Positions 1-64,000 of a stretch of 64,000 nucleotides of DNA are shown here, piece after piece. The position numbers and the translations under genes were made by a program. Source of the DNA: Basidiobolus meristosporus CBS 931.73 (Eukaryota > Fungi > Basidiobolomycota); contig MCFE01000206.1 of NCBI GenBank assembly GCA_002104905.1, forward strand, positions 1 to 64,000, written 5' to 3'. The notes below the pieces were generated by a model. The model did no database searches, had not been told where the DNA came from, and saw only the letters and a list, made by a program, of their open reading frames with translations. How positions within the stretch are numbered: position 1 is the stretch's first letter; each line of letters starts with the position of its first letter.

Positions 1-1471
1 AAATACAAAGACTAGATGAACCAGATATGTATTTATTCAAATGGCGTTCTGAAGCCATTCCCTCCAAGAGTACATTGGAAGCATTGGGGGTCACATGTGG
101 ACATTGTGGCAATATTTACTCAGAATAGTATTACCAATGCCAGCTTGACTCATATACAGCTGTTGTGCAAGGAGTATGTCACAGGATTTGAGTGGCTGTA
201 CTGCAAACATAAAGCTGAACACAAAGATCTCTGCTGCCACTGTATTCATTCTCTATTCCATCTTGCATGGTGTGTGGAGAATAATGGGCCTGGCTTAACC
301 TTTTTGTAGTTTCCTATGGAGCAGATGTTTGGGGAGGAAGGAAGACAAGTCAAGTTGCAGGTACTACTATATACAAATCTCATCACAAAAATCACCTACA
401 ATTTTCTCATGGATGTGATGAGTTGGCCCACAGAGGACAGCCAGGAAGAGTTGGAAAATACCAAGTACAGCAGTCCACATGGAGACACAAATGCCTATGG
501 CAATAAGAAGCTTAGCAGCCCCTATGCATGGGTAATCAGTTAAGTAATGCAAAATTGGGTTTAGTGCAACAAGCAGCTAATTTTTATCAGGAAAACTCTA
601 CCAAGGTTTGCCAAATTGATCATAGTCACAAGCCATCTTTTACACCATTCAATACAGAATTCTTGCAAACTAGTGCCAGCACACCAATAAGGGGGACTAG
701 AATCCAGCAGGGAGAAGTAATAATTGGCTAAATACCAAGAAGTTCTTTGCAGATATTCAGGAGGTATTCATGGCAGAAGTGGCAACAACTAAACGTATGT
801 TTGCAAGATATATATGTTACCAGCAGTACAATGTATGTTGCAACTTTGCAAGTATCACACTAAAAAGCCGTAAAGCTGAGGTGAAAGAAGTATGTCAATT
901 GCAGCAGGTGTGTGCATTTCTAAAGGTTTGTATGCAGGAGGCCATAGTTTTATTTGATTTAAACAATATGTGAAATACCAAAGGAAGTAGTGGATAAGTA
1001 AATAAAGAGAGGTGCTTCTATAGTGCAACTTATGAACTGCACAAGGGGAAGTAGCAAAAGGATTACCATAAGGTAAATTGATATGGTAGTATTACACAGA
1101 ACTAGCTCAAGGCTGCCATACTGCTGTTATAATGCCATCAGAATCTTGCTGTGAGGCCATCAAGATACATCAAGATTTTTGCCATATAAGGCAATTGGTT
1201 ATCCTGGCCAGTTGGATCCTTTTAAAATAGTTGTAGAGCACAATATGACTGCAACAATGCCATGCAGTATTTATCACAGCACCAATAAAATCCCATCTAG
1301 TTTATTGCTTTTTTGGCAGTAAAATTAGAAAAACACCATTATGATCCTGTTGTAAGATTGTTGAGAGGGTCACTAATTCAAAGCTGCTGGTATTATAATG
1401 GTCTCTGAACCAGATTGTGACCACTGATCTGGATTGGATGCACCCACAGGATGAATTTATTTTTCATAGGT
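1..1471 (+). mobile_element. CACTA/En-Spm (CMC) element, degenerate 3' half of the transposase and terminal repeat
   Basis: Broken frames give IHSLFHL...GP...(W)FPMEQMFG, the C-terminal motif of tnp2-type transposases. It ends in a degenerate TIR TTTTTCATAGG(T) at about 1460-1471, with GATC-rich subterminal sequence matching other copies in the window. Confidence 0.8.
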
Positions 1472-3916
1472 AATACCTGCAAAATTACTATATACCTTGT
1501 ATTGCTGGTAACATATACATCTTGCAAACATATGCTTGGTTGTTGCCACTTCTGCCATGAATACCTCCTGAATATCTGCAAAGAACTTCTTGGTATTTAG
1601 CCAATAATTACTTCTCCTTGCTGGATTCTAAGTCCCCTGGATCTCACAGAGCTGACAGCAATGCTGTACATTGTGCCCAGAAAAGCTGGCTATCTTGCTC
1701 ATGGCTGGTGTATCTCCAATACAGATAATTAAATGTGTTTTTCCATGACAGCCATTTCCTGTTATACCGCTAGGAAGCATACCAAACTCATCCAGCAATT
1801 AATACAGGTAGGTATCCAGGTTGGACAGGGATTTAGACCCAGATACCAGTGAGACTGCCATCAGATTTTGGCTCCAATATAGCAAGATAGGCAGCAGATT
1901 CAGGTTGATGAGAATTAATGGCCAGCAGGATTTGCTGGTAGAGTACTTGTTTAATAAGAATCCATCAAGTGCCAAGGCAAGGGCATGGTCATTCATACCT
2001 TCAGAGTAGCCCTTGCTTCTTAGCTGTTTGTAATCTTTGCCTCAAATATATCTGATATGTTGGCACTTGATTGACACTGAGTGCAGTACATTATGGCTTC
2101 ATAATATTTGTTGAACTGCATAAGCTTCTTTAGGCAGGGTATCACCAGATTATATCCCAACTGTGAGCAATGTTGTCCTCCAATGGTAGTGGATTCCTGA
2201 CAAGTTGGACACCTTGCAATGGTGACATTTTATGATGTGAATGGCATACAACTGTTGACAAATGCTGGTATTAGGATTGTCACTGGGTTATATATTGCCA
2301 GCCACCTAATGGTTTTCCATTGGACCATGTACATGGTAAGTTGCATCCAGGGATGATTTTGGCAAGTGGTAGTAAAGTCTCAAAGCCCTCATTACTGATA
2401 TTAGTGGAGATGAACCACTTCTCTAGCTGCAACATCACATCATTTACCAGTAGATGGATTACTTGGCTCACATAATTTCATGAAGTGTTCATGGCATCTT
2501 TTTCTATGGGTGTTGTCTCATTGCATAGTGGGACTTTGCCAGGCTCATACAGGGTACTCTTGTTAGGAAAGATAGGCTCACACTCCATCAGTGAGCATGC
2601 TTCTTCAGAGCTGGCACTCTGCATGCTGTATTTAGAAGACTGGGTGAGCCCAAAGATGTCACAACCTCTCCTGACTCAGCTTGCGCAAGGTAACAAGTAA
2701 GGCCAGATATAGCTATAGAAGTATTAGGTGGCTGGCAAGATATTGTTGGTATAGTAGTGACTGGTGAATTGTCAAATATAACTTGTGTGGCAGAACATTG
2801 GCTGTGATCCTTGTAATACTTCCTATGCTGTCTGCCTGCTTCATGACTGAGAGGCTTGCTACAATAGCTATATGGCCTCTTTTTTCATCTCCTACAGTGT
2901 TGAATCAAAGTAGTCTTGTTCATGGGGTAAGCAGTTTGAAACTTGACAATGTAACGCTATTCTATTAATTTTTTGTCAATACTCATGTGGGTTTAAGACA
3001 GTCTTGTATATGAGACATTGCACCTACATGAATGTAATTTCAATGCTGACCTGCCATAGTAGGCATTACAAATAAGGTTGTAATACTGCAAACACATGTA
3101 TATTTAGCACCATTACCCCATTGGTTTGACTTGCATATATATACTGCCAAAAAATAAAGCAAAGTAGTTAGGTTGCCACTAAGCCCCACCACTGACAGCA
3201 GCAGAAGTACAGCTGAACAACAGCTTGCTTTTACACCAAGTGCAACAAGCTTGGCTACAACAAAAAAAGCCCTGTGGACAGTGTGCCCACTGAAGTGAAT
3301 AATTCAGACTCCTCAGGATCTCAGTCAGCTTGACAACTGGGAATCACTGCAGAGCCACAAGCTGACCATATTGCAGAGGCAGATGAGAATGTAGCAAACT
3401 CAGTACCTTCATTTGAAGGCCAGTAAGTGGCCATCATAACATCACCACCACCTGTATTAGCATATATGTTGTCAGCTCATACAACAGCATTAATGAGGCA
3501 ATTAGGTGCAGTGGCTGATAGGATAGATGCAATGACCAAGAGAAATCAGGAAATAGACCAGAAACAGGATGAGTGGATAAAAGTTGGAGAGCAATCAATA
3601 TCCCAAGTAGAGAAAGCAGTATCATTGGTGGAAAGAAGAAACTCAAATAGCTCAATGTTGCAGCCAAGAATTGAGCCATTTCTCAATGTAAAAGCAGAGA
3701 AACACTGTACAGTCTTTGAAGCACAACAACCATGCCCAAAGATAAAGCCCACACAATGGGAGGGAGAAAATGTAGTGTTTATACCAAAGCCTAAAATTGA
3801 CAGACACTGAAGAGCAGTGAAGCTGTTGAGTGCAATAATGCATAGTGGGCTAATATTTAAGAGGCTGTTGGAAGTCCAGCCTGCCAACATGGGACCATCA
3901 GGAACTCAAGGCTAAG

Positions 3917-6900
3917 CCCTATGAAAATAATTTGGTCCCATGGGTGGATCCAATCTGGATCATCCGTCAAGATCCCATTCAGAGACTGTCATAATAACAG
4001 CAGCTTAGAATTAGTGACCCTCTTGATGATCTTATAACAAGATCATGATGGTGTTTTGCAAATTTTACAGCCAAATAAAGGGATAAAACTTGACAAATTT
4101 TGATTGGTGCTGTGACAATATTTGCATGGTATTGTTGCAGTCTTTCAGCAATCTATTACTATTTTGAGTGGATCCAGCTGGCCAGGACTTCCAATTGCCG
4201 TATATGGCAAGAAACTTGACGGTATTTTGATGGCCTCAGAGCAAGACTCTGATGGCTTTTTCTTAGCAGTATGATTGCCTGCTGCTGGTTCTATATAATG
4301 CTACCGTACCAATTTACTAAATGGTAATTCCTTTTTCTACTTCCCCTTGTGCAATTCATATATTTCACTGTAAAATCACCTTTCTTCATTTGCTTACCCA
4401 CTACTACCTTGGGTATTCCACATACAGTTTGAATCAGAAAAACTATGGCCTCCTGCTTAATAACCTCTGCAAACACGCACACCAGCCGCAATTGACATAC
4501 TTCTCTCACCTCAGCTTTATGGCTTTTTAGTTTGATACTTGCAAAGTTGCCATATATCTTGTACTGCTGGTAGCATATACATCTTGCAAACATATGCTTG
4601 GTTGTTGCCACTTCTGCCATGAATACCTCCTGAATATTGACAAAGAACTTCTTGGTATTTAGCCAATATATTCCTTCTCCCTGCTGGATTCTTGTCCCCC
4701 TTATAGGTACGCTCTGGCTTTTGTTTGTGTGAGCTCCATATTGACTGGTGTAGAAGTTGGCTTGTGACCACAAGAAATCTGGCATATCTTGGAGGAGTTT
4801 TCCTGATAAAAATTAGTTGCTTGTTGCACCCAACCCAACTTTGCATTACTTAACTGATTACCCACACATTGGGGCTGCTTAGCTTCTTAATGCCAAAGAC
4901 ATAGGAGTCTCCATGTGCACATTTGTCCTCAGTATTTTCCAACTCTTTTTTGGCTATCCTCCATGTGCCAACTCATCATATCCATGACAGACTTGAAGGT
5001 AATATTCTTGATGAGATTTGGATATGGTAGTACCTGCAACTTGACTTGTATTCCTATCTCCCCACACATCTGCTCCATAGGAAACTCCCAAAAGGTGAAG
5101 CAAGGCCCAATATTCTCCACACACTGTGCAAGATGGAATAGAGAATGGATACAGTAGCAGCAGAGATCTACACGTTCAGCTTTATGTTTGTAGTATAGCT
5201 GCTCAAATCCCATCACAAACTCCTCACACAACAGCTGTAGATGCATCAAGTGTTGCAATTTAAGAAGCAATTTGGATATAAGGAACTTATCAAGAAATAG
5301 TGATAATAGTTGAACTGTTGTTTGTTGATAAAGAAGCTCAGTATTTATACCTTTGTAGAAGTAATACAGCTGCAACACTAAGTAGGGAGGGTTTCACAAT
5401 ATTTAGGAGCATTCTGTAACAGTTTCAGGGTTAGTACATAATGTTTGGTAATAGTGCTAATTAGATCCTGACTATAGGGGAATAATCATAAGATCATATA
5501 TCTGGAGAAAGTGGCAAAGTTAAGGCAGTAAATGAGTCCTACAGTGACTAGGACTAGCCTAGAATTGTTAAGTAAATTTTTAGCTGCTGAATTATACCAA
5601 ATAGCCCAATATTTCAACATCAAGTTGGCATTGGTGATCCGCTTCTAGATAAAAATTCCTACAATGTCTACATATGACTCCCAATGCTCCCAATGTACTC
5701 TTGGTAGGAATGGCTTCAGAACACCACTTGAATAAATACATATCCAGCTCATCCAGTCTTTGCATTTGTATTGTTGCATATGCGTATGAGTATTGATTGG
5801 AGCCTGTGTGAAGTACTTAGGGTAGCAGATACTCTGTAATATCTTGCCAAATTTTTTCAAATTTCTCCGGTATCTCAAAGGGCTAATTTAGCTGGGAATG
5901 CCCCATGTACAACTTGGTCATCAGTATAGGGATATTGTTGAAAAGCAAATGCATTGCTCCCAGTGGAAAGCTTTTGCTCCAACAGATTCCCTCTATCTTA
6001 AGTATTTCCGGTTTCCAATTGATTCCATATTCCTGCCAATGGCTTATAGGTTGCCAACTTTGCTGCAATTGCATGCTTACTTCTGTATGTTCTCTCTGTG
6101 GAAAGATGATGTTCTTAGTGTTGGTGTTTGGGTAATAATAATGTGTGTGTGTTATGGGGTAAATCCCCTGGATCTCACACATTTGACAGCAATACCATCC
6201 ATTGTGCCCGGAAAAACCTGCTATCTTGCCAATGGCTGGGGTATCTCCAATGCAGATAATAATATGCACTTTTACATGACTGCCATCTACCATTATCCCA
6301 CTGGAAAGCATACAAAATTCATTCAGCAATGGATAGAGATAGCTATCCAGGTTGGACAATGATTTAGGCCCAGATACCAGTGTGACTACCATCAGATTAT
6401 TGCTCCGATACTGTAAGATGGGCAGCAGATTCAGATCAATGAGAATCAGTGGCCAGCAGGATTTGCTGGTAGAGTAATTGTTTAATGAGTATCAATCAAG
6501 TGCCAAAGCAAAGGCATGGTCATACATACATAAAAACCTGCTATCTTGCTAATGGCTGGGGTATCTCCAATGCAGATAATAATATGCGCTCTTACAAGAC
6601 AGCCATTTAATGTTATCCTGCTGGTAAGCATAAAAATTTATCCAGTAATGGTTAAAGCTAGCTTTCTAGGCTTGACTGTGATATAGGCCCAGATACTAGT
6701 GAGTCTACCCTCAGATTATTGCTCTGATACTGTAAGATAGGTGGCAGACTCAGGTTGATGAAAATGAGTAGCCAGCAGGATTGGCTGGTAGAGTACTTGT
6801 TGATTGAGAATCCATCAAGTGCCAAGGCAAGGGCATGGTCATACATACCTTCAAAGTAGCCCTTGCATCTTAGCTGTTTGTAATGTCTGCCATCAAATAT

Positions 6901-9579
6901 ATCGGATATGTTTGTGCTTAATTGATACTGAGTGCGGTACTGTATAGCTTTGCAATATTTGTCGGACTGCATCAGCTTCTTCAGATCGGATATGACTGGA
7001 ATATATCCGGAGTGTGAACAATGTTTTCCCTCAATGGTGGTAGATTTCTGACAATTTGGACACGTTGCAATGGTAGCATTTTTGGATGTGAATCCCATGC
7101 AACTGTTAACACATGCTGGAATCAGGACAGTTGCTGGATCATATGTTGCCAGCTGCATGACAGTTGTCCACTTGAGCCATGTAGATGGTAAGTTCCATCC
7201 TGGTGTGATCTTAGCAAGAAGTTGTAATAAATCCTTAAAGCCCCCATTACTGATATTAGTAGAAATGAGCCACTTCTCTAGCCACAACATCACATCATTC
7301 ACCAGTAGATGGATTACTGGGCTCACTTGGCTCCATTAAGTATCCTTGACATTTGTCTCAACAGGTGTTGTCTCATTGCATAAAGGGATTTGACTGGGCT
7401 CATATGTGGTACTGTTGTTAGGGGAGATAGGCTCAAAATCCATCAGTGAACCTTCTTTGTCAGGGCTATCACTCTGCATGCCATATTCAGAAGGCTGAGG
7501 TGAGCCTAAAGGCATCACAAACTCACCTGGCTCAGTTTGCACAAGGTGACAAAGATGGCCAGGCACCAATATAGAAGTATCAATTGGCCGGCGAGATAAT
7601 GTTGGTACAGTAGTGACCAATGAATGGTCAAATATGACTTGGGTGGCAAAACACCGGCTGTGATCCTTGTAATACTTCCTATGCTGTCTGCGTGCTTCAT
7701 GGCTGAGAGGCTTGCCACAATAGCCACATGGTCCTTTTTCTCTTCTCTTATGGCGTTGAGTCAAAGTAGTCTTGTCCATGGGGCAAACAGTTTGACCTTC
7801 AACAACGTAACGCTATTATATCACTTTTTGGTCAATACTCATGTGAACTTAAGACAGTCTTGTATTTGAGACATTGCACCTACATGAATGTAATATTCAA
7901 TGATGACCTGCCATAGTAAGCATTATGAATAAAGTTGTGGCACCACATACACACATATATGTAACACTATTTCACCTTTGGTTTGACTCACTTCCATATA
8001 TTTGCTGCCAAAAAATAAAGCAAAGTCATCTGGTTCTCAACCAAGCTCCACCAATGACAGCCACAGAAAAATGGTTGGACAACAGCTAGCTTTGCCATTC
8101 AGTGCAACAAGCAGGGCTACATCCAAAATAGGCACTGTGGACAGTGTGCCCCTTGAAGGTAACAATACAGACTCCTCAGGCTCTCTGTCAAGTAGGCAAT
8201 TGAGAACCTCTGCGGAGCCACAAGCTGACTGTTATGCTCAGGCAGATCAGAATGTAGCAAATGCAGTACCCTCAGTTGAAGATTAGCAGATGGCCATGAT
8301 AACATCACCTCCACCCATATTAGCACATATGTTGTCAGCTCATACCAAAGTATTAATGAAGCAATTAGGTGCAGTGGCTGATGGGATAGATGCAATAGCC
8401 CAGAGAAATCATTACATAGTCCAGAAACAGGATGAGGGAATAATATGTATTATGGGCCAGCATTGGTATGCTAAGAAAGCAAGGGATAAGCAGGCCAAAA
8501 CAGATGCACTGGAGCAGAATTTTTCCAGGAGAAAACATAGTTCTTCACAAGAAGCAACCAGACAAAGTACCAGTGGAAGAACTGGCAGTGATAAAGGAGA
8601 ATGTAAAGGGAAAAATGTCTCCCCAAGCCTGAGACAGGGAGGCATGCAAAAGAAACTGCAGTTCTTGCCAATTAACTCTGCATGCCCAGAACAGACGGCA
8701 AGCCAGGCACAAATGGAATCCCATCATAGCCAAAAAGAATTACCAACAAGAAAACAGCTGTTGTCACAAGAGTTGGAAGTGCAGCCAGTTGAGCTACACT
8801 CCAGCAAGGTTGATGAGTTTGCTGAAAAAGGCAATTTGTCTACCACAGCCTCCATTGTTGACAGAGTTGACCTTCAGTGGAGTTTTGGAACATTAATAGG
8901 CATACCAAGAGGTTGCTGCACTTCTTCAAGAGCAGTGCTCAAGAAAATGCACTGGAATATTGCAAGGATTTATTGCAAAGACTAGCAGATGAGGAGCTAG
9001 ACCTTGCAGTGCCAGCTGAAGACCATGACGTGTGGGAACCAGTGAATGAACAGTGGCATAAAGCCAATGGGTTCCCACCAAAGTTGTGGAACCAGAGCGT
9101 TACAGCAGAAATACTTATTGAGTGGTGGATTTTAATGGAGTTACTTGTTGAGTGTGGGGTTTGGCTTAATGTTAGTGTAGGGTATAGAGACTTGTATAGG
9201 TCAATACAACTGGCAATTGAAGTGCAACTGAAGTCTCAACGGAAATAAATCAATTTGTACGCATGAAAAGTAAGAGAAACAGTTGAGTCAGGAAGTAAGG
9301 AGTGTGAAAAAGAGACAATAGCCAATCAATTCACACAAATGTAGGAGGCAATAGAGTGTCTGGGATCCAAAAGTGAGCAAATTGGCAGGGAACTAATCAA
9401 AAGCCACTTATACATTGTTGTGATGAAAAATTTTGACAAAGTTTTTTGTGAAACCTGGGGTGCAATTATTTTTCAACGGTCTCTGTACGGAGTCCTGAGA
9501 AGATCAGTACCTCTCAGTCATGGGACATTAACTTTATGACAGCCATTTGATGGGATCATCTCAATAATTTTTCATAGGG
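3917..9579. mobile_element. Delimited CACTA-superfamily element with CCCTA termini (5663 bp, degenerate)
   Basis: Left end CCCTATGAAAATAATT at 3917, right end AATAATTTTTCATAGGG at 9579, 3-bp TSD AAG on both sides. The minus-strand transposase remnants (about 4900-7850) contain DIFDG, SGPKSLSNLDSYLYPLL, GHNGWYCCQMC, FPLGAMHL and FWEFPMEQMCG. A divergent ORF2 remnant lies on plus at about 8000-9248. Confidence 0.9.
5251..5619. mobile_element. Solo LTR (369 bp) inserted in the CACTA transposase
   Basis: Starts TGTTG and ends CAACA, flanked by the exact 5-bp TSD TCAAG (5246-5250, 5620-5624). The transposase sequence is continuous once it is removed (compare the paralog near 18.3 kb). Confidence 0.85.
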
Positions 9580-10203
9580 AAGCAGAATGTACTTGACTTG
9601 CTCCAAAAGCATTATCCTGGATTCAAATGAGCCAACAGATTTTGGGCCAGCATTGGCATGCCAAGACAGTATCTCCAGAATAGCAGAAACTATCAGAGGC
9701 AGATGAACAACAGTGCAATGGCTAAAACCAGTGGCTTCCTAAAGAGCCCTTTACAAGTAGGGACAAAAGCTTGAAAGAAGTGTCAATGAGGCATTAGGTA
9801 GCTAGAAGAGTGCCAATAAGGGAAATGCAGGCAGATGTAGATCCACCAGCACATTGTTTACCAATGAAAATGCATAGTTCTGCTCTAGAAGCACTTGATC
9901 AGAGTGGCAGTGAAGAACATGGCAGTGATAATAACAAGTTGTCACCTCAGGAGCCTGTTGCAGCATGGGCTGAGAGCTCAAAGCAAGCAGGACAGAAGCG
10001 TCAGGTTCCCTGCAGAGTGCCAGCAAGGGACAAGCAGGCCACACAGATGCATCAGAGCAGCATTTATTAAGGAGAAAATGTAGTTCACTACAAGAAGCAC
10101 TCAGACAAAGTAACATTGATAGACCTGGCAGTGATAGGGGAAAAGTCAAAGGGAAAAGTTTAACTAGACCAGAGACAGGCAAGTGTTTTATCCAAGAGAG
10201 AAG

Positions 10204-10860
10204 TGTAATAAAATTCTTGAATGAGTTAACTGAACCTAAGTCACAGCTAAGTGCAGAATCTTAGAATTTTCATGGGTGACAGAGATATTAGCAGAGAAGT
10301 TCTGGTCTAATATTGGTTTTGTATATAGTTGAGTTGGGCTATAAAGGCAACAGAGTTGGTTTGCTAAACAGGCTAAGCTTGGTGTTCTTGGGAATGCCAG
10401 ATATGCTAGGCTTGGGTGGAAACTGGAACAGAATTGTTGAATTCTTAATTTTGTTGAGACATACACTAAACCAAAAGGTTCAGTAAACTTTATGTATACT
10501 TTTTTGATCAAGTTGAATTAGTACTCACCATGAGACTGGAGTAATTGAAATCTGTTGGGGTGTTCATAGGTGCATAAGATAAATGAGATATTGCACAATC
10601 AATCAACTGATGTCTTGGTAACTACTAAGTGGTTGGATACATATCAGATGACTAATCACTTGGAAAGGCTTAGCAGATCAGATGAGGATGTAACAACCAC
10701 ATGAGAATTGATCAGGTGTGACAGCTAAAAGTAGATTCAAGGAAGTGATAAAATAAACCATTATTGGAATTAGCTATATTTGGGTTAGGGAAAATCAGTT
10801 AGGGTACTATAATTTCTAATGGAGTGAAATTGGCCAAGTTTTAAATGTTGATGCATAACA
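10204..10860. mobile_element. Putative solo LTR (657 bp) inserted in CACTA ORF2
   Basis: Starts TGTAAT and ends TAACA, is unrelated to the flanks, and ORF2 homology resumes after it. The flanks AGAAG/GAAAG are only an imperfect TSD. Confidence 0.5.
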
Positions 10861-10985
10861 GAAAGCATAAGAAAAACACTGCAGTTTTTCCAATCAAAAC
10901 TGTAAGCCTAGAACAGACTGAATCCATTCATAGCCAAGAAGATTACCAACAAGAAACCGCCTGTTTTTACAAGAGTTGGAATTGA

Positions 10986-12283
10986 TCTAGCATTTAGGCT
11001 ATTTCTGGCCCTGTTTGATATACAGACACTGATACTGGATTAATTACTTCTGGGATATTCCAGGGCACTGATTCATGCTGAATCATGGTTGTAGAGTCCT
11101 CTGGTGCTCAAAAAGTCTCACTATTTTGCTCTGATTCAATCTTGACTATTGGTGGACTTATGATCAGATATTTATCATCAACTGATTTCATTGTTTTGAA
11201 AATTTTGAATTCTCATCAAACAACTCATCCCTAGACTTGATTAGCTTCTTTGCTTTGGTATTGTAGAGTCTGTATGCTTTACTCTCATTGCAGTAGCCCA
11301 AGAATGTGCATTTTACACTTCTTGGGTCAAGTTTTTACTGATTTCCATGTAGTTTCTTGGCACATGCTGCACACCCATGTATTCTTAGATGTTTGGCATT
11401 TGGTCTGCATCTATAACATGCTTCAAATGAAGTTGAATCACAATGTATTCTGCTAAAACTTCTTTTTTAAGGTATACAGCTGTGGCATCTGATTCTGCCC
11501 AAAAGTCATAGGATAGCTTTTGATAATGGATCATAGATCTTGCCATATCAATGATTGATCTGTTTGCACATTCTGGTACTCCATTTTGCTGTGGGGAGTA
11601 TGGTACAGTGGTCTCTTGCTTTATCCCGTGAATTTTGCAAAAGTGAATGAAGAGTTTTGAGGTAGTCTTCTCCATTATCAGAGCATATTATCTTGATTTT
11701 TCTGCCAGATTCTCTTTCCACCATGGCTTTAAGCTCCCCAACCTTGGACAGAACTTCTTCCTTTCTCTCCATGAGGTAGACCTACATGTATCTTATATAA
11801 TCACCAATGAAAGTGAATAAATACTTCATCCCACCTAAGAATAAATTTTGCATAGGTCAATGCAGATCTGAGTGAATTAGGTCTAATTTTTTCTTAGTTT
11901 GATTAACCCAGAGCTCTTGAATGGTTGTCTGGCTTGTTTCCCATATATGCAGGCTTTACAGTGCTCCAAATTAGCTGGGGGATCAATTTTCACTCCAGAA
12001 ATTAGCTGATCTTTGAGCTTTTGCGCAAATAATCAAAATTAATGTGCCCAAATCTCCTCTGCCTGAGAATTTATGTTTCTTCATTAAAGTTGCTTATATT
12101 AACTTCCAGATTTGATGGAATATAAGTCAACTTGCAAAGATTCTAATCTCTGGTACCCAAAGCAATATGGGCACCATTTGGATCAGTGATCTTACATCCA
12201 GAACTGTCAAAGCTGAGACTGAGTCCTTCTGCTCTGGCCTTACTTACAGATAGTAGGGTCTTGCCTATTGCTAGTACATAGAG
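10986..12283 (-). mobile_element. Ty1/Copia internal fragment (protease end, GAG-pre-integrase, integrase core)
   Basis: Translated pieces KIKIICSDNG and TVPYSPQQNGVPECANRSIIDMARSM are Copia integrase motifs; the DNA is homologous to 25.2-26.5 kb. Confidence 0.85.
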
Positions 12284-14611
12284 CCCTATGGAAAATTATT
12301 GTAATGATCCCATCAAGAGACTGTACAAATTTCAAGTCCTAAAACTAACAGGTACTGATCCTGTCAGGACACCACCCAGAGACCTTTAAAAAATAATTGC
12401 ACCCAAGATTTAACAAGAACTTAGTCATATTTTTTCATCACAGCAATGTATAAGTGGCTTTTGACTGGTTCCCTGCCAATTTGCTCACTTTACAATCCTG
12501 GACACTCTGTCACCTCCTGTGTTTGTGTGCATTTATTGGCTATTGCCTCTTTTTCACATTGCTTACTTCTTGACTCATACATTTCTCTTACAAGTACATA
12601 TTGATTTATTTCTGTTAAAACTTCAGCTGTATGTCCATTGCCAATTGTATTGGCCTATACAAGTCCTTATACCCTACACTAACATTAAGCCTAACCCTCA
12701 CTCAACAAGTGACTCCATTAAAGTCTACCACTCACTAGGTGTTTCTGCTGTAATGCTCCAGTTCCACAGCTTTAGTGGGTACCAATGGCTTTATGCCACT
12801 GTTCATTCACTGGTTCCCACATGTCCTGGTCTTCAGCCAGCACTGCAAGATCTAGCATGGCATCTGCCAGTTTTTGCAATAAATCCTTGCAGTATTCAAG
12901 TGTGTTTTCTTGAGCACCACTCTTGAAGAAGTGCTGCAACCTCTTGGTGTGCCTATTAATGTTCCAAAATTCCACTGAAGGCAGAGTGATAGTCTTTTGA
13001 GCTCTTGACATTGTAGCCTTGTCTGTCACTGGGACCTTTACTTTGTCAGCAGTGAAGGATGTGGAGGCTGTGTTAGACAAATTGCCTTTTTCTGCAAACT
13101 CATCCCCCTTGCTGGAGTGTAGCTCAACAGGCTATGCTTCCAACTCTTGTGAAAACAGCTGTTTTCTTGTAGGTAATTCTTCCTAGCTATGATGGGATTC
13201 AGTCTGTTCTGGGCATGCAGAGTTAATTGGCAAGAACTGCAGTTTCTTTTGCATGCCTTCCTGTCTCAGGCTTGGGCGGACATTTTTCCCTTAACCTTTT
13301 CCTTTATCACTGCCAGGTCTTTCACTGCTACTTTGTCTGCATGCTTCTTGTAGTGAACTTTATTTTCTCCTTGATATATTCTGCCCTGATGCAACTGTTT
13401 TGGCCTGCTTGTCCCTTGCCAGCACTCTTCTGGCAACCTGATGTTTCTTTTCCACATGTTTCAAGCTCTCAGCCATAGTAGTAATGGGCTCCTGTAAAAG
13501 CCACTGGCTATTATCACGCAAGGTCCTTCTCTGCTACTTGACAGAGTTCTTGTTGAGTGGTATTATGATTTTTCCTTGATAAATGTTGTGATGATGCATC
13601 TGTGTCAGCTTGCTTATGGGACCCTTTGTCTTGAGCCTTTGATAGCTTCTACTATTCTTAAGATACTTTCTTAGCATACCAATGCTGGCCCAAAATCCAT
13701 TTGCCTGTTTAAAACCGGGACAATGCTCATGGCCAAGTCAAGTGCATTCTGCTTGGCCTTGAGTTCCTGATGGTCCCATGGTATGCTGGCCTTAAGGCAA
13801 TGGCATGCTAGACTTCTGACAGCCCCTTGATCATTAGCCCACTCTTCATTATTGCACTCAACAGCTTCAGGGATCTTCAATGTATTTTCATTTTCAGGCT
13901 ATGGTATTAACACCACAGTGTCTCCCTCCAATGCTATGATACGTTTTTCTGTGGGCTTTATCTTTGGGCACTGTTATTGTGCTTCAAAGACTGTACAGTG
14001 TTCCTATGCTTTTACATTGGGAAATGGCTCAATTCTTGGCTGTGGCATTCAGCTACTTGAATTTGTTCTTTGCAGCAAAGATACTGCTGTTTCTACCTGG
14101 GATATTGATTGCCTAACATGAGTTATCTGCCCATTCTGTTTCTGGACTATTTCCCAATTTTTCTTGGCCATTGCATCCATCCTATCAACCACTACACCTA
14201 TTTGCTTCATTAATGCTTTGGTATGGGCTGACAACATACTTGTTAATATGGGTGGTGGTGATGTTATCATGGCCACTTGCTGGTCTTCAACTATGGGTAC
14301 TGCATTTGCTATATTCTCATCTGCCTGAGCATAACGGTCAGCCTGTGGCTCTGCAGAGGTTGCCAATTGCCTACTTGACTGAGAGCCTGAGGAGTCCACA
14401 CTATCACCTTCAGTGAGCACACTGTTAACATAGTTTTTTTGGATGTAGCCCTGCTTGTTGTGCCAAGTTTCAACACAAGCTGATGTCCAACTGTTCTTCT
14501 GCTGCCATTAGCAGTGGTGTTTGGTTGGGTACCAGACAGCTTTGCTTTATTTTTTGGCAGCATATTGATGGAAATCAGCCAAACCAAAGGGGAAATAGCT
14601 TGCTATATGGC
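12284..14611 (-). mobile_element. CACTA half-element carrying the most complete copy of ORF2
   Basis: TIR CCCTATGGAAAATTATT at 12284. ORF2 runs from MLPKNKAK (near 14560) through the coiled-coil and repeat region to the EFWNINRHTKRL...WEPVNEQW domain (12772-13080). It is joined to Copia RT sequence at about 14611 with no second TIR. Confidence 0.8.
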
Positions 14612-17116
14612 TTATAGTATATACTATAGTCAGCATTACTCCTTTTGAAATTCAAAGATTCCAAATAAGAATCCATCTGGCAATTTCAGGCTCTATGTGA
14701 TTTTTTGAGACCATGTAGATAATTTTTAAGCTTGCAGATCAAATGGGGGTTATCTTGGTCAACAAACCAATCAAGCTGGTCCATATGCACATCCTCATCA
14801 AGTTCTCCATTCAAAGATGAGGCTTTTACATCCATTTGATATCTAAAAAACTTATATTTGGCTGCAATAGCCAATATTCATCTGATGGGATTAAACTTGG
14901 CTTCTGGTGCAAAGGTTGTGGTATAGTCAAGTCCTTTTGTTTGAGAGTATCCTTTGGCCACAAGTCTTGCTTTGTTTCTTTCAATTGTACCATCAGTCTT
15001 GTATTTTGTCTTGTAGACCCATCCGCAACCAATTGAATTTGGTGGATTAGTAATTTGACTAAATCCCAAATTGTATTTTCTGTTAGGGCCTGATATTCCT
15101 CAGTCATTGCAGATCTCCAGAGCTTTGTCTGAGGGCTATTTAGGGCCACTTTTACAGTCTGGGGCTCATCAATATGGACTGAATAGGCATAGGCTAGGTT
15201 TGTACCCTCATTGATATAGTAACTTGGGCTATTTCTTGTCCAATTGGTTATCTGGGTATTTGATGCTGGAATGATCACTTTAGAATATCCCTGGGCACTG
15301 TTTCAGGGTGCACCACAGTAGCAGAGTCCTTTGGAGTAAAAAAATTCTCATTGTATTGCTCTGATTCAGTCCTGACAATAGGTGGACTTGAGATCAGTAA
15401 TTTGTCATCATTTGATGTCATTTTTTTGAAAATTTTGAGTTTTCATCAGGAAACACATCCCTGGACTTGATTAGATTCTTTGCTTTGGTATTGTACAATC
15501 TGTATGCTCTACTCTCATTGCAGTAGCCCAATAATATGCATTTACATTTTTTGGCTCAAATTTTGACTGATTTCCATGCAGTTGCTTCACATATGCTTTA
15601 CACCCAAGTATTTTTAGATGTTCTGTACTTGATCTGTATCCATACCATGCTATAAATGGAGTAGAACCACAAAGTGTTCTGTCATCAGGCTCTATTTTAA
15701 GGTATACAGCTGTGGCAACTGATTCAGCTCAGAAATAATAGGATAATTTTTGATCATGGATTATAGATCTTGCCGTATCAATTAGTGATCTGTTTACACC
15801 TTCCAATACTCTATTTTGCTGTGGGGAGTATGGTACAGTAATCTCTTGCTTTATCCCATTAATTTTGCAGAAGTGGATCAAGAGTTTTGAGGTATATTCT
15901 CCACCATTCCCTATGAAAAGTAATTTGGTCCTGCAAGTGGATCCAATCTGGATCAGCCATCAAGATCCCATTTAGAGACAGTAATAATACCAGCAGCATG
16001 GAATTAGTGACCCTCCCAACAATCTTATGATGGGATCTTGACAGTGTCTTTCTAATTTTACAACCAAATCAAGGGACACAACCTGACATTACATTATTGG
16101 TGCTATGACAATATTTGCTTGGTATTGATGCAGTCTTTTAATGTTCTATAACTATTTTAGGTGGATCCAGTTGGCCAGGACATCTAGTTGCCTTATATGG
16201 CAAGAAACTTGACAGTATTTTGAAAGCCTCACAGCAAGACTCTGATGGCAGTATATTGGCAGTATGATGGCCTACTGCTGGTTCTGTATAGTGCTACCGT
16301 ACCAACTTACCAAATGGTACTTCCTTTTTCTACCTCTCCTTGTGCAGCTCATATATTCCACTGTAAAATCACCTTTCTTCATTTGCTTACCCACTGCTAC
16401 CTTGTGTATTCCACATATAGTTCAAATCAAAAGTAACTATGGCCTCCTGCTTACTAACCTCTTCAAATGCGCACACCTGCCGCAATTGACATAGTTCTAT
16501 CACCTCAACATTACGGCTTTTTAGTGTGATACTTGCAAAGTTGCCATATACCTTGTACTGCTGGTAACATATACATCTTGCAAACATATGCTTTGCTGTT
16601 ACCACTTCTGCTATGAATACCTCCTGAACATGCGCAATGAACTTCTTAGTACTTAACCAATATATTCCTCTCCCTGCTGGATTCTAGTCCCCCTTATAGG
16701 TGTGCTCTGGCTTTTGTTTGTGTGAATTCTATATTGAATGGTGTAGAAGTTAGCCTATGACCATGAGAAATCTGGCATATCTTGGTAGAGTTTTCCTGAT
16801 AAAATTAGTTGCTTGTTGCACCCAACCCAACTTTGCACTACTCAACTGATTACCCATGCATTGGGGCTGTTTAGGTTCTTGATGCCATAGGCATTGGTGT
16901 TTCCATGTGGACCATTGTCCTTGGAATTTTCCAACTCTTCCTGTCTGTCCTCTGTGTGCCAACTCATTACATCCATGACAGACTTGAAGGTAATATTTTT
17001 GATGAGATTGGGATATACTAGTATCTGTGACTTGACTTGTCTTCCTATCTCCCCACACATCTGCTCCATAGGAAACTCCCAAAAGGTGAAGCAAGGCCCA
17101 ATATTCTCCACACTGT

Positions 17117-18187
17117 TGTGGTGGTGTATAAGTCCAAGGGAGAGATATGTCCAACACTTCTCAAGTGTTTTGTGTGTGGGGTGCTCACTGGGGGCAAAAA
17201 CCTCTGGCAAAAGCTTACTAGAAATACTTGGGTTCTGTCTCTAATCTAATGTGATGGGGAATAAAGCCACAAGCTTGTCAAGGGAAAACTATTGAGCTAC
17301 AATCCCCAACTTAGTTGGCGTCTTAACAAAAGTATGTGCTGGGCTCAGCATCCATTGAGATGACAATGTACCAAAGCTTCCAAAGTCAAAACAACTGTAA
17401 ACTCCACCAGCAGGGACTTGATAAGAATGCAGCTGTGGTCAATAGTTACAAAGACAGAAAAGCATCTTTGCCTGTATAAGAACAAGCTTGGGATATAATC
17501 AAATATAATAAAAGATACCTACTTTGAGTATTCCTCACAAGTAGTGCCTCCAAGGTCAGTTGGCTGTTGGCATGGTTTCCTGGGAGGGTCCGGTGGTCTG
17601 GGGTTGGAAGTTCAGTTAGCAGCAGGTAGCAGTGATCACACTAATCAACAAGCCGGTATATTGATATAAGGGATGATGATATATTGTTGAGGGACAGTCT
17701 CCCTTATATACTTTTCTTACTGGCTAAGTGATTGCTAATCATGGTGTTCCAGAAGGTTCCAGATATCAATAAAAATCTTAATGACATTGGAATGACCTAA
17801 AAATGTTTTAAGTAGGTGCCAGAAGGTTCTAAGTGGCACAGCACATCCAACCAATTAGGAATCAGTATTCTGAAACCTGTGTAGCATAGGGATATTATAT
17901 ATAGTATGGAAATGGAAGGGATGGTGACATGGGTTGATCATGTGTCATGGGAACTGGCATGGGTACTTGCCTAATATAGAAGCACTTACAGCTAGTAATC
18001 TTTCATAAAGTGAGGGGTAACTTATGCAATAAGGTAAGCAGGTGTGATAGTCAACCAGCTTATGGGATAGTACTGATCAGGTAAGACAAATGGGACAAAA
18101 CTAAAATAAGTGTAGTAGAGATAAAGGGAAGTAGGAAATATCAGAATGAGCACATCTGTCAGTGGGTGTCATTTTCACCCCACTACA
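17117..18187. mobile_element. Long solo LTR (1071 bp), probably Ty3/Gypsy type
   Basis: Ends TGTGGTGG...CCACTACA (near-perfect terminal inverted octamer). The 4-bp flanks are CTGT/CCAT; paralogous empty sites show CTGT (near 5123) and CCAT (near 259, reverse strand). A 4-bp TSD is typical of Gypsy. Confidence 0.7.
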
Positions 18188-20132
18188 CCATGCAAGATGG
18201 AGTAGAGAATGGATACAGTAGCAACAGAGATCTACACATTCAGCTTTATGCTTATAGTATAGCCGCTCAAATCCCGTCACAATTCCCTTACATAACAGCT
18301 GAAAATGCATCAAGTCAGCAGTGGTGATCTGCTTCTGGATAAATATTCCTACAATGTCCACATATGACTCCCAATGCTTCTAATGTACTCTTGGTAGGAA
18401 TGGCCTCCAAACACCACTTGAATAAATACATATCCAGCTCATCCAGTCTTAGCATTTGTATTGTTGCATATGCATATGAATATTAATTGGAGCCCGTGGG
18501 AACTACTTAGGGTAGTGGATACTCTGTAATATCTTGCCAATTCTTTCAGATTTCTCCTGTATCTCAAAGGGCTCATTTAGCTTGAAAGGCCCCATGTACA
18601 ACTTGGTCATCAGTATAGGGATATTGTTGAAAAGCAAATGCATTGCTCCCAGCAGAAAGCATTTGCTCCAACAGATACCCTCTATCTTAAGTATCCCCAG
18701 TTTCCAATTGATTCCATATTCCTGCCAATGGCTTATAGGTTGCCAACTTTGCTGCAATTGCATGCTTACTTCTGTACATTCTCTCTGTGGAAAGATGATG
18801 TTTTTGGTGTTGGTGTTTGGGTAATAATAATGTGTGTAAGTTATGGAGTAAATCCCCTGGATCTCACACATTTGACAGCAATACCATCCATTGTGCCTGG
18901 AAATGCCTGCTATCTTGCTGATGGCTGGGGTGTCTCCAATGCAGATAATAATACGTGCTTTTACATGATGGCCATTTACTGTTATCCTGCTAGAAATCAT
19001 ATGAAATTCATCCAGCAAGGGATACAGGTAGCTATCCAGGTTGGATGGTGATTTAGGCCCAGATGCCAGTGAGACTACCATCAGATTATTGCTCTGATAC
19101 TCTAAGATGGGTGGCAGATTCAGATTGATGAGAATTAGTGGCCAGCAGGATTTGCTGGTATAGTACTTGTTTAATGAGTATCAATCAAGTGTTAAAGCAA
19201 AGGCATGGTCATACATACCTTCAGAGTAGCACTTGCTTCTTAGCTGTTTGTAATGTTTGCCACTGAATATACTGGATATGTGTGCACTTGATTGATACTG
19301 AGTGCGGTACTGTATAGCTTTGCAATATTTGTTGGACCGCATCAGCTCCCTCAGACAAGGTATGGCCAGAATACATCTGCAGTGTAAACAATGTTTTCTC
19401 TTAATGGTGGTGGATTCCTGACAATTTGGACATGTTGCAATGGTAGCACTTTTGGATGTGAATGCCATGCAACTGTTAACACATGCTGGAATCAGGACAG
19501 TCTCTGGATCATATGTTGCCAGCTGCATGACAGTTGTCCACTTGAGCCATGTACATGGTAAGTTCCATCCTGGTGTGACCTTAGCAAGAAGTTGTAATAA
19601 ATCCTTAAAGTCCCCATTACTGATATTAGTAGAAATGCACCACTTCTCTAGCCACAACATCACATCATTCACCAGTAGATGGATGACTGGGCTCACTTGG
19701 CTCCATAAAGTATCCTTGGCATTTGTTTCAACAGGTGTTGTCTCATTGCATATAGGGATCTGACTGGGCTCATACATGGTACTGTTGTTAGGGGAGATAG
19801 GCTCAAAATCCATCAGTGAACCTTCTTTGTCAGAGCTATCACTCTGCATGCCATATTCAGAAGGCTGAGGTGAGCCTAAAGGTGTCACAAACTCACTTGA
19901 CCCAGTTTGCACAAGGTGACAAAGAAGGCCAGGTGCCAGTATAGAAGTATCAACTGGCCAGCAAGATAATGTTGGTACAGTAGTGACCAATGAACAATCA
20001 AATATGACTTGGGTGGTAAAACACTGGCCATGATCCTTGTAATACTTCCTATGCTGTCTGCGTGCTTCATGGCTGAGAGGCTTGCCACAATAGCCACATG
20101 GTCTTTTTTCTCTTCTCTTACAGTGTTGAGTC

Positions 20133-23100
20133 TGTTTTAAGAATTTGTAATTCCACCTAAGAATTCACATAACTTAGTCACTTAAATCAATACCCTGGAA
20201 CCCTAATGAATACAGACCAGATTCCCTGTCAGCATTTACTTGGAATATTTTCACCAAAATACCAGGTACCCAGAACATGAGAATCCTCAACTTTGTCCAA
20301 ACCGCCCCAAACTTTACATACATGTTCTTGGAACCTTTCTTAATCTATTCTATGTATTTGTAATGCCAAGACCATGAAAGAGTATAAATACTACTTTTAC
20401 ATTCAATATATCACTAAGTGAAAACCACATAATCTACTTGTCCTCCAAATCACTTCCAATATCTCCAAGACTCTTATCACATGTTATCAGCCCCAAGCTG
20501 TCACTCTTTGCAATGTCTACTACTGCAACTATTGGAATTTTTCCCTCTGCTGAAAAGTTGAATGGATCTAACTACCAAGCGTGGATGGTGAAGATGATGA
20601 TGCTGCTGCAAGAAAGAGGCCTTTCAGACATTGTCATGGGAGATGAATGCCCTCCTCAAAATAAGGGAGAGGAAGCCCTAAAGTACCGGAAGAAAGAACA
20701 AAGTGCCTTTAACTGCATTTGCCTTAATGTTAAAGATAAATTGCTAATTCAATGCTCAAGAGCAAAAATGGCAAAGAATGCCTGGAAGGCATTAGAAGAC
20801 ACCTACCAGTCATGTTCAGCTGCTAAGATAATGTATCTGAGACAAAAATTCTTTACTACAAAGATGCTGCCAGGTGAAGACATGAAATATCTAATTAACA
20901 GAATTACCCTGCTGGTAGATGAGATGGAATCTGTGGGTGTACCAACTACTGATGAGGATGTGATAGCTAACATCCTGATTAGCCTGACAGACAGGTTTCA
21001 GGGCCTTGTATCAGCCCTAAAGTCCAGAACTGAAGATTTGACCTTATATTACATATATCAAAGGCTCCTGGAAGAAGAATTAAGAAAATCTAGGGCCAAA
21101 AAAATGAAGAAAAAGTGCTCTAATAAGCAATGATAACCAGCAAAGGAGGTACCTAAGACCCTACAAAGGCAACAGCATCCTGTTTTGTAACTACTGCAAC
21201 AGGAAAGGACACACATCAGACTGGTGCTTGAAAAAGAGAGATAATCAGCTAAAGAAGCGTGAATATGAAATGCTGCAACAACTGCAGATATACTATTCAT
21301 ATCTGCACTAAATGTGACCACCAACAAGGATTCTCAGATGTGGTATATTGTCTCTGGAGCATCTCAACACTATGCACACCAAAAAGAACTTTTTACCCAA
21401 TATCAAGAAATTCCAATTAAGAAGGTGTTCATGGGTGACAATTGTACACTTGATGCAGTGGAAGAAGGAACTATCCAATAAACCTAAGAAGCAGTGAAGG
21501 AGGCCATAAAAGGACCTTTAAAGAAGTACTCTATGTACTATAAATAGCCAAGACCCTACTATCAGTAAGCAAGGCCACTGCAGAAGGACTCAGTTTCAGC
21601 TTTGACAATTCTGGATGCAAGATCACTGATCAAAATGGTGCCCATATTGCTTTGGGTATCAGAGATCAGAACCTATACAAATTGACTAATATTCCATCAT
21701 ATTTGGAAGCCAATATAAGTAACTTAAATGATGAAACACCAATGCATGGTATGGATACAGACCAAGTGCAGAACATCTAAGAATACTTAGGTTTACAGCA
21801 TATGCCAAGAAACTACCGGGAAATCAGTCACATTTGAGCCAGAAAGTGTAAAATGCTTATTTTTGGGCCACTGCAATGAGAGTAAAGCATAAAGACTCTA
21901 CAATACCAAAGTAAAGTAGCTAATCTAGTCCAGGGATGTGTTGTTTATGAGAATTCAAAATTTTCACAAAACATGAAATCAGTTGATGATAAATATCTGA
22001 TCACAAGTCCACCAATTGTCAGGATTGAATCAGAGCAAAACAATGAAAATTTTTTCATTCCAGAGGACTCTACAACCATGGTTCAGCCAGAATCAGTGCC
22101 CAGGAATATCCCAGAAGTGATCATTTTAGTAGCAAATGCCTGGAGATCCAACTGGATAAGAAATAGCCCAAGTTACTATATCATTGAGGGTAAAAACTTA
22201 GCCTATGCCTATTCAGTTCATTTTGATGAGCCCCAGACTGTAAAAGAGGCCCTAAATAGCCCTCAGACAGAGTTTTGGAGATCTGCAGTGACTGAGGAGT
22301 ATCAGGCCCTAATGGAAAATCTAACTTGAGACTTAGTCAAATTACCAATCAACCAAAAATCAATTGGATGCAGATGGGTCTTCAAGACAAAATACAAGGC
22401 TGATGGTACTATTGAAAGATACAAAGCAAGACTTGTGGCCAAAGAATACTCCCAAAGAAAAGGGCTTGACTATACTGAGACCTTTGCACCAGTAGCCAAG
22501 TTTAATTCCATCAGATAAATATTGGCTATTACAGCCAAATAAATGTTTTTATTTATCATATGGATGTAAAAATTGCATTTTTGTATGGTGAACTTGATGA
22601 GGACATGTATATGGACCAGCCTGATAGGTTTGGTGATCAAGATAACCCCATTTGGTCTGCAAGCTTAAAAAGTCACTATATGGTCTCAAACAATCACCAA
22701 GAGCCTGGAATTGCAAGATAGATTCTTATTTGGAATCTTTGAGTTTCAAAAGGAGTAATGCTGACTATAGTAAAAACTATAAGCCAGATAGAGCAAATCC
22801 AGCTCTATTAGCTCTATATGTGGATGATCTTATTATAGCTGCCAATAACACAGAAACAGTGGAAGAGACTAAATCCAGCCTATCTAAGGAGTTCAAGATG
22901 TCTGATCTAAGAGAACTCAGTTACTACTTACGGATTAAATTCTTCATGGACAGAAGTACCCAGACTATTACCCTAAGCCAATCCATGTATATTCAAGATA
23001 TACTAAAGAAGTACCAAATGCAAGACTGTAAACCAGCAGCTACCCCAATGGAGAGAAACCTTAACTTGGTCAAAACTCAACCAAATCAAGAGATCTTGAT

Positions 23101-24152
23101 GCCATCTGAAAGCCCTGACTTTCCTTATCAATCTATGGTTGGCAGTCTTATGTATATCATGCTTGGAACACGTCCAGATATCTCATATTCATTGGGAGTT
23201 GTCAGCCAGCAAAATCAGAACCGTGGATCTATTCATATTGCAGCAGTTAAGCAGATTTATAGATACCTAAAAGGAGCTGCTGATATCTGCTTAAGATACA
23301 CTTATAAGTATTTGGAGCAGGATCTTGTGGGATACTCTGATGCTGATTGAGGACAAAATTTGGAAGACAGAAGATCCACCTCAGGATACACCTTTCTTTA
23401 CTGTGAAGGAGCAATTTCATGAAATTCAAGAAAGCAACCAACTGTAGCACTTTCTACCACAGAGGCAGAGTACATGGCAGCCTGTGAAGCAACAAAAGAA
23501 GCAATATGGTTACAAAAGCTTTTTACAGATTTAGGCCTATGTCAAAAAATGCCTATTTATTTCAAGATAATCAAGGATATATACAATTAGGTAGAAATCC
23601 AACTTTTCATGCTAGAACCAAGCACATAAATATTAGACTTCTTTTCATACGTGAAGCTATAGAGAATAACTCAGTTAGCTTAGTTTACAGTTCTACGGAT
23701 GAAATGATTGCAGACATATTTACCAAACCGTTAGCTAGAGACAAGTTTGAATATCTTAGGTCAAAATTAGGAATAGTCAGTATGAACATTTAGCTGAGTG
23801 GGAGTGTTGTAAAAATTTGTAATTCCACCTAAGTATTCACCTAACTTAGTCACTTAGATTGTTACCCTCAGATCCTAGAGAATACTGACCAAGTTCCTTG
23901 TTGGGATTTACTTAGAATATTTTCACCAAAATACCAAGTACCCAGAACATGAAAATTCTCAAAGTTGTCCAAACAACCCCAATCTTTGCACACATGTTCT
24001 TGGGACCTTCCTTAATCTATTCTATGTGTTTTTAATGCCAAGACCAGTTAAAAGTATAAATACTACTTTACATTCAATAATTCATTAAGTGAAAACCACA
24101 TAATCAACTTGTCCTCCCAATCACTTCCAATATCTCCAAGACTCTTACAACA
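20133..24152 (+). mobile_element. Ty1/Copia retrotransposon with both LTRs (20133-20481, 23805-24152), pseudogenised, integrase core deleted
   Basis: TG...CA LTRs of about 349 bp; purine tract GAGTGGGAG before the 3' LTR; gag LNGSNYQAW; RT LYGLKQSPRAW and LYVDDLII; RNase H ARTKHINIR...MIADIFTKPL. Many stops and frameshifts. About 650 bp present at 25.4-26.05 kb is missing near 21740. Confidence 0.92.
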
Positions 24153-27100
24153 GGTTATGAGCCCCAAGCTGTGAGTCTCTGCAATGTCTACTACTGCTAT
24201 TACTGGAATTTTTCCCTCTGCTGAAAAGTGGATGGCTCTAACTACCAAGTGTGGAAGGTGAAGATGAAGATGCTGCTACATGAAAGAGGCCTTTGGGATA
24301 TTGTCATGGGAGAAGAATGCCCACCTAAAAACATGGGAGAGAAAGCCTTGAAGTACCAGAAGAAAGAAAAAGTGCTTTTAACTGCATTTGCCTTAATGTT
24401 AAAGATAAATTGCTAATTCAATGCTCAAGAGCAAAACAGCAAAGAATGCCTGGAAGGCATTAGAAAACACCTACCAGTCATTTGCAGCTGCTAAGAAAAT
24501 GTATCTGAGACAAAAATTCTTTACTACAAAGATGCTGCCAGGAGAAGAAATGAAAAATCTAATTAAAAGAATTACCCTGCTGGTAGATGAGATGGAATCT
24601 GTGGGTGTACCAACTATTGATGAAGATGTGATAGTACCATCCTGAATAGCCTGACAGACAAGTCTTAGGGCCTTGTATCAGCCCTAGAGTCCAGAACTGA
24701 AGGTTTGACCTTAAATTATGTGTATGGAAGGCTCCTGGATGAAGAATTAAGAAAATCAAGCGCAAATAAGAAGGAAGAAGAAAATGCTTTAATAAGCAAT
24801 GATAACCAACATAGGAGGTACCCAAAACCCTGCAAAGGCAACAGCAACCGCTTTTGTAACTACTGCAAAAGGAAAGGACACACATCAGACCAGTGTCTCA
24901 TAAAGAAAGATAATCAGCAATAGAAGCCTGAATATGGAAATGCTGCAACAACTGAAGATAGACTATTCATATATGCACTAAGTACAACCACAAACAAGGA
25001 TTCTCAGACATAGTGTATTGACTCTAGAGCATCTCAACACGTTACACACCAAAAAGAACTTTTTACCCAATATCAAGAAATTCCAATTAAGGTGCTCATG
25101 GGTGACAATAGAACACTTTATGCAGTGGGAGAAGGAGCTATCCAAGTGAACCTAAGAAGCAGTGAAGGAGCCATACACTAACTTTCAAAGATGTACTCCA
25201 TGTACCAGAAATAGCCAAGAACCTACTAACTGTAAGCAAGGACCCTGCAGAAGGACTCAGTTTCAGCTTTGACAATTCTGGATGCAGGATTGCTGATCAA
25301 AATTGTGCCCATGTTGCTTTGGGTATCAGAGATCAGAATCTATACAAGCTACCTTATATTCTATCATATTTGGAAGCCAATATAAGTAACTTAAAGGAAG
25401 AAACACTAATGCTTTGGCACAGGAGATTTGGGCACATCAATTTTGATTATTTGCACAAAATAATCAGAGATCAGCTAATTTCTGGAGTAAAATTTATCCC
25501 CCAGCTAATTTGGAGCACTGTGAAGTCTGCATATATGGGAAAAAAGCCAGACAACTGTTCAAGAGCTCTGAGTTAATCAAAGTAAGAAAAAATTAGATCT
25601 AATTCACTCAGATCTGTATGGACCTATGCAAAATTTATCCTTGCGCAGGATGAAGTATTCAATCACTTTTATTGATAATTATACAAGATACATATGGGTC
25701 TACTTCTTGGAGAGAATGGAAGAAGCTCTGTCTAAGATCAGGGAGTTTAAAGCCATGGTGGAGAGAGAAATGGGTGAAAAAATCAAGAAAATACACTCTG
25801 ACAATGGTGGAGAATATACTTCAAGACTCTTCATCCACTTCTGCAAAATTCATGTGATAAAGTAAGAGACTACTGTACCATACTCCCCACCGCAAAATGG
25901 AGTAGCAGAACGTGCTAACAGATCAATAATTGATATTGCAAGATCTATAATCCATGATCAAAAATTATCCTATGATTTTTGGGCGGAATCAGTTGCCACT
26001 GCTGTATATCTTAAAAATAGGAGTTATAACAGTATACTTTGTGACTCTACTCCATTTGAAACATGGTATGGATAAAGACCAAGTGCAGAACATCTAAGAA
26101 TACTTGTGTATACAGCATATGCCAAGAAATTGCCTGGAAATCAGTCAAAATTTGAGCCAAAAAGTGTAAAATGCAGATTTTTGGGCTACTGCAATGAGCG
26201 TAAAGCATACAGACTCTACAATACCAATGCAAAGAAGCTAATCAAGTTCAGGGATGTGTTGTTTGATGAGAATTCAAAATTTTCACAAAAAATGACATCA
26301 GATGATGACAAAATCTGATCTCAAATTCACCAAATGTCAGGATTAAATCAGAGCAAAACAATGAAAGTTTTTTCACTCCAGAGGACTCTACAACTTTGGT
26401 TCTGTCAGAATCTGTGCCCAGGAATATCCCAGAAGTGATCATTCCAGTATCAAATGCCTGGAGATCCAATTGGACAAGAAATAGCCCAGATTACTATATC
26501 ATTGAGAGTACAAACTTAGCCTATGCCTATTCAGTCCATATTGATGAGCCCCAGACTGTAAAAGAGGCCCTAAATAGCCCTCAGACAAAGTTTTGGAGAT
26601 CTGCAATGACTGAGGAATATCAGGCCCTGATGGAAAATCAAACTTGGGACTTAGTCAAATTACCAATCAACCAAAAATCAATTGGATGCAGATGGGTCTT
26701 CAAGACAAAATACAAGGCTGATGGTACAATTGAAAGATACAATGCAAGACTTGTAGCCAAAGGATGTTCTCAAACTAAAGGACTTGACTATACTGAGACC
26801 TTTGCACCAGTAGCCAAGTTTAATTCTGTCAGATTAATATTAGCTATGGCAGCCAAATATAAGTTTTTTATTCATCAAATGGATGTAAAAGCTGCATTTT
26901 TGAATGGAGAACTTGATGAGGACATGTATATGAACCAGCCTGATGGGTTTGGTGTCCAAGATAACCCCCATTTGGTCTGCAAGCTTAAAAAGTCACTATA
27001 TGGTCTCAGATAATCACCAAGAACCTGTAATTGCAAGATAGATTCATATTTGGAATCTTTGAGTTTCAATAGGAATAATGCTGACTATAGTATATACTAT

Positions 27101-27250
27101 AAGCCAGATAGGGAAAATCCAGTTCTATTAGCTCTATATGTGGATGATCTTATTATAGCCGCCAATAACCTAGAAACATTGGAAGAGACTAAATCCAGCC
27201 TATCTAAGAAGTGCAAGATGTCCGGTCTAGGAGAACTTAAAATATGGATA
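23805..27250 (+). mobile_element. Second Copia copy in tandem, using the central LTR; truncated within RT
   Basis: The LTR ending at 24152 is followed directly by the PBS-like GGTTATGAGCCCC, then gag, CNYCKRKGHTSDQC, integrase (HSDNGGEY) and RT up to LYVDDLII. The sequence switches to CACTA ORF2 near 27250-27300. Confidence 0.88.
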
Positions 27251-30200
27251 AGTATATCATACTGACTATATGAATAAACTTGTCTGTGGGAGGTATGTTT
27301 ACCCTACCACAGTGGCTTCCTCAAGAGCCCATTACAAGCAGGGCCAAAAGCTCCAGACAAGTGTCAAAGAGATGCCAGGTAGCTGGAAGAGTGCCAATTA
27401 GGGACAAGCAGGCAGGCACAGATGCACCAGCACAATATTTATTAAGAAAAAAGCGTATTACCACTCAAGAAGTACCCAGTCAAAGTAACAATGAAGGACC
27501 TGGCAGTGATAAAAACCAGTGGCTTTTACAGGAGCCTGTCACAACTACAGTTGAGAGCTCAAAACAAGCAGAAAAGAAATGTCAGGTTGCCAGAAGAGTG
27601 CCAGCAAGGCAGAAGCAGGCCAAAACAAATGCGTCAGAGCATAATTTATCCAGGAGAAAATGTAGTTCTTTACAAGAAGCACCCAGTCAAAGTAGCAGTG
27701 AAAGACCTGACAGTGATAAAGGAAAAGGTAAAGGGGAAAATGTGTACCCAAGCTTGAGACAGGGAGGCATCCAAAATACTGCAGCTTTTACTAATTAACA
27801 CTGCAAGCCAGGAACAGTCTGAATCCCATCATAGCCAAGAAGAGTTACTAACAAGAAAACACCAATTTTCACAAGAGTTGGAAGCGCAGCTAGTTGAGCA
27901 ACACTCAAGCTAGGTAGATGAGTTTCCAGAGATAGGCAATTTGTCTACCACAGCCTCCACAGCCACTATTGTTGACTGAGTGGAGATCCCACTGACAGAC
28001 AAGGCTACAATGTCAAGAGCTCAAAAGACTATCACAGTGCCTTCAGTGGTGTTTTGGGACATTAACAGGCACACCAAGAGGTTACAGCACTTCTTCAAGA
28101 GCAGTGCTCAAGAAAATGCACTGGAATATTGCAAGGATTTATTGCAAAGACTAGCAGATGAGGAGCTAGACCTTGCAGTGCCAGCTGAAGACAAGGACAT
28201 GTGGGAACCAGTGAATGAACAGTGGCATAAAGCTGTTGGGTTCCCACCAAAGTTGTAGAACCATAGAGTTACTGCAGAAATACTTATTGAGCGGTGAATT
28301 TTGATGGAGTTACTTGTTGAGTGTGGGGTTGGGCTTAATGCTAGTGTAGGGTATAGATACTTGTATTGGTCAATACAATTGGCAATTGAGGTACAACTGA
28401 AGTTTCAGTGGAAATAAATCAATTTGTACACATGAAAAGTAAGAGAAATAGTTGTATCAGGAAGTAAGGAGTGTGAAAAAGAGGCAATAACCAATCAATT
28501 CACACAAATGTAGGAGGCAATAGAGTGTCTGGGTTCAGAAAGTGAGCAAATTGGCAGGGAACCAATCAAAAGCCACTTATACATTGTTGTGATCAAAAAT
28601 TTTGACTGAGTTTTTTGCAAAATCTGGGGTGCAATTATTTTTTAATTGACTCTGGACAGTGTCCCAACAAGATCAGTACCTCTTAGTCATGGGACTTTAA
28701 CTTTGTAACAGCCTTTTACAGGATCATCTCAATAATTTTTCATAGGGATTGTTGGAGCATATTTTCTTGATTTTTTCACCAGTTTTCCTCTCCACCTTGG
28801 ATTTAAACCCCCTGACCTTAGACAGAGCCTCTTCCTTTCTCTCCATTAAGTAGACCCATGTGTATCTCAAATAATCATCAATAAAAGTGATCAAATACTT
28901 CATCCCACCTAAGGATAAATTTTGCATAGGTCAATGCAGATCTGAGTGAATTAGATCTAATTTGTTCTTAGTTTGATTAACCCAGAGCTCTTGAATGGTT
29001 GTCTGGCTTATTTCCTATATATGCAGGCTTCACAGTGCTGCAGATTAGCTGGGGGATCAACTTTTACTCCAGAAGTTAGCTGATCTTTGATTGTTTTGCG
29101 CAAATAATCAAAATTGATGTGCCCAAATCTCCTGTGCCAAAGAATTTATGTTTCTTCATTTAAGTTACTTATATTGGCTTCCTGATATCATGAAATATAA
29201 GTTTACTTGTATTTATCTTGATCTTTGATACCCACAGCAATATGAGCACCATTTTGATCAGTGATCCTGCATCAAAAATTGTCAAAGTTGAAACTGAGTC
29301 CTTTGCTGTGGCCTTGCTTGCAGATAGTAAGTTCTTGGCTATTTATGGTACATAGAGTACTTCTTTAAAGGTCATTGTATGGCTTCCTTCACTACTTCTT
29401 AGGTTTACTTGTATAGTTCCTTCTCCCACTGCATTAAGTGTTCTATTGTCACCCATGAGCACCTTAATTGGAATTTCTTGATATTGGGTAAAAAGTTCTT
29501 TTTGGTGTGTAACGTGTTGAGATGCTCTAGAGTCAATATACCATGTCTGAGAATCCTTGTTTGTGGTCATATTTAGTGCATATATGAATAGTCTACCTTC
29601 AGTTGTTGCAGCATTTCCATATTCAGGCTTTTTCTGCTGACTCTCTCTCTTTTTGAAGCACCGGTCTGATGGGTGTCCTTTCCTTTTGCAGTAGTTACAA
29701 AACTGGTTGCTATTGCCTTTGAAATATCTTGGGTATCTTTTTTGTTGGTTATCATTACTTATTGAAGCATTTTCTTCTTCCTTCTTATTGGCACTTGATT
29801 TTCTTAATTCTTCATCCAGGAGCCTTCCATATACATAACTTAAGGTCAAATCCTCAGTTCTGGACTCTAGGGCTGATACGAGGCCCTAAGACTTGTCTGT
29901 CAGGCTATTCAGGATGGAATCTATCACATCCTCAGCAGTAGTTGGTATACCCACAGCTTCCATCTCATTCATCTGCAGGGTATTTCTGTTAATTAGATTT
30001 TTCATTTCTTCTCCTGGCAGCATCTTTGTAGTAAAGAATTTTTGTCTCAGATACATTTTCTTAGCAGCTGCAAATGACTGGTAGGTGTTTTCTAATGCAT
30101 TCCAGGCATTCTTTGCCATTTTTGCTCTTGAGCATTGAATTAGCAATTTGTCTTTAACATTAAGGCAAATGCAGTTAATGGCACCCTGTTCTTTCTTCTG

Positions 30201-30345
30201 GAATTTTAAGGCTTCCTCTCCAATGTTCTTAGGAGGGCACACTTCTCCCATGACAGTATCCCAAAGGCCTCTTTCATGTAGCAGCATCTTCATCTTCACC
30301 TTCCACACTTGATAGTTAGATTCATGCAGCTTTTCAGCAGAGGGA

Positions 30346-31738
30346 AGAAGCACCTAAAGCTCTAGACTGGGTGCAAAGAAGCATCAGGTAGCCGGAAGAG
30401 TGCCAGTAAATAACAAGCAGGCAGAAATGGAAGCACCAGTGTCATACTTGTCAATGAAGGAGCTTAGTTCCATTCAAGAAGTTCTAAGTCAAAGTAGCAG
30501 TGAAGGACCTGACAGTGATAAGAACAAACAGCTTCATGAGGAGCTTATCACAACCAGGACCAAAAGTTTAGATAAGTGGCAAAGAAATGACAGGTGGCCA
30601 GAGGAGTGCTTTTAAGGGACAAGCAGGCAGAAACTGATGCATCAGTGCAACATTAACAAAGGAGAAAATGTAGTGCAATATAGGAAGTACTGAGTCAAAG
30701 TAGCAGTGGGAGATCTGGCAGTGATATAAGCAAAGGTAAAGGGGAGAAGTCTACCCAGGACATAGACAGGAAGTGTGAGAAAAAGCTGCAGTTCTCACCA
30801 ACTAACACCAGCAGCCCAGAGCATGACAATTCCCATAATAGCCAAGAACAATTACCAAGAAGACAATAACTGTTTTCTCCACAGCTGGAAGCCCAGACAC
30901 TTGAGCTCCACTCCAGTGAGGTAGATGAGTTTATAGAGAAAGATAGCTTTTGTCTACCACAGCTTCCATGACCTCCATTGTAGACTGAGTGGATATCCCA
31001 CTTACAGAAAAAGCAACAATATCAAGAAATCAGAATACTGTTAAAATACCTACAGTGGAGTTTTGGAACATCAATAAGCACACCAAATGGTTGCTGCACT
31101 TCATCAGGAGCAGTGCTTGTAAAAATGTTCTTGAATATTGCAAGGACATGTTGCAAAGGCTGGCAGATGCGGTGCTATACCTTGCAGTGCTGGCTGAAGA
31201 CCAAGATTTATGGGAGCCAGTGAATGGACAAGGATATAACGCCATAGGGTTCCTGCCAAAGTTATGGTAAAAGTACTTATTAAGTGGTGGATTTGAATGG
31301 AGTCACCTGTTAAGTGTGAGGTTGGGATTAATGTTTGTGTTGGGTAGAGGGACTTGTATAGGTGATTATAATTGGCAATTAAGTTATAACTGAAGAATCA
31401 ACAGATGTAAACCAATTTATATGCATCAAAGTAAGTGCACTGGTTAAGTAAAGAAGTATGACCTGTGAAAAAGAGGAAATAGCCAATGAATGTACACAAA
31501 TCTAGAAACTGATTGAGTGCCTGGGATCAGAGAGTGCAAGAATTAGCAGAGAACCAATCAAAAGCCACTTATGTATTGTTGTGATGAAAAATTTGTTCAA
31601 GTTGTTTGTGAAATCTGAGGTGCAGATTTTAGTTAATGGTCTTTGCATGGTGTTGTAGTGGCATCAATACTCTTAGTCACAGGAGTTGATTTGTATGACA
31701 GCCTTTTGATGGGATCATAGCAATTATTTCTCCTAGGG
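30346..31738 (+). mobile_element. Diverged CACTA half-element (ORF2 3' part and TIR)
   Basis: EFWNINKHTKWLLHF...WEPVNGQG domain at 30989-31270; degenerate terminus ATTTCTCCTAGGG at 31738 abutting Copia RNase H sequence. Confidence 0.75.
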
Positions 31739-32410
31739 TACTGTAAGAGAGCAATCATCTGCAGCACTTTCCACCATTGAGACACAGTATATGGCAGCCT
31801 GTGAAGCTGCAAAAGAAGCAATGTTGTAAAGAAAGCTTCTTAAAGGCTTAAGCTTATGTCAAAAAGCCCCTACCACATTATTTCAAGATATTCAACAATA
31901 TATAAAATTAGGTACATACCCAACTTTTCATGCTAGAATTAAGCACATAAACACTTGATATGCAAGGTTGTAGAAGATAGCTTAGCTAGCCTAGTTTACT
32001 ATTCTACAGATGAAATGATTGCAGTTATATTTACCAATCCATTTACTGGAAACAAATTTGAAGTTTTGTGAGAATTAGTTGTTTCACCTGTATATTCACC
32101 TAGCATAGTCACTTGGATCATTACCTGCAAATCTTAGAATATTCTTAGCAAATCCTTTGTTGGGATTTACAAGTAATATTTTCACCCAACCATCAGGCAC
32201 CCATAATATGAAGTTTCTGAGAGTTGTCTAAAGAGCCCCTAGCCTTGAACACATGCTCTTTGAATCTTCTCAAACATATTATATGCATTTGCTTTGCCAA
32301 GATCCTCTAGAAGTATAAATACTATGCTTACATTCAATAAGTCATTCAGTGAAAGCCACATAACTTGCATGTACCCTAATCTCTTCCAGTATCTTCAAAG
32401 CTCATACACA
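31739..32410 (+). mobile_element. Copia RNase H remnant and diverged 3' LTR (about 32065-32410)
   Basis: EAAKEAML, PTFHARIKHI and DEMIAVIFT remnants. The following 345 bp align with the LTRs at 20133 and 23805 (shared TATAAATACTA...ACATTCAAT block) and end in CA. Confidence 0.75.
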
Positions 32411-33787
32411 GCTATTTCACCAAGATATCAGATACCCAGGATATGAGATATCTAGAAATTGCCAAGAGAGCTTCAAAGCTTGTACAAGTGCTCTAGTGAC
32501 CTTTTTGAGCATATTTCATGTGTTTATCTTACCAAGGTCATGTAAAAGCATAAATATCATTTGTGCATGCAGTAAACCATTAGCTAAATGTCTTAAAGCA
32601 CAATTAGGATCAGTTAGTGTGAGTAATAAGTCATGCAGCAATATAATAGATACCGCGCTTACACCCTAATGCTCCATTTGATTATGCACTTGAATTACAG
32701 CTTATGAACATTATTGCTCCTTCCCAAAGTCTCTGTTGGAGACTAGTGCTATGTGCAATGATCAAGATATTTCACCTGCTTCCCAACCATCATGCTAGAG
32801 CATTGCTCAAGCTCTTGATGTTAAAGTAAAGCCTCAGTTGACAGTCAACCACTCAAGGGATGCCAATCCAGCTATTCAACCCAAACTGGAGTTGGGATTC
32901 CTGTTATAGACCCCATTGGTGGTATACGTTATTTGCATCAATTGGATCTATGTTAGTGCTGCAAGATTCTGGGGAGTATGGGATTTCAATTGAAGAACTA
33001 GAGGAGTTGCAGGTTATCTACTTGCTACTTTATTGAGTTCCAATAAAGTGCTTATACTATTAGCGGGACTTTGCAAAGCTGATGACGAGAATATTTTAAG
33101 AAAGGGTCCAGGAAACTGTGTGCGAAGCTTGGGGGCTTTTGTAGGAGTTTGAAATTCTTGTTATCTAATGTTAATATCAATGTGCCAACTGATTTAGGTA
33201 TTAAACATCTTGGTCGTGCTAAGATTATATACAAACAACCCAAACAACCCTTTTCTATTCCTACATCTGATACCAGGCCTTTATCTTTACCAACACCCCA
33301 AGCGTTTGATTTTACACCTTTAGTCAACAAACTTTCTAGAATTGCTGATAACAAAGATGAATTTGTAAAATCTGTAAAATCCGCTTCTAACAGTTTAAAT
33401 AATTTTTTGGTTGGTCAAACCAGTGCATATCAAGAACTTCGCAACAGTGTAATTGTTTTAACTAAGTGCATTTCTGACTTGGCCAATAAGGTAAATGCCA
33501 TTTCAACTACTCCACCACTTGTAAACATTGGTGCTCCCTCATCATCGGTTCCCGTTGAAACCGCTCCAGTTGATAAGGAACCTGGAGAAACCATTATCAA
33601 GGAAGTGGACCAAGTATTGGGTGGTAAGAACGTTGTCATGATTATTTGTAAGAATGGCGAGCAAGACTTTGATAAATTGGACAAGGAAGGTATCCAAAGA
33701 ATTATAGAAACTATTGGCGAAGATGACGTTTATGTTGCAAACTCTTTGCTTAGTGCTGTTACAAACCTTACTGCCTTAAATAAATAA
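32411..33787 (+). pseudogene. Orphan intronless ORF remnant; last 212 codons (33149-33787) intact, upstream part broken by stops; unknown, possibly viral or element-derived
   Basis: The open frame has strong A/T-ending codon use and a central coiled-coil-like segment (YQELRNSVIVLTKCISDLANKVNAI), with no ATG start of its own. The same frame extends upstream to about 32880 through stops, several being TGA in Arg-rich context (AGC TGA TGA CGA). Confidence 0.55.
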
Positions 33788-33861
33788 CTGTTGTGTGCAT
33801 GATCATATCGACTTTTGATTATTATACTTTTTAAAAAGTGTTTTTATCCTATGTTAATACT

Positions 33862-33928
33862 TTAGATCAAACCTATCTTAGATTAAACTTAAAAGTCTAA
33901 AACTTTTTCAAACTAACTTAGATCAAAC
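33862..33928 (+). repeat. Three copies of TTAGAT(C/T)AAAC downstream of the orphan ORF
   Basis: Copies at 33862-33872, 33878-33888 and 33918-33928. Confidence 0.8.
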
Positions 33929-36343
33929 TTAAACTTCTTTGAGTAAATAATTCATAGTCTAGCGGTAAGCTAAATAGAATCTTGAGGTATATGAGCGGTT
34001 TAGGTGTAAACCGAATGTTTACAATATTTACAACAGTGAGAACCTGAGTTTAGTCCCAAAAATTGACCATGTATGATATCGTAATACCCAATTAGCTAGG
34101 AACCGCACATATTTTAGCTATAGCACAACCAAGTTCAAAGAGGAATCTCAAATCGGTTGACAGTATGCGCAAAACGAGCGTTGGTACTTCACACTTCACA
34201 GGAGGTCACTGAGAATGGGTGTAATCCCTGGGGCCTTTTGAAGACAAGGTGGATTGTTTGCTGTATCCTCAGTCACCAAGAAACAGCACAATATTCTCAT
34301 AAAGTAGGCCACCAGGTATAGATTCACGCTCAATTTTGGTGGATTATCTTTCATAAGGTAATCATGGATGGGAGATACAGGTATAATAACAATTAGGCAC
34401 GTATCCGATAATAACCTACAAAGCACACTATACAAAAGTGCAACTGCAGGGTCAGGTAGCAACAGGTAAATAGGAGCCGCCATTACAAGTACAATTGGTT
34501 CAAGAATTATAATTTAACGACAAAACGACTGCCAAGCCTGTGTTCCTCAGGACGAATAGCTATCCAAATCAACACCATTGGGATTCAATCGCTCGAGGTG
34601 CATTGAATCCCGAAATCCGCTGTAGGCTCCCAATTTGCAGGCAGAGCTCAAAGCGTAAATCGAATTCGTGAACCAGTCAGTGGGAAGGATGATAGGAATA
34701 GCAAAATATTGATTCAGTAAACTGGATTTTGTGTGTATCCGGCACGCCTTCAAATTGCTAAATAGAGCGTCGCCATCCATTAAAGGATGTCAAGGCGTGG
34801 TTATAATACCTGGGTCTTATGGAATCAATGAGCGATTGAGTCGACTCCTTGCTATACAACTGTATATGCACTTGGAAAGTGTAGCAGGCACTGGATATAG
34901 ACACTTCTCGCTTTTTGTCCCAAGCCCTGCATGTGTCCGCTCGCGAGTAGAAAGAGTGCGTTTTGCAAGTTGATCCGGATGATAAGCCATATGCCTGGTT
35001 TCCAGGATTCTCAGCCAGCCCCTAGAGCCTCACCGTTGAATGGAATCTTGCATAGACCAACTTGGTTAAGGTTTCAGATGAGTACGGCTATCCGCCTACA
35101 CCACAATGTATTTACATCACAATGTCCAACAGGTACGATGTAGCAGTTGTGTGTATTAAAATAGAAAACCCAATAGCAGTTGTATACAGAATTTGCTGGT
35201 TTGGACCGTCTACGGATTGGTATACTGAAACCAATGATCTTAAGTGGGAAGAGCGCCGTAAAGTTCCGTGGTGCTGCTTTGATTGAATAGGAATTATTAT
35301 TGTACAACGAGGCATGGCCTTGACATGATGAATTTCATCAGCAGGACGAAGTGCTTGATTGGCTATGATGGTCAAATCATCAAGCAACAACAACCGAAAA
35401 GAATGAATCTAAAATAGCCCAATTTCGATGCGCAATCGCTGCCCCGCTGGAGCAGCTCAGCACAGCACCACACCGCACTACATCCATGGGAAACCGCGTT
35501 TAGCCTTACTTGGAAGTGCGCTAGCTTACGATTATGGTTTGGGCACTGGGGCGGGCACTCCACCGCTCGGCACTCGTCATTTCCATATTTATTTTGCCAT
35601 GGTTACAGAAATGGGAGCTGAGTTTTGGTTTCCAAGAATCGAATGCTTTCAAAAGCGATTACATAGTGGAATGTGAAATACATGTTGATGGTTGACACCA
35701 TCCCCGCCCTATTTGGTACCCAGATGTCAGTTTGGTATTTCGGTATCAAAAAGTGCAATTTCTGTGATCAACATCAGTGATCATCTTAACCGAGCTACTA
35801 AGCCACTCCGACAAAATGCGATGTTTCAGATCCATCCACCGCTGCCAATCCATGTTTTCATTGGAGCCAAGTCCCCATAGGCTAGAGTAGCCTACGGGAT
35901 CGTGGGAAACAAGGTGCTAAGAAATACGGAAACCTCTGTGATGCTCGAAACGGCCCATCTCTGGAGCCTTGCTAGCGATGCGGGCTCAGAATATATCAAT
36001 CGAGTTTCATTTCTGCCATTCCCAAAATCAATGCCCATGCTCCCAAAATATGAACGATTAAGTGGATTGTATTGTAACTCGGAGCACTTTCTTCGGAAGT
36101 GATTGAAAACATTTCCTGTTGATTGGTCGATTCAAAATCAGGTACGACCCGAAGCGTATTCCATCTTTTCGCCTTTCATCAAATCCGATAATATTCGTCT
36201 CGAATGTTTCATGCAATAGGAAACAGGTGGATGGACAAGTACCACCATAGGATTAGGTTGGTTGTGGGCGTACTTTATTTAAGCCTATACTTTTCTTCTC
36301 CAAAAATCACAACTGAGTTTCATATTCATTTTTAACATCTATC

Positions 36344-37327
36344 ATGGTCAAAGTCGCTGTTCTTGGTGCTGCCGGTGGTATTGGTCAACCTCTCTCTCTT
36401 CTCCTTAAGCAAAACACCTTGATCTCCCACCTTGCTCTCTACGACTTGGTCAACGTTCCTGGGGTTGCTGCCGATCTCTCCCACATCAACACCCCCTCCA
36501 AGGTCACTGCTCACCTCGGTGCCGACAACCTCCAAGAGGCCCTCGCTGATGCCCATGTCGTTGTTATTCCCGCTGGTGTCCCCAGAAAGCCTGGCATGAC
36601 CCGTGACGATCTTTTCAAGATCAACGCTGGCATTGTCCGTGACTTGGCCACCGCCGCCTCCAAGTACTGCCCCAAGGCCTTCATGTTGATCATCTCCAAC
36701 CCCGTCAACTCCACTGTCCCCATTGTTGCCGAGGTCTTCAAGAAGGCTGGAGTCTACGACCCCAAGCGCTTGTTCGGTGTGTCCACTCTTGATGTTGTCC
36801 GTGCTTCTCGCTTCGTTTCCGAGGTCAACCCCGAGTTGAACCCTGTTGACACCCGAGTCACTGTTATTGGTGGACACTCTGGCACCACCATCATCCCACT
36901 CCTCTCCCAACTCAACCCCACTCAGAAGTTCACCCAAGAGCAAATTGAGGCCTTGACTCATCGTATCCAATTCGGTGGTGATGAGGTTGTTAAGGCCAAG
37001 GATGGAGCTGGCTCTGCTACCCTGAGTATGGCATTTGCCGGTGCTCGTTTCGCTATCAATATTCTTGAAGCCAGCGTCGGTGGAAAGACTGGTATTATTG
37101 AGCCAAGTTATGTTGACCTCTCTGCTTATGTTGAAGGTGGTAACACTGTCAAGGCCGAGACTCAAGATTGCGCCTACTTCGCCACCAATGTTGAGCTCGG
37201 TAAGGATGGTGTTGAGAAGATCTTCTCCATTGGTAAGCTTTCCGAATTTGAGCAAAAGCTTTTGGCTGAGGCCATCCCTCAACTTAAGGCTAATGTTGAG
37301 AGCGGTGTTAACTTCATCAACGCTTAA
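36344..37327 (+). CDS. MDH: Malate dehydrogenase, no mitochondrial presequence, no PTS1 (likely cytosolic), intronless, 327 aa
   Basis: [48 protein letters not shown] and GSATLSMA motifs; strongly biased high-expression codons; ends FINA. Confidence 0.97.
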
Positions 37328-37543
37328 ACTGCCCATCGACGCTTGTAACTTTCCAGTACATAGCCCCACCTCATCACTGCATTTATCGCATACCATATCA
37401 TCCCCCTAGTGCTAACCTCAATAAATATGGCTTATCTAATCAACCTTGGGAAATTTTTTCAAGCGTTCGCACGATTTTGAGATGGAATGGTATTTCGAAG
37501 TACCGAATGCCCGCTTTATTTAAATGTTGGGCCATACTGTATT

Positions 37544-37732
37544 TCATGTAAACAGACCGCCAACAATAGGTACATACTTCAAGAACTCAAATATTTTGGG
37601 CAACTTAATGCCAATCCCAGCTTCTATCTCTAATCCCGGGTCAGTTGCATTGTCGTCTATCTCCATTAATGTTGGTGAGCAGTAGATAGCGGCGATTAGC
37701 AGAAGTGTGAATAATACTTGAAAGTGTGACAT
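37544..37732 (-). CDS. 62-aa secreted prepropeptide: signal peptide + acidic pro-region + amphipathic cationic peptide (putative antimicrobial/cytolytic precursor)
   Basis: MSHFQVLFTLLLIAAIYC-SPTLMEIDDNATDPGLEIEA-GIGIKLPKIFEFLKYVPIVGGLFT*. TATAAAAAA starts 57 nt upstream (37781-37789) and AATAAA lies 24 nt after the stop (37515-37520). Confidence 0.75.
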   Translation of the reverse strand: MSHFQVLFTLLLIAAIYCSPTLMEIDDNATDPGLEIEAGIGIKLPKIFEFLKYVPIVGGLFT

Positions 37733-37780
37733 GGGCAACAATGGTGTAATGTTGCTCCATAAGATGGGCCATTGCATTGC

Positions 37781-37789
37781 TTTTTTATA
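37781..37789 (-). promoter_or_regulatory. TATA box of the prepropeptide gene
   Basis: TATAAAAAA on the minus strand upstream of the ATG at 37732. Confidence 0.6.
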
Positions 37790-38949
37790 AAGGCGTTCTC
37801 CTACTATACCCCGAGTTTGAAACAGATTTTGTTTCTCATCTGGAGTCCAAAAACATTGATGGTGTTGAAACTCTAGTTCGAATCCTCAACATGTATATAG
37901 TTCGGATCTGACTAGCGAGCTAATAACGGCTGCTTCCAGACCATATTCCTATGTGTGGCGCATCGTCTACGCCTCAACCAAGATTCATATTGCTTGATAC
38001 GAAATCCAGTTCTCATCTACTACTCTAGGCTATTTTGGAACTTCCACTAAAAAAATCATTTCAAACACTTACCCACTACGGTGGCTTTTTATTCACATGT
38101 TTGGAGTCCTCCTTGAGACTGCGTTTGAGGCGATGTGCGCTTTGATCAATAGTGAAAGCCAGCGCTCTACTGCCCTTGGCCGAGCTTCTCGCTCACATAC
38201 AGCCATATGATTCCAGTAAACACCGAGTACATTTTGGAAGTTGGTGCACTATGATCAGGAGATTTCCAAAAGTTGTATTTCCACGTTATATTTTGATATT
38301 ACTACACTTGGTGTACATCGGTGAATCATAGACAGTTCCTGTACATGCAACCAAATCTTTGGTCCATTCCACCAGAATTCCTGGAGGTTCAACCCTACCA
38401 ATCTTGAAGACTGTATCTATTAGTTATTTCAAGTTGGTTTAATCTTAATAATAGTCAATGTCCAAATATTTTCAAAAATCTCCTACGAACTAGGCTAATG
38501 CTAGAATCAGGAGTCATATATTTTAAGCGAGGATATGGAATCTATATTGGCCCAAGGAGGTCGGTTGATGTCATACCTTGGTGGCTTAGAAAAGAGCTGA
38601 ATATTTGAGGTATAGGATCCTACCAAGCCTGTGAGGACTTGCGACTTGAACCTATCATGTATTCTCCCATGTCATTGTATGGGGGATTAAACTGGAACAT
38701 AATTACTCAGTCCTCAAGATAAAGATAGAAATCGAGTGGCAAAATACTAGTGGTAATTGAATGATAAACTCGAAACAGATAACTGGTTTGTATTGATCTG
38801 AATGTATTGGAGGAACAAGGGTGTATAATGACGTCTTGTTTCCATATTCACTATAAATAAAGGCCCACCTGGCTCTACTAGTTCAACATACGTGCTGTAC
38901 TGTTAAAACCTCATTTTGCATTATTACCAACCCGTTCTAATAATCAAAG

Positions 38950-39942
38950 ATGGTCAAAGTCGCTGTTCTGGGTGCTGCCGGTGGTATTGGTCAACCTCTC
39001 TCTCTTCTCCTTAAGCAAAACACCTTGATCTCCCACCTTGCTCTCTACGACTTGGTCAACGTTCCTGGGGTTGCTGCCGATCTCTCCCACATCAACACCC
39101 CCTCCAAGGTCACTGCTCACCTCGGTGCCGACAACCTCCAAGAGGCCCTCGCTGATGCCCATGTCGTTGTTATTCCCGCTGGTGTCCCCAGAAAGCCTGG
39201 CATGACCCGTGACGATCTTTTCAAGATCAACGCTGGCATTGTCCGTGACTTGGCCACCGCCGCCTCCAAGTACTGCCCCAAGGCCTTCATGTTGATCATC
39301 TCCAACCCCGTCAACTCCACTGTCCCCATTGTTGCCGAGGTCTTCAAGAAGGCTGGAGTCTACGACCCCAAGCGCTTGTTCGGTGTGTCCACTCTTGATG
39401 TTGTCCGTGCTTCTCGCTTCGTTTCCGAGGTCAACCCCGAGTTGAACCCTGTTGACACCCGAGTCACTGTTATTGGTGGACACTCTGGCACCACCATCAT
39501 CCCACTCCTCTCCCAACTCAACCCCACTCAGAAGTTCACCCAAGAGCAAATTGAGGCCTTGACTCATCGTATCCAATTCGGTGGTGATGAGGTTGTTAAG
39601 GCCAAGGATGGAGCTGGCTCTGCTACCCTGAGTATGGCATATGCAGGTGCAAGATTTGCAATCAATATTCTTGAAGCCAGCGTCAATGGAAAGACTGGTA
39701 TTATTGAGCCAAGTTATGTTGACCTATCTGCTGATGAGGAAGGAGGAGGCTTAATTAAGAAGCAAGCCGGATGTGATTTCTTTGCTGCTAACGTGGAGCT
39801 CTATTCTCGGGGTATTAAACATATACTGCCCATCGGAACTCTTTCTGATTATGAGCAGAAGCTTTTAGTAGAGGCTTCTTCGGAATTGAAATCCAATATT
39901 AAAAAAGGTGCAGACTTCGTGAACACTGACTCAAAGATGTAG
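38950..39942 (+). CDS. MDH: Malate dehydrogenase paralog with C-terminal PTS1-like SKM (likely peroxisomal), intronless, 330 aa
   Basis: Same motifs as the upstream copy; divergent last third ending VNTDSKM*; TATAAATAAAA about 98 nt upstream. Confidence 0.95.
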
Positions 39943-41049
39943 AACTGGTCTTCTCCACGAATGGCCGAATTTATACTCGTAACATACCTTATCAACAGTA
40001 TCTAGTTTTTCATCACATATTTCAGCACTGTATATTAAACACAACTACGTGTTGTTTTATAAAATTGCAACTTCGCCTCTCAACTAGACATGATTGCTTT
40101 AAAATTGAGTGTGATAGGATTGATTGCTTATCAAGGCATATGGTTCTACAACCTGTTAATACACACCTGCTACTAATATGCAAATGCCCAAATTTCAAGT
40201 ATATTGACATCATATCGTGTGATGTGTTCAGTAAGTCAATATACCCATCAATGAATTGGATTGTGGAAGCTGATTTGCCTGGATTGGCATTGAATCGTTC
40301 AAACCTGTTTTAGATCCATCCACTAACTAGGCTAATTTTGTATTGGTTTCATCACTAAATCATGTTTCAAATTCCCTTGGGTAGATTGACTGTTTCCGGT
40401 AGCCTCTCTACCCCGCTCTCATTTACACATCCCTTGTTGATGTGGAATATTGAATGGGAGGCAGAGGTCCAGAAGAACCATTGTTTAATGCGCATGCATG
40501 TATCGAAAAGATGCCGAGGAAAAATCAAATCAAACCGGAACGTCCTCCTCATGGATTCTACTAAAGTGTGGATCCGCATTTGTAGGATTTCTGCAGCCCG
40601 CAATTGCCGAGTTGAATCAAAATGTAAGATCGACGGATTACTTAAAGGGGGAGGAGTATGTTTCTGCGAACAGATGAAATGGGAGTTAATGAGCGGTGGT
40701 TGGAGGCTGATTTGACGGATCGCTGCACATCCATCATCGTGGAGTAATCTTCAATACGATAAGACGAATGATAAAATTCTAGTGAAACCGGATTTAACTA
40801 AATACGCGATTCCCCGTTTACAACAACCATGAAATGAGGGTTCGGGTTATAGGTACTAGTGTATTTCAGTCGTAAGCCTTTGAAGGTGTTTGAACTGAAT
40901 GTTGGAAAGGGACCATCCATGATTCCCCCATCCACTAGCGCTTTATTTTTGCAGAGGTGGGTACTGGTATCACAACACCTACAAGATCCGAAGTTGGTGC
41001 CACCAAAAAAGGACGATGATGCTGTTGGAATGAGTAGAGTACTAAAAAG

Positions 41050-42159
41050 ATCATACAAGTCGAAAATGTGTTCTCATTCTGGTGGGTACACTTGGTATCC
41101 AAGTGTGAAGTGGAGACACGAATATACACGTTGATGTTCAGGGTGCAACTGGTGCTGGTGGTGGCAGCGATGGTAACAGTGGAGGTGGAGGTGGAGCGTG
41201 CAACAAACTAGAAAGAAACATACAGAAAAATAGGCATTCAAGTGCGAAAATACACAATCAAACTGAGGTATGGCCACAGCAAATAGGGTGAGGGAGTAGG
41301 ATTGGCACTTGAGCGTGTCAACCTACAACATCTCAATCATAAACAATGCACAAATGAAGGCTGCGGCTGAAGTAGCTTATGGCCCTCTGTGGACTGGCTC
41401 GGTACCATGCTGACTTTGCCGCTCATCCCATATCCTTGTCATCCAGGGTGTGGATGTCCACTGACAAATGGGGTGTCAAAAACTTGGATGGGTAAATAAA
41501 GGTGGTAAAGTGGAGGATGGATGTGGGTGAGGGTGAGGGTGAGGGCAAGGGTAGGTATAGCACTGATGGGGGCAGAGTGGGGAATGGGGGTCTGAGAAAG
41601 AGAACTGGTTAAAGAATGGGAGTGGGAGTGGGAGTGGTAGTGGGAATGGATACGAAAATGGTGGACAAGAGCTGAGGTAGATATAACCTATGACAGTCAA
41701 TTGAAAGATAGGCTAGTACATCAATGAATTCATGAATGAATGTGCGAGCAGGTGTGTGTGTGTGTGGAGGTGTGAAAGTGGGCGAGTGCTGGGTTCGTTA
41801 TCCGAGCTGCCGGTTACTTGGCCAGCTGGTGGCTTGCCCCGCTTCCTTGCCCTACATTAGTCATCGGCGTGGTTAGAATCCAATCCCACGATGGTAGCCT
41901 AGCTTGGAGTATCTCGGGGAGCGTCTGTGTGTATGCCCCGACCTCGCTTGGGGCACATCCGACCCAGAGATGCTGGCTGCTATGGCTGTGGCAATGGCAT
42001 TGACCCTGACGGCAGTCCTGGTGGTGGCTCGATGACTCAACAGAAGCTTGACTCCATCCTTTATGTATGAAGTAAGCACCCCACGAAGCATAGCCAGCAG
42101 ATGGACGATGGCCACCAGAGCGGATACTAGAAAAACCATTGAGATCTCCATGCTGTTTA
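41050..42159 (-). repeat. Left arm (1110 bp) of a long inverted duplication
   Basis: Reverse complement of 45032-46137. I found about four substitutions plus a (GGGAGT) unit indel and a (GT) unit indel. No TSD and no transposase in the 2.87-kb spacer. Confidence 0.95.
41873..42151 (-). CDS. 92-aa hypothetical protein with hydrophobic N-terminus (copy A)
   Basis: AAACAGCATGG start context; TATAAATACC at 42241-42250 (minus). The single SNP versus copy B is synonymous in this frame (TCA/TCG). Splicing cannot be excluded. Confidence 0.5.
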   Translation of the reverse strand: MEISMVFLVSALVAIVHLLAMLRGVLTSYIKDGVKLLLSHRATTRTAVRVNAIATAIAASISGSDVPQARSGHTHRRSPRYSKLGYHRGIGF

Positions 42160-43844
42160 TTCCAAGTTAGATGGTAAGGTAGTAGCAAAAGGTGCTGTTG
42201 TTGCTGCTTTCGCTGGCAAGAAAATCGATCCGGTGCGGGGGGTATTTATAGCTCAAGGTTACAATCAAGGTTGTTGTTCACCGATTTGCGATGGCGTATT
42301 TTACTGGTCTCAATTGGAGCACTGTCTTCTGAGTATCTGGCTATATTCAAGGTCAAGACAAACTGGTTTGGAGTGGGTGCTGATTAATAACTCGGGAGTT
42401 GACAACATACATGTCTAGATTAAAGGCTCACAACCATAGATAGCTTGAGGGCTGAGGGTAGCTTGTGCTTAATGAGGTCGAGATAGGATTGATTTGCCTC
42501 GAAAGGACAGATTCACGGTTGTACAACGTGTTTAGAAAATGAAAAGAATCTGGGCTGGTTTTAATTTTAGTGCAGCAAGACTAAAATTCCAGTATGCGCT
42601 TAATCCGCAATGTTCAGCATGACAATGCATCCGATTTAACCATAACCTTCAGCAGCATGGTAGCATTTTCATTCGAAAGCATCATATGGACGCTTGTACA
42701 ATTTAATAAAGTTAAGATGCAAATATCAATGCAGCCTGGTTCCAGTTTTTGCAGGACAAAGGCGACAAATATGTTCTATTATATCCAAGCACATACGGGT
42801 GTCTCCTGCCTCCACAGTGGACTTCCGATATCCCATACGATATGCCTTGGTATACCGGTGGACCGGCAAGCCCCGTTGACAAGTTTCAAGATCAATGAAA
42901 GCCCTACTCCCCATGGATACTGTTACTTGATGCAAATCAATCAGCCCAGGAACGTGTAGATGCTTCAATATTGCCACAAGTGCATATTAAACAGCTGCCC
43001 TAGCTGATTACAGATCTAAGGTGGCTCTATGACATCATTGGATGCGTGGTCGGTGTTAGGGTAATTGCGGCCTCCAGCTGCTTGACCACAGCCCATGATT
43101 GTCTCATGGAGTGGAGAGGCGCTGCGAGAGTCTCTGGTCCCATGACAAATTCATTGGGACCCACTGCCATATATCGCAACAGCTCAGTGAGTAAAATTTG
43201 AGACATGTTGTTGCCTGTCTGCTGGTTGGACGGTTAGATGGGGAAAACTCGCAACCCCTGCTGATATGTTTCACCCTCGCAAGGCGAAGGGTCGTGGTGG
43301 GTCCGGAAATGGGCCTAACCACTGCAGCGCCTGATTTGTGTGGATGAGCATCACATCTTCGCCTACATCTATAGGTGGTAGTGTCAGCACCCATGGATCT
43401 TCTAATGAGGAGGAGATTGGTATCAGATGGGAATTTATTCAGAAATGAGAATGTTTCAGATGCATAGCGATGGCACTGCGATGAATCCGAGCAGGAGACA
43501 GTGGCTTTCAATATCACTATACTGGTGAGGAAAGACTCTGACATCTGCTCCTTGGCTAATATGCTGGGCGGGTAGTGCACAAATCCCAACTGATTGAATA
43601 CCATTTGTTTCATAAATGTAGTTTTGGCTCTTTGCTCCCATCCAACCCATTCCTAGGCCACACCATGCAACACAAATTTAGTTATACAAGTTCTCTCAAT
43701 GGGAAGCATGCAAAAGAAGAAGTGCAATACGACTCTTCACAAAGGCTGTGGGTGACACTGCATCAATATAAATACCTCCACTTGTTACTAGTGGGAACTG
43801 GAGTGACTCCAAAAACTTATCCTAAAGAATCGATGGAGTTCAAC

Positions 43845-44066
43845 ATGTCAACAACCATTGTGGCTTTGTTCCTCGTGATCCACCTGCTCCCTTTGGTTCA
43901 AATAGCATTCCCTTCGGTTAAACAGATAGCAATCCATGTCAGAAACTCCACAAACTGTAATTGGGCCGAGGATACTTCCTGCTCCAAGGATACATGCTGG
44001 AGGTTTAATGTCCCATGCACTAATCACTGGTGGCTGGTGTTGGAGTTAAAACTGAGGTCTGAATAA
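43845..44066 (+). CDS. 73-aa putative small secreted protein with 4 Cys, in the palindrome spacer
   Basis: MSTTIVALFLVIHLLPLVQIA signal-like start, then ...NCNWAEDTSCSKDTCWRFNVPC...; CAACATG context; TATAAATACC at 43767-43776. Confidence 0.45.
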   Translation: MSTTIVALFLVIHLLPLVQIAFPSVKQIAIHVRNSTNCNWAEDTSCSKDTCWRFNVPCTNHWWLVLELKLRSE

Positions 44067-45031
44067 TCCAATTGTAGCGAGCCTCGACAATCCCATTGCT
44101 CGCAAGACAGATACGAAAGTGGCACTGTTAAATCCCACTTTTTGGCTCTTCCATCATCTTCCCAATGTATAAACAACTCAAAAGACGTTTGTAAACGATC
44201 CTGTAACCAGCACAAGTATGCCTAGCTTTTGATTTATCCATTTGATAACTTGACTGTATTCATCAATGTGAACCCTAATTGAAATAAATCTGAAGTGCCC
44301 ATGGCAACCTAACTTAATCCCAACATCTTCGATTTCCCTATGATCATGCTAGTATTCCGTGTTATTAAATATCCCCGTGCTACGGCCCGCCCCCAATATG
44401 TATATGCTAACTTCACTATAGGTAGCGCCTTGGCATACCCACAGCCCTGCGATTTGTAAGGTTAATTCCTGAATTGAATATGAACCTGTCAATAATTATT
44501 CTAATTGCGGTTGTCTAGGAATTGTGCAACACCTTTGCAACCGATAAAACTCCATTCATTACGACATAATCTCTCCTAGCAGATTAATATCATGAGGGGT
44601 CCCGTTCAGCCCCTCTTGGCTTAGTGCATAAACGGAAACCCTGCTGAACATGTAACGTATAGAATTTCGGATTTCACATGCCCGCATACTTTCTGATGGT
44701 TTGATGTAGGTTAGGCTTGAATCTCTGCCAATTTGGTGTTTAGAAAACTTCCTATCGTCATCCCTTTGAGCAACTTATTGCTAATTAGAACAAGGACACG
44801 TAAGTTATATCTGAGCATTGTCTTCCAAAAGGTTGACTCTGATGTTCGAATATGGATCGCCACTTTGACCTTCTTTTGGCATTAATGCATGATCAGTGCG
44901 TTGAGGCGCTCGTACCCCTTAATCTCCATTGCACATCACTTCAAGTCAACCACCCAAAGTATAAATACCCTCACAGCGTATTGATTCATTAGTCAGTGAA
45001 AACAGTACACCTTTGCTATTATCACTTTGAG

Positions 45032-46137
45032 TAAACAGCATGGAGATCTCAATGGTTTTTCTAGTATCCGCTCTGGTGGCCATCGTCCATCTGCTGGCTA
45101 TGCTTCGTGGGGTGCTTACTTCGTACATAAAGGATGGAGTCAAGCTTCTGTTGAGTCATCGAGCCACCACCAGGACTGCCGTCAGGGTCAATGCCATTGC
45201 CACAGCCATAGCAGCCAGCATCTCTGGGTCGGATGTGCCCCAAGCGAGGTCGGGGCATACACACAGACGCTCCCCGAGATACTCCAAGCTAGGCTACCAT
45301 CGTGGGATTGGATTCTAACCACGCCGATGACTAATGTAGGGCAAGGAAGCGGGGCAAGCCACCAGCTGGCCAAGTAACCGGCAGCTCGGATAACGAACCC
45401 AGCACTCGCCCACTTTCACACCTCCACACACACACACACACCTGCTCGCACATTCATTCATGAATTCATTGATGTACTAGCCTATCTTTCAATTGACTGT
45501 CATAGGTTATATCTACCTCAGCTCTTGTCCACCATTTTCGTATCCATTCCCACTACCACTCCCACTCCCATTCTTTAACCAGTTCTCTTTCTCAGACCCC
45601 CATTCCCCACTCTGCCCCCATCAGTGCTATACCTACCCTTACCCTCACCCTCACCCTCACCCACATCCATCCTCCACTTTACCACCTTTATTTACCCATC
45701 CAAGTTTTTGACACCCCATTTGTCAGTGGACATCCACACCCTGGATGACAAGGATATGGGATGAGCGGCAAAGTCAGCATGGTACCGAGCCAGTCCACAG
45801 AGGGCCATAAGCTACTTCAGCCGCAGCCTTCATTTGTGCATTGTTTATGATTGAGATGTTGTAGGTTGACACGCTCAAGTGCCAATCCTACTCCCTCACC
45901 CTATTTGCTGTGGCCATACCTCAGTTTGATTGTGTATTTTCGCACTTGAATGCCTATTTTTCTGTATGTTTCTTTCTAGTTTGTTGCACGCTCCACCTCC
46001 ACCTCCACTATTACCATCGCTGCCACCACCAGCACTAGTTGCACCCTGAACATCAACGTGTATATTCGTGTCTCCACTTCACACTTGGATACCAAGTGTA
46101 CCCACCAGAATGAGAACACATTTTCGACTTGTATGAT
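45032..46137 (+). repeat. Right arm (1106 bp) of the long inverted duplication
   Basis: See the left arm; it contains (CA)n, (CCCACT)n and (CCCTCA)n microsatellites and the hairpin ACACTTGG-ATA-CCAAGTGT near its outer end. Confidence 0.95.
45040..45318 (+). CDS. 92-aa hypothetical protein with hydrophobic N-terminus (copy B, identical protein to copy A)
   Basis: TATAAATACC at 44960-44969; same start context as copy A. Confidence 0.5.
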   Translation: MEISMVFLVSALVAIVHLLAMLRGVLTSYIKDGVKLLLSHRATTRTAVRVNAIATAIAASISGSDVPQARSGHTHRRSPRYSKLGYHRGIGF

Positions 46138-46574
46138 TTCTATTACACTGCTCACTCGAGCAAAATTATCGTTTCTCTCTAGTGGCGTCGATTCCAAGCT
46201 ACGCAGATACTGTTGCATCATGGACAGATGACGACACCCTATTATTCACCACTGGCCATGTTGTTCTCCCATTGTTTCTGTTTAAGATACATTGTATGGA
46301 GTGAACCACCATATCCCGGTGCAAAATAAACCAAAATCCAAATTGAAACACAGAACCTGTTCTTAGTATACACAGACGTGTGAAAAATCAATCCTCCAAG
46401 TGAAAACATCAGAGATCTGGTGAATTGCCATCATAAACTATCATCTCACTCCTGTAGCCGTGGATTATCAGTGCCATCGTGATACATACAATATAGACGA
46501 TGTTTAAATAGCATCGGATGACGCATCTTTTTGCCATTAAACATTGGTCAAGTGGTGAACTCCGATTCTACAGC

Positions 46575-47073
46575 TCAACGCGGTTTAGACGGTGGTAAGG
46601 ATATGGCTAACCTCGCGGAGTTCATTGTTTCACAACGAACATAATCACGTTGTCGATAACTTCCTACACCCTCCTCAGAAGACGGCGAACTCCCTCGGTG
46701 TAGCTTGGTGCTGGATGGTTTCGTTTTTGTGATGCTGGGGACAATCTTGGTTTCTACTTGAGTATCTATAGTGGAGCTTTCAGAGCGGTGCTTGGCAGCC
46801 CTTAATGACCCCTCTAGACGGTATCCAGTTTGAGAGTCGATGCGGGCTTTAACAAGAGTAGCCTGCTTGATGACATGAACTTGGTGACCGTGATAATAAA
46901 CGGTCCAAAATGGGTAAGGGTAGGAAAAGCAGCCAATATAGGCCTGCGTTCAAGAGCCACCAGAGCACTCTCAACGATCGCTGCATGGAAAACTGGGGAA
47001 TTGATTTTCGTAAATTTACGGGATAGTCGGGTTGAACGGTTGGATGTCTGGTTGGTGTCTGTACACCAGTCAT
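46575..47073 (-). CDS. Hypothetical two-exon protein, about 140 aa (exons 47073-47020 and 46943-46575)
   Basis: A 123-codon open frame without its own start (AYIGCFSYPYPFWTVYYHG...) joins in phase 0 to MTGVQTPTRHPTVQPDYP through a 76-nt GTAAAT...GCAG intron. It is divergent from the NAB-like gene. Confidence 0.4.
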
Positions 47074-47708
47074 TGCCCATAGGGTCAGTAGCGCTGGATG
47101 ATGATAGGCTTAGGGTTAGGTTTGCCATCCAGCACACAATGTGGTCACCGATGGATCTCACTAACTATGTTAGATTCGCCATGTCGGTTGTAGAGTGTAG
47201 GGGAATCTACTACCGAAAATTAATTAAATGATATTCCATGATAAGCCCCATAGCCTACTTGTAAGACAGCCTCAAACCCACAGGATGAGTCATCATCACT
47301 TGGGCGATATGAAATGGCCTTCCATGCCGCCCAGTACAATCGATGGACCAAATACTTTTCGCCGCTTGGTGATCCTTGGGCAGCCCGACGAAAACAGTCA
47401 GGATGACGTAGAGGTCGGTCATTCAACTCCAGTGGGACAAAAATGAAATTCGCGAGGCCATGTCATAAAGGAACTGTTGACCGTGTCGCTTGATGCCAAA
47501 TTGATGGGCAAGTTTAATAAACACTCGCCCACCCCCCTCAGCTCCGGCTCTGCCCCACTTAATAAGCCACCAATCAGGAAAAAGATCTACCTACCCCCTT
47601 TTCTCCCTGTTGAACCCCAGGAGGGATTTTGTATTAGAGACGGTGCTTAAGGCCACACTCGAGGGAGCGTCACTTGCTCAATTTCTTGTATTTTATACAG
47701 TCATAAAA

Positions 47709-48854
47709 ATGTCCTGCACTGGTCAAACACCTAACAATCGTCCATACAACACAACCACACCTAGCACTACCGCAGGCGGTAGCATTCCTACCTTAAGCGA
47801 ATTCCTTCGTAGCTGCAAACTCTCTCAGTATTACAACGAATTTCTAGCCTCGGGTGCTGGCGAGGATGATGTACCCATGCTCTTGGATTTTGCAGACAGC
47901 GAAATCACTGAATTGTGCGCCGCCATCTCCCTAAAGCCCTTCCATATAGTCAGTTTAAAGAGAGGAATCCGAATGTTGAAGGAGCAGCTAGGCCTCATAC
48001 CCCCTCAGGTACGTGTTCTGTGCGTTTCTATACAACGTATAGCGTAAAATATTCATCGCTTGTGGCTGCTGTAGGTGATCCACACAGCCGCCTCACCCCC
48101 ACTGCCAACTGCCCACCCAGCACCGGTCGTTCCAATCTTTTCCAACATCGCGCCCACGCCCCCAAATGCAACATTTCCTGGTCACATGAACCCAACAGCA
48201 CATGCGCTCTCGCCGAAAATAGCCCCCCGAGTTCTTCCGGACGTGGTTACCGTCATTCCCGACACCAGAACGTCCGAATACAGCGCCCCCTCGGTAGCGA
48301 GCAACAACGGTCTTGAGCGGACGAGCCTTCCGAACAAAGCGTTGATAATAGAAAGAGCAACGATATACGGACGTAAAAGTGGACGGGAGTTGACAAAATA
48401 CGAAAGGAGTATGAACGACGCGGCCATCGGCATTGCTCTGGCCGAGCCAACACTGATTTTGAATCGAGGTCTTCTGATAGAAAAATCCAAGGCCAAGCTG
48501 TTGCAAGATGGATATGTGTACAGTCGTGGTAGATCACGCTCCAAACTGGTTCGAACAATCAGCAGTTCAGTCGGTGGTCACGAATCTCCGGCAATCAACG
48601 GAAATATCACCCCAGCCCCGAGCGACATGGGATACCGCGAAGAAGATTCGAGCTCGACCTCGGACAAAGAGCATCAAGCGGTCATGTCCGGGAAGACACA
48701 CAGTAGGGAGAGCCGGGAGCGAGATGAGGAAGAAGACGACGACGCGAAGAATAAGAATAAGAAGCTTAAGTTTGAGAAGGAAAACGAAAAAGATTTGGAT
48801 AATAAAGAACGGGATCCGAGCCTACGAGATCCCCTTCACGGCGAAGATAAATAA
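47709..48854 (+). CDS. NAB (NGFI-A-binding)-like protein with NCD1 (SAM-like) and NCD2 domains, 359 aa, 2 exons (47709-48008, 48075-48854)
   Basis: 66-nt phase-0 intron GTACGT...GTAG. LSQYYNEFLASGAGEDDVPMLL...KPFHIVSLKRGI follows the NCD1 pattern (YY..F...GGDDV..L...KPLH...L). IYGRKSGRELTKYERSMNDAA...LILNRGLL follows the NCD2 pattern (IYGR...LT.HE..VNEAA...L..R..L). Basic/acidic C-tail with NLS-like KNKNKKLK. Confidence 0.8.
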
Positions 48855-49135
48855 GGAATTTTTATAGACCTTCACGCATTACATGCCTCCAGTGCCCAAC
48901 CTGATACACACGAAGCAATGGTAGGAGGATGCACTGTTCATCAAAGATCCTCGCACCCGCCACTCCTAACATCGCATGGACGCAACACTTTCATGAACTT
49001 CCCGTACATAGTTTACACTTTTTCCAGCAGCATTGAACCGATCTAATTTCCATTGCAGTGATATCCTTTCATACTTCCACTCTAGTATCTCTCTTAATTG
49101 TATTTGATTTAAGGGTTTTGACAAAGCATATCCAA

Positions 49136-49807
49136 ATGGATTTCAAAATAAATCCGGTTAGCGTATCCATCTCCGTCCCTACACCAAATCAGAGTCTGGA
49201 AACAGATCGCCGAACCAGCACCGGATACGGCCGAACTGGCCCATACTCAGTGAGGGCCGACCTTGACCCTTACTACCCATCCGTTCGCAATATTACTCGA
49301 AACATTGCGAGGGGGGATCTGCGCCCAAGTTTGAGCACAGATCTCCAAACATCCAAATGCTTGGCAACTTCAGGAAGTGCAAGCCAAGCTGCCGTACTAG
49401 TGATCACAATTCGGGACGTTTCTGGAGGGGCAACTCGGTCACTGCTTTTCCTGGTAACTGGAAGCAATCCGGAGCGGATTTACCAGCCCACGATATCTGA
49501 CGGCGCAACAAAACCCAATCACGGCAAATGTAGCGGCACTTGGGTCCTCTATGAAACCGAATCGAAAACGGCACAAAAATACAAACACCTGCTAAAACAA
49601 GCGACGCGTGCATACATTTGGCCACCTCCCCCGCTGTGGATGCCAAGAAGTGATGATGAACGAATCTGGCAAAACGGGCATCCAGGGTATTGTAAATATT
49701 GGGCCGAAGGTGGAGGCATTCCGCAGAAGTCTCAGTTGGGCAGCGGAATTACCATTGGTGACTGTTTACCAAGGGTATACGAAATTCGTCTAGTAATGCG
49801 CGGGTAA
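49136..49807 (+). CDS. Hypothetical protein, first exon of at least 222 codons; 3' structure unresolved
   Basis: Long open frame from MDFKINP, ending at a canonical GTAAGT donor at about 49804. No family recognised. Confidence 0.5.
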   Translation: MDFKINPVSVSISVPTPNQSLETDRRTSTGYGRTGPYSVRADLDPYYPSVRNITRNIARGDLRPSLSTDLQTSKCLATSGSASQAAVLVITIRDVSGGATRSLLFLVTGSNPERIYQPTISDGATKPNHGKCSGTWVLYETESKTAQKYKHLLKQATRAYIWPPPPLWMPRSDDERIWQNGHPGYCKYWAEGGGIPQKSQLGSGITIGDCLPRVYEIRLVMRG

Positions 49808-51102
49808 GTTTATCCAGAGTGTACGATATGCTCCATGTTTCACAAGCTTACCAGTCTCATGACTCACTGCTGTGCACATTGTTTATTTACAACCGCTCAC
49901 CATGAGCCATTGGCTATCAATGAAAAACAACCTGGATAATCATCTGATCATGGGGGATAGATATTCTAAATATGACTGTTCCGGATGAATGGGATATACT
50001 CCACGAGCCGCAGAGCCACGATGAAATTAATCGAACATAATCGACTCACGTACGACTCTCGATACACTGTGATTGCGAGCATCTCTTATCTGTTGTTATC
50101 TTGAACCGTGGCTCATTCCCTTCCAATAAGGGGACATGACATCAGGAGATGATTTGTTTGACCCCTGCCATATCCCCAAGTATATCGTAGCGCGCTATGA
50201 TTGGCTAACATTCCGGAAGAAATACCCCTTGATTCGAATGGATCATTCTTCTCCATTGCAACGTTTATATTACGAATCACTGATCTCAATATATCGGGAT
50301 GTGCCACCATTTGCAGTTCCCTTACGGGTGCTGCTCCCTACGTTTGATATCTTAATCACTTCAACAACGGTGCTTGATTAAATTAAGTCTGCGGTGGTAA
50401 TGATTGGACACAAATCAGTGACGACCAGACACTATCTTCCAATGATAATCGACAGTCTCGATAGATGAAGGCAGTTTTTTTGCCTCAACTGGTTGTTTCG
50501 AATTCTTCCCAGCTGACCGAACAACGTGATTTGCTTTCGGTTTCAATCTTTCGGCATATTCGTAGTTCCCTGAAGTTCATGCTTCATGAGCAGCATGAAC
50601 TGCGACTACTACGGGGAGTGTGAAGTGACCATGTGGTTCACACTCATATCTGTATGTCAAGTCATGCCTTTTGCATCCCGAAATTATGTCACCCTTGTTT
50701 AAGGTGACTGTAAGGGTACCATCACCGCAAGGTAATCTACTTGTTTTACAATTCAAGCTCGAGCATTCACAATTAACATCTGAATGAATTTACGGCCTCG
50801 TGAAAAAGAGATATGTGGGCCCAGTTCGCAAACCAAACGATAGGTGCGCGGGCAGGAATTTATTTCATTTGATTATTCTCCATCGATGCTACTACATACC
50901 TGCAATATTCCGACGTGTTACCTTCACCATTGCTGAGCCTTCGTACACTCCGAACATTTTATGTGGCAGTCAGGTTTATTAGCGATGACAAGTGCTGCGA
51001 AATGTACTTTATTCGACATCTGTACACTCAATGTATATACACACGTTTGAAAAATGTTACAAGTTTAAAGTCTAGAGCAAGTGATGAAAAGGTACAACCC
51101 AC

Positions 51103-51807
51103 TCAGAGTGAATCCTTCTTGTGTTTGAAAAACTCCGACGGCGAGTGGGCATTGTAAAGGCCATTCTCTTGAATAAACTTCCGCTCGTCACCACGGAGGA
51201 GCTTATGGCCTACAGGTGTGCATTTGGCAACCATGTCCTGATCAACAGTGCTAGACCGAAGTTTAGAATCGGCGTCAACGATGGAGGATGAGAGGATATC
51301 AGTGGAAAGTTTTATGCGCTTCGCGGGCTGCTCTTCGTACTGATCAACTAGTCTATTGTACAATGATTCGGTGATGTCGTAGTCACCACGGGCGGAATCA
51401 ACATTGTCGTGAGCGTCCCTCTGGTCTTCGTGTGAGTAAAAGTAGTCCTTGAGGTGTATTGGCTCGATGTCGCAGTAGCTATAAGGGCCCAAGGGCGATT
51501 TTGGCACACCGCCTATCCACTCGACTGATGAATGGGAGAGAGGGGTATTCGGATTGGACGAGCGGGAGTCCGCCGGGCATGCGGGATTCGGTACATACGG
51601 TTCAGAGTAGCCATCGGAATATTCTTCGAAAATATATGGTGAGGGTAATGAGAAGAGTGGCGGCAGTGGTCCAGGAGATGGAGGAACGTATGGAGGTGAT
51701 TGGGTGAGATCGGGCTCGGGATAATTATCATTAGAATCCAGAACTAGGTCCGGCTCACTGTCTGGAACTGCGTTGAAGGGTGAAATTACTGGACTGGGTG
51801 AATACAT
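51103..51807 (-). CDS. Hypothetical Pro/Ser/acidic low-complexity protein, 234 aa, probably nuclear
   Basis: Single long ORF with ATG and protein-like composition; NLS-like PAKRIKL. Confidence 0.7.
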   Translation of the reverse strand: MYSPSPVISPFNAVPDSEPDLVLDSNDNYPEPDLTQSPPYVPPSPGPLPPLFSLPSPYIFEEYSDGYSEPYVPNPACPADSRSSNPNTPLSHSSVEWIGGVPKSPLGPYSYCDIEPIHLKDYFYSHEDQRDAHDNVDSARGDYDITESLYNRLVDQYEEQPAKRIKLSTDILSSSIVDADSKLRSSTVDQDMVAKCTPVGHKLLRGDERKFIQENGLYNAHSPSEFFKHKKDSL

Positions 51808-54013
51808 AGGCTCGGCAATTGTCTAATATGGGAGTGGTGACCTCAGTGTATTGGTTGAAGTACAAATTAGAACGGATCCGATTGATCAAGATCAAGGTTA
51901 TTCAGGATAATAATGTCCAATGTTCAAAAGTTTAAGGAATTGTAATTTCATGTGTAGTTTAATGGCAAGGTTTGGACTGTATGGTGCACAATTCCTAATG
52001 GCCTCAATTTAGAGATATTTTTAATCTTGAACCCTTGTTGATTGGCACACCTCAATGTGACAGCAGAGATGGAGAAAGAGGGAACTAGATTCGGCAAAGT
52101 GATACGGTGAGTAGATGATGCTTCGGGTTGAGATCCATGCCGTCTTATATACCAAGTGAGATGAGTCATTTCACGTGAATGGACGAATCAAAACTGGCAC
52201 AAAGTGTTTGAATTTGTAACGAATCAGAGGCGGATAGATCCAGGGAATCCTTGCGGGAATGGATAAATTTGGGTTTTTTTTCTTTTGTCGTTCAAATTTT
52301 TCACTTCCCAAAAGGATTTTAGCTGCGAATATCTATGAGAACAGTCGCAATTTTGAGAAAAGGTAGGATTTCAGCCAATGGGAGGCTTATATATGCAGAT
52401 AGGTAACATCCCACTAGAATAGGCCTATTGTTGACAAATGATGGCGATCCCAGCACGCTGGCTTTTGATAGTAAAATAGCCCAGTTTTCACCCAATTAAA
52501 CCAAGGACGAGTTCAGATGATTTAAAGGAATTCAGAAATATGCGAGATCGTCGAGTGAGCCCCCTAATCGTGATGGTGACTTGGATCAATGAATGAATGA
52601 ATGGACCTCAATTTATGTCTAGTGATGCACTACTTCCAAGAGGGCTGATTTCAAGCGCGTCTATATTTGTTGGCTAATTTCGGAATTGCCATACAGTCGT
52701 GGATGATATTGTATGGCATTCAATGCCAGTCCACATATCAGCTTCCAATAAATTCTTGCTACGGACAACAATATAATGGTACGTGCATCCATCAGCATTA
52801 CAATTCGGAAGCAGCCAGTCTGGCTAGCCACTCGTCATTCTCGTATTTCACAATTCCAATTGAAAATGATCTGATGATCGTTGCCTATTGTTTTGATGGC
52901 TTGCCACTTTATGGGTACCACACGAGGTCAGAGAATTTCAAGGCAGAAGTGGTTTGTGAGATCAAGACACGATTAGCATTTATCTATCAGTTCCCTTGGA
53001 TGGTTCTTCTGAATGTGAAGTCGCATCAAAATAATTAGCTTTTCATATATCCTGCATACATCCTCATTAATAGCATGATTAGACCAGGAAGCTCTCAGGA
53101 AAGCCACAGATCAGCAGCCAATCGTGCAGGTCCGTTTTGGAATACCCGCCAATAGAAACCACAATGTAAAATCTACCACTACACCTTGGCAGACTTTCTG
53201 AGTTTGTCATACGATGACTAAATTTGGACTCCCTTCCATAGATTACAATCAATTTTGTCATATTCCGGTCAGCCAGACTGGAACAAAGATTCCGGGTTGT
53301 AGTATCGAGAGAATATAAAAGGGATGGTTGAGGTCGCCTAACTGACAGACTGAACCGTTTAGGTTGGTCTCTGCCTACACCTAGTCTCCGCCCTCATGTT
53401 CATTGTTGAATGGGATCCGTCCGTCTAGGAGTTTCTGAACTTTCTACTGGGGTCTATATTATTGGTTTGCCGATGGGTTTTCGCGTCGCGCGTTTCCTCC
53501 ACCTTGCATATGGCGGTTTGGATTCAATCAATGAGCCAACGTTCTTGGTTAGCATCAATGCTGGAACTTCACTTAATGGTTCAAGTAGCTCCGATTCTTT
53601 GCGAATGGGCGAAAGTTCCGTTGAAGTGAACTCCTGTTACCAATGTGTTAAAACAGAAATTTAATGGAGTCGGAGGGATTCTCGAGGATATGTTAGAGGT
53701 TGTAAAAAGGTTAAGGAGCAGTGATATTGGTGGGAATTATGAAAAAAAGATCAAGGGGAAACTATGATGGTTTCTGATTATGTCTGTCACAAACGAGAGC
53801 TCGGAAATGTTGTGCGATCAGCTGCGTCGAAACAACTTTATCACACAAAATTTTGGAGGTGGCACTATTTGTAAATACTAGAATGCACCCGGAATATCAA
53901 ATCAGGAGATGGATTTTCAGTTATTTCAACCAGTGATCTAAATCTCCAGTCTCCTTGAAATAGCACATAGTCTTCGTTTCTTCCTTAACTTTGTGGCCGA
54001 CTACCTCAACAAT

Positions 54014-57000
54014 ATGGTAAAGAAAGGGAAGGTGAAACAGAAAAAAGCTCAGAGAGCCAGTAAAACAACTGCAGGGAAAAATCGCAAACAAAGCGGTGAG
54101 TAAAACATTTAGGTGCACTAGTGATTAAAGTACTGTGTCTTGTACGGCTGGTAATCTAATTTCAATACACCCATGGAACTCACATAAACGCAAACGCAGA
54201 GCCTTCTGCCGAACCGATATTCAGCGACGTTGAAGATGCCAGTAGTGAAGATGAGACTACCAACAAACCTGCTAGGTGTCCTCATCTCAAATGCATCAAA
54301 TTGCCGAAGATCAAGAAAACTCTTCCCCATCTAGAGCCTGGCGACTGCTATGTATGATCGACCTACTTTCTTATTTTGGTATTTACTTGTGTGTTGAATT
54401 TCGCCTTTATTGCAGATTTGTAAAAAAGAAACCACGCTCGATTCAGAGATTGCCACCACTGAAGACAAGGACAAAAAACAATTTTTGTGCTTGACTTGTT
54501 GTAAAATCACTTGTTCTAATGAAGACAACGATCATGCACACGAGCACTTCGAAATGACAAACAAAGGTGACTCCTTGGCTATCAATCTCAAATCTCTCGA
54601 GTGCTGGTACTTTTATATTGGTGTTGGATCATTCTTGATTGGCGACTAAAGAATAATCATTTTGTTCAGGTGCTTTCGATGCGAGGGTGAAATCGCTCCT
54701 TCCAGCAAAAATCAAGTCATTTTCGATGTCCGCACATTAGTGGAAAAGCATTTAGGAACAAAGGCCTCTAAAGCTGGTACGTGTTCAGGAGTTCTTCAAC
54801 AAAAATACGCGTGCTTATTCAACTTTGCGTTGTAGAGAAATCAGTATCCGAGCCGAAGTTATCCAGCAAACAGAAAATTCGCATAGTTGCTCCTGGCCTT
54901 CAAAACCTAGGAAATACATGCTTTTTCAACTCTTTGATGCAGGTGGGGCTTACTTTGTGTTTTGTGCTTGTAAATTATAATTAAGCTATTTCTCCAGTCA
55001 ATATCGGCAACCAAGTATTTGCAAGACTTGTGGATGATGCCACTGGAGGATTTAAAGAAGGTCCCACATACCTTCGGGCCACTAAATACATCAATGAGAG
55101 GCATGCTTACATCTATGTGGACTCAAAAAGGGAGCGTTGTCAAACCAGTGGAGTTCTTTTCTATGATTGCTAAGAAGTGGAAGCAATTCAAGGGCTTCCA
55201 TCAACAAGATAGCCATGAGTTAATGAGATATCTATTTGACGGGCTTCGAGAGGAGCAGATAAAGGTAATGGCATTCTCTTTAGACTTTTTGTTGGCCATT
55301 ATTAATCATGTACTATTGCTTAGTCTACACGAAGAGGTATCATTCAACCGCTTCAGCCATTTCTCTTCAGCAACACTGGATACTGACAGAGAGCTGTTTA
55401 TTAGAAGGCGACCAGGGCACAGAAACCAAGAGTGTGTCTATTATTGACGACTGTTTTGGCGGGAAGCTCGTCAGTCTCATCGTGTGTGATACTTGTAAAA
55501 GTGTAAGGAAAGAAATGTAGGTTTATGTATCTTTCATTTGTGCTTATATCTGGATGTAGGTTTCATACTCGTACGAGGATTTCCTAGACTTGTCTCTCCC
55601 AATTGATATTGACATCCAAGAGGTAATACCGTCCTACCATTGTTATGATTCCCTGTATCAACTTACCAACCTCGAAAATGAAGCCTGTTGACAAGAAATC
55701 AAGAAAGGAGAAGGTATTTAAGATAGTTTCTATGGTCTAGTTACCATCCTTCATGTCATCAAGTTACAATGGTGTTCACCATCCTTCATGCTTTCAAGAG
55801 ATCAAGAAAAGTACCTAAAACGAACGCGGACGACAAGGGTGAAGAAGAAATCGAAGAAGCAAAGAGGGAAAGTGAGGAGTCCTCAAATGCTGCTATACCC
55901 ACCCCTTCCGCTGAGTATCTTGCCTTCGCTAGTTCACTTTTGAGTGATCGCTGTGCGGACATGAAGATTGAGAAATTCTCTCTGGAGAACTGTATCAACA
56001 AATTCACCGCAGTTGAGGAGCTATCTGGCGAGAACTCTTATACCTGTGAATCCTGCTATAAGTACATGCATCCAGAATCGGAGGCAGATTCAGACAGCTC
56101 AGCGTCGCCAAGTGTTACAGAAGAAGCATTCTTACACAGCCCAGGTTCGCCAAACTCTATAACGTCGGATCAAGAAGATGAGTGCAGCCTTGAGAACCCT
56201 TTGCCAGTAGAGGATAAAGCGACTGCAGAGAACTCAGACCTCGCTGAGTTAGAGTTGGATAATCGAAGCTCGCAGCCCGAATCCGAGTTATTGGATCTCA
56301 AGGATATGTCACTCAATGAAAGCAGTGAGTCTATGATGGAAATGGATTTATTTGCTTCAAGCGAGACCGATGGTAACTCTGATAACGAGGCCTCCCCTCC
56401 AGTCGACGCTTTTGGCAATTATATTGAAAAACCAGTAACCGTTGCTCCTCAGAAACCCAAGAAGCAGACATATGTTCTTCGTAAGGCATTTAGACGTTAT
56501 CTAATACACACTGCTCCAACCGTATTGGTCTGCCATCTCAAGCGGTTCCAGCAATATGGATATTCCTTGTTCCGCGCTAGTACACGCAAAATAGACGATT
56601 ATGTACAATTTCCCACCGAAATCGACATTTCGACCTTCATGGCACCCCGAACTTGTTTCCCAGAGGGTAAATCTCCAATTCTTTCCCAGAATCAGGAGTT
56701 GATTATCGCAAACTTCAACGAAAAACAACCACAAATCATGTATTCCTTGTACGCGGTCGTGGTGCATATGGGGGGTCTTTCCGGTGGGCATTATGTAGCA
56801 TATGTGTTGACCGACAGATACGAAGACCCCATTTCCTCTGAGGCCAGCCAAGATGATTCTGAAGAGCCTAAAGAAACCCCCACCACGAAGCCAGCTGAAA
56901 AGAGGTGGATTTATTGCAGTGATACCCAAGTTAGACCTGCCCCGCTTGAAGAAGTCCTCAGATGCCAAGCATATCTCTTGTTTTATGAAAAGTATACTCC

Positions 57001-57022
57001 AGCTGAATCTGATACTTGCTGA
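54014..57022 (+). CDS. Ubiquitin C-terminal hydrolase, USP16/USP45 family (ZnF-UBP + USP domain), multi-exon
   Basis: Starts MVKKGK at 54014. Spliced ZnF-UBP (RCPH...CLTC...C...HAHEHF...ECWCFRC), Cys box GLQNLGNTCFFNSLMQ, QQDSHELMRYL, EDFLDLSLPI, HLKRF, His box VVHMGGLSGGHYVAYV, AYLLFY. GT-AG introns of roughly 60-130 nt; one junction near 55.6-55.8 kb is ambiguous. Confidence 0.93.
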
Positions 57023-57746
57023 AAGCGGTATTGAATTACTTTTGTGTCTCCACAATCTGTACCCTCTTGAATAGATTGGTTATTTTTAGAGCGATTAAGG
57101 GAGCTTAATACATTACGATATTCAGAAATAGGTGTCCTATACAAATATACTGTAATTACATCCACGACGAACAGTTTTTCGTAAGGTAGCCGACTGTCCA
57201 GTACGATGATACTAGTTACAGTCGGCATTAAAAGTCGGTGGAATGGGTGGTTTTTCCAAGTGGATTTCAGAATCATATCTGCTTATCTTCAAATCCATCG
57301 ATCTTGCTATCACGACGCTAGTGTAAATGCGTGCTACTGATGCGCACTGGGAAGCGTGAAATATTCTTGGGTGGATGATACAGTTTATTGTCTGGAAGAT
57401 CGACATAATGAATGCTAAAGTACCTCCAGGCCAGTCGATACCTTGGGTTTGCATTACAAGGTAACCTCGATTCATACAAGTTTTGGTAAATGAACTGCTA
57501 GAGGAGCCGCGGCAGCACTGCCAGTTATTCATGGTGAATTTGATGGATATTGACTGTAAATCATCCATCCATACACCGTGTGAACTTCGTGTTATCTGTA
57601 GGTTTAGCTTACAACTCGGTGTAAATTTCAATGAATGTGTATGTTGATATGGCTACCTGAGGAAATAATGGTCTAAAATTTTTGAATCTAAATATGAGCC
57701 GGAGGTGTGGAAGAATCCTATCTAAGCCTCAACACCTCAGTCGAAA

Positions 57747-58654
57747 ATGGGGCAAAGTTTCAACCCTCAAGGTATAATAAACGCATTCAAGGTGCTCGTC
57801 AGGCCGAAACTGATTGTACCACACTCTGTTGTCAAGGGTAGGTCGTAAAGGCTTCTTCTTTGCACCAATACTAAGTTGAAGTATAGACATTCGCGACATC
57901 AATTATTTGAAGCTTAAAGAGGGAGGAATAAAAACAATAGCCTTTGACAAAGATAACTGCCTAACTGCACCTTACGCTAATCAGTTACACGCTCCATTCA
58001 AGGTATCTCTTTATGAAGTATTTGGTTATTTCTGAATGACTCTTTACCTTCCACAATGTAGGAAAGCTGGACTGAATGTAAAAGAGTTTTTGGTGAAAAC
58101 ATCGTGATAGTTTCTAACTCAGCTGGAACAAACGATGATGCTCAGTACAAAAAGGTTTGTTATTCATATGTTCTCTACATGTTTCGTATATTAAGATATT
58201 ACGGGTTTTCAGGCGATAGAAATAGAATCAAATCTAGGTATTGCTTCCAAGTGACCAACTTGAAGGGAGTGCCTATCGATATTCATCGTTGTAATATAGG
58301 AGTAAAAGTGCTACGTAGAGAAGAGAAGAAGCCAGGCGGCGGGGGGGCTTTGCTCAAGTACTGTCAGACTACCGATCCCACCACCATCGCCTTTGTAGGT
58401 GATCGATTGCTAACTGATGTGCTGTTTGGCAATCTCAACGGAATGTATACTATTTTTACTAAGCAAATAGTGACAGAGCAGGGAGACAACCCAATTGCCC
58501 TCAAGGTACTTTCAACCAATATTAAGAATCCATCAGACTTTTTATTAAGGTGCGTTGATAGCTTCGTAGGATGGAACACCGTGTATTGGAGTGGCTTCAA
58601 GCAAGAAGCGTGAAGCCTCCTTTTCATCCATTGATGAAATCCAAAGAGGAATAA
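57747..58654 (+). CDS. GEP4: Mitochondrial phosphatidylglycerophosphatase (HAD IIIA, Gep4 family), multi-exon
   Basis: MGQSFN start, FDKDNCLTAPY, IVSNSAGT, KKP and VGDRLLTDV motifs; last exon LRRMEHRVLEWL...KEE*. Confidence 0.92.
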
Positions 58655-59085
58655 AGCAGATAAATCCGATAGGAATATCACAATAATTAATGTTGACCAC
58701 ACAACGTATACGATCGCATGTCAGCCTGCTTGAAGACAAGTTGCGCACAGAATCATCAATGGAAACTTTGTAGTTGAATATACCAGTTTGAATATTTGTG
58801 GCAAATAAATATTGCCTACTTGATTATTGTAAATGATAAATCCAGCTTGACTAGTCTAATGAAATGCTAAGATCAACTACCACACTCCTTACGTGATTGA
58901 TCCGCCACATCTGAATGGTGCATTTTACTATGATTAATCATTTCTAAACTATACAATGTCATTTAGTACATATTGCATGGAATTCCAGCGACAGCCCAAC
59001 TTATTTGAGGTATCCAATGATATCCAACCAACATACTAGATTTATAGAGCAGAATGGTTGACATGAGCTTTACTTGACTGATAAC

Positions 59086-59301
59086 ATGGCCGCTTCTAAT
59101 AATAGCACGATTGCTGAAGCTTTAGCCCTTCAAAATGAGCTTAAAGAATTAGAGAATCTTGATCTCGGCTCGCTCCTCAAGGATATGAACGATGCCGACA
59201 CAGCTTTGACCGATTTAGATAGAAAAGTGGATACTCTGAACTCAAAGATCCAAGAGCTTCTCCGGAGAGCTGAGGAGGAAAAACAGCAAAGAGAACAATA
59301 G
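59086..59301 (+). CDS. 71-aa coiled-coil protein, possibly UPF0184/bublin-like
   Basis: AACATGG context; heptad pattern ...LTDLDRKVDTLNSKIQELL, resembling the L..L..K.D.L...LQELL pattern of UPF0184 proteins. Confidence 0.7.
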   Translation: MAASNNSTIAEALALQNELKELENLDLGSLLKDMNDADTALTDLDRKVDTLNSKIQELLRRAEEEKQQREQ

Positions 59302-60134
59302 AAGTGGTGAGATGCCGAAGTTCTCGTAAGCCTTCCATTTCTTTAAGGCCGAACCTGTACTTATTTGGCACAACCCTTTTGTTACCGACGTAAAATCACA
59401 CTTTACAGATTGCTTCCACCCGATGTATACCAGTCCAAATAAAACCTTGTTTCTCTCACGTTCCGCACACCTCGTTACTCAAACCAAGTAACCTACTTTC
59501 AACTACGGCAACAAAAGCAGTATGGCGGCGAGACATTCGGAGTGAATATATATATATGTATGTGTTTGGCCAAGCGGACTCCAATAAGCGGGTACTTTGG
59601 CCTTTGTATTCAGGGTGTACAGGCTGCCTCAGTCCAATTTAAACGTTGTGAAAGTGAAACTTCGCATATCTATCAGTGGTTGACGGCAGTGGGCTTAGAG
59701 AATAGCTCACTAGTCTACTGGTTTCTTCAATACTAATATACCTGTACTAGTATTGGTCCTATGGGGCACTTACAAATCTCAGGTGCAAATGGTGATCTTG
59801 CAGATTAAAATTTTCTGTAATTGTCAATAGGCGCTTAATTCTCTTGTGCTACGAGCTTGCCTCCCCCAATGGCTGCTCCGTGATTGTACGCCAATGTGTT
59901 AAAGCCTCCAACCAACATCAAATCTAATCGAAGTATTACTGGTTTATTGGTTGGGGTAGTATTCTATGAAGGATTCATCAATTGCGATCACTCAGGGCGC
60001 TGATGGTTAATCTATATCACTGTCATAGAGGGCAAAACCATATGCTGTCTAAATCTTGATGAAGGGATGTAGGCACGTGATCAGCCTTGGGGAGCCGCCA
60101 GATTACTGATTCAGATAGTCGGTCAGGAGCCAGC

Positions 60135-61392
60135 TCACTGCTCCAGCGACTGTGGCGAGAGATAGTTGAATAGCTTCATCACCTGTTCATACACTGTGAA
60201 CACAATGCCACCAGAAAACTAGTAATACAACATGGTTCAGTCAAGAAATACAAGTGGTGTTAACGAGAAGAATATTTACCACAAGTCTGGAAAGGCGTGG
60301 CGTGGCTCCCTTCCACAGAGCGAATACGCCCTCATCTCTGAATACTACCCACATGCAATGTAGGGTATTCTTATAGAGCTGCCTGGCATGAATACTTTGC
60401 ATCTTGGTTTTGACTACGTCAAAAGGCATCGTGCTATATACGGTGACGGTTCCTGCAATCATACCCATGCCGAATGTGGTAGCCCAATGGATCTGTTGGC
60501 CAGGTTTGGTTCTTTTTTGCATCTCCTGCTTCAAGAAATTGTACACGGTGAAACGAACTGCTTGATTGGCACCTTGTCTAAGCATAACTGCAGTAAGGCC
60601 GCGGTAAATTCCCAGGATTCCCTCCTCCTTAATGATTTGAGAAGTTCCTAGAGTTCCAATCAAGTCAATACGTGACATACAGGGCCTATCCCAACATCAC
60701 CATACCATGGACCAATCCTTTGTAGCGGGGGTGACTAGTGTTTTGATCCTGAATAAGCTTTGTCCTATATCAATATATTAGCTCTTCGCCATTCAATCCA
60801 GAGTACAATTAAATACCAACTTGATTGTTTCCGTTGGAGTTACTACCAGTATAGCTTCGGACATTCCAGCCCCTAAGCCAGCTATTGCATCAATGGAGTG
60901 TTAGCAGCAATACCAATGCTTACAGCAAGCGTGGTAGATACAAACCAAGTAACGAGCGTGGCGCACTCAATTGCCCCTTCTCATCGGCAAGAAGATTTTT
61001 AAAGTAGTTAAAGCTATAGAATCTGATGGCGGCTTTGGAGGAATTCCCGATCAACATTGCCGAAAGACCTCGATAGAGAGAGAAAAACCCTTGGTTCTTC
61101 ACGGTGCTCATCAAACAGTCGAGAGGACCTTTGAAATGCTGAGGGAGCAATTTAGGGCTGAGTTATGGAGGCTGGATAACAGAGTTGCGTTACCGTAGCT
61201 GAAGTAGCGGATTTACCCTGAAGCTGAATCTGCGTCTTCACATACTCTGTGGGATACGTAGCAGCAGCTTCTATCGCTCCAGCAACACCGCCAGCTACCA
61301 AGGAAAACAAAGGCTTATCTTTCTAGCTCTATGTATTAGCATTTGAACGGAGAGGATTCAAGGAAACTGGCTACCTTTGTTTGAGTGGACAT
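60135..61392 (-). CDS. CTP1: Mitochondrial citrate/tricarboxylate carrier (SLC25A1/Ctp1), multi-exon
   Basis: Spliced MSTQTK|KDKPLFSLVAGGVAGAIEAAATYPTEYVKTQIQLQ, IGNSSKAAIRF, RQGANQAVRF, MPFDVVKTKMQS, WKGATPRLSRL and GGIVFTVYEQV; PX(D/E)XXK carrier signatures visible in repeats 1 and 3. Confidence 0.95.
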
Positions 61393-62771
61393 TGCAGGAA
61401 TGGAATTTGAGAAATCTAACTGGAGCTAAGCCAAAGATACTCGACTCCAGGAACAGGTGGACAATATTTATCGCATTAAAGTATCCATTCTTCCAGCGAT
61501 AATCGGCCATATCTATAATACGATCGTACCAACTCTGTATTTCCACTTTAGTCAATAGGAGCATTTTTAGAAAAGAAATCTGAATACCTGTCACATGTAT
61601 TGGCTCAGGCTATAAATCGCTACCTTTCAAGGACGGGCATTCACAGTGAGTCATAAAGAATGTACATACTGTCATAGATCATGCAATCCCCATAGAAATG
61701 ACAAGTGGCACTGCCCCTAACAATGTTGATCGGTTTATGGGCTTTATTGCTAGGGTTGATTTCGGTAGGTTCTGCTTGGGGGATAGTTTATTCAAACTGG
61801 TGAAGGTGTATACATTTGCAGGGTTGTAAATAAATCCATGGTGATATTCCGAAAAGGGACTGTAGATTTCGCTCTTATCTGCGGGTACAGGGGCCGGCTT
61901 GTTCAACTAAGAGGGGCACTTGGATAGGCTGCTGATGGCGTTATCTTGGAGGGGAGGTCGGGCCAGCTTTCCAGTATATAATTTGTAGTGTGATTGATTG
62001 TTTATTGGTGGGTATATACCACTAGCAGATTTCAGACTTCAGACATCGCCTTGCATGCGAAACGCCTGGGAAAACAAGCCAAGAGCATATTCTGCTAATC
62101 AAAGTCAACAAATATCTGGCGGAAACCACGCCTCGGTGCTCAGCATAGATTGATGGTTGGCCAGACACCGAGTTCATGCCCATTACGGCAGGCTTAAAGC
62201 CACCAAGATCTTCTAAAACCAGGAGTAGTGTGGAGATTTTGGATGTGGAGCAATCTCGAGGTGAAGAGAGAAACGCTTTGTCGTGTGGTTGCTTTCCAGG
62301 AAACTCGCGCGTCTTTGATTAAGGCATCTGGAGGGAGATATGCATATGGTCCAAATGTGCCTGCTGGTTGGCAACAACACTAAGCGTTTCTCTTCCCTCG
62401 ACATCAAGCAAGTCACAATGTTTGTTTAGAAAGGAACAGCTTTGTGCTTGTGGCCAATGGGATGTTGGGTGCAGGATCACTTGTATGGCAGTCGATTATC
62501 AATAAAAAAAAGGATCAAGTGAAAATTGAACGAGCTTTGAGTGATGGAAAAATGTGGGGATTGCATACCATGAAATATTATAGGATACGATCCAATAAGG
62601 TTTACCAATTTATTTGATATTTGTAGAAATTGTTTTTGCTTCCAGTAACGAATTACAATTCAATTTATCTAGAAAGGATTGGCTAGCCAAGTGTGATTGA
62701 AGTATTTCATGTATATTCCTCCTGGTAGGAAAATCTAGTTAGCAGCTCTGTCTCTTATTTCTTTCGTTGAT

Positions 62772-64000
62772 ATGACACCAAAGTCTATGCCAACAACACC
62801 AGTAAGTAGAAAACGTTCCGCTAGTGTAGTCACTGCTGAGGAAGCTGCAAGTGCATTGACACAAAAGCTAGCCTCGCGTACAAAAACCCTACGACCTTTC
62901 CTCAAACCTAAGCGTTCCAAACTCTCTACACCACGTACCAACAAAGTAGCACTCACACCAATCTCCTCTCGATCATCACCTGAACATTCCACCACTCCTT
63001 CCACCACTCCTTCGTCTACACCCACCGAACGACCCGCAAAGTATCGTAAGGTTACCCAAGATCCTTCTACGCCTGTTACGACCAATGCTGTTGAAAATCC
63101 AAGCACTGGCGATAATTGCTTAATCGCTTCTATCCCCAAAAGAAAAAGGGTAACTGATGTCAAGACTTCTGATACTTCAGGTAAGTTAAATTGTTCCCAC
63201 GAATCTATCGGACCTATAAGTAATAAAAGATTGATCTATTTCATAACCACTTGGAACAAGTGTTTTTACTGGCAGCTTTTCTAAAGCAAGTCATACACGT
63301 TTGGTAGTTTATTTAGCAAGCCAACACTAAACATTTTTTACGCTCACAGCAACCGCGACACCAGTCAAAGTCCCAGAAGCCGAATTTACCTTTCGAGTCT
63401 CGGAAGACGAAGCCAACGCCTCACCAAAAGGTAAACTATGGTCTTCGCCCAAAATTAGCGTTTCCTGTACTAACGTGACCAAGTTGAAAAACCAACGGAG
63501 AAAACTGAGTCATCATCTCCTACTTCACTCCTCGCCAGTATTTTCTCTCCCGCGCTGAACTTTTTCAAAAAAGTCCAAACGGGTTTGTAGCTTTGGTAAT
63601 GCTCAAGGCTTGTATTTGAATTAACCGGCAAATTCCATTAGGGGAAACCTTGAGAAGTTTGACTTCCGATTTTGCGAGCAGATTAAAAGATGGTTCAAAT
63701 GAGGAGAAGATTCCAGAGACTAATCTCCCTCCTTCCGAATGTATGTCTTATGAGCTTAATGAAGGGATTCCAACCTTTGGTATGCCTGCATTTGAACAAC
63801 GCTGCTATCAAGTTGATCGCTGATCTCTTATTTTACGATGAATAGCCGACAATCAGACCAACATTGATGAACCAAGCCAATACTGTCTTGATGCTCCGAT
63901 GAGTATCTCTGGGCATCAGGTATTGGATCCTATGGATGAGGAGAGTGAGTACGAAGAAGAGGAATTCAATCCGTAAGTCAATAGTTTTGATTCAATTCCA
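62772..64000 (+). CDS. CTDSPL2: CTD small phosphatase-like 2 (SCP4/CTDSPL2 type), N-terminal exons only; continues beyond the window
   Basis: Ser/Thr/Pro-rich N-terminus; spliced LLASIFSPALNFF matches the CTDSPL2 IFSPVFNFF motif; acidic EEEEFNP| precedes the expected FDPY.FI motif. The catalytic domain is not in the window. Confidence 0.7.

Follow-up and report, generated by a model that had tools for sequence, protein, structure and literature searches.

Does the 1.6-kb spacer between two tandem malate dehydrogenase (MDH) genes of the fungus Basidiobolus meristosporus contain a gene of its own, and, if so, is its product related to the antimicrobial peptides of animal venom and skin? The window analysed here covers the initial 64 kb of NCBI contig MCFE01000206.1 (assembly GCA_002104905.1). 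Both MDH genes lie on its plus strand, MDH1 at 36344-37327 and MDH2, which has a peroxisomal-type -SKM end and forms the upper boundary of the spacer, at 38950-39942. The small open reading frame (ORF) in question lies on the minus strand at 37544-37732, convergent (tail-to-tail) with MDH1, and consists of 62 codons plus TGA in a single exon of 189 nt (ATG at 37732, TGA at 37546-37544). An earlier note on this DNA described it as a gene with a TATA box, an ATG, a stop codon and AATAAA, and each of these elements is indeed present on the minus strand. The TATAAA element (37784-37789, at -57 from the conserved ATG) would have a promoter function, and AATAAA (37515-37520, at +24 past the stop) is likewise a putative functional element.

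Judged on its own genome, the small ORF has no features that are clearly beyond chance. The window contains 128 ATG-initiated ORFs of at least 62 amino acids, compared to about 77 in simulated sequence. A three-part layout of hydrophobic N-terminus, acidic middle and weakly cationic C-terminus is expected 0.006 times per window, corresponding to about 11 occurrences genome-wide (1,723 windows), an expectation calculated with layout thresholds that were set post hoc, after the ORF was known. Suitably placed TATAAA and AATAAA elements occur together at 1 of 154 ORFs versus 0.47 expected, while a TATA-like hexamer is found within 200 nt upstream of the start in 7 of the 18 annotated genes and a poly(A) hexamer within 200 nt past the stop in 9 of the 18. 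The full codon score of the ORF is -0.07 bit/codon (chance ORFs, -0.20 ± 0.10; real genes, 0.09 ± 0.13), and the score based on synonymous choices only is -0.19, a value equalled or exceeded by 82% of chance ORFs, with 2% of real 62-codon chunks scoring at or below it. The GC content of 41% is that of the spacer, with local genes at 46-52%. There is no annotation at the ORF, though the B. meristosporus annotation includes a 73-aa gene elsewhere, and the only sequencing run found (3.7 kb compared) represents the MDH coding contigs of a close relative, with 94-96% identity, and leaves the spacer uncovered. ORF length, codon usage, GC content and homology to annotated proteins were thus misleading until an unannotated syntenic copy turned up.

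This copy is found in B. ranarum. Around the full-length MDH of B. ranarum (P0002, contig L002), no homologue of the ORF is present; to conclude from this locus that the small ORF is not conserved is misleading, because the MDH on L002 is of the MDH2 type, with the same -SKM end as MDH2, and the MDH1-type 3' ends are located on separate short contigs. Searching with the MDH1-specific C-terminal part yielded two such contigs, L005 and L006, both short and carrying MDH1-type fragments. On L005, the MDH1-type 3' end has 78% nucleotide identity to MDH1, and an ATG-initiated ORF of 67 codons, L005:628-831(-), lies on the strand opposite to MDH, 270 nt past the MDH stop. In both species, the small ORF is therefore found downstream of an MDH1-type 3' end, in convergent orientation. 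No such ORF exists at the other MDH1-type locus of B. ranarum, on L006. In tblastn searches of L005, the peptide aligned over its full length with 64.7 bits, whereas among 300 shuffled peptides 239 gave any match, the best one scoring 23.5 bits. The two ORFs are 53% identical (alignment A1) and share the MSH start and the stop column; the B. ranarum ORF also ends in TGA, is followed by AATAAA at +62 and, like its counterpart, is unannotated.

The differences between the two ORFs are those of a translated frame under constraint. Three indels of 1, 2 and 2 codons separate the orthologs, all of them in frame, and pN across the pair is 0.259 versus a saturated pS of 0.746, with 25/9/35 differences at the first, second and third codon positions; for the adjacent MDH tail of the same species pair, pS is 0.60 and pN is 0.11. 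The similarity forms an island, with 62% matched columns within the ORF (z = 4.6 versus shuffles), and flanks at shuffle level (z = 0.8 to 1.6). Within this otherwise unalignable DNA, the ATG of B. ranarum is preceded by a TATA element (TATATATA) at -56/-54. The frame-conservation and selection figures, which rest on two sequences (B. meristosporus and B. ranarum), show purifying selection on the small-ORF frame. Because the frame is conserved in B. ranarum, with the same start and stop, the ORF is more than chance, and the hidden gene that the earlier note had proposed is borne out by its syntenic counterpart, the excess of synonymous change, the in-frame indels and the unalignable flanks. 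As far as comparison of two genomes can tell, the small ORF is very probably a real, conserved and so far unannotated protein-coding gene.

The ortholog also defines the gene model. An in-frame upstream ATG at 37777 would extend the product by 15 codons (37733-37777, minus strand) to 77 amino acids. This version was rejected, as the extension has no counterpart in B. ranarum, where the ORF starts at the MSH methionine without an upstream in-frame ATG and the similarity begins at MSH; the TATA element is only 12 nt ahead of ATG 37777, and the extension thus lies outside the protein. A candidate 41-nt intron (GTATGT...CAG, 37537-37577, minus strand) was rejected as well: B. ranarum lacks GTATGT at this place, and the 10 residues that would be lost with the intron remain conserved, in frame, as far as the common stop. 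Since the ortholog has a matching start, a matching stop and in-frame C-terminal residues, the 62-aa model starting at ATG 37732 is right and the intron is refuted. The unspliced 62-aa product assumed previously is in line with this result, and the exclusion of the GTATGT...TACAG intron, for which RNA-seq had been suggested, was achieved by ortholog comparison.

The MDH genes that frame the spacer have a history of their own. MDH1 and MDH2 are 98% identical from exactly the ATG to positions 37140 and 39746, respectively (797 bp), a block that looks like a gene-conversion tract, and past this tract identity drops to 45% over the C-terminal 61-64 residues. The tail of MDH1 is similar to that of the paralogue P0004 (64%) and ends in -INA, while the C-terminus of MDH2, like those of B. 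ranarum P0002 and B. meristosporus P0005, is -DSKM, a PTS1-like peroxisomal tripeptide preceded by aspartate. Considering the conversion tract together with the distinct C-terminal tails, the two genes seem to encode isoforms, one of cytosolic and one of peroxisomal type, whose catalytic part has been homogenised. The NCBI model of MDH2 (38950-39743) ends at 265 amino acids, very close to where the conversion tract stops; since the frame continues to 330 amino acids and aligns to its end with B. ranarum P0002, the model looks truncated. Some 510-600 nt ahead of MDH1, an 88-bp block (35746-35832) shares 81% identity with L002:1824-1911, which precedes the MDH2-type gene of B. ranarum; we found no other conserved non-coding piece around these MDH genes, and the block may represent a promoter element or an exon of the 5' UTR. 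Tandem MDH arrays recur in the B. meristosporus genome, as indicated by L003:10001-12672 (MCFE01000412.1), where one annotated 314-aa MDH 'gene' covers two tandem MDH copies (local positions 1-978 and 1686-2669) and a third MDH lies divergently upstream. B. ranarum has tandem pairs too, judging by L006 (JASJQH010012101.1), in which an MDH1-type 3' end at 77-376 is followed, after about 945 bp, by the start of the next MDH at about 1312-1370. Elsewhere in the window, a palindrome spans 41013-46172, with arms that are 97.7% identical over at least 990 bp (41013-42000 versus 46172-45191). Transposons are abundant in the left half of the window: at 20438-27013 and 6661-7326, there are ORFs of copia-type retrotransposons (gag, reverse transcriptase) as well as a tnp2-type transposase match that, at 22.3 bits, is weak and below the cut-off of 28.6.

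The 62-aa product falls into three regions, and the composition given for them in the earlier note holds: a hydrophobic N-terminus of 18 residues, a middle part of 20 residues with six acidic and no basic ones, and a C-terminal part of 24 residues with a net charge of +2. The N-terminus (residues 1-18, 37679-37732, minus strand) resembles a signal peptide. Its Kyte-Doolittle mean is 2.3 in both species, its pN is 0.21, and the pattern MSH.Q...IA..Y.SP is conserved; a hydrophobic core of 14-15 residues (14 in B. meristosporus) is followed in both species by a conserved Y-[C/S] (Y-C here) and then S-P, with I/V at -3 and C/S at -1, and the n-region lacks a basic residue. On the -3/-1 rule, a signal-peptidase site is predicted after residue 18, and the first 18-19 residues would constitute a cleavable signal peptide, which makes it fairly likely that the product enters the secretory pathway. 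The acidic middle (residues 19-38, 37619-37678, minus strand) is the least conserved segment (pN 0.39), and two of the three in-frame indels fall within it or at its end. Its net charge is -6 here and -4 in B. ranarum, and an N-A-T glycosylation sequon is not kept in the ortholog. The layout of putative signal, acidic middle and C-terminal module is retained in both species, but the lack of basic residues in the middle is not, as the B. ranarum segment contains R and K.

The C-terminal module (residues 39-62, 37547-37618, minus strand) is hydrophobic, weakly cationic and conserved. It has the lowest pN of the three regions (0.18), with 15 of 24 residues invariant, among them the motifs KLP, F.FLKY and P.VG.LF and with two prolines and two lysines conserved. 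The net charge of +2 becomes +1 in B. ranarum, and the peptide ends in LFT here and in LFS there, without a basic C-terminal cluster. Because it is the most constrained part, the C-module is likely the functional part of the product. The 24-mer had been described as amphipathic, which does not apply to its full length: its helical hydrophobic moment of 0.17 equals that of shuffled order (mean 0.175), the moment in B. ranarum (0.115) is likewise at shuffle level, and the sole amphipathic stretch comprises 11 residues (moment 0.57, p ~0.07). AlphaFold models are of low confidence (pLDDT 54-61), below what a fold search would need, and contain a helix at residues 3-17, a disordered middle (pLDDT <50) and short helices at about 44-52 and 56-59. 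The [E/D]-A / G junction between middle part and module is conserved in both species. No recognised pro-peptide cleavage site was found: the 62-aa product contains no K/R pair, in agreement with the reported lack of a dibasic (Kex2) site, and X-Pro/X-Ala accounts for 3 of 10 dipeptides in the pro-region and for 2 of 11 in B. ranarum, so that the earlier count of only some such dipeptides also stands. A reading of the C-terminus as a GPI signal was considered and rejected, as sequence-specific conservation and charged residues do not fit it.

Searches for relatives beyond the genus returned nothing above background. Within B. meristosporus, tblastn of the peptide revealed no paralogue in the 64-kb window, the paralogous MDH loci L003 and L004 hold no paralogous ORF, and a homologous-protein search showed no similarity to any annotated protein of the genome. 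The gene is present as a single copy and not as an amplified family, and the tail of its product, being hydrophobic with little charge, is not rich in Gly, Tyr, Arg or Trp. A collection of 15 billion proteins has no exact entry for the 62-aa, the 77-aa or the B. ranarum ORF, and phmmer against 1.84 billion protein representatives gave no match. In hmmscan against Pfam-A at E up to 10, neither the 77-mer, nor the 24-mer, nor either ortholog matched a family, Melittin included; PDB searches gave only chance-level matches for the 62-mer and the two-sequence profile (E 0.09 or worse), none of them to melittin or a maximin, and zero matches for the 24-mer. No relative appeared in metagenomes, searched with the single sequence and the two-sequence alignment, or in prokaryote genomes, searched with the single sequence. 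Neighbours in the ESM Atlas were at noise level (recognition 1971 and 2007, scores 0.75-0.82), Rfam reported nothing on the spacer, and we found no description of such a peptide in Basidiobolus in the literature. The blank protein-database searches can be attributed to the B. ranarum ORF being unannotated too. By sequence, the gene belongs to no known peptide family; with its ortholog it makes up a family of so far two members, restricted to the genus and to be placed among the small secreted or membrane micro-proteins of fungi.

Three other explanations have to be weighed against that of a gene with a secretory product. If there were no gene, the frame would be a matter of chance and the similarity would stem either from a non-coding element that is conserved or from a gene encoded opposite, where plus-strand ORFs exist at 37524-37685 and at L005:617-781. 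In favour of such a scenario are the abundance of chance ORFs of this size, the missing annotation in both genomes, the lack of spacer coverage in the only sequencing run found, and the poor synonymous codon use. In a six-frame test of the aligned DNA, the antisense frame that shares third positions with the sense frame came second best, with a pN/pS of 0.38 and 48% identity. However, the sense frame has the highest identity and the lowest pN/pS (0.35) of the six and is the only one that is stop-free in both species; within the alignment, the antisense frame is interrupted by 2 and 1 internal stops, and in B. ranarum it lacks an ATG start. Saturated third positions combined with preserved second positions differ from the way in which a non-coding element evolves, and the indels, start and stop all respect the sense frame. 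We consider the absence of a gene very unlikely.

A real gene may also encode a small membrane-embedded protein, such as a subunit or regulator of a membrane complex, whose N-terminus stays uncleaved as an anchor and whose C-module is inserted into the membrane or lies on its surface. Two hydrophobic segments split by a charged linker, an n-region without positive charge and a junction without a protease motif would suit such a protein, and a C-module conserved in its actual sequence would be in keeping with a binding partner. The core of 14-15 residues is nevertheless short for a membrane span, which is a distinction between signal peptides and anchors, and the conserved small residues and S-P that follow it, the conserved K, K and two prolines of the C-module, and the lack of any relative among known small membrane subunits in protein and Pfam searches speak against it, making the membrane protein an unlikely solution. 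The remaining alternative, a true relative of melittin, maximins or bombinins, whether inherited from a common ancestor or acquired from an amphibian or insect host, draws on the by-eye likeness of the [E/D]-A / G-I-G junction and of PIVG. The B. ranarum ortholog preserves neither motif: it has PLVG in place of PIVG, and G-I-G is altered to G-F-G-I-G or offset. With no match in Pfam, PDB or the 1.84 billion proteins, a pro-region that is no dipeptide ladder, no dibasic sites and a conservation pattern that is the reverse of that in frog skin precursors, kinship with animal peptides has a negligible probability, and a relation to melittin, maximins and temporins, with which the earlier note had drawn a comparison by eye, is not upheld by any of these searches or by the two-sequence profile.

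The best explanation of the locus as a whole, and one that we regard as likely, is an intron-less gene kept, together with its position, in both species and encoding a putative secretory product with a functional C-module. The putative signal peptide (residues 1-18/19) would be cleaved as the product enters the secretory pathway, leaving 44-48 residues composed of an acidic, fast-evolving and probably disordered spacer and a hydrophobic, weakly cationic module of 24-26 residues. Changes in the spacer would be tolerated provided that its acidity stays, and, until the hydrophobic module is set free, the acidic part may keep it soluble or inactive. That it is released at the [E/D]-A / G junction, which is conserved, is a guess, as there is no known protease motif at this site; liberation of a free 24-mer is conceivable though on the doubtful side, and an unprocessed secreted form of 44 residues or a small membrane protein fits about equally well. 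A released peptide with membrane activity is improbable. It is also improbable that the gene stands for a Basidiobolus-specific family of linear ribosomal peptides, membrane-active or signalling, 24-26 residues long, hinged by Pro and Gly and freed from an acidic pro-piece without Kex2 sites or a dipeptide ladder. If this were true, a frog-gut fungus would use a peptide against gut microbes or as a cell-to-cell signal, with a layout convergent with those of animal venom and skin peptides.

Considering the gene itself, a conserved micro-gene appears to have been overlooked by the annotation of two early-diverging fungal genomes, and it provides a defined candidate, with a product of 62 or 67 amino acids and a C-terminal module of 24-26 residues under clear constraint. 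To our knowledge, fungi of zygomycete grade have yielded very few linear bioactive peptides of ribosomal origin. The habitat of Basidiobolus is the amphibian gut, and a secreted peptide would be of ecological interest for this reason.

Among known systems, prepromelittin offers the same order of signal, acidic pro-part and hydrophobic peptide that starts with G-I-G after ...E-A, and its size of about 70 amino acids is similar. The small-ORF product differs from it in having no match to the Pfam Melittin family, neither a basic C-terminal cluster nor full-length amphipathicity in its peptide, and a pro-region with few X-Pro/X-Ala dipeptides (3 of 10; 2 of 11 in B. ranarum), for which reason stepwise removal by a dipeptidase cannot work. 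The likeness to the maximin/bombinin precursors of Bombina and to ranid temporin precursors is confined to short motifs, the G-I-G start and the tetrapeptide PIVG; compared to these precursors, the product has no dibasic sites and no detectable similarity. Resemblance to melittin and maximins is thus at most one of convergent layout, and a venom-like reading of the peptide is not supported by the sequence comparisons.

The distribution of constraint points in another direction. Precursors of frog skin peptides combine conserved signal and pro parts with a hypervariable mature part, whereas in the small-ORF product the order is reversed, with a conserved mature-like part and a variable pro-like part. 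By analogy, this pattern is closer to that of hormone or pheromone precursors or of a structural micro-protein. Fungal precursors of comparable design are the yeast alpha-factor precursor and Candida Ece1, the source of candidalysin. The small-ORF product differs from both in lacking Lys-Arg (Kex2) sites, repeats and any sequence relative, but it resembles them in its small size and in the succession of signal-like N-terminus, spacer and short, conserved module at the C-terminus, and its [E/D]-A junction recalls the Ste13-type dipeptides of alpha-factor.
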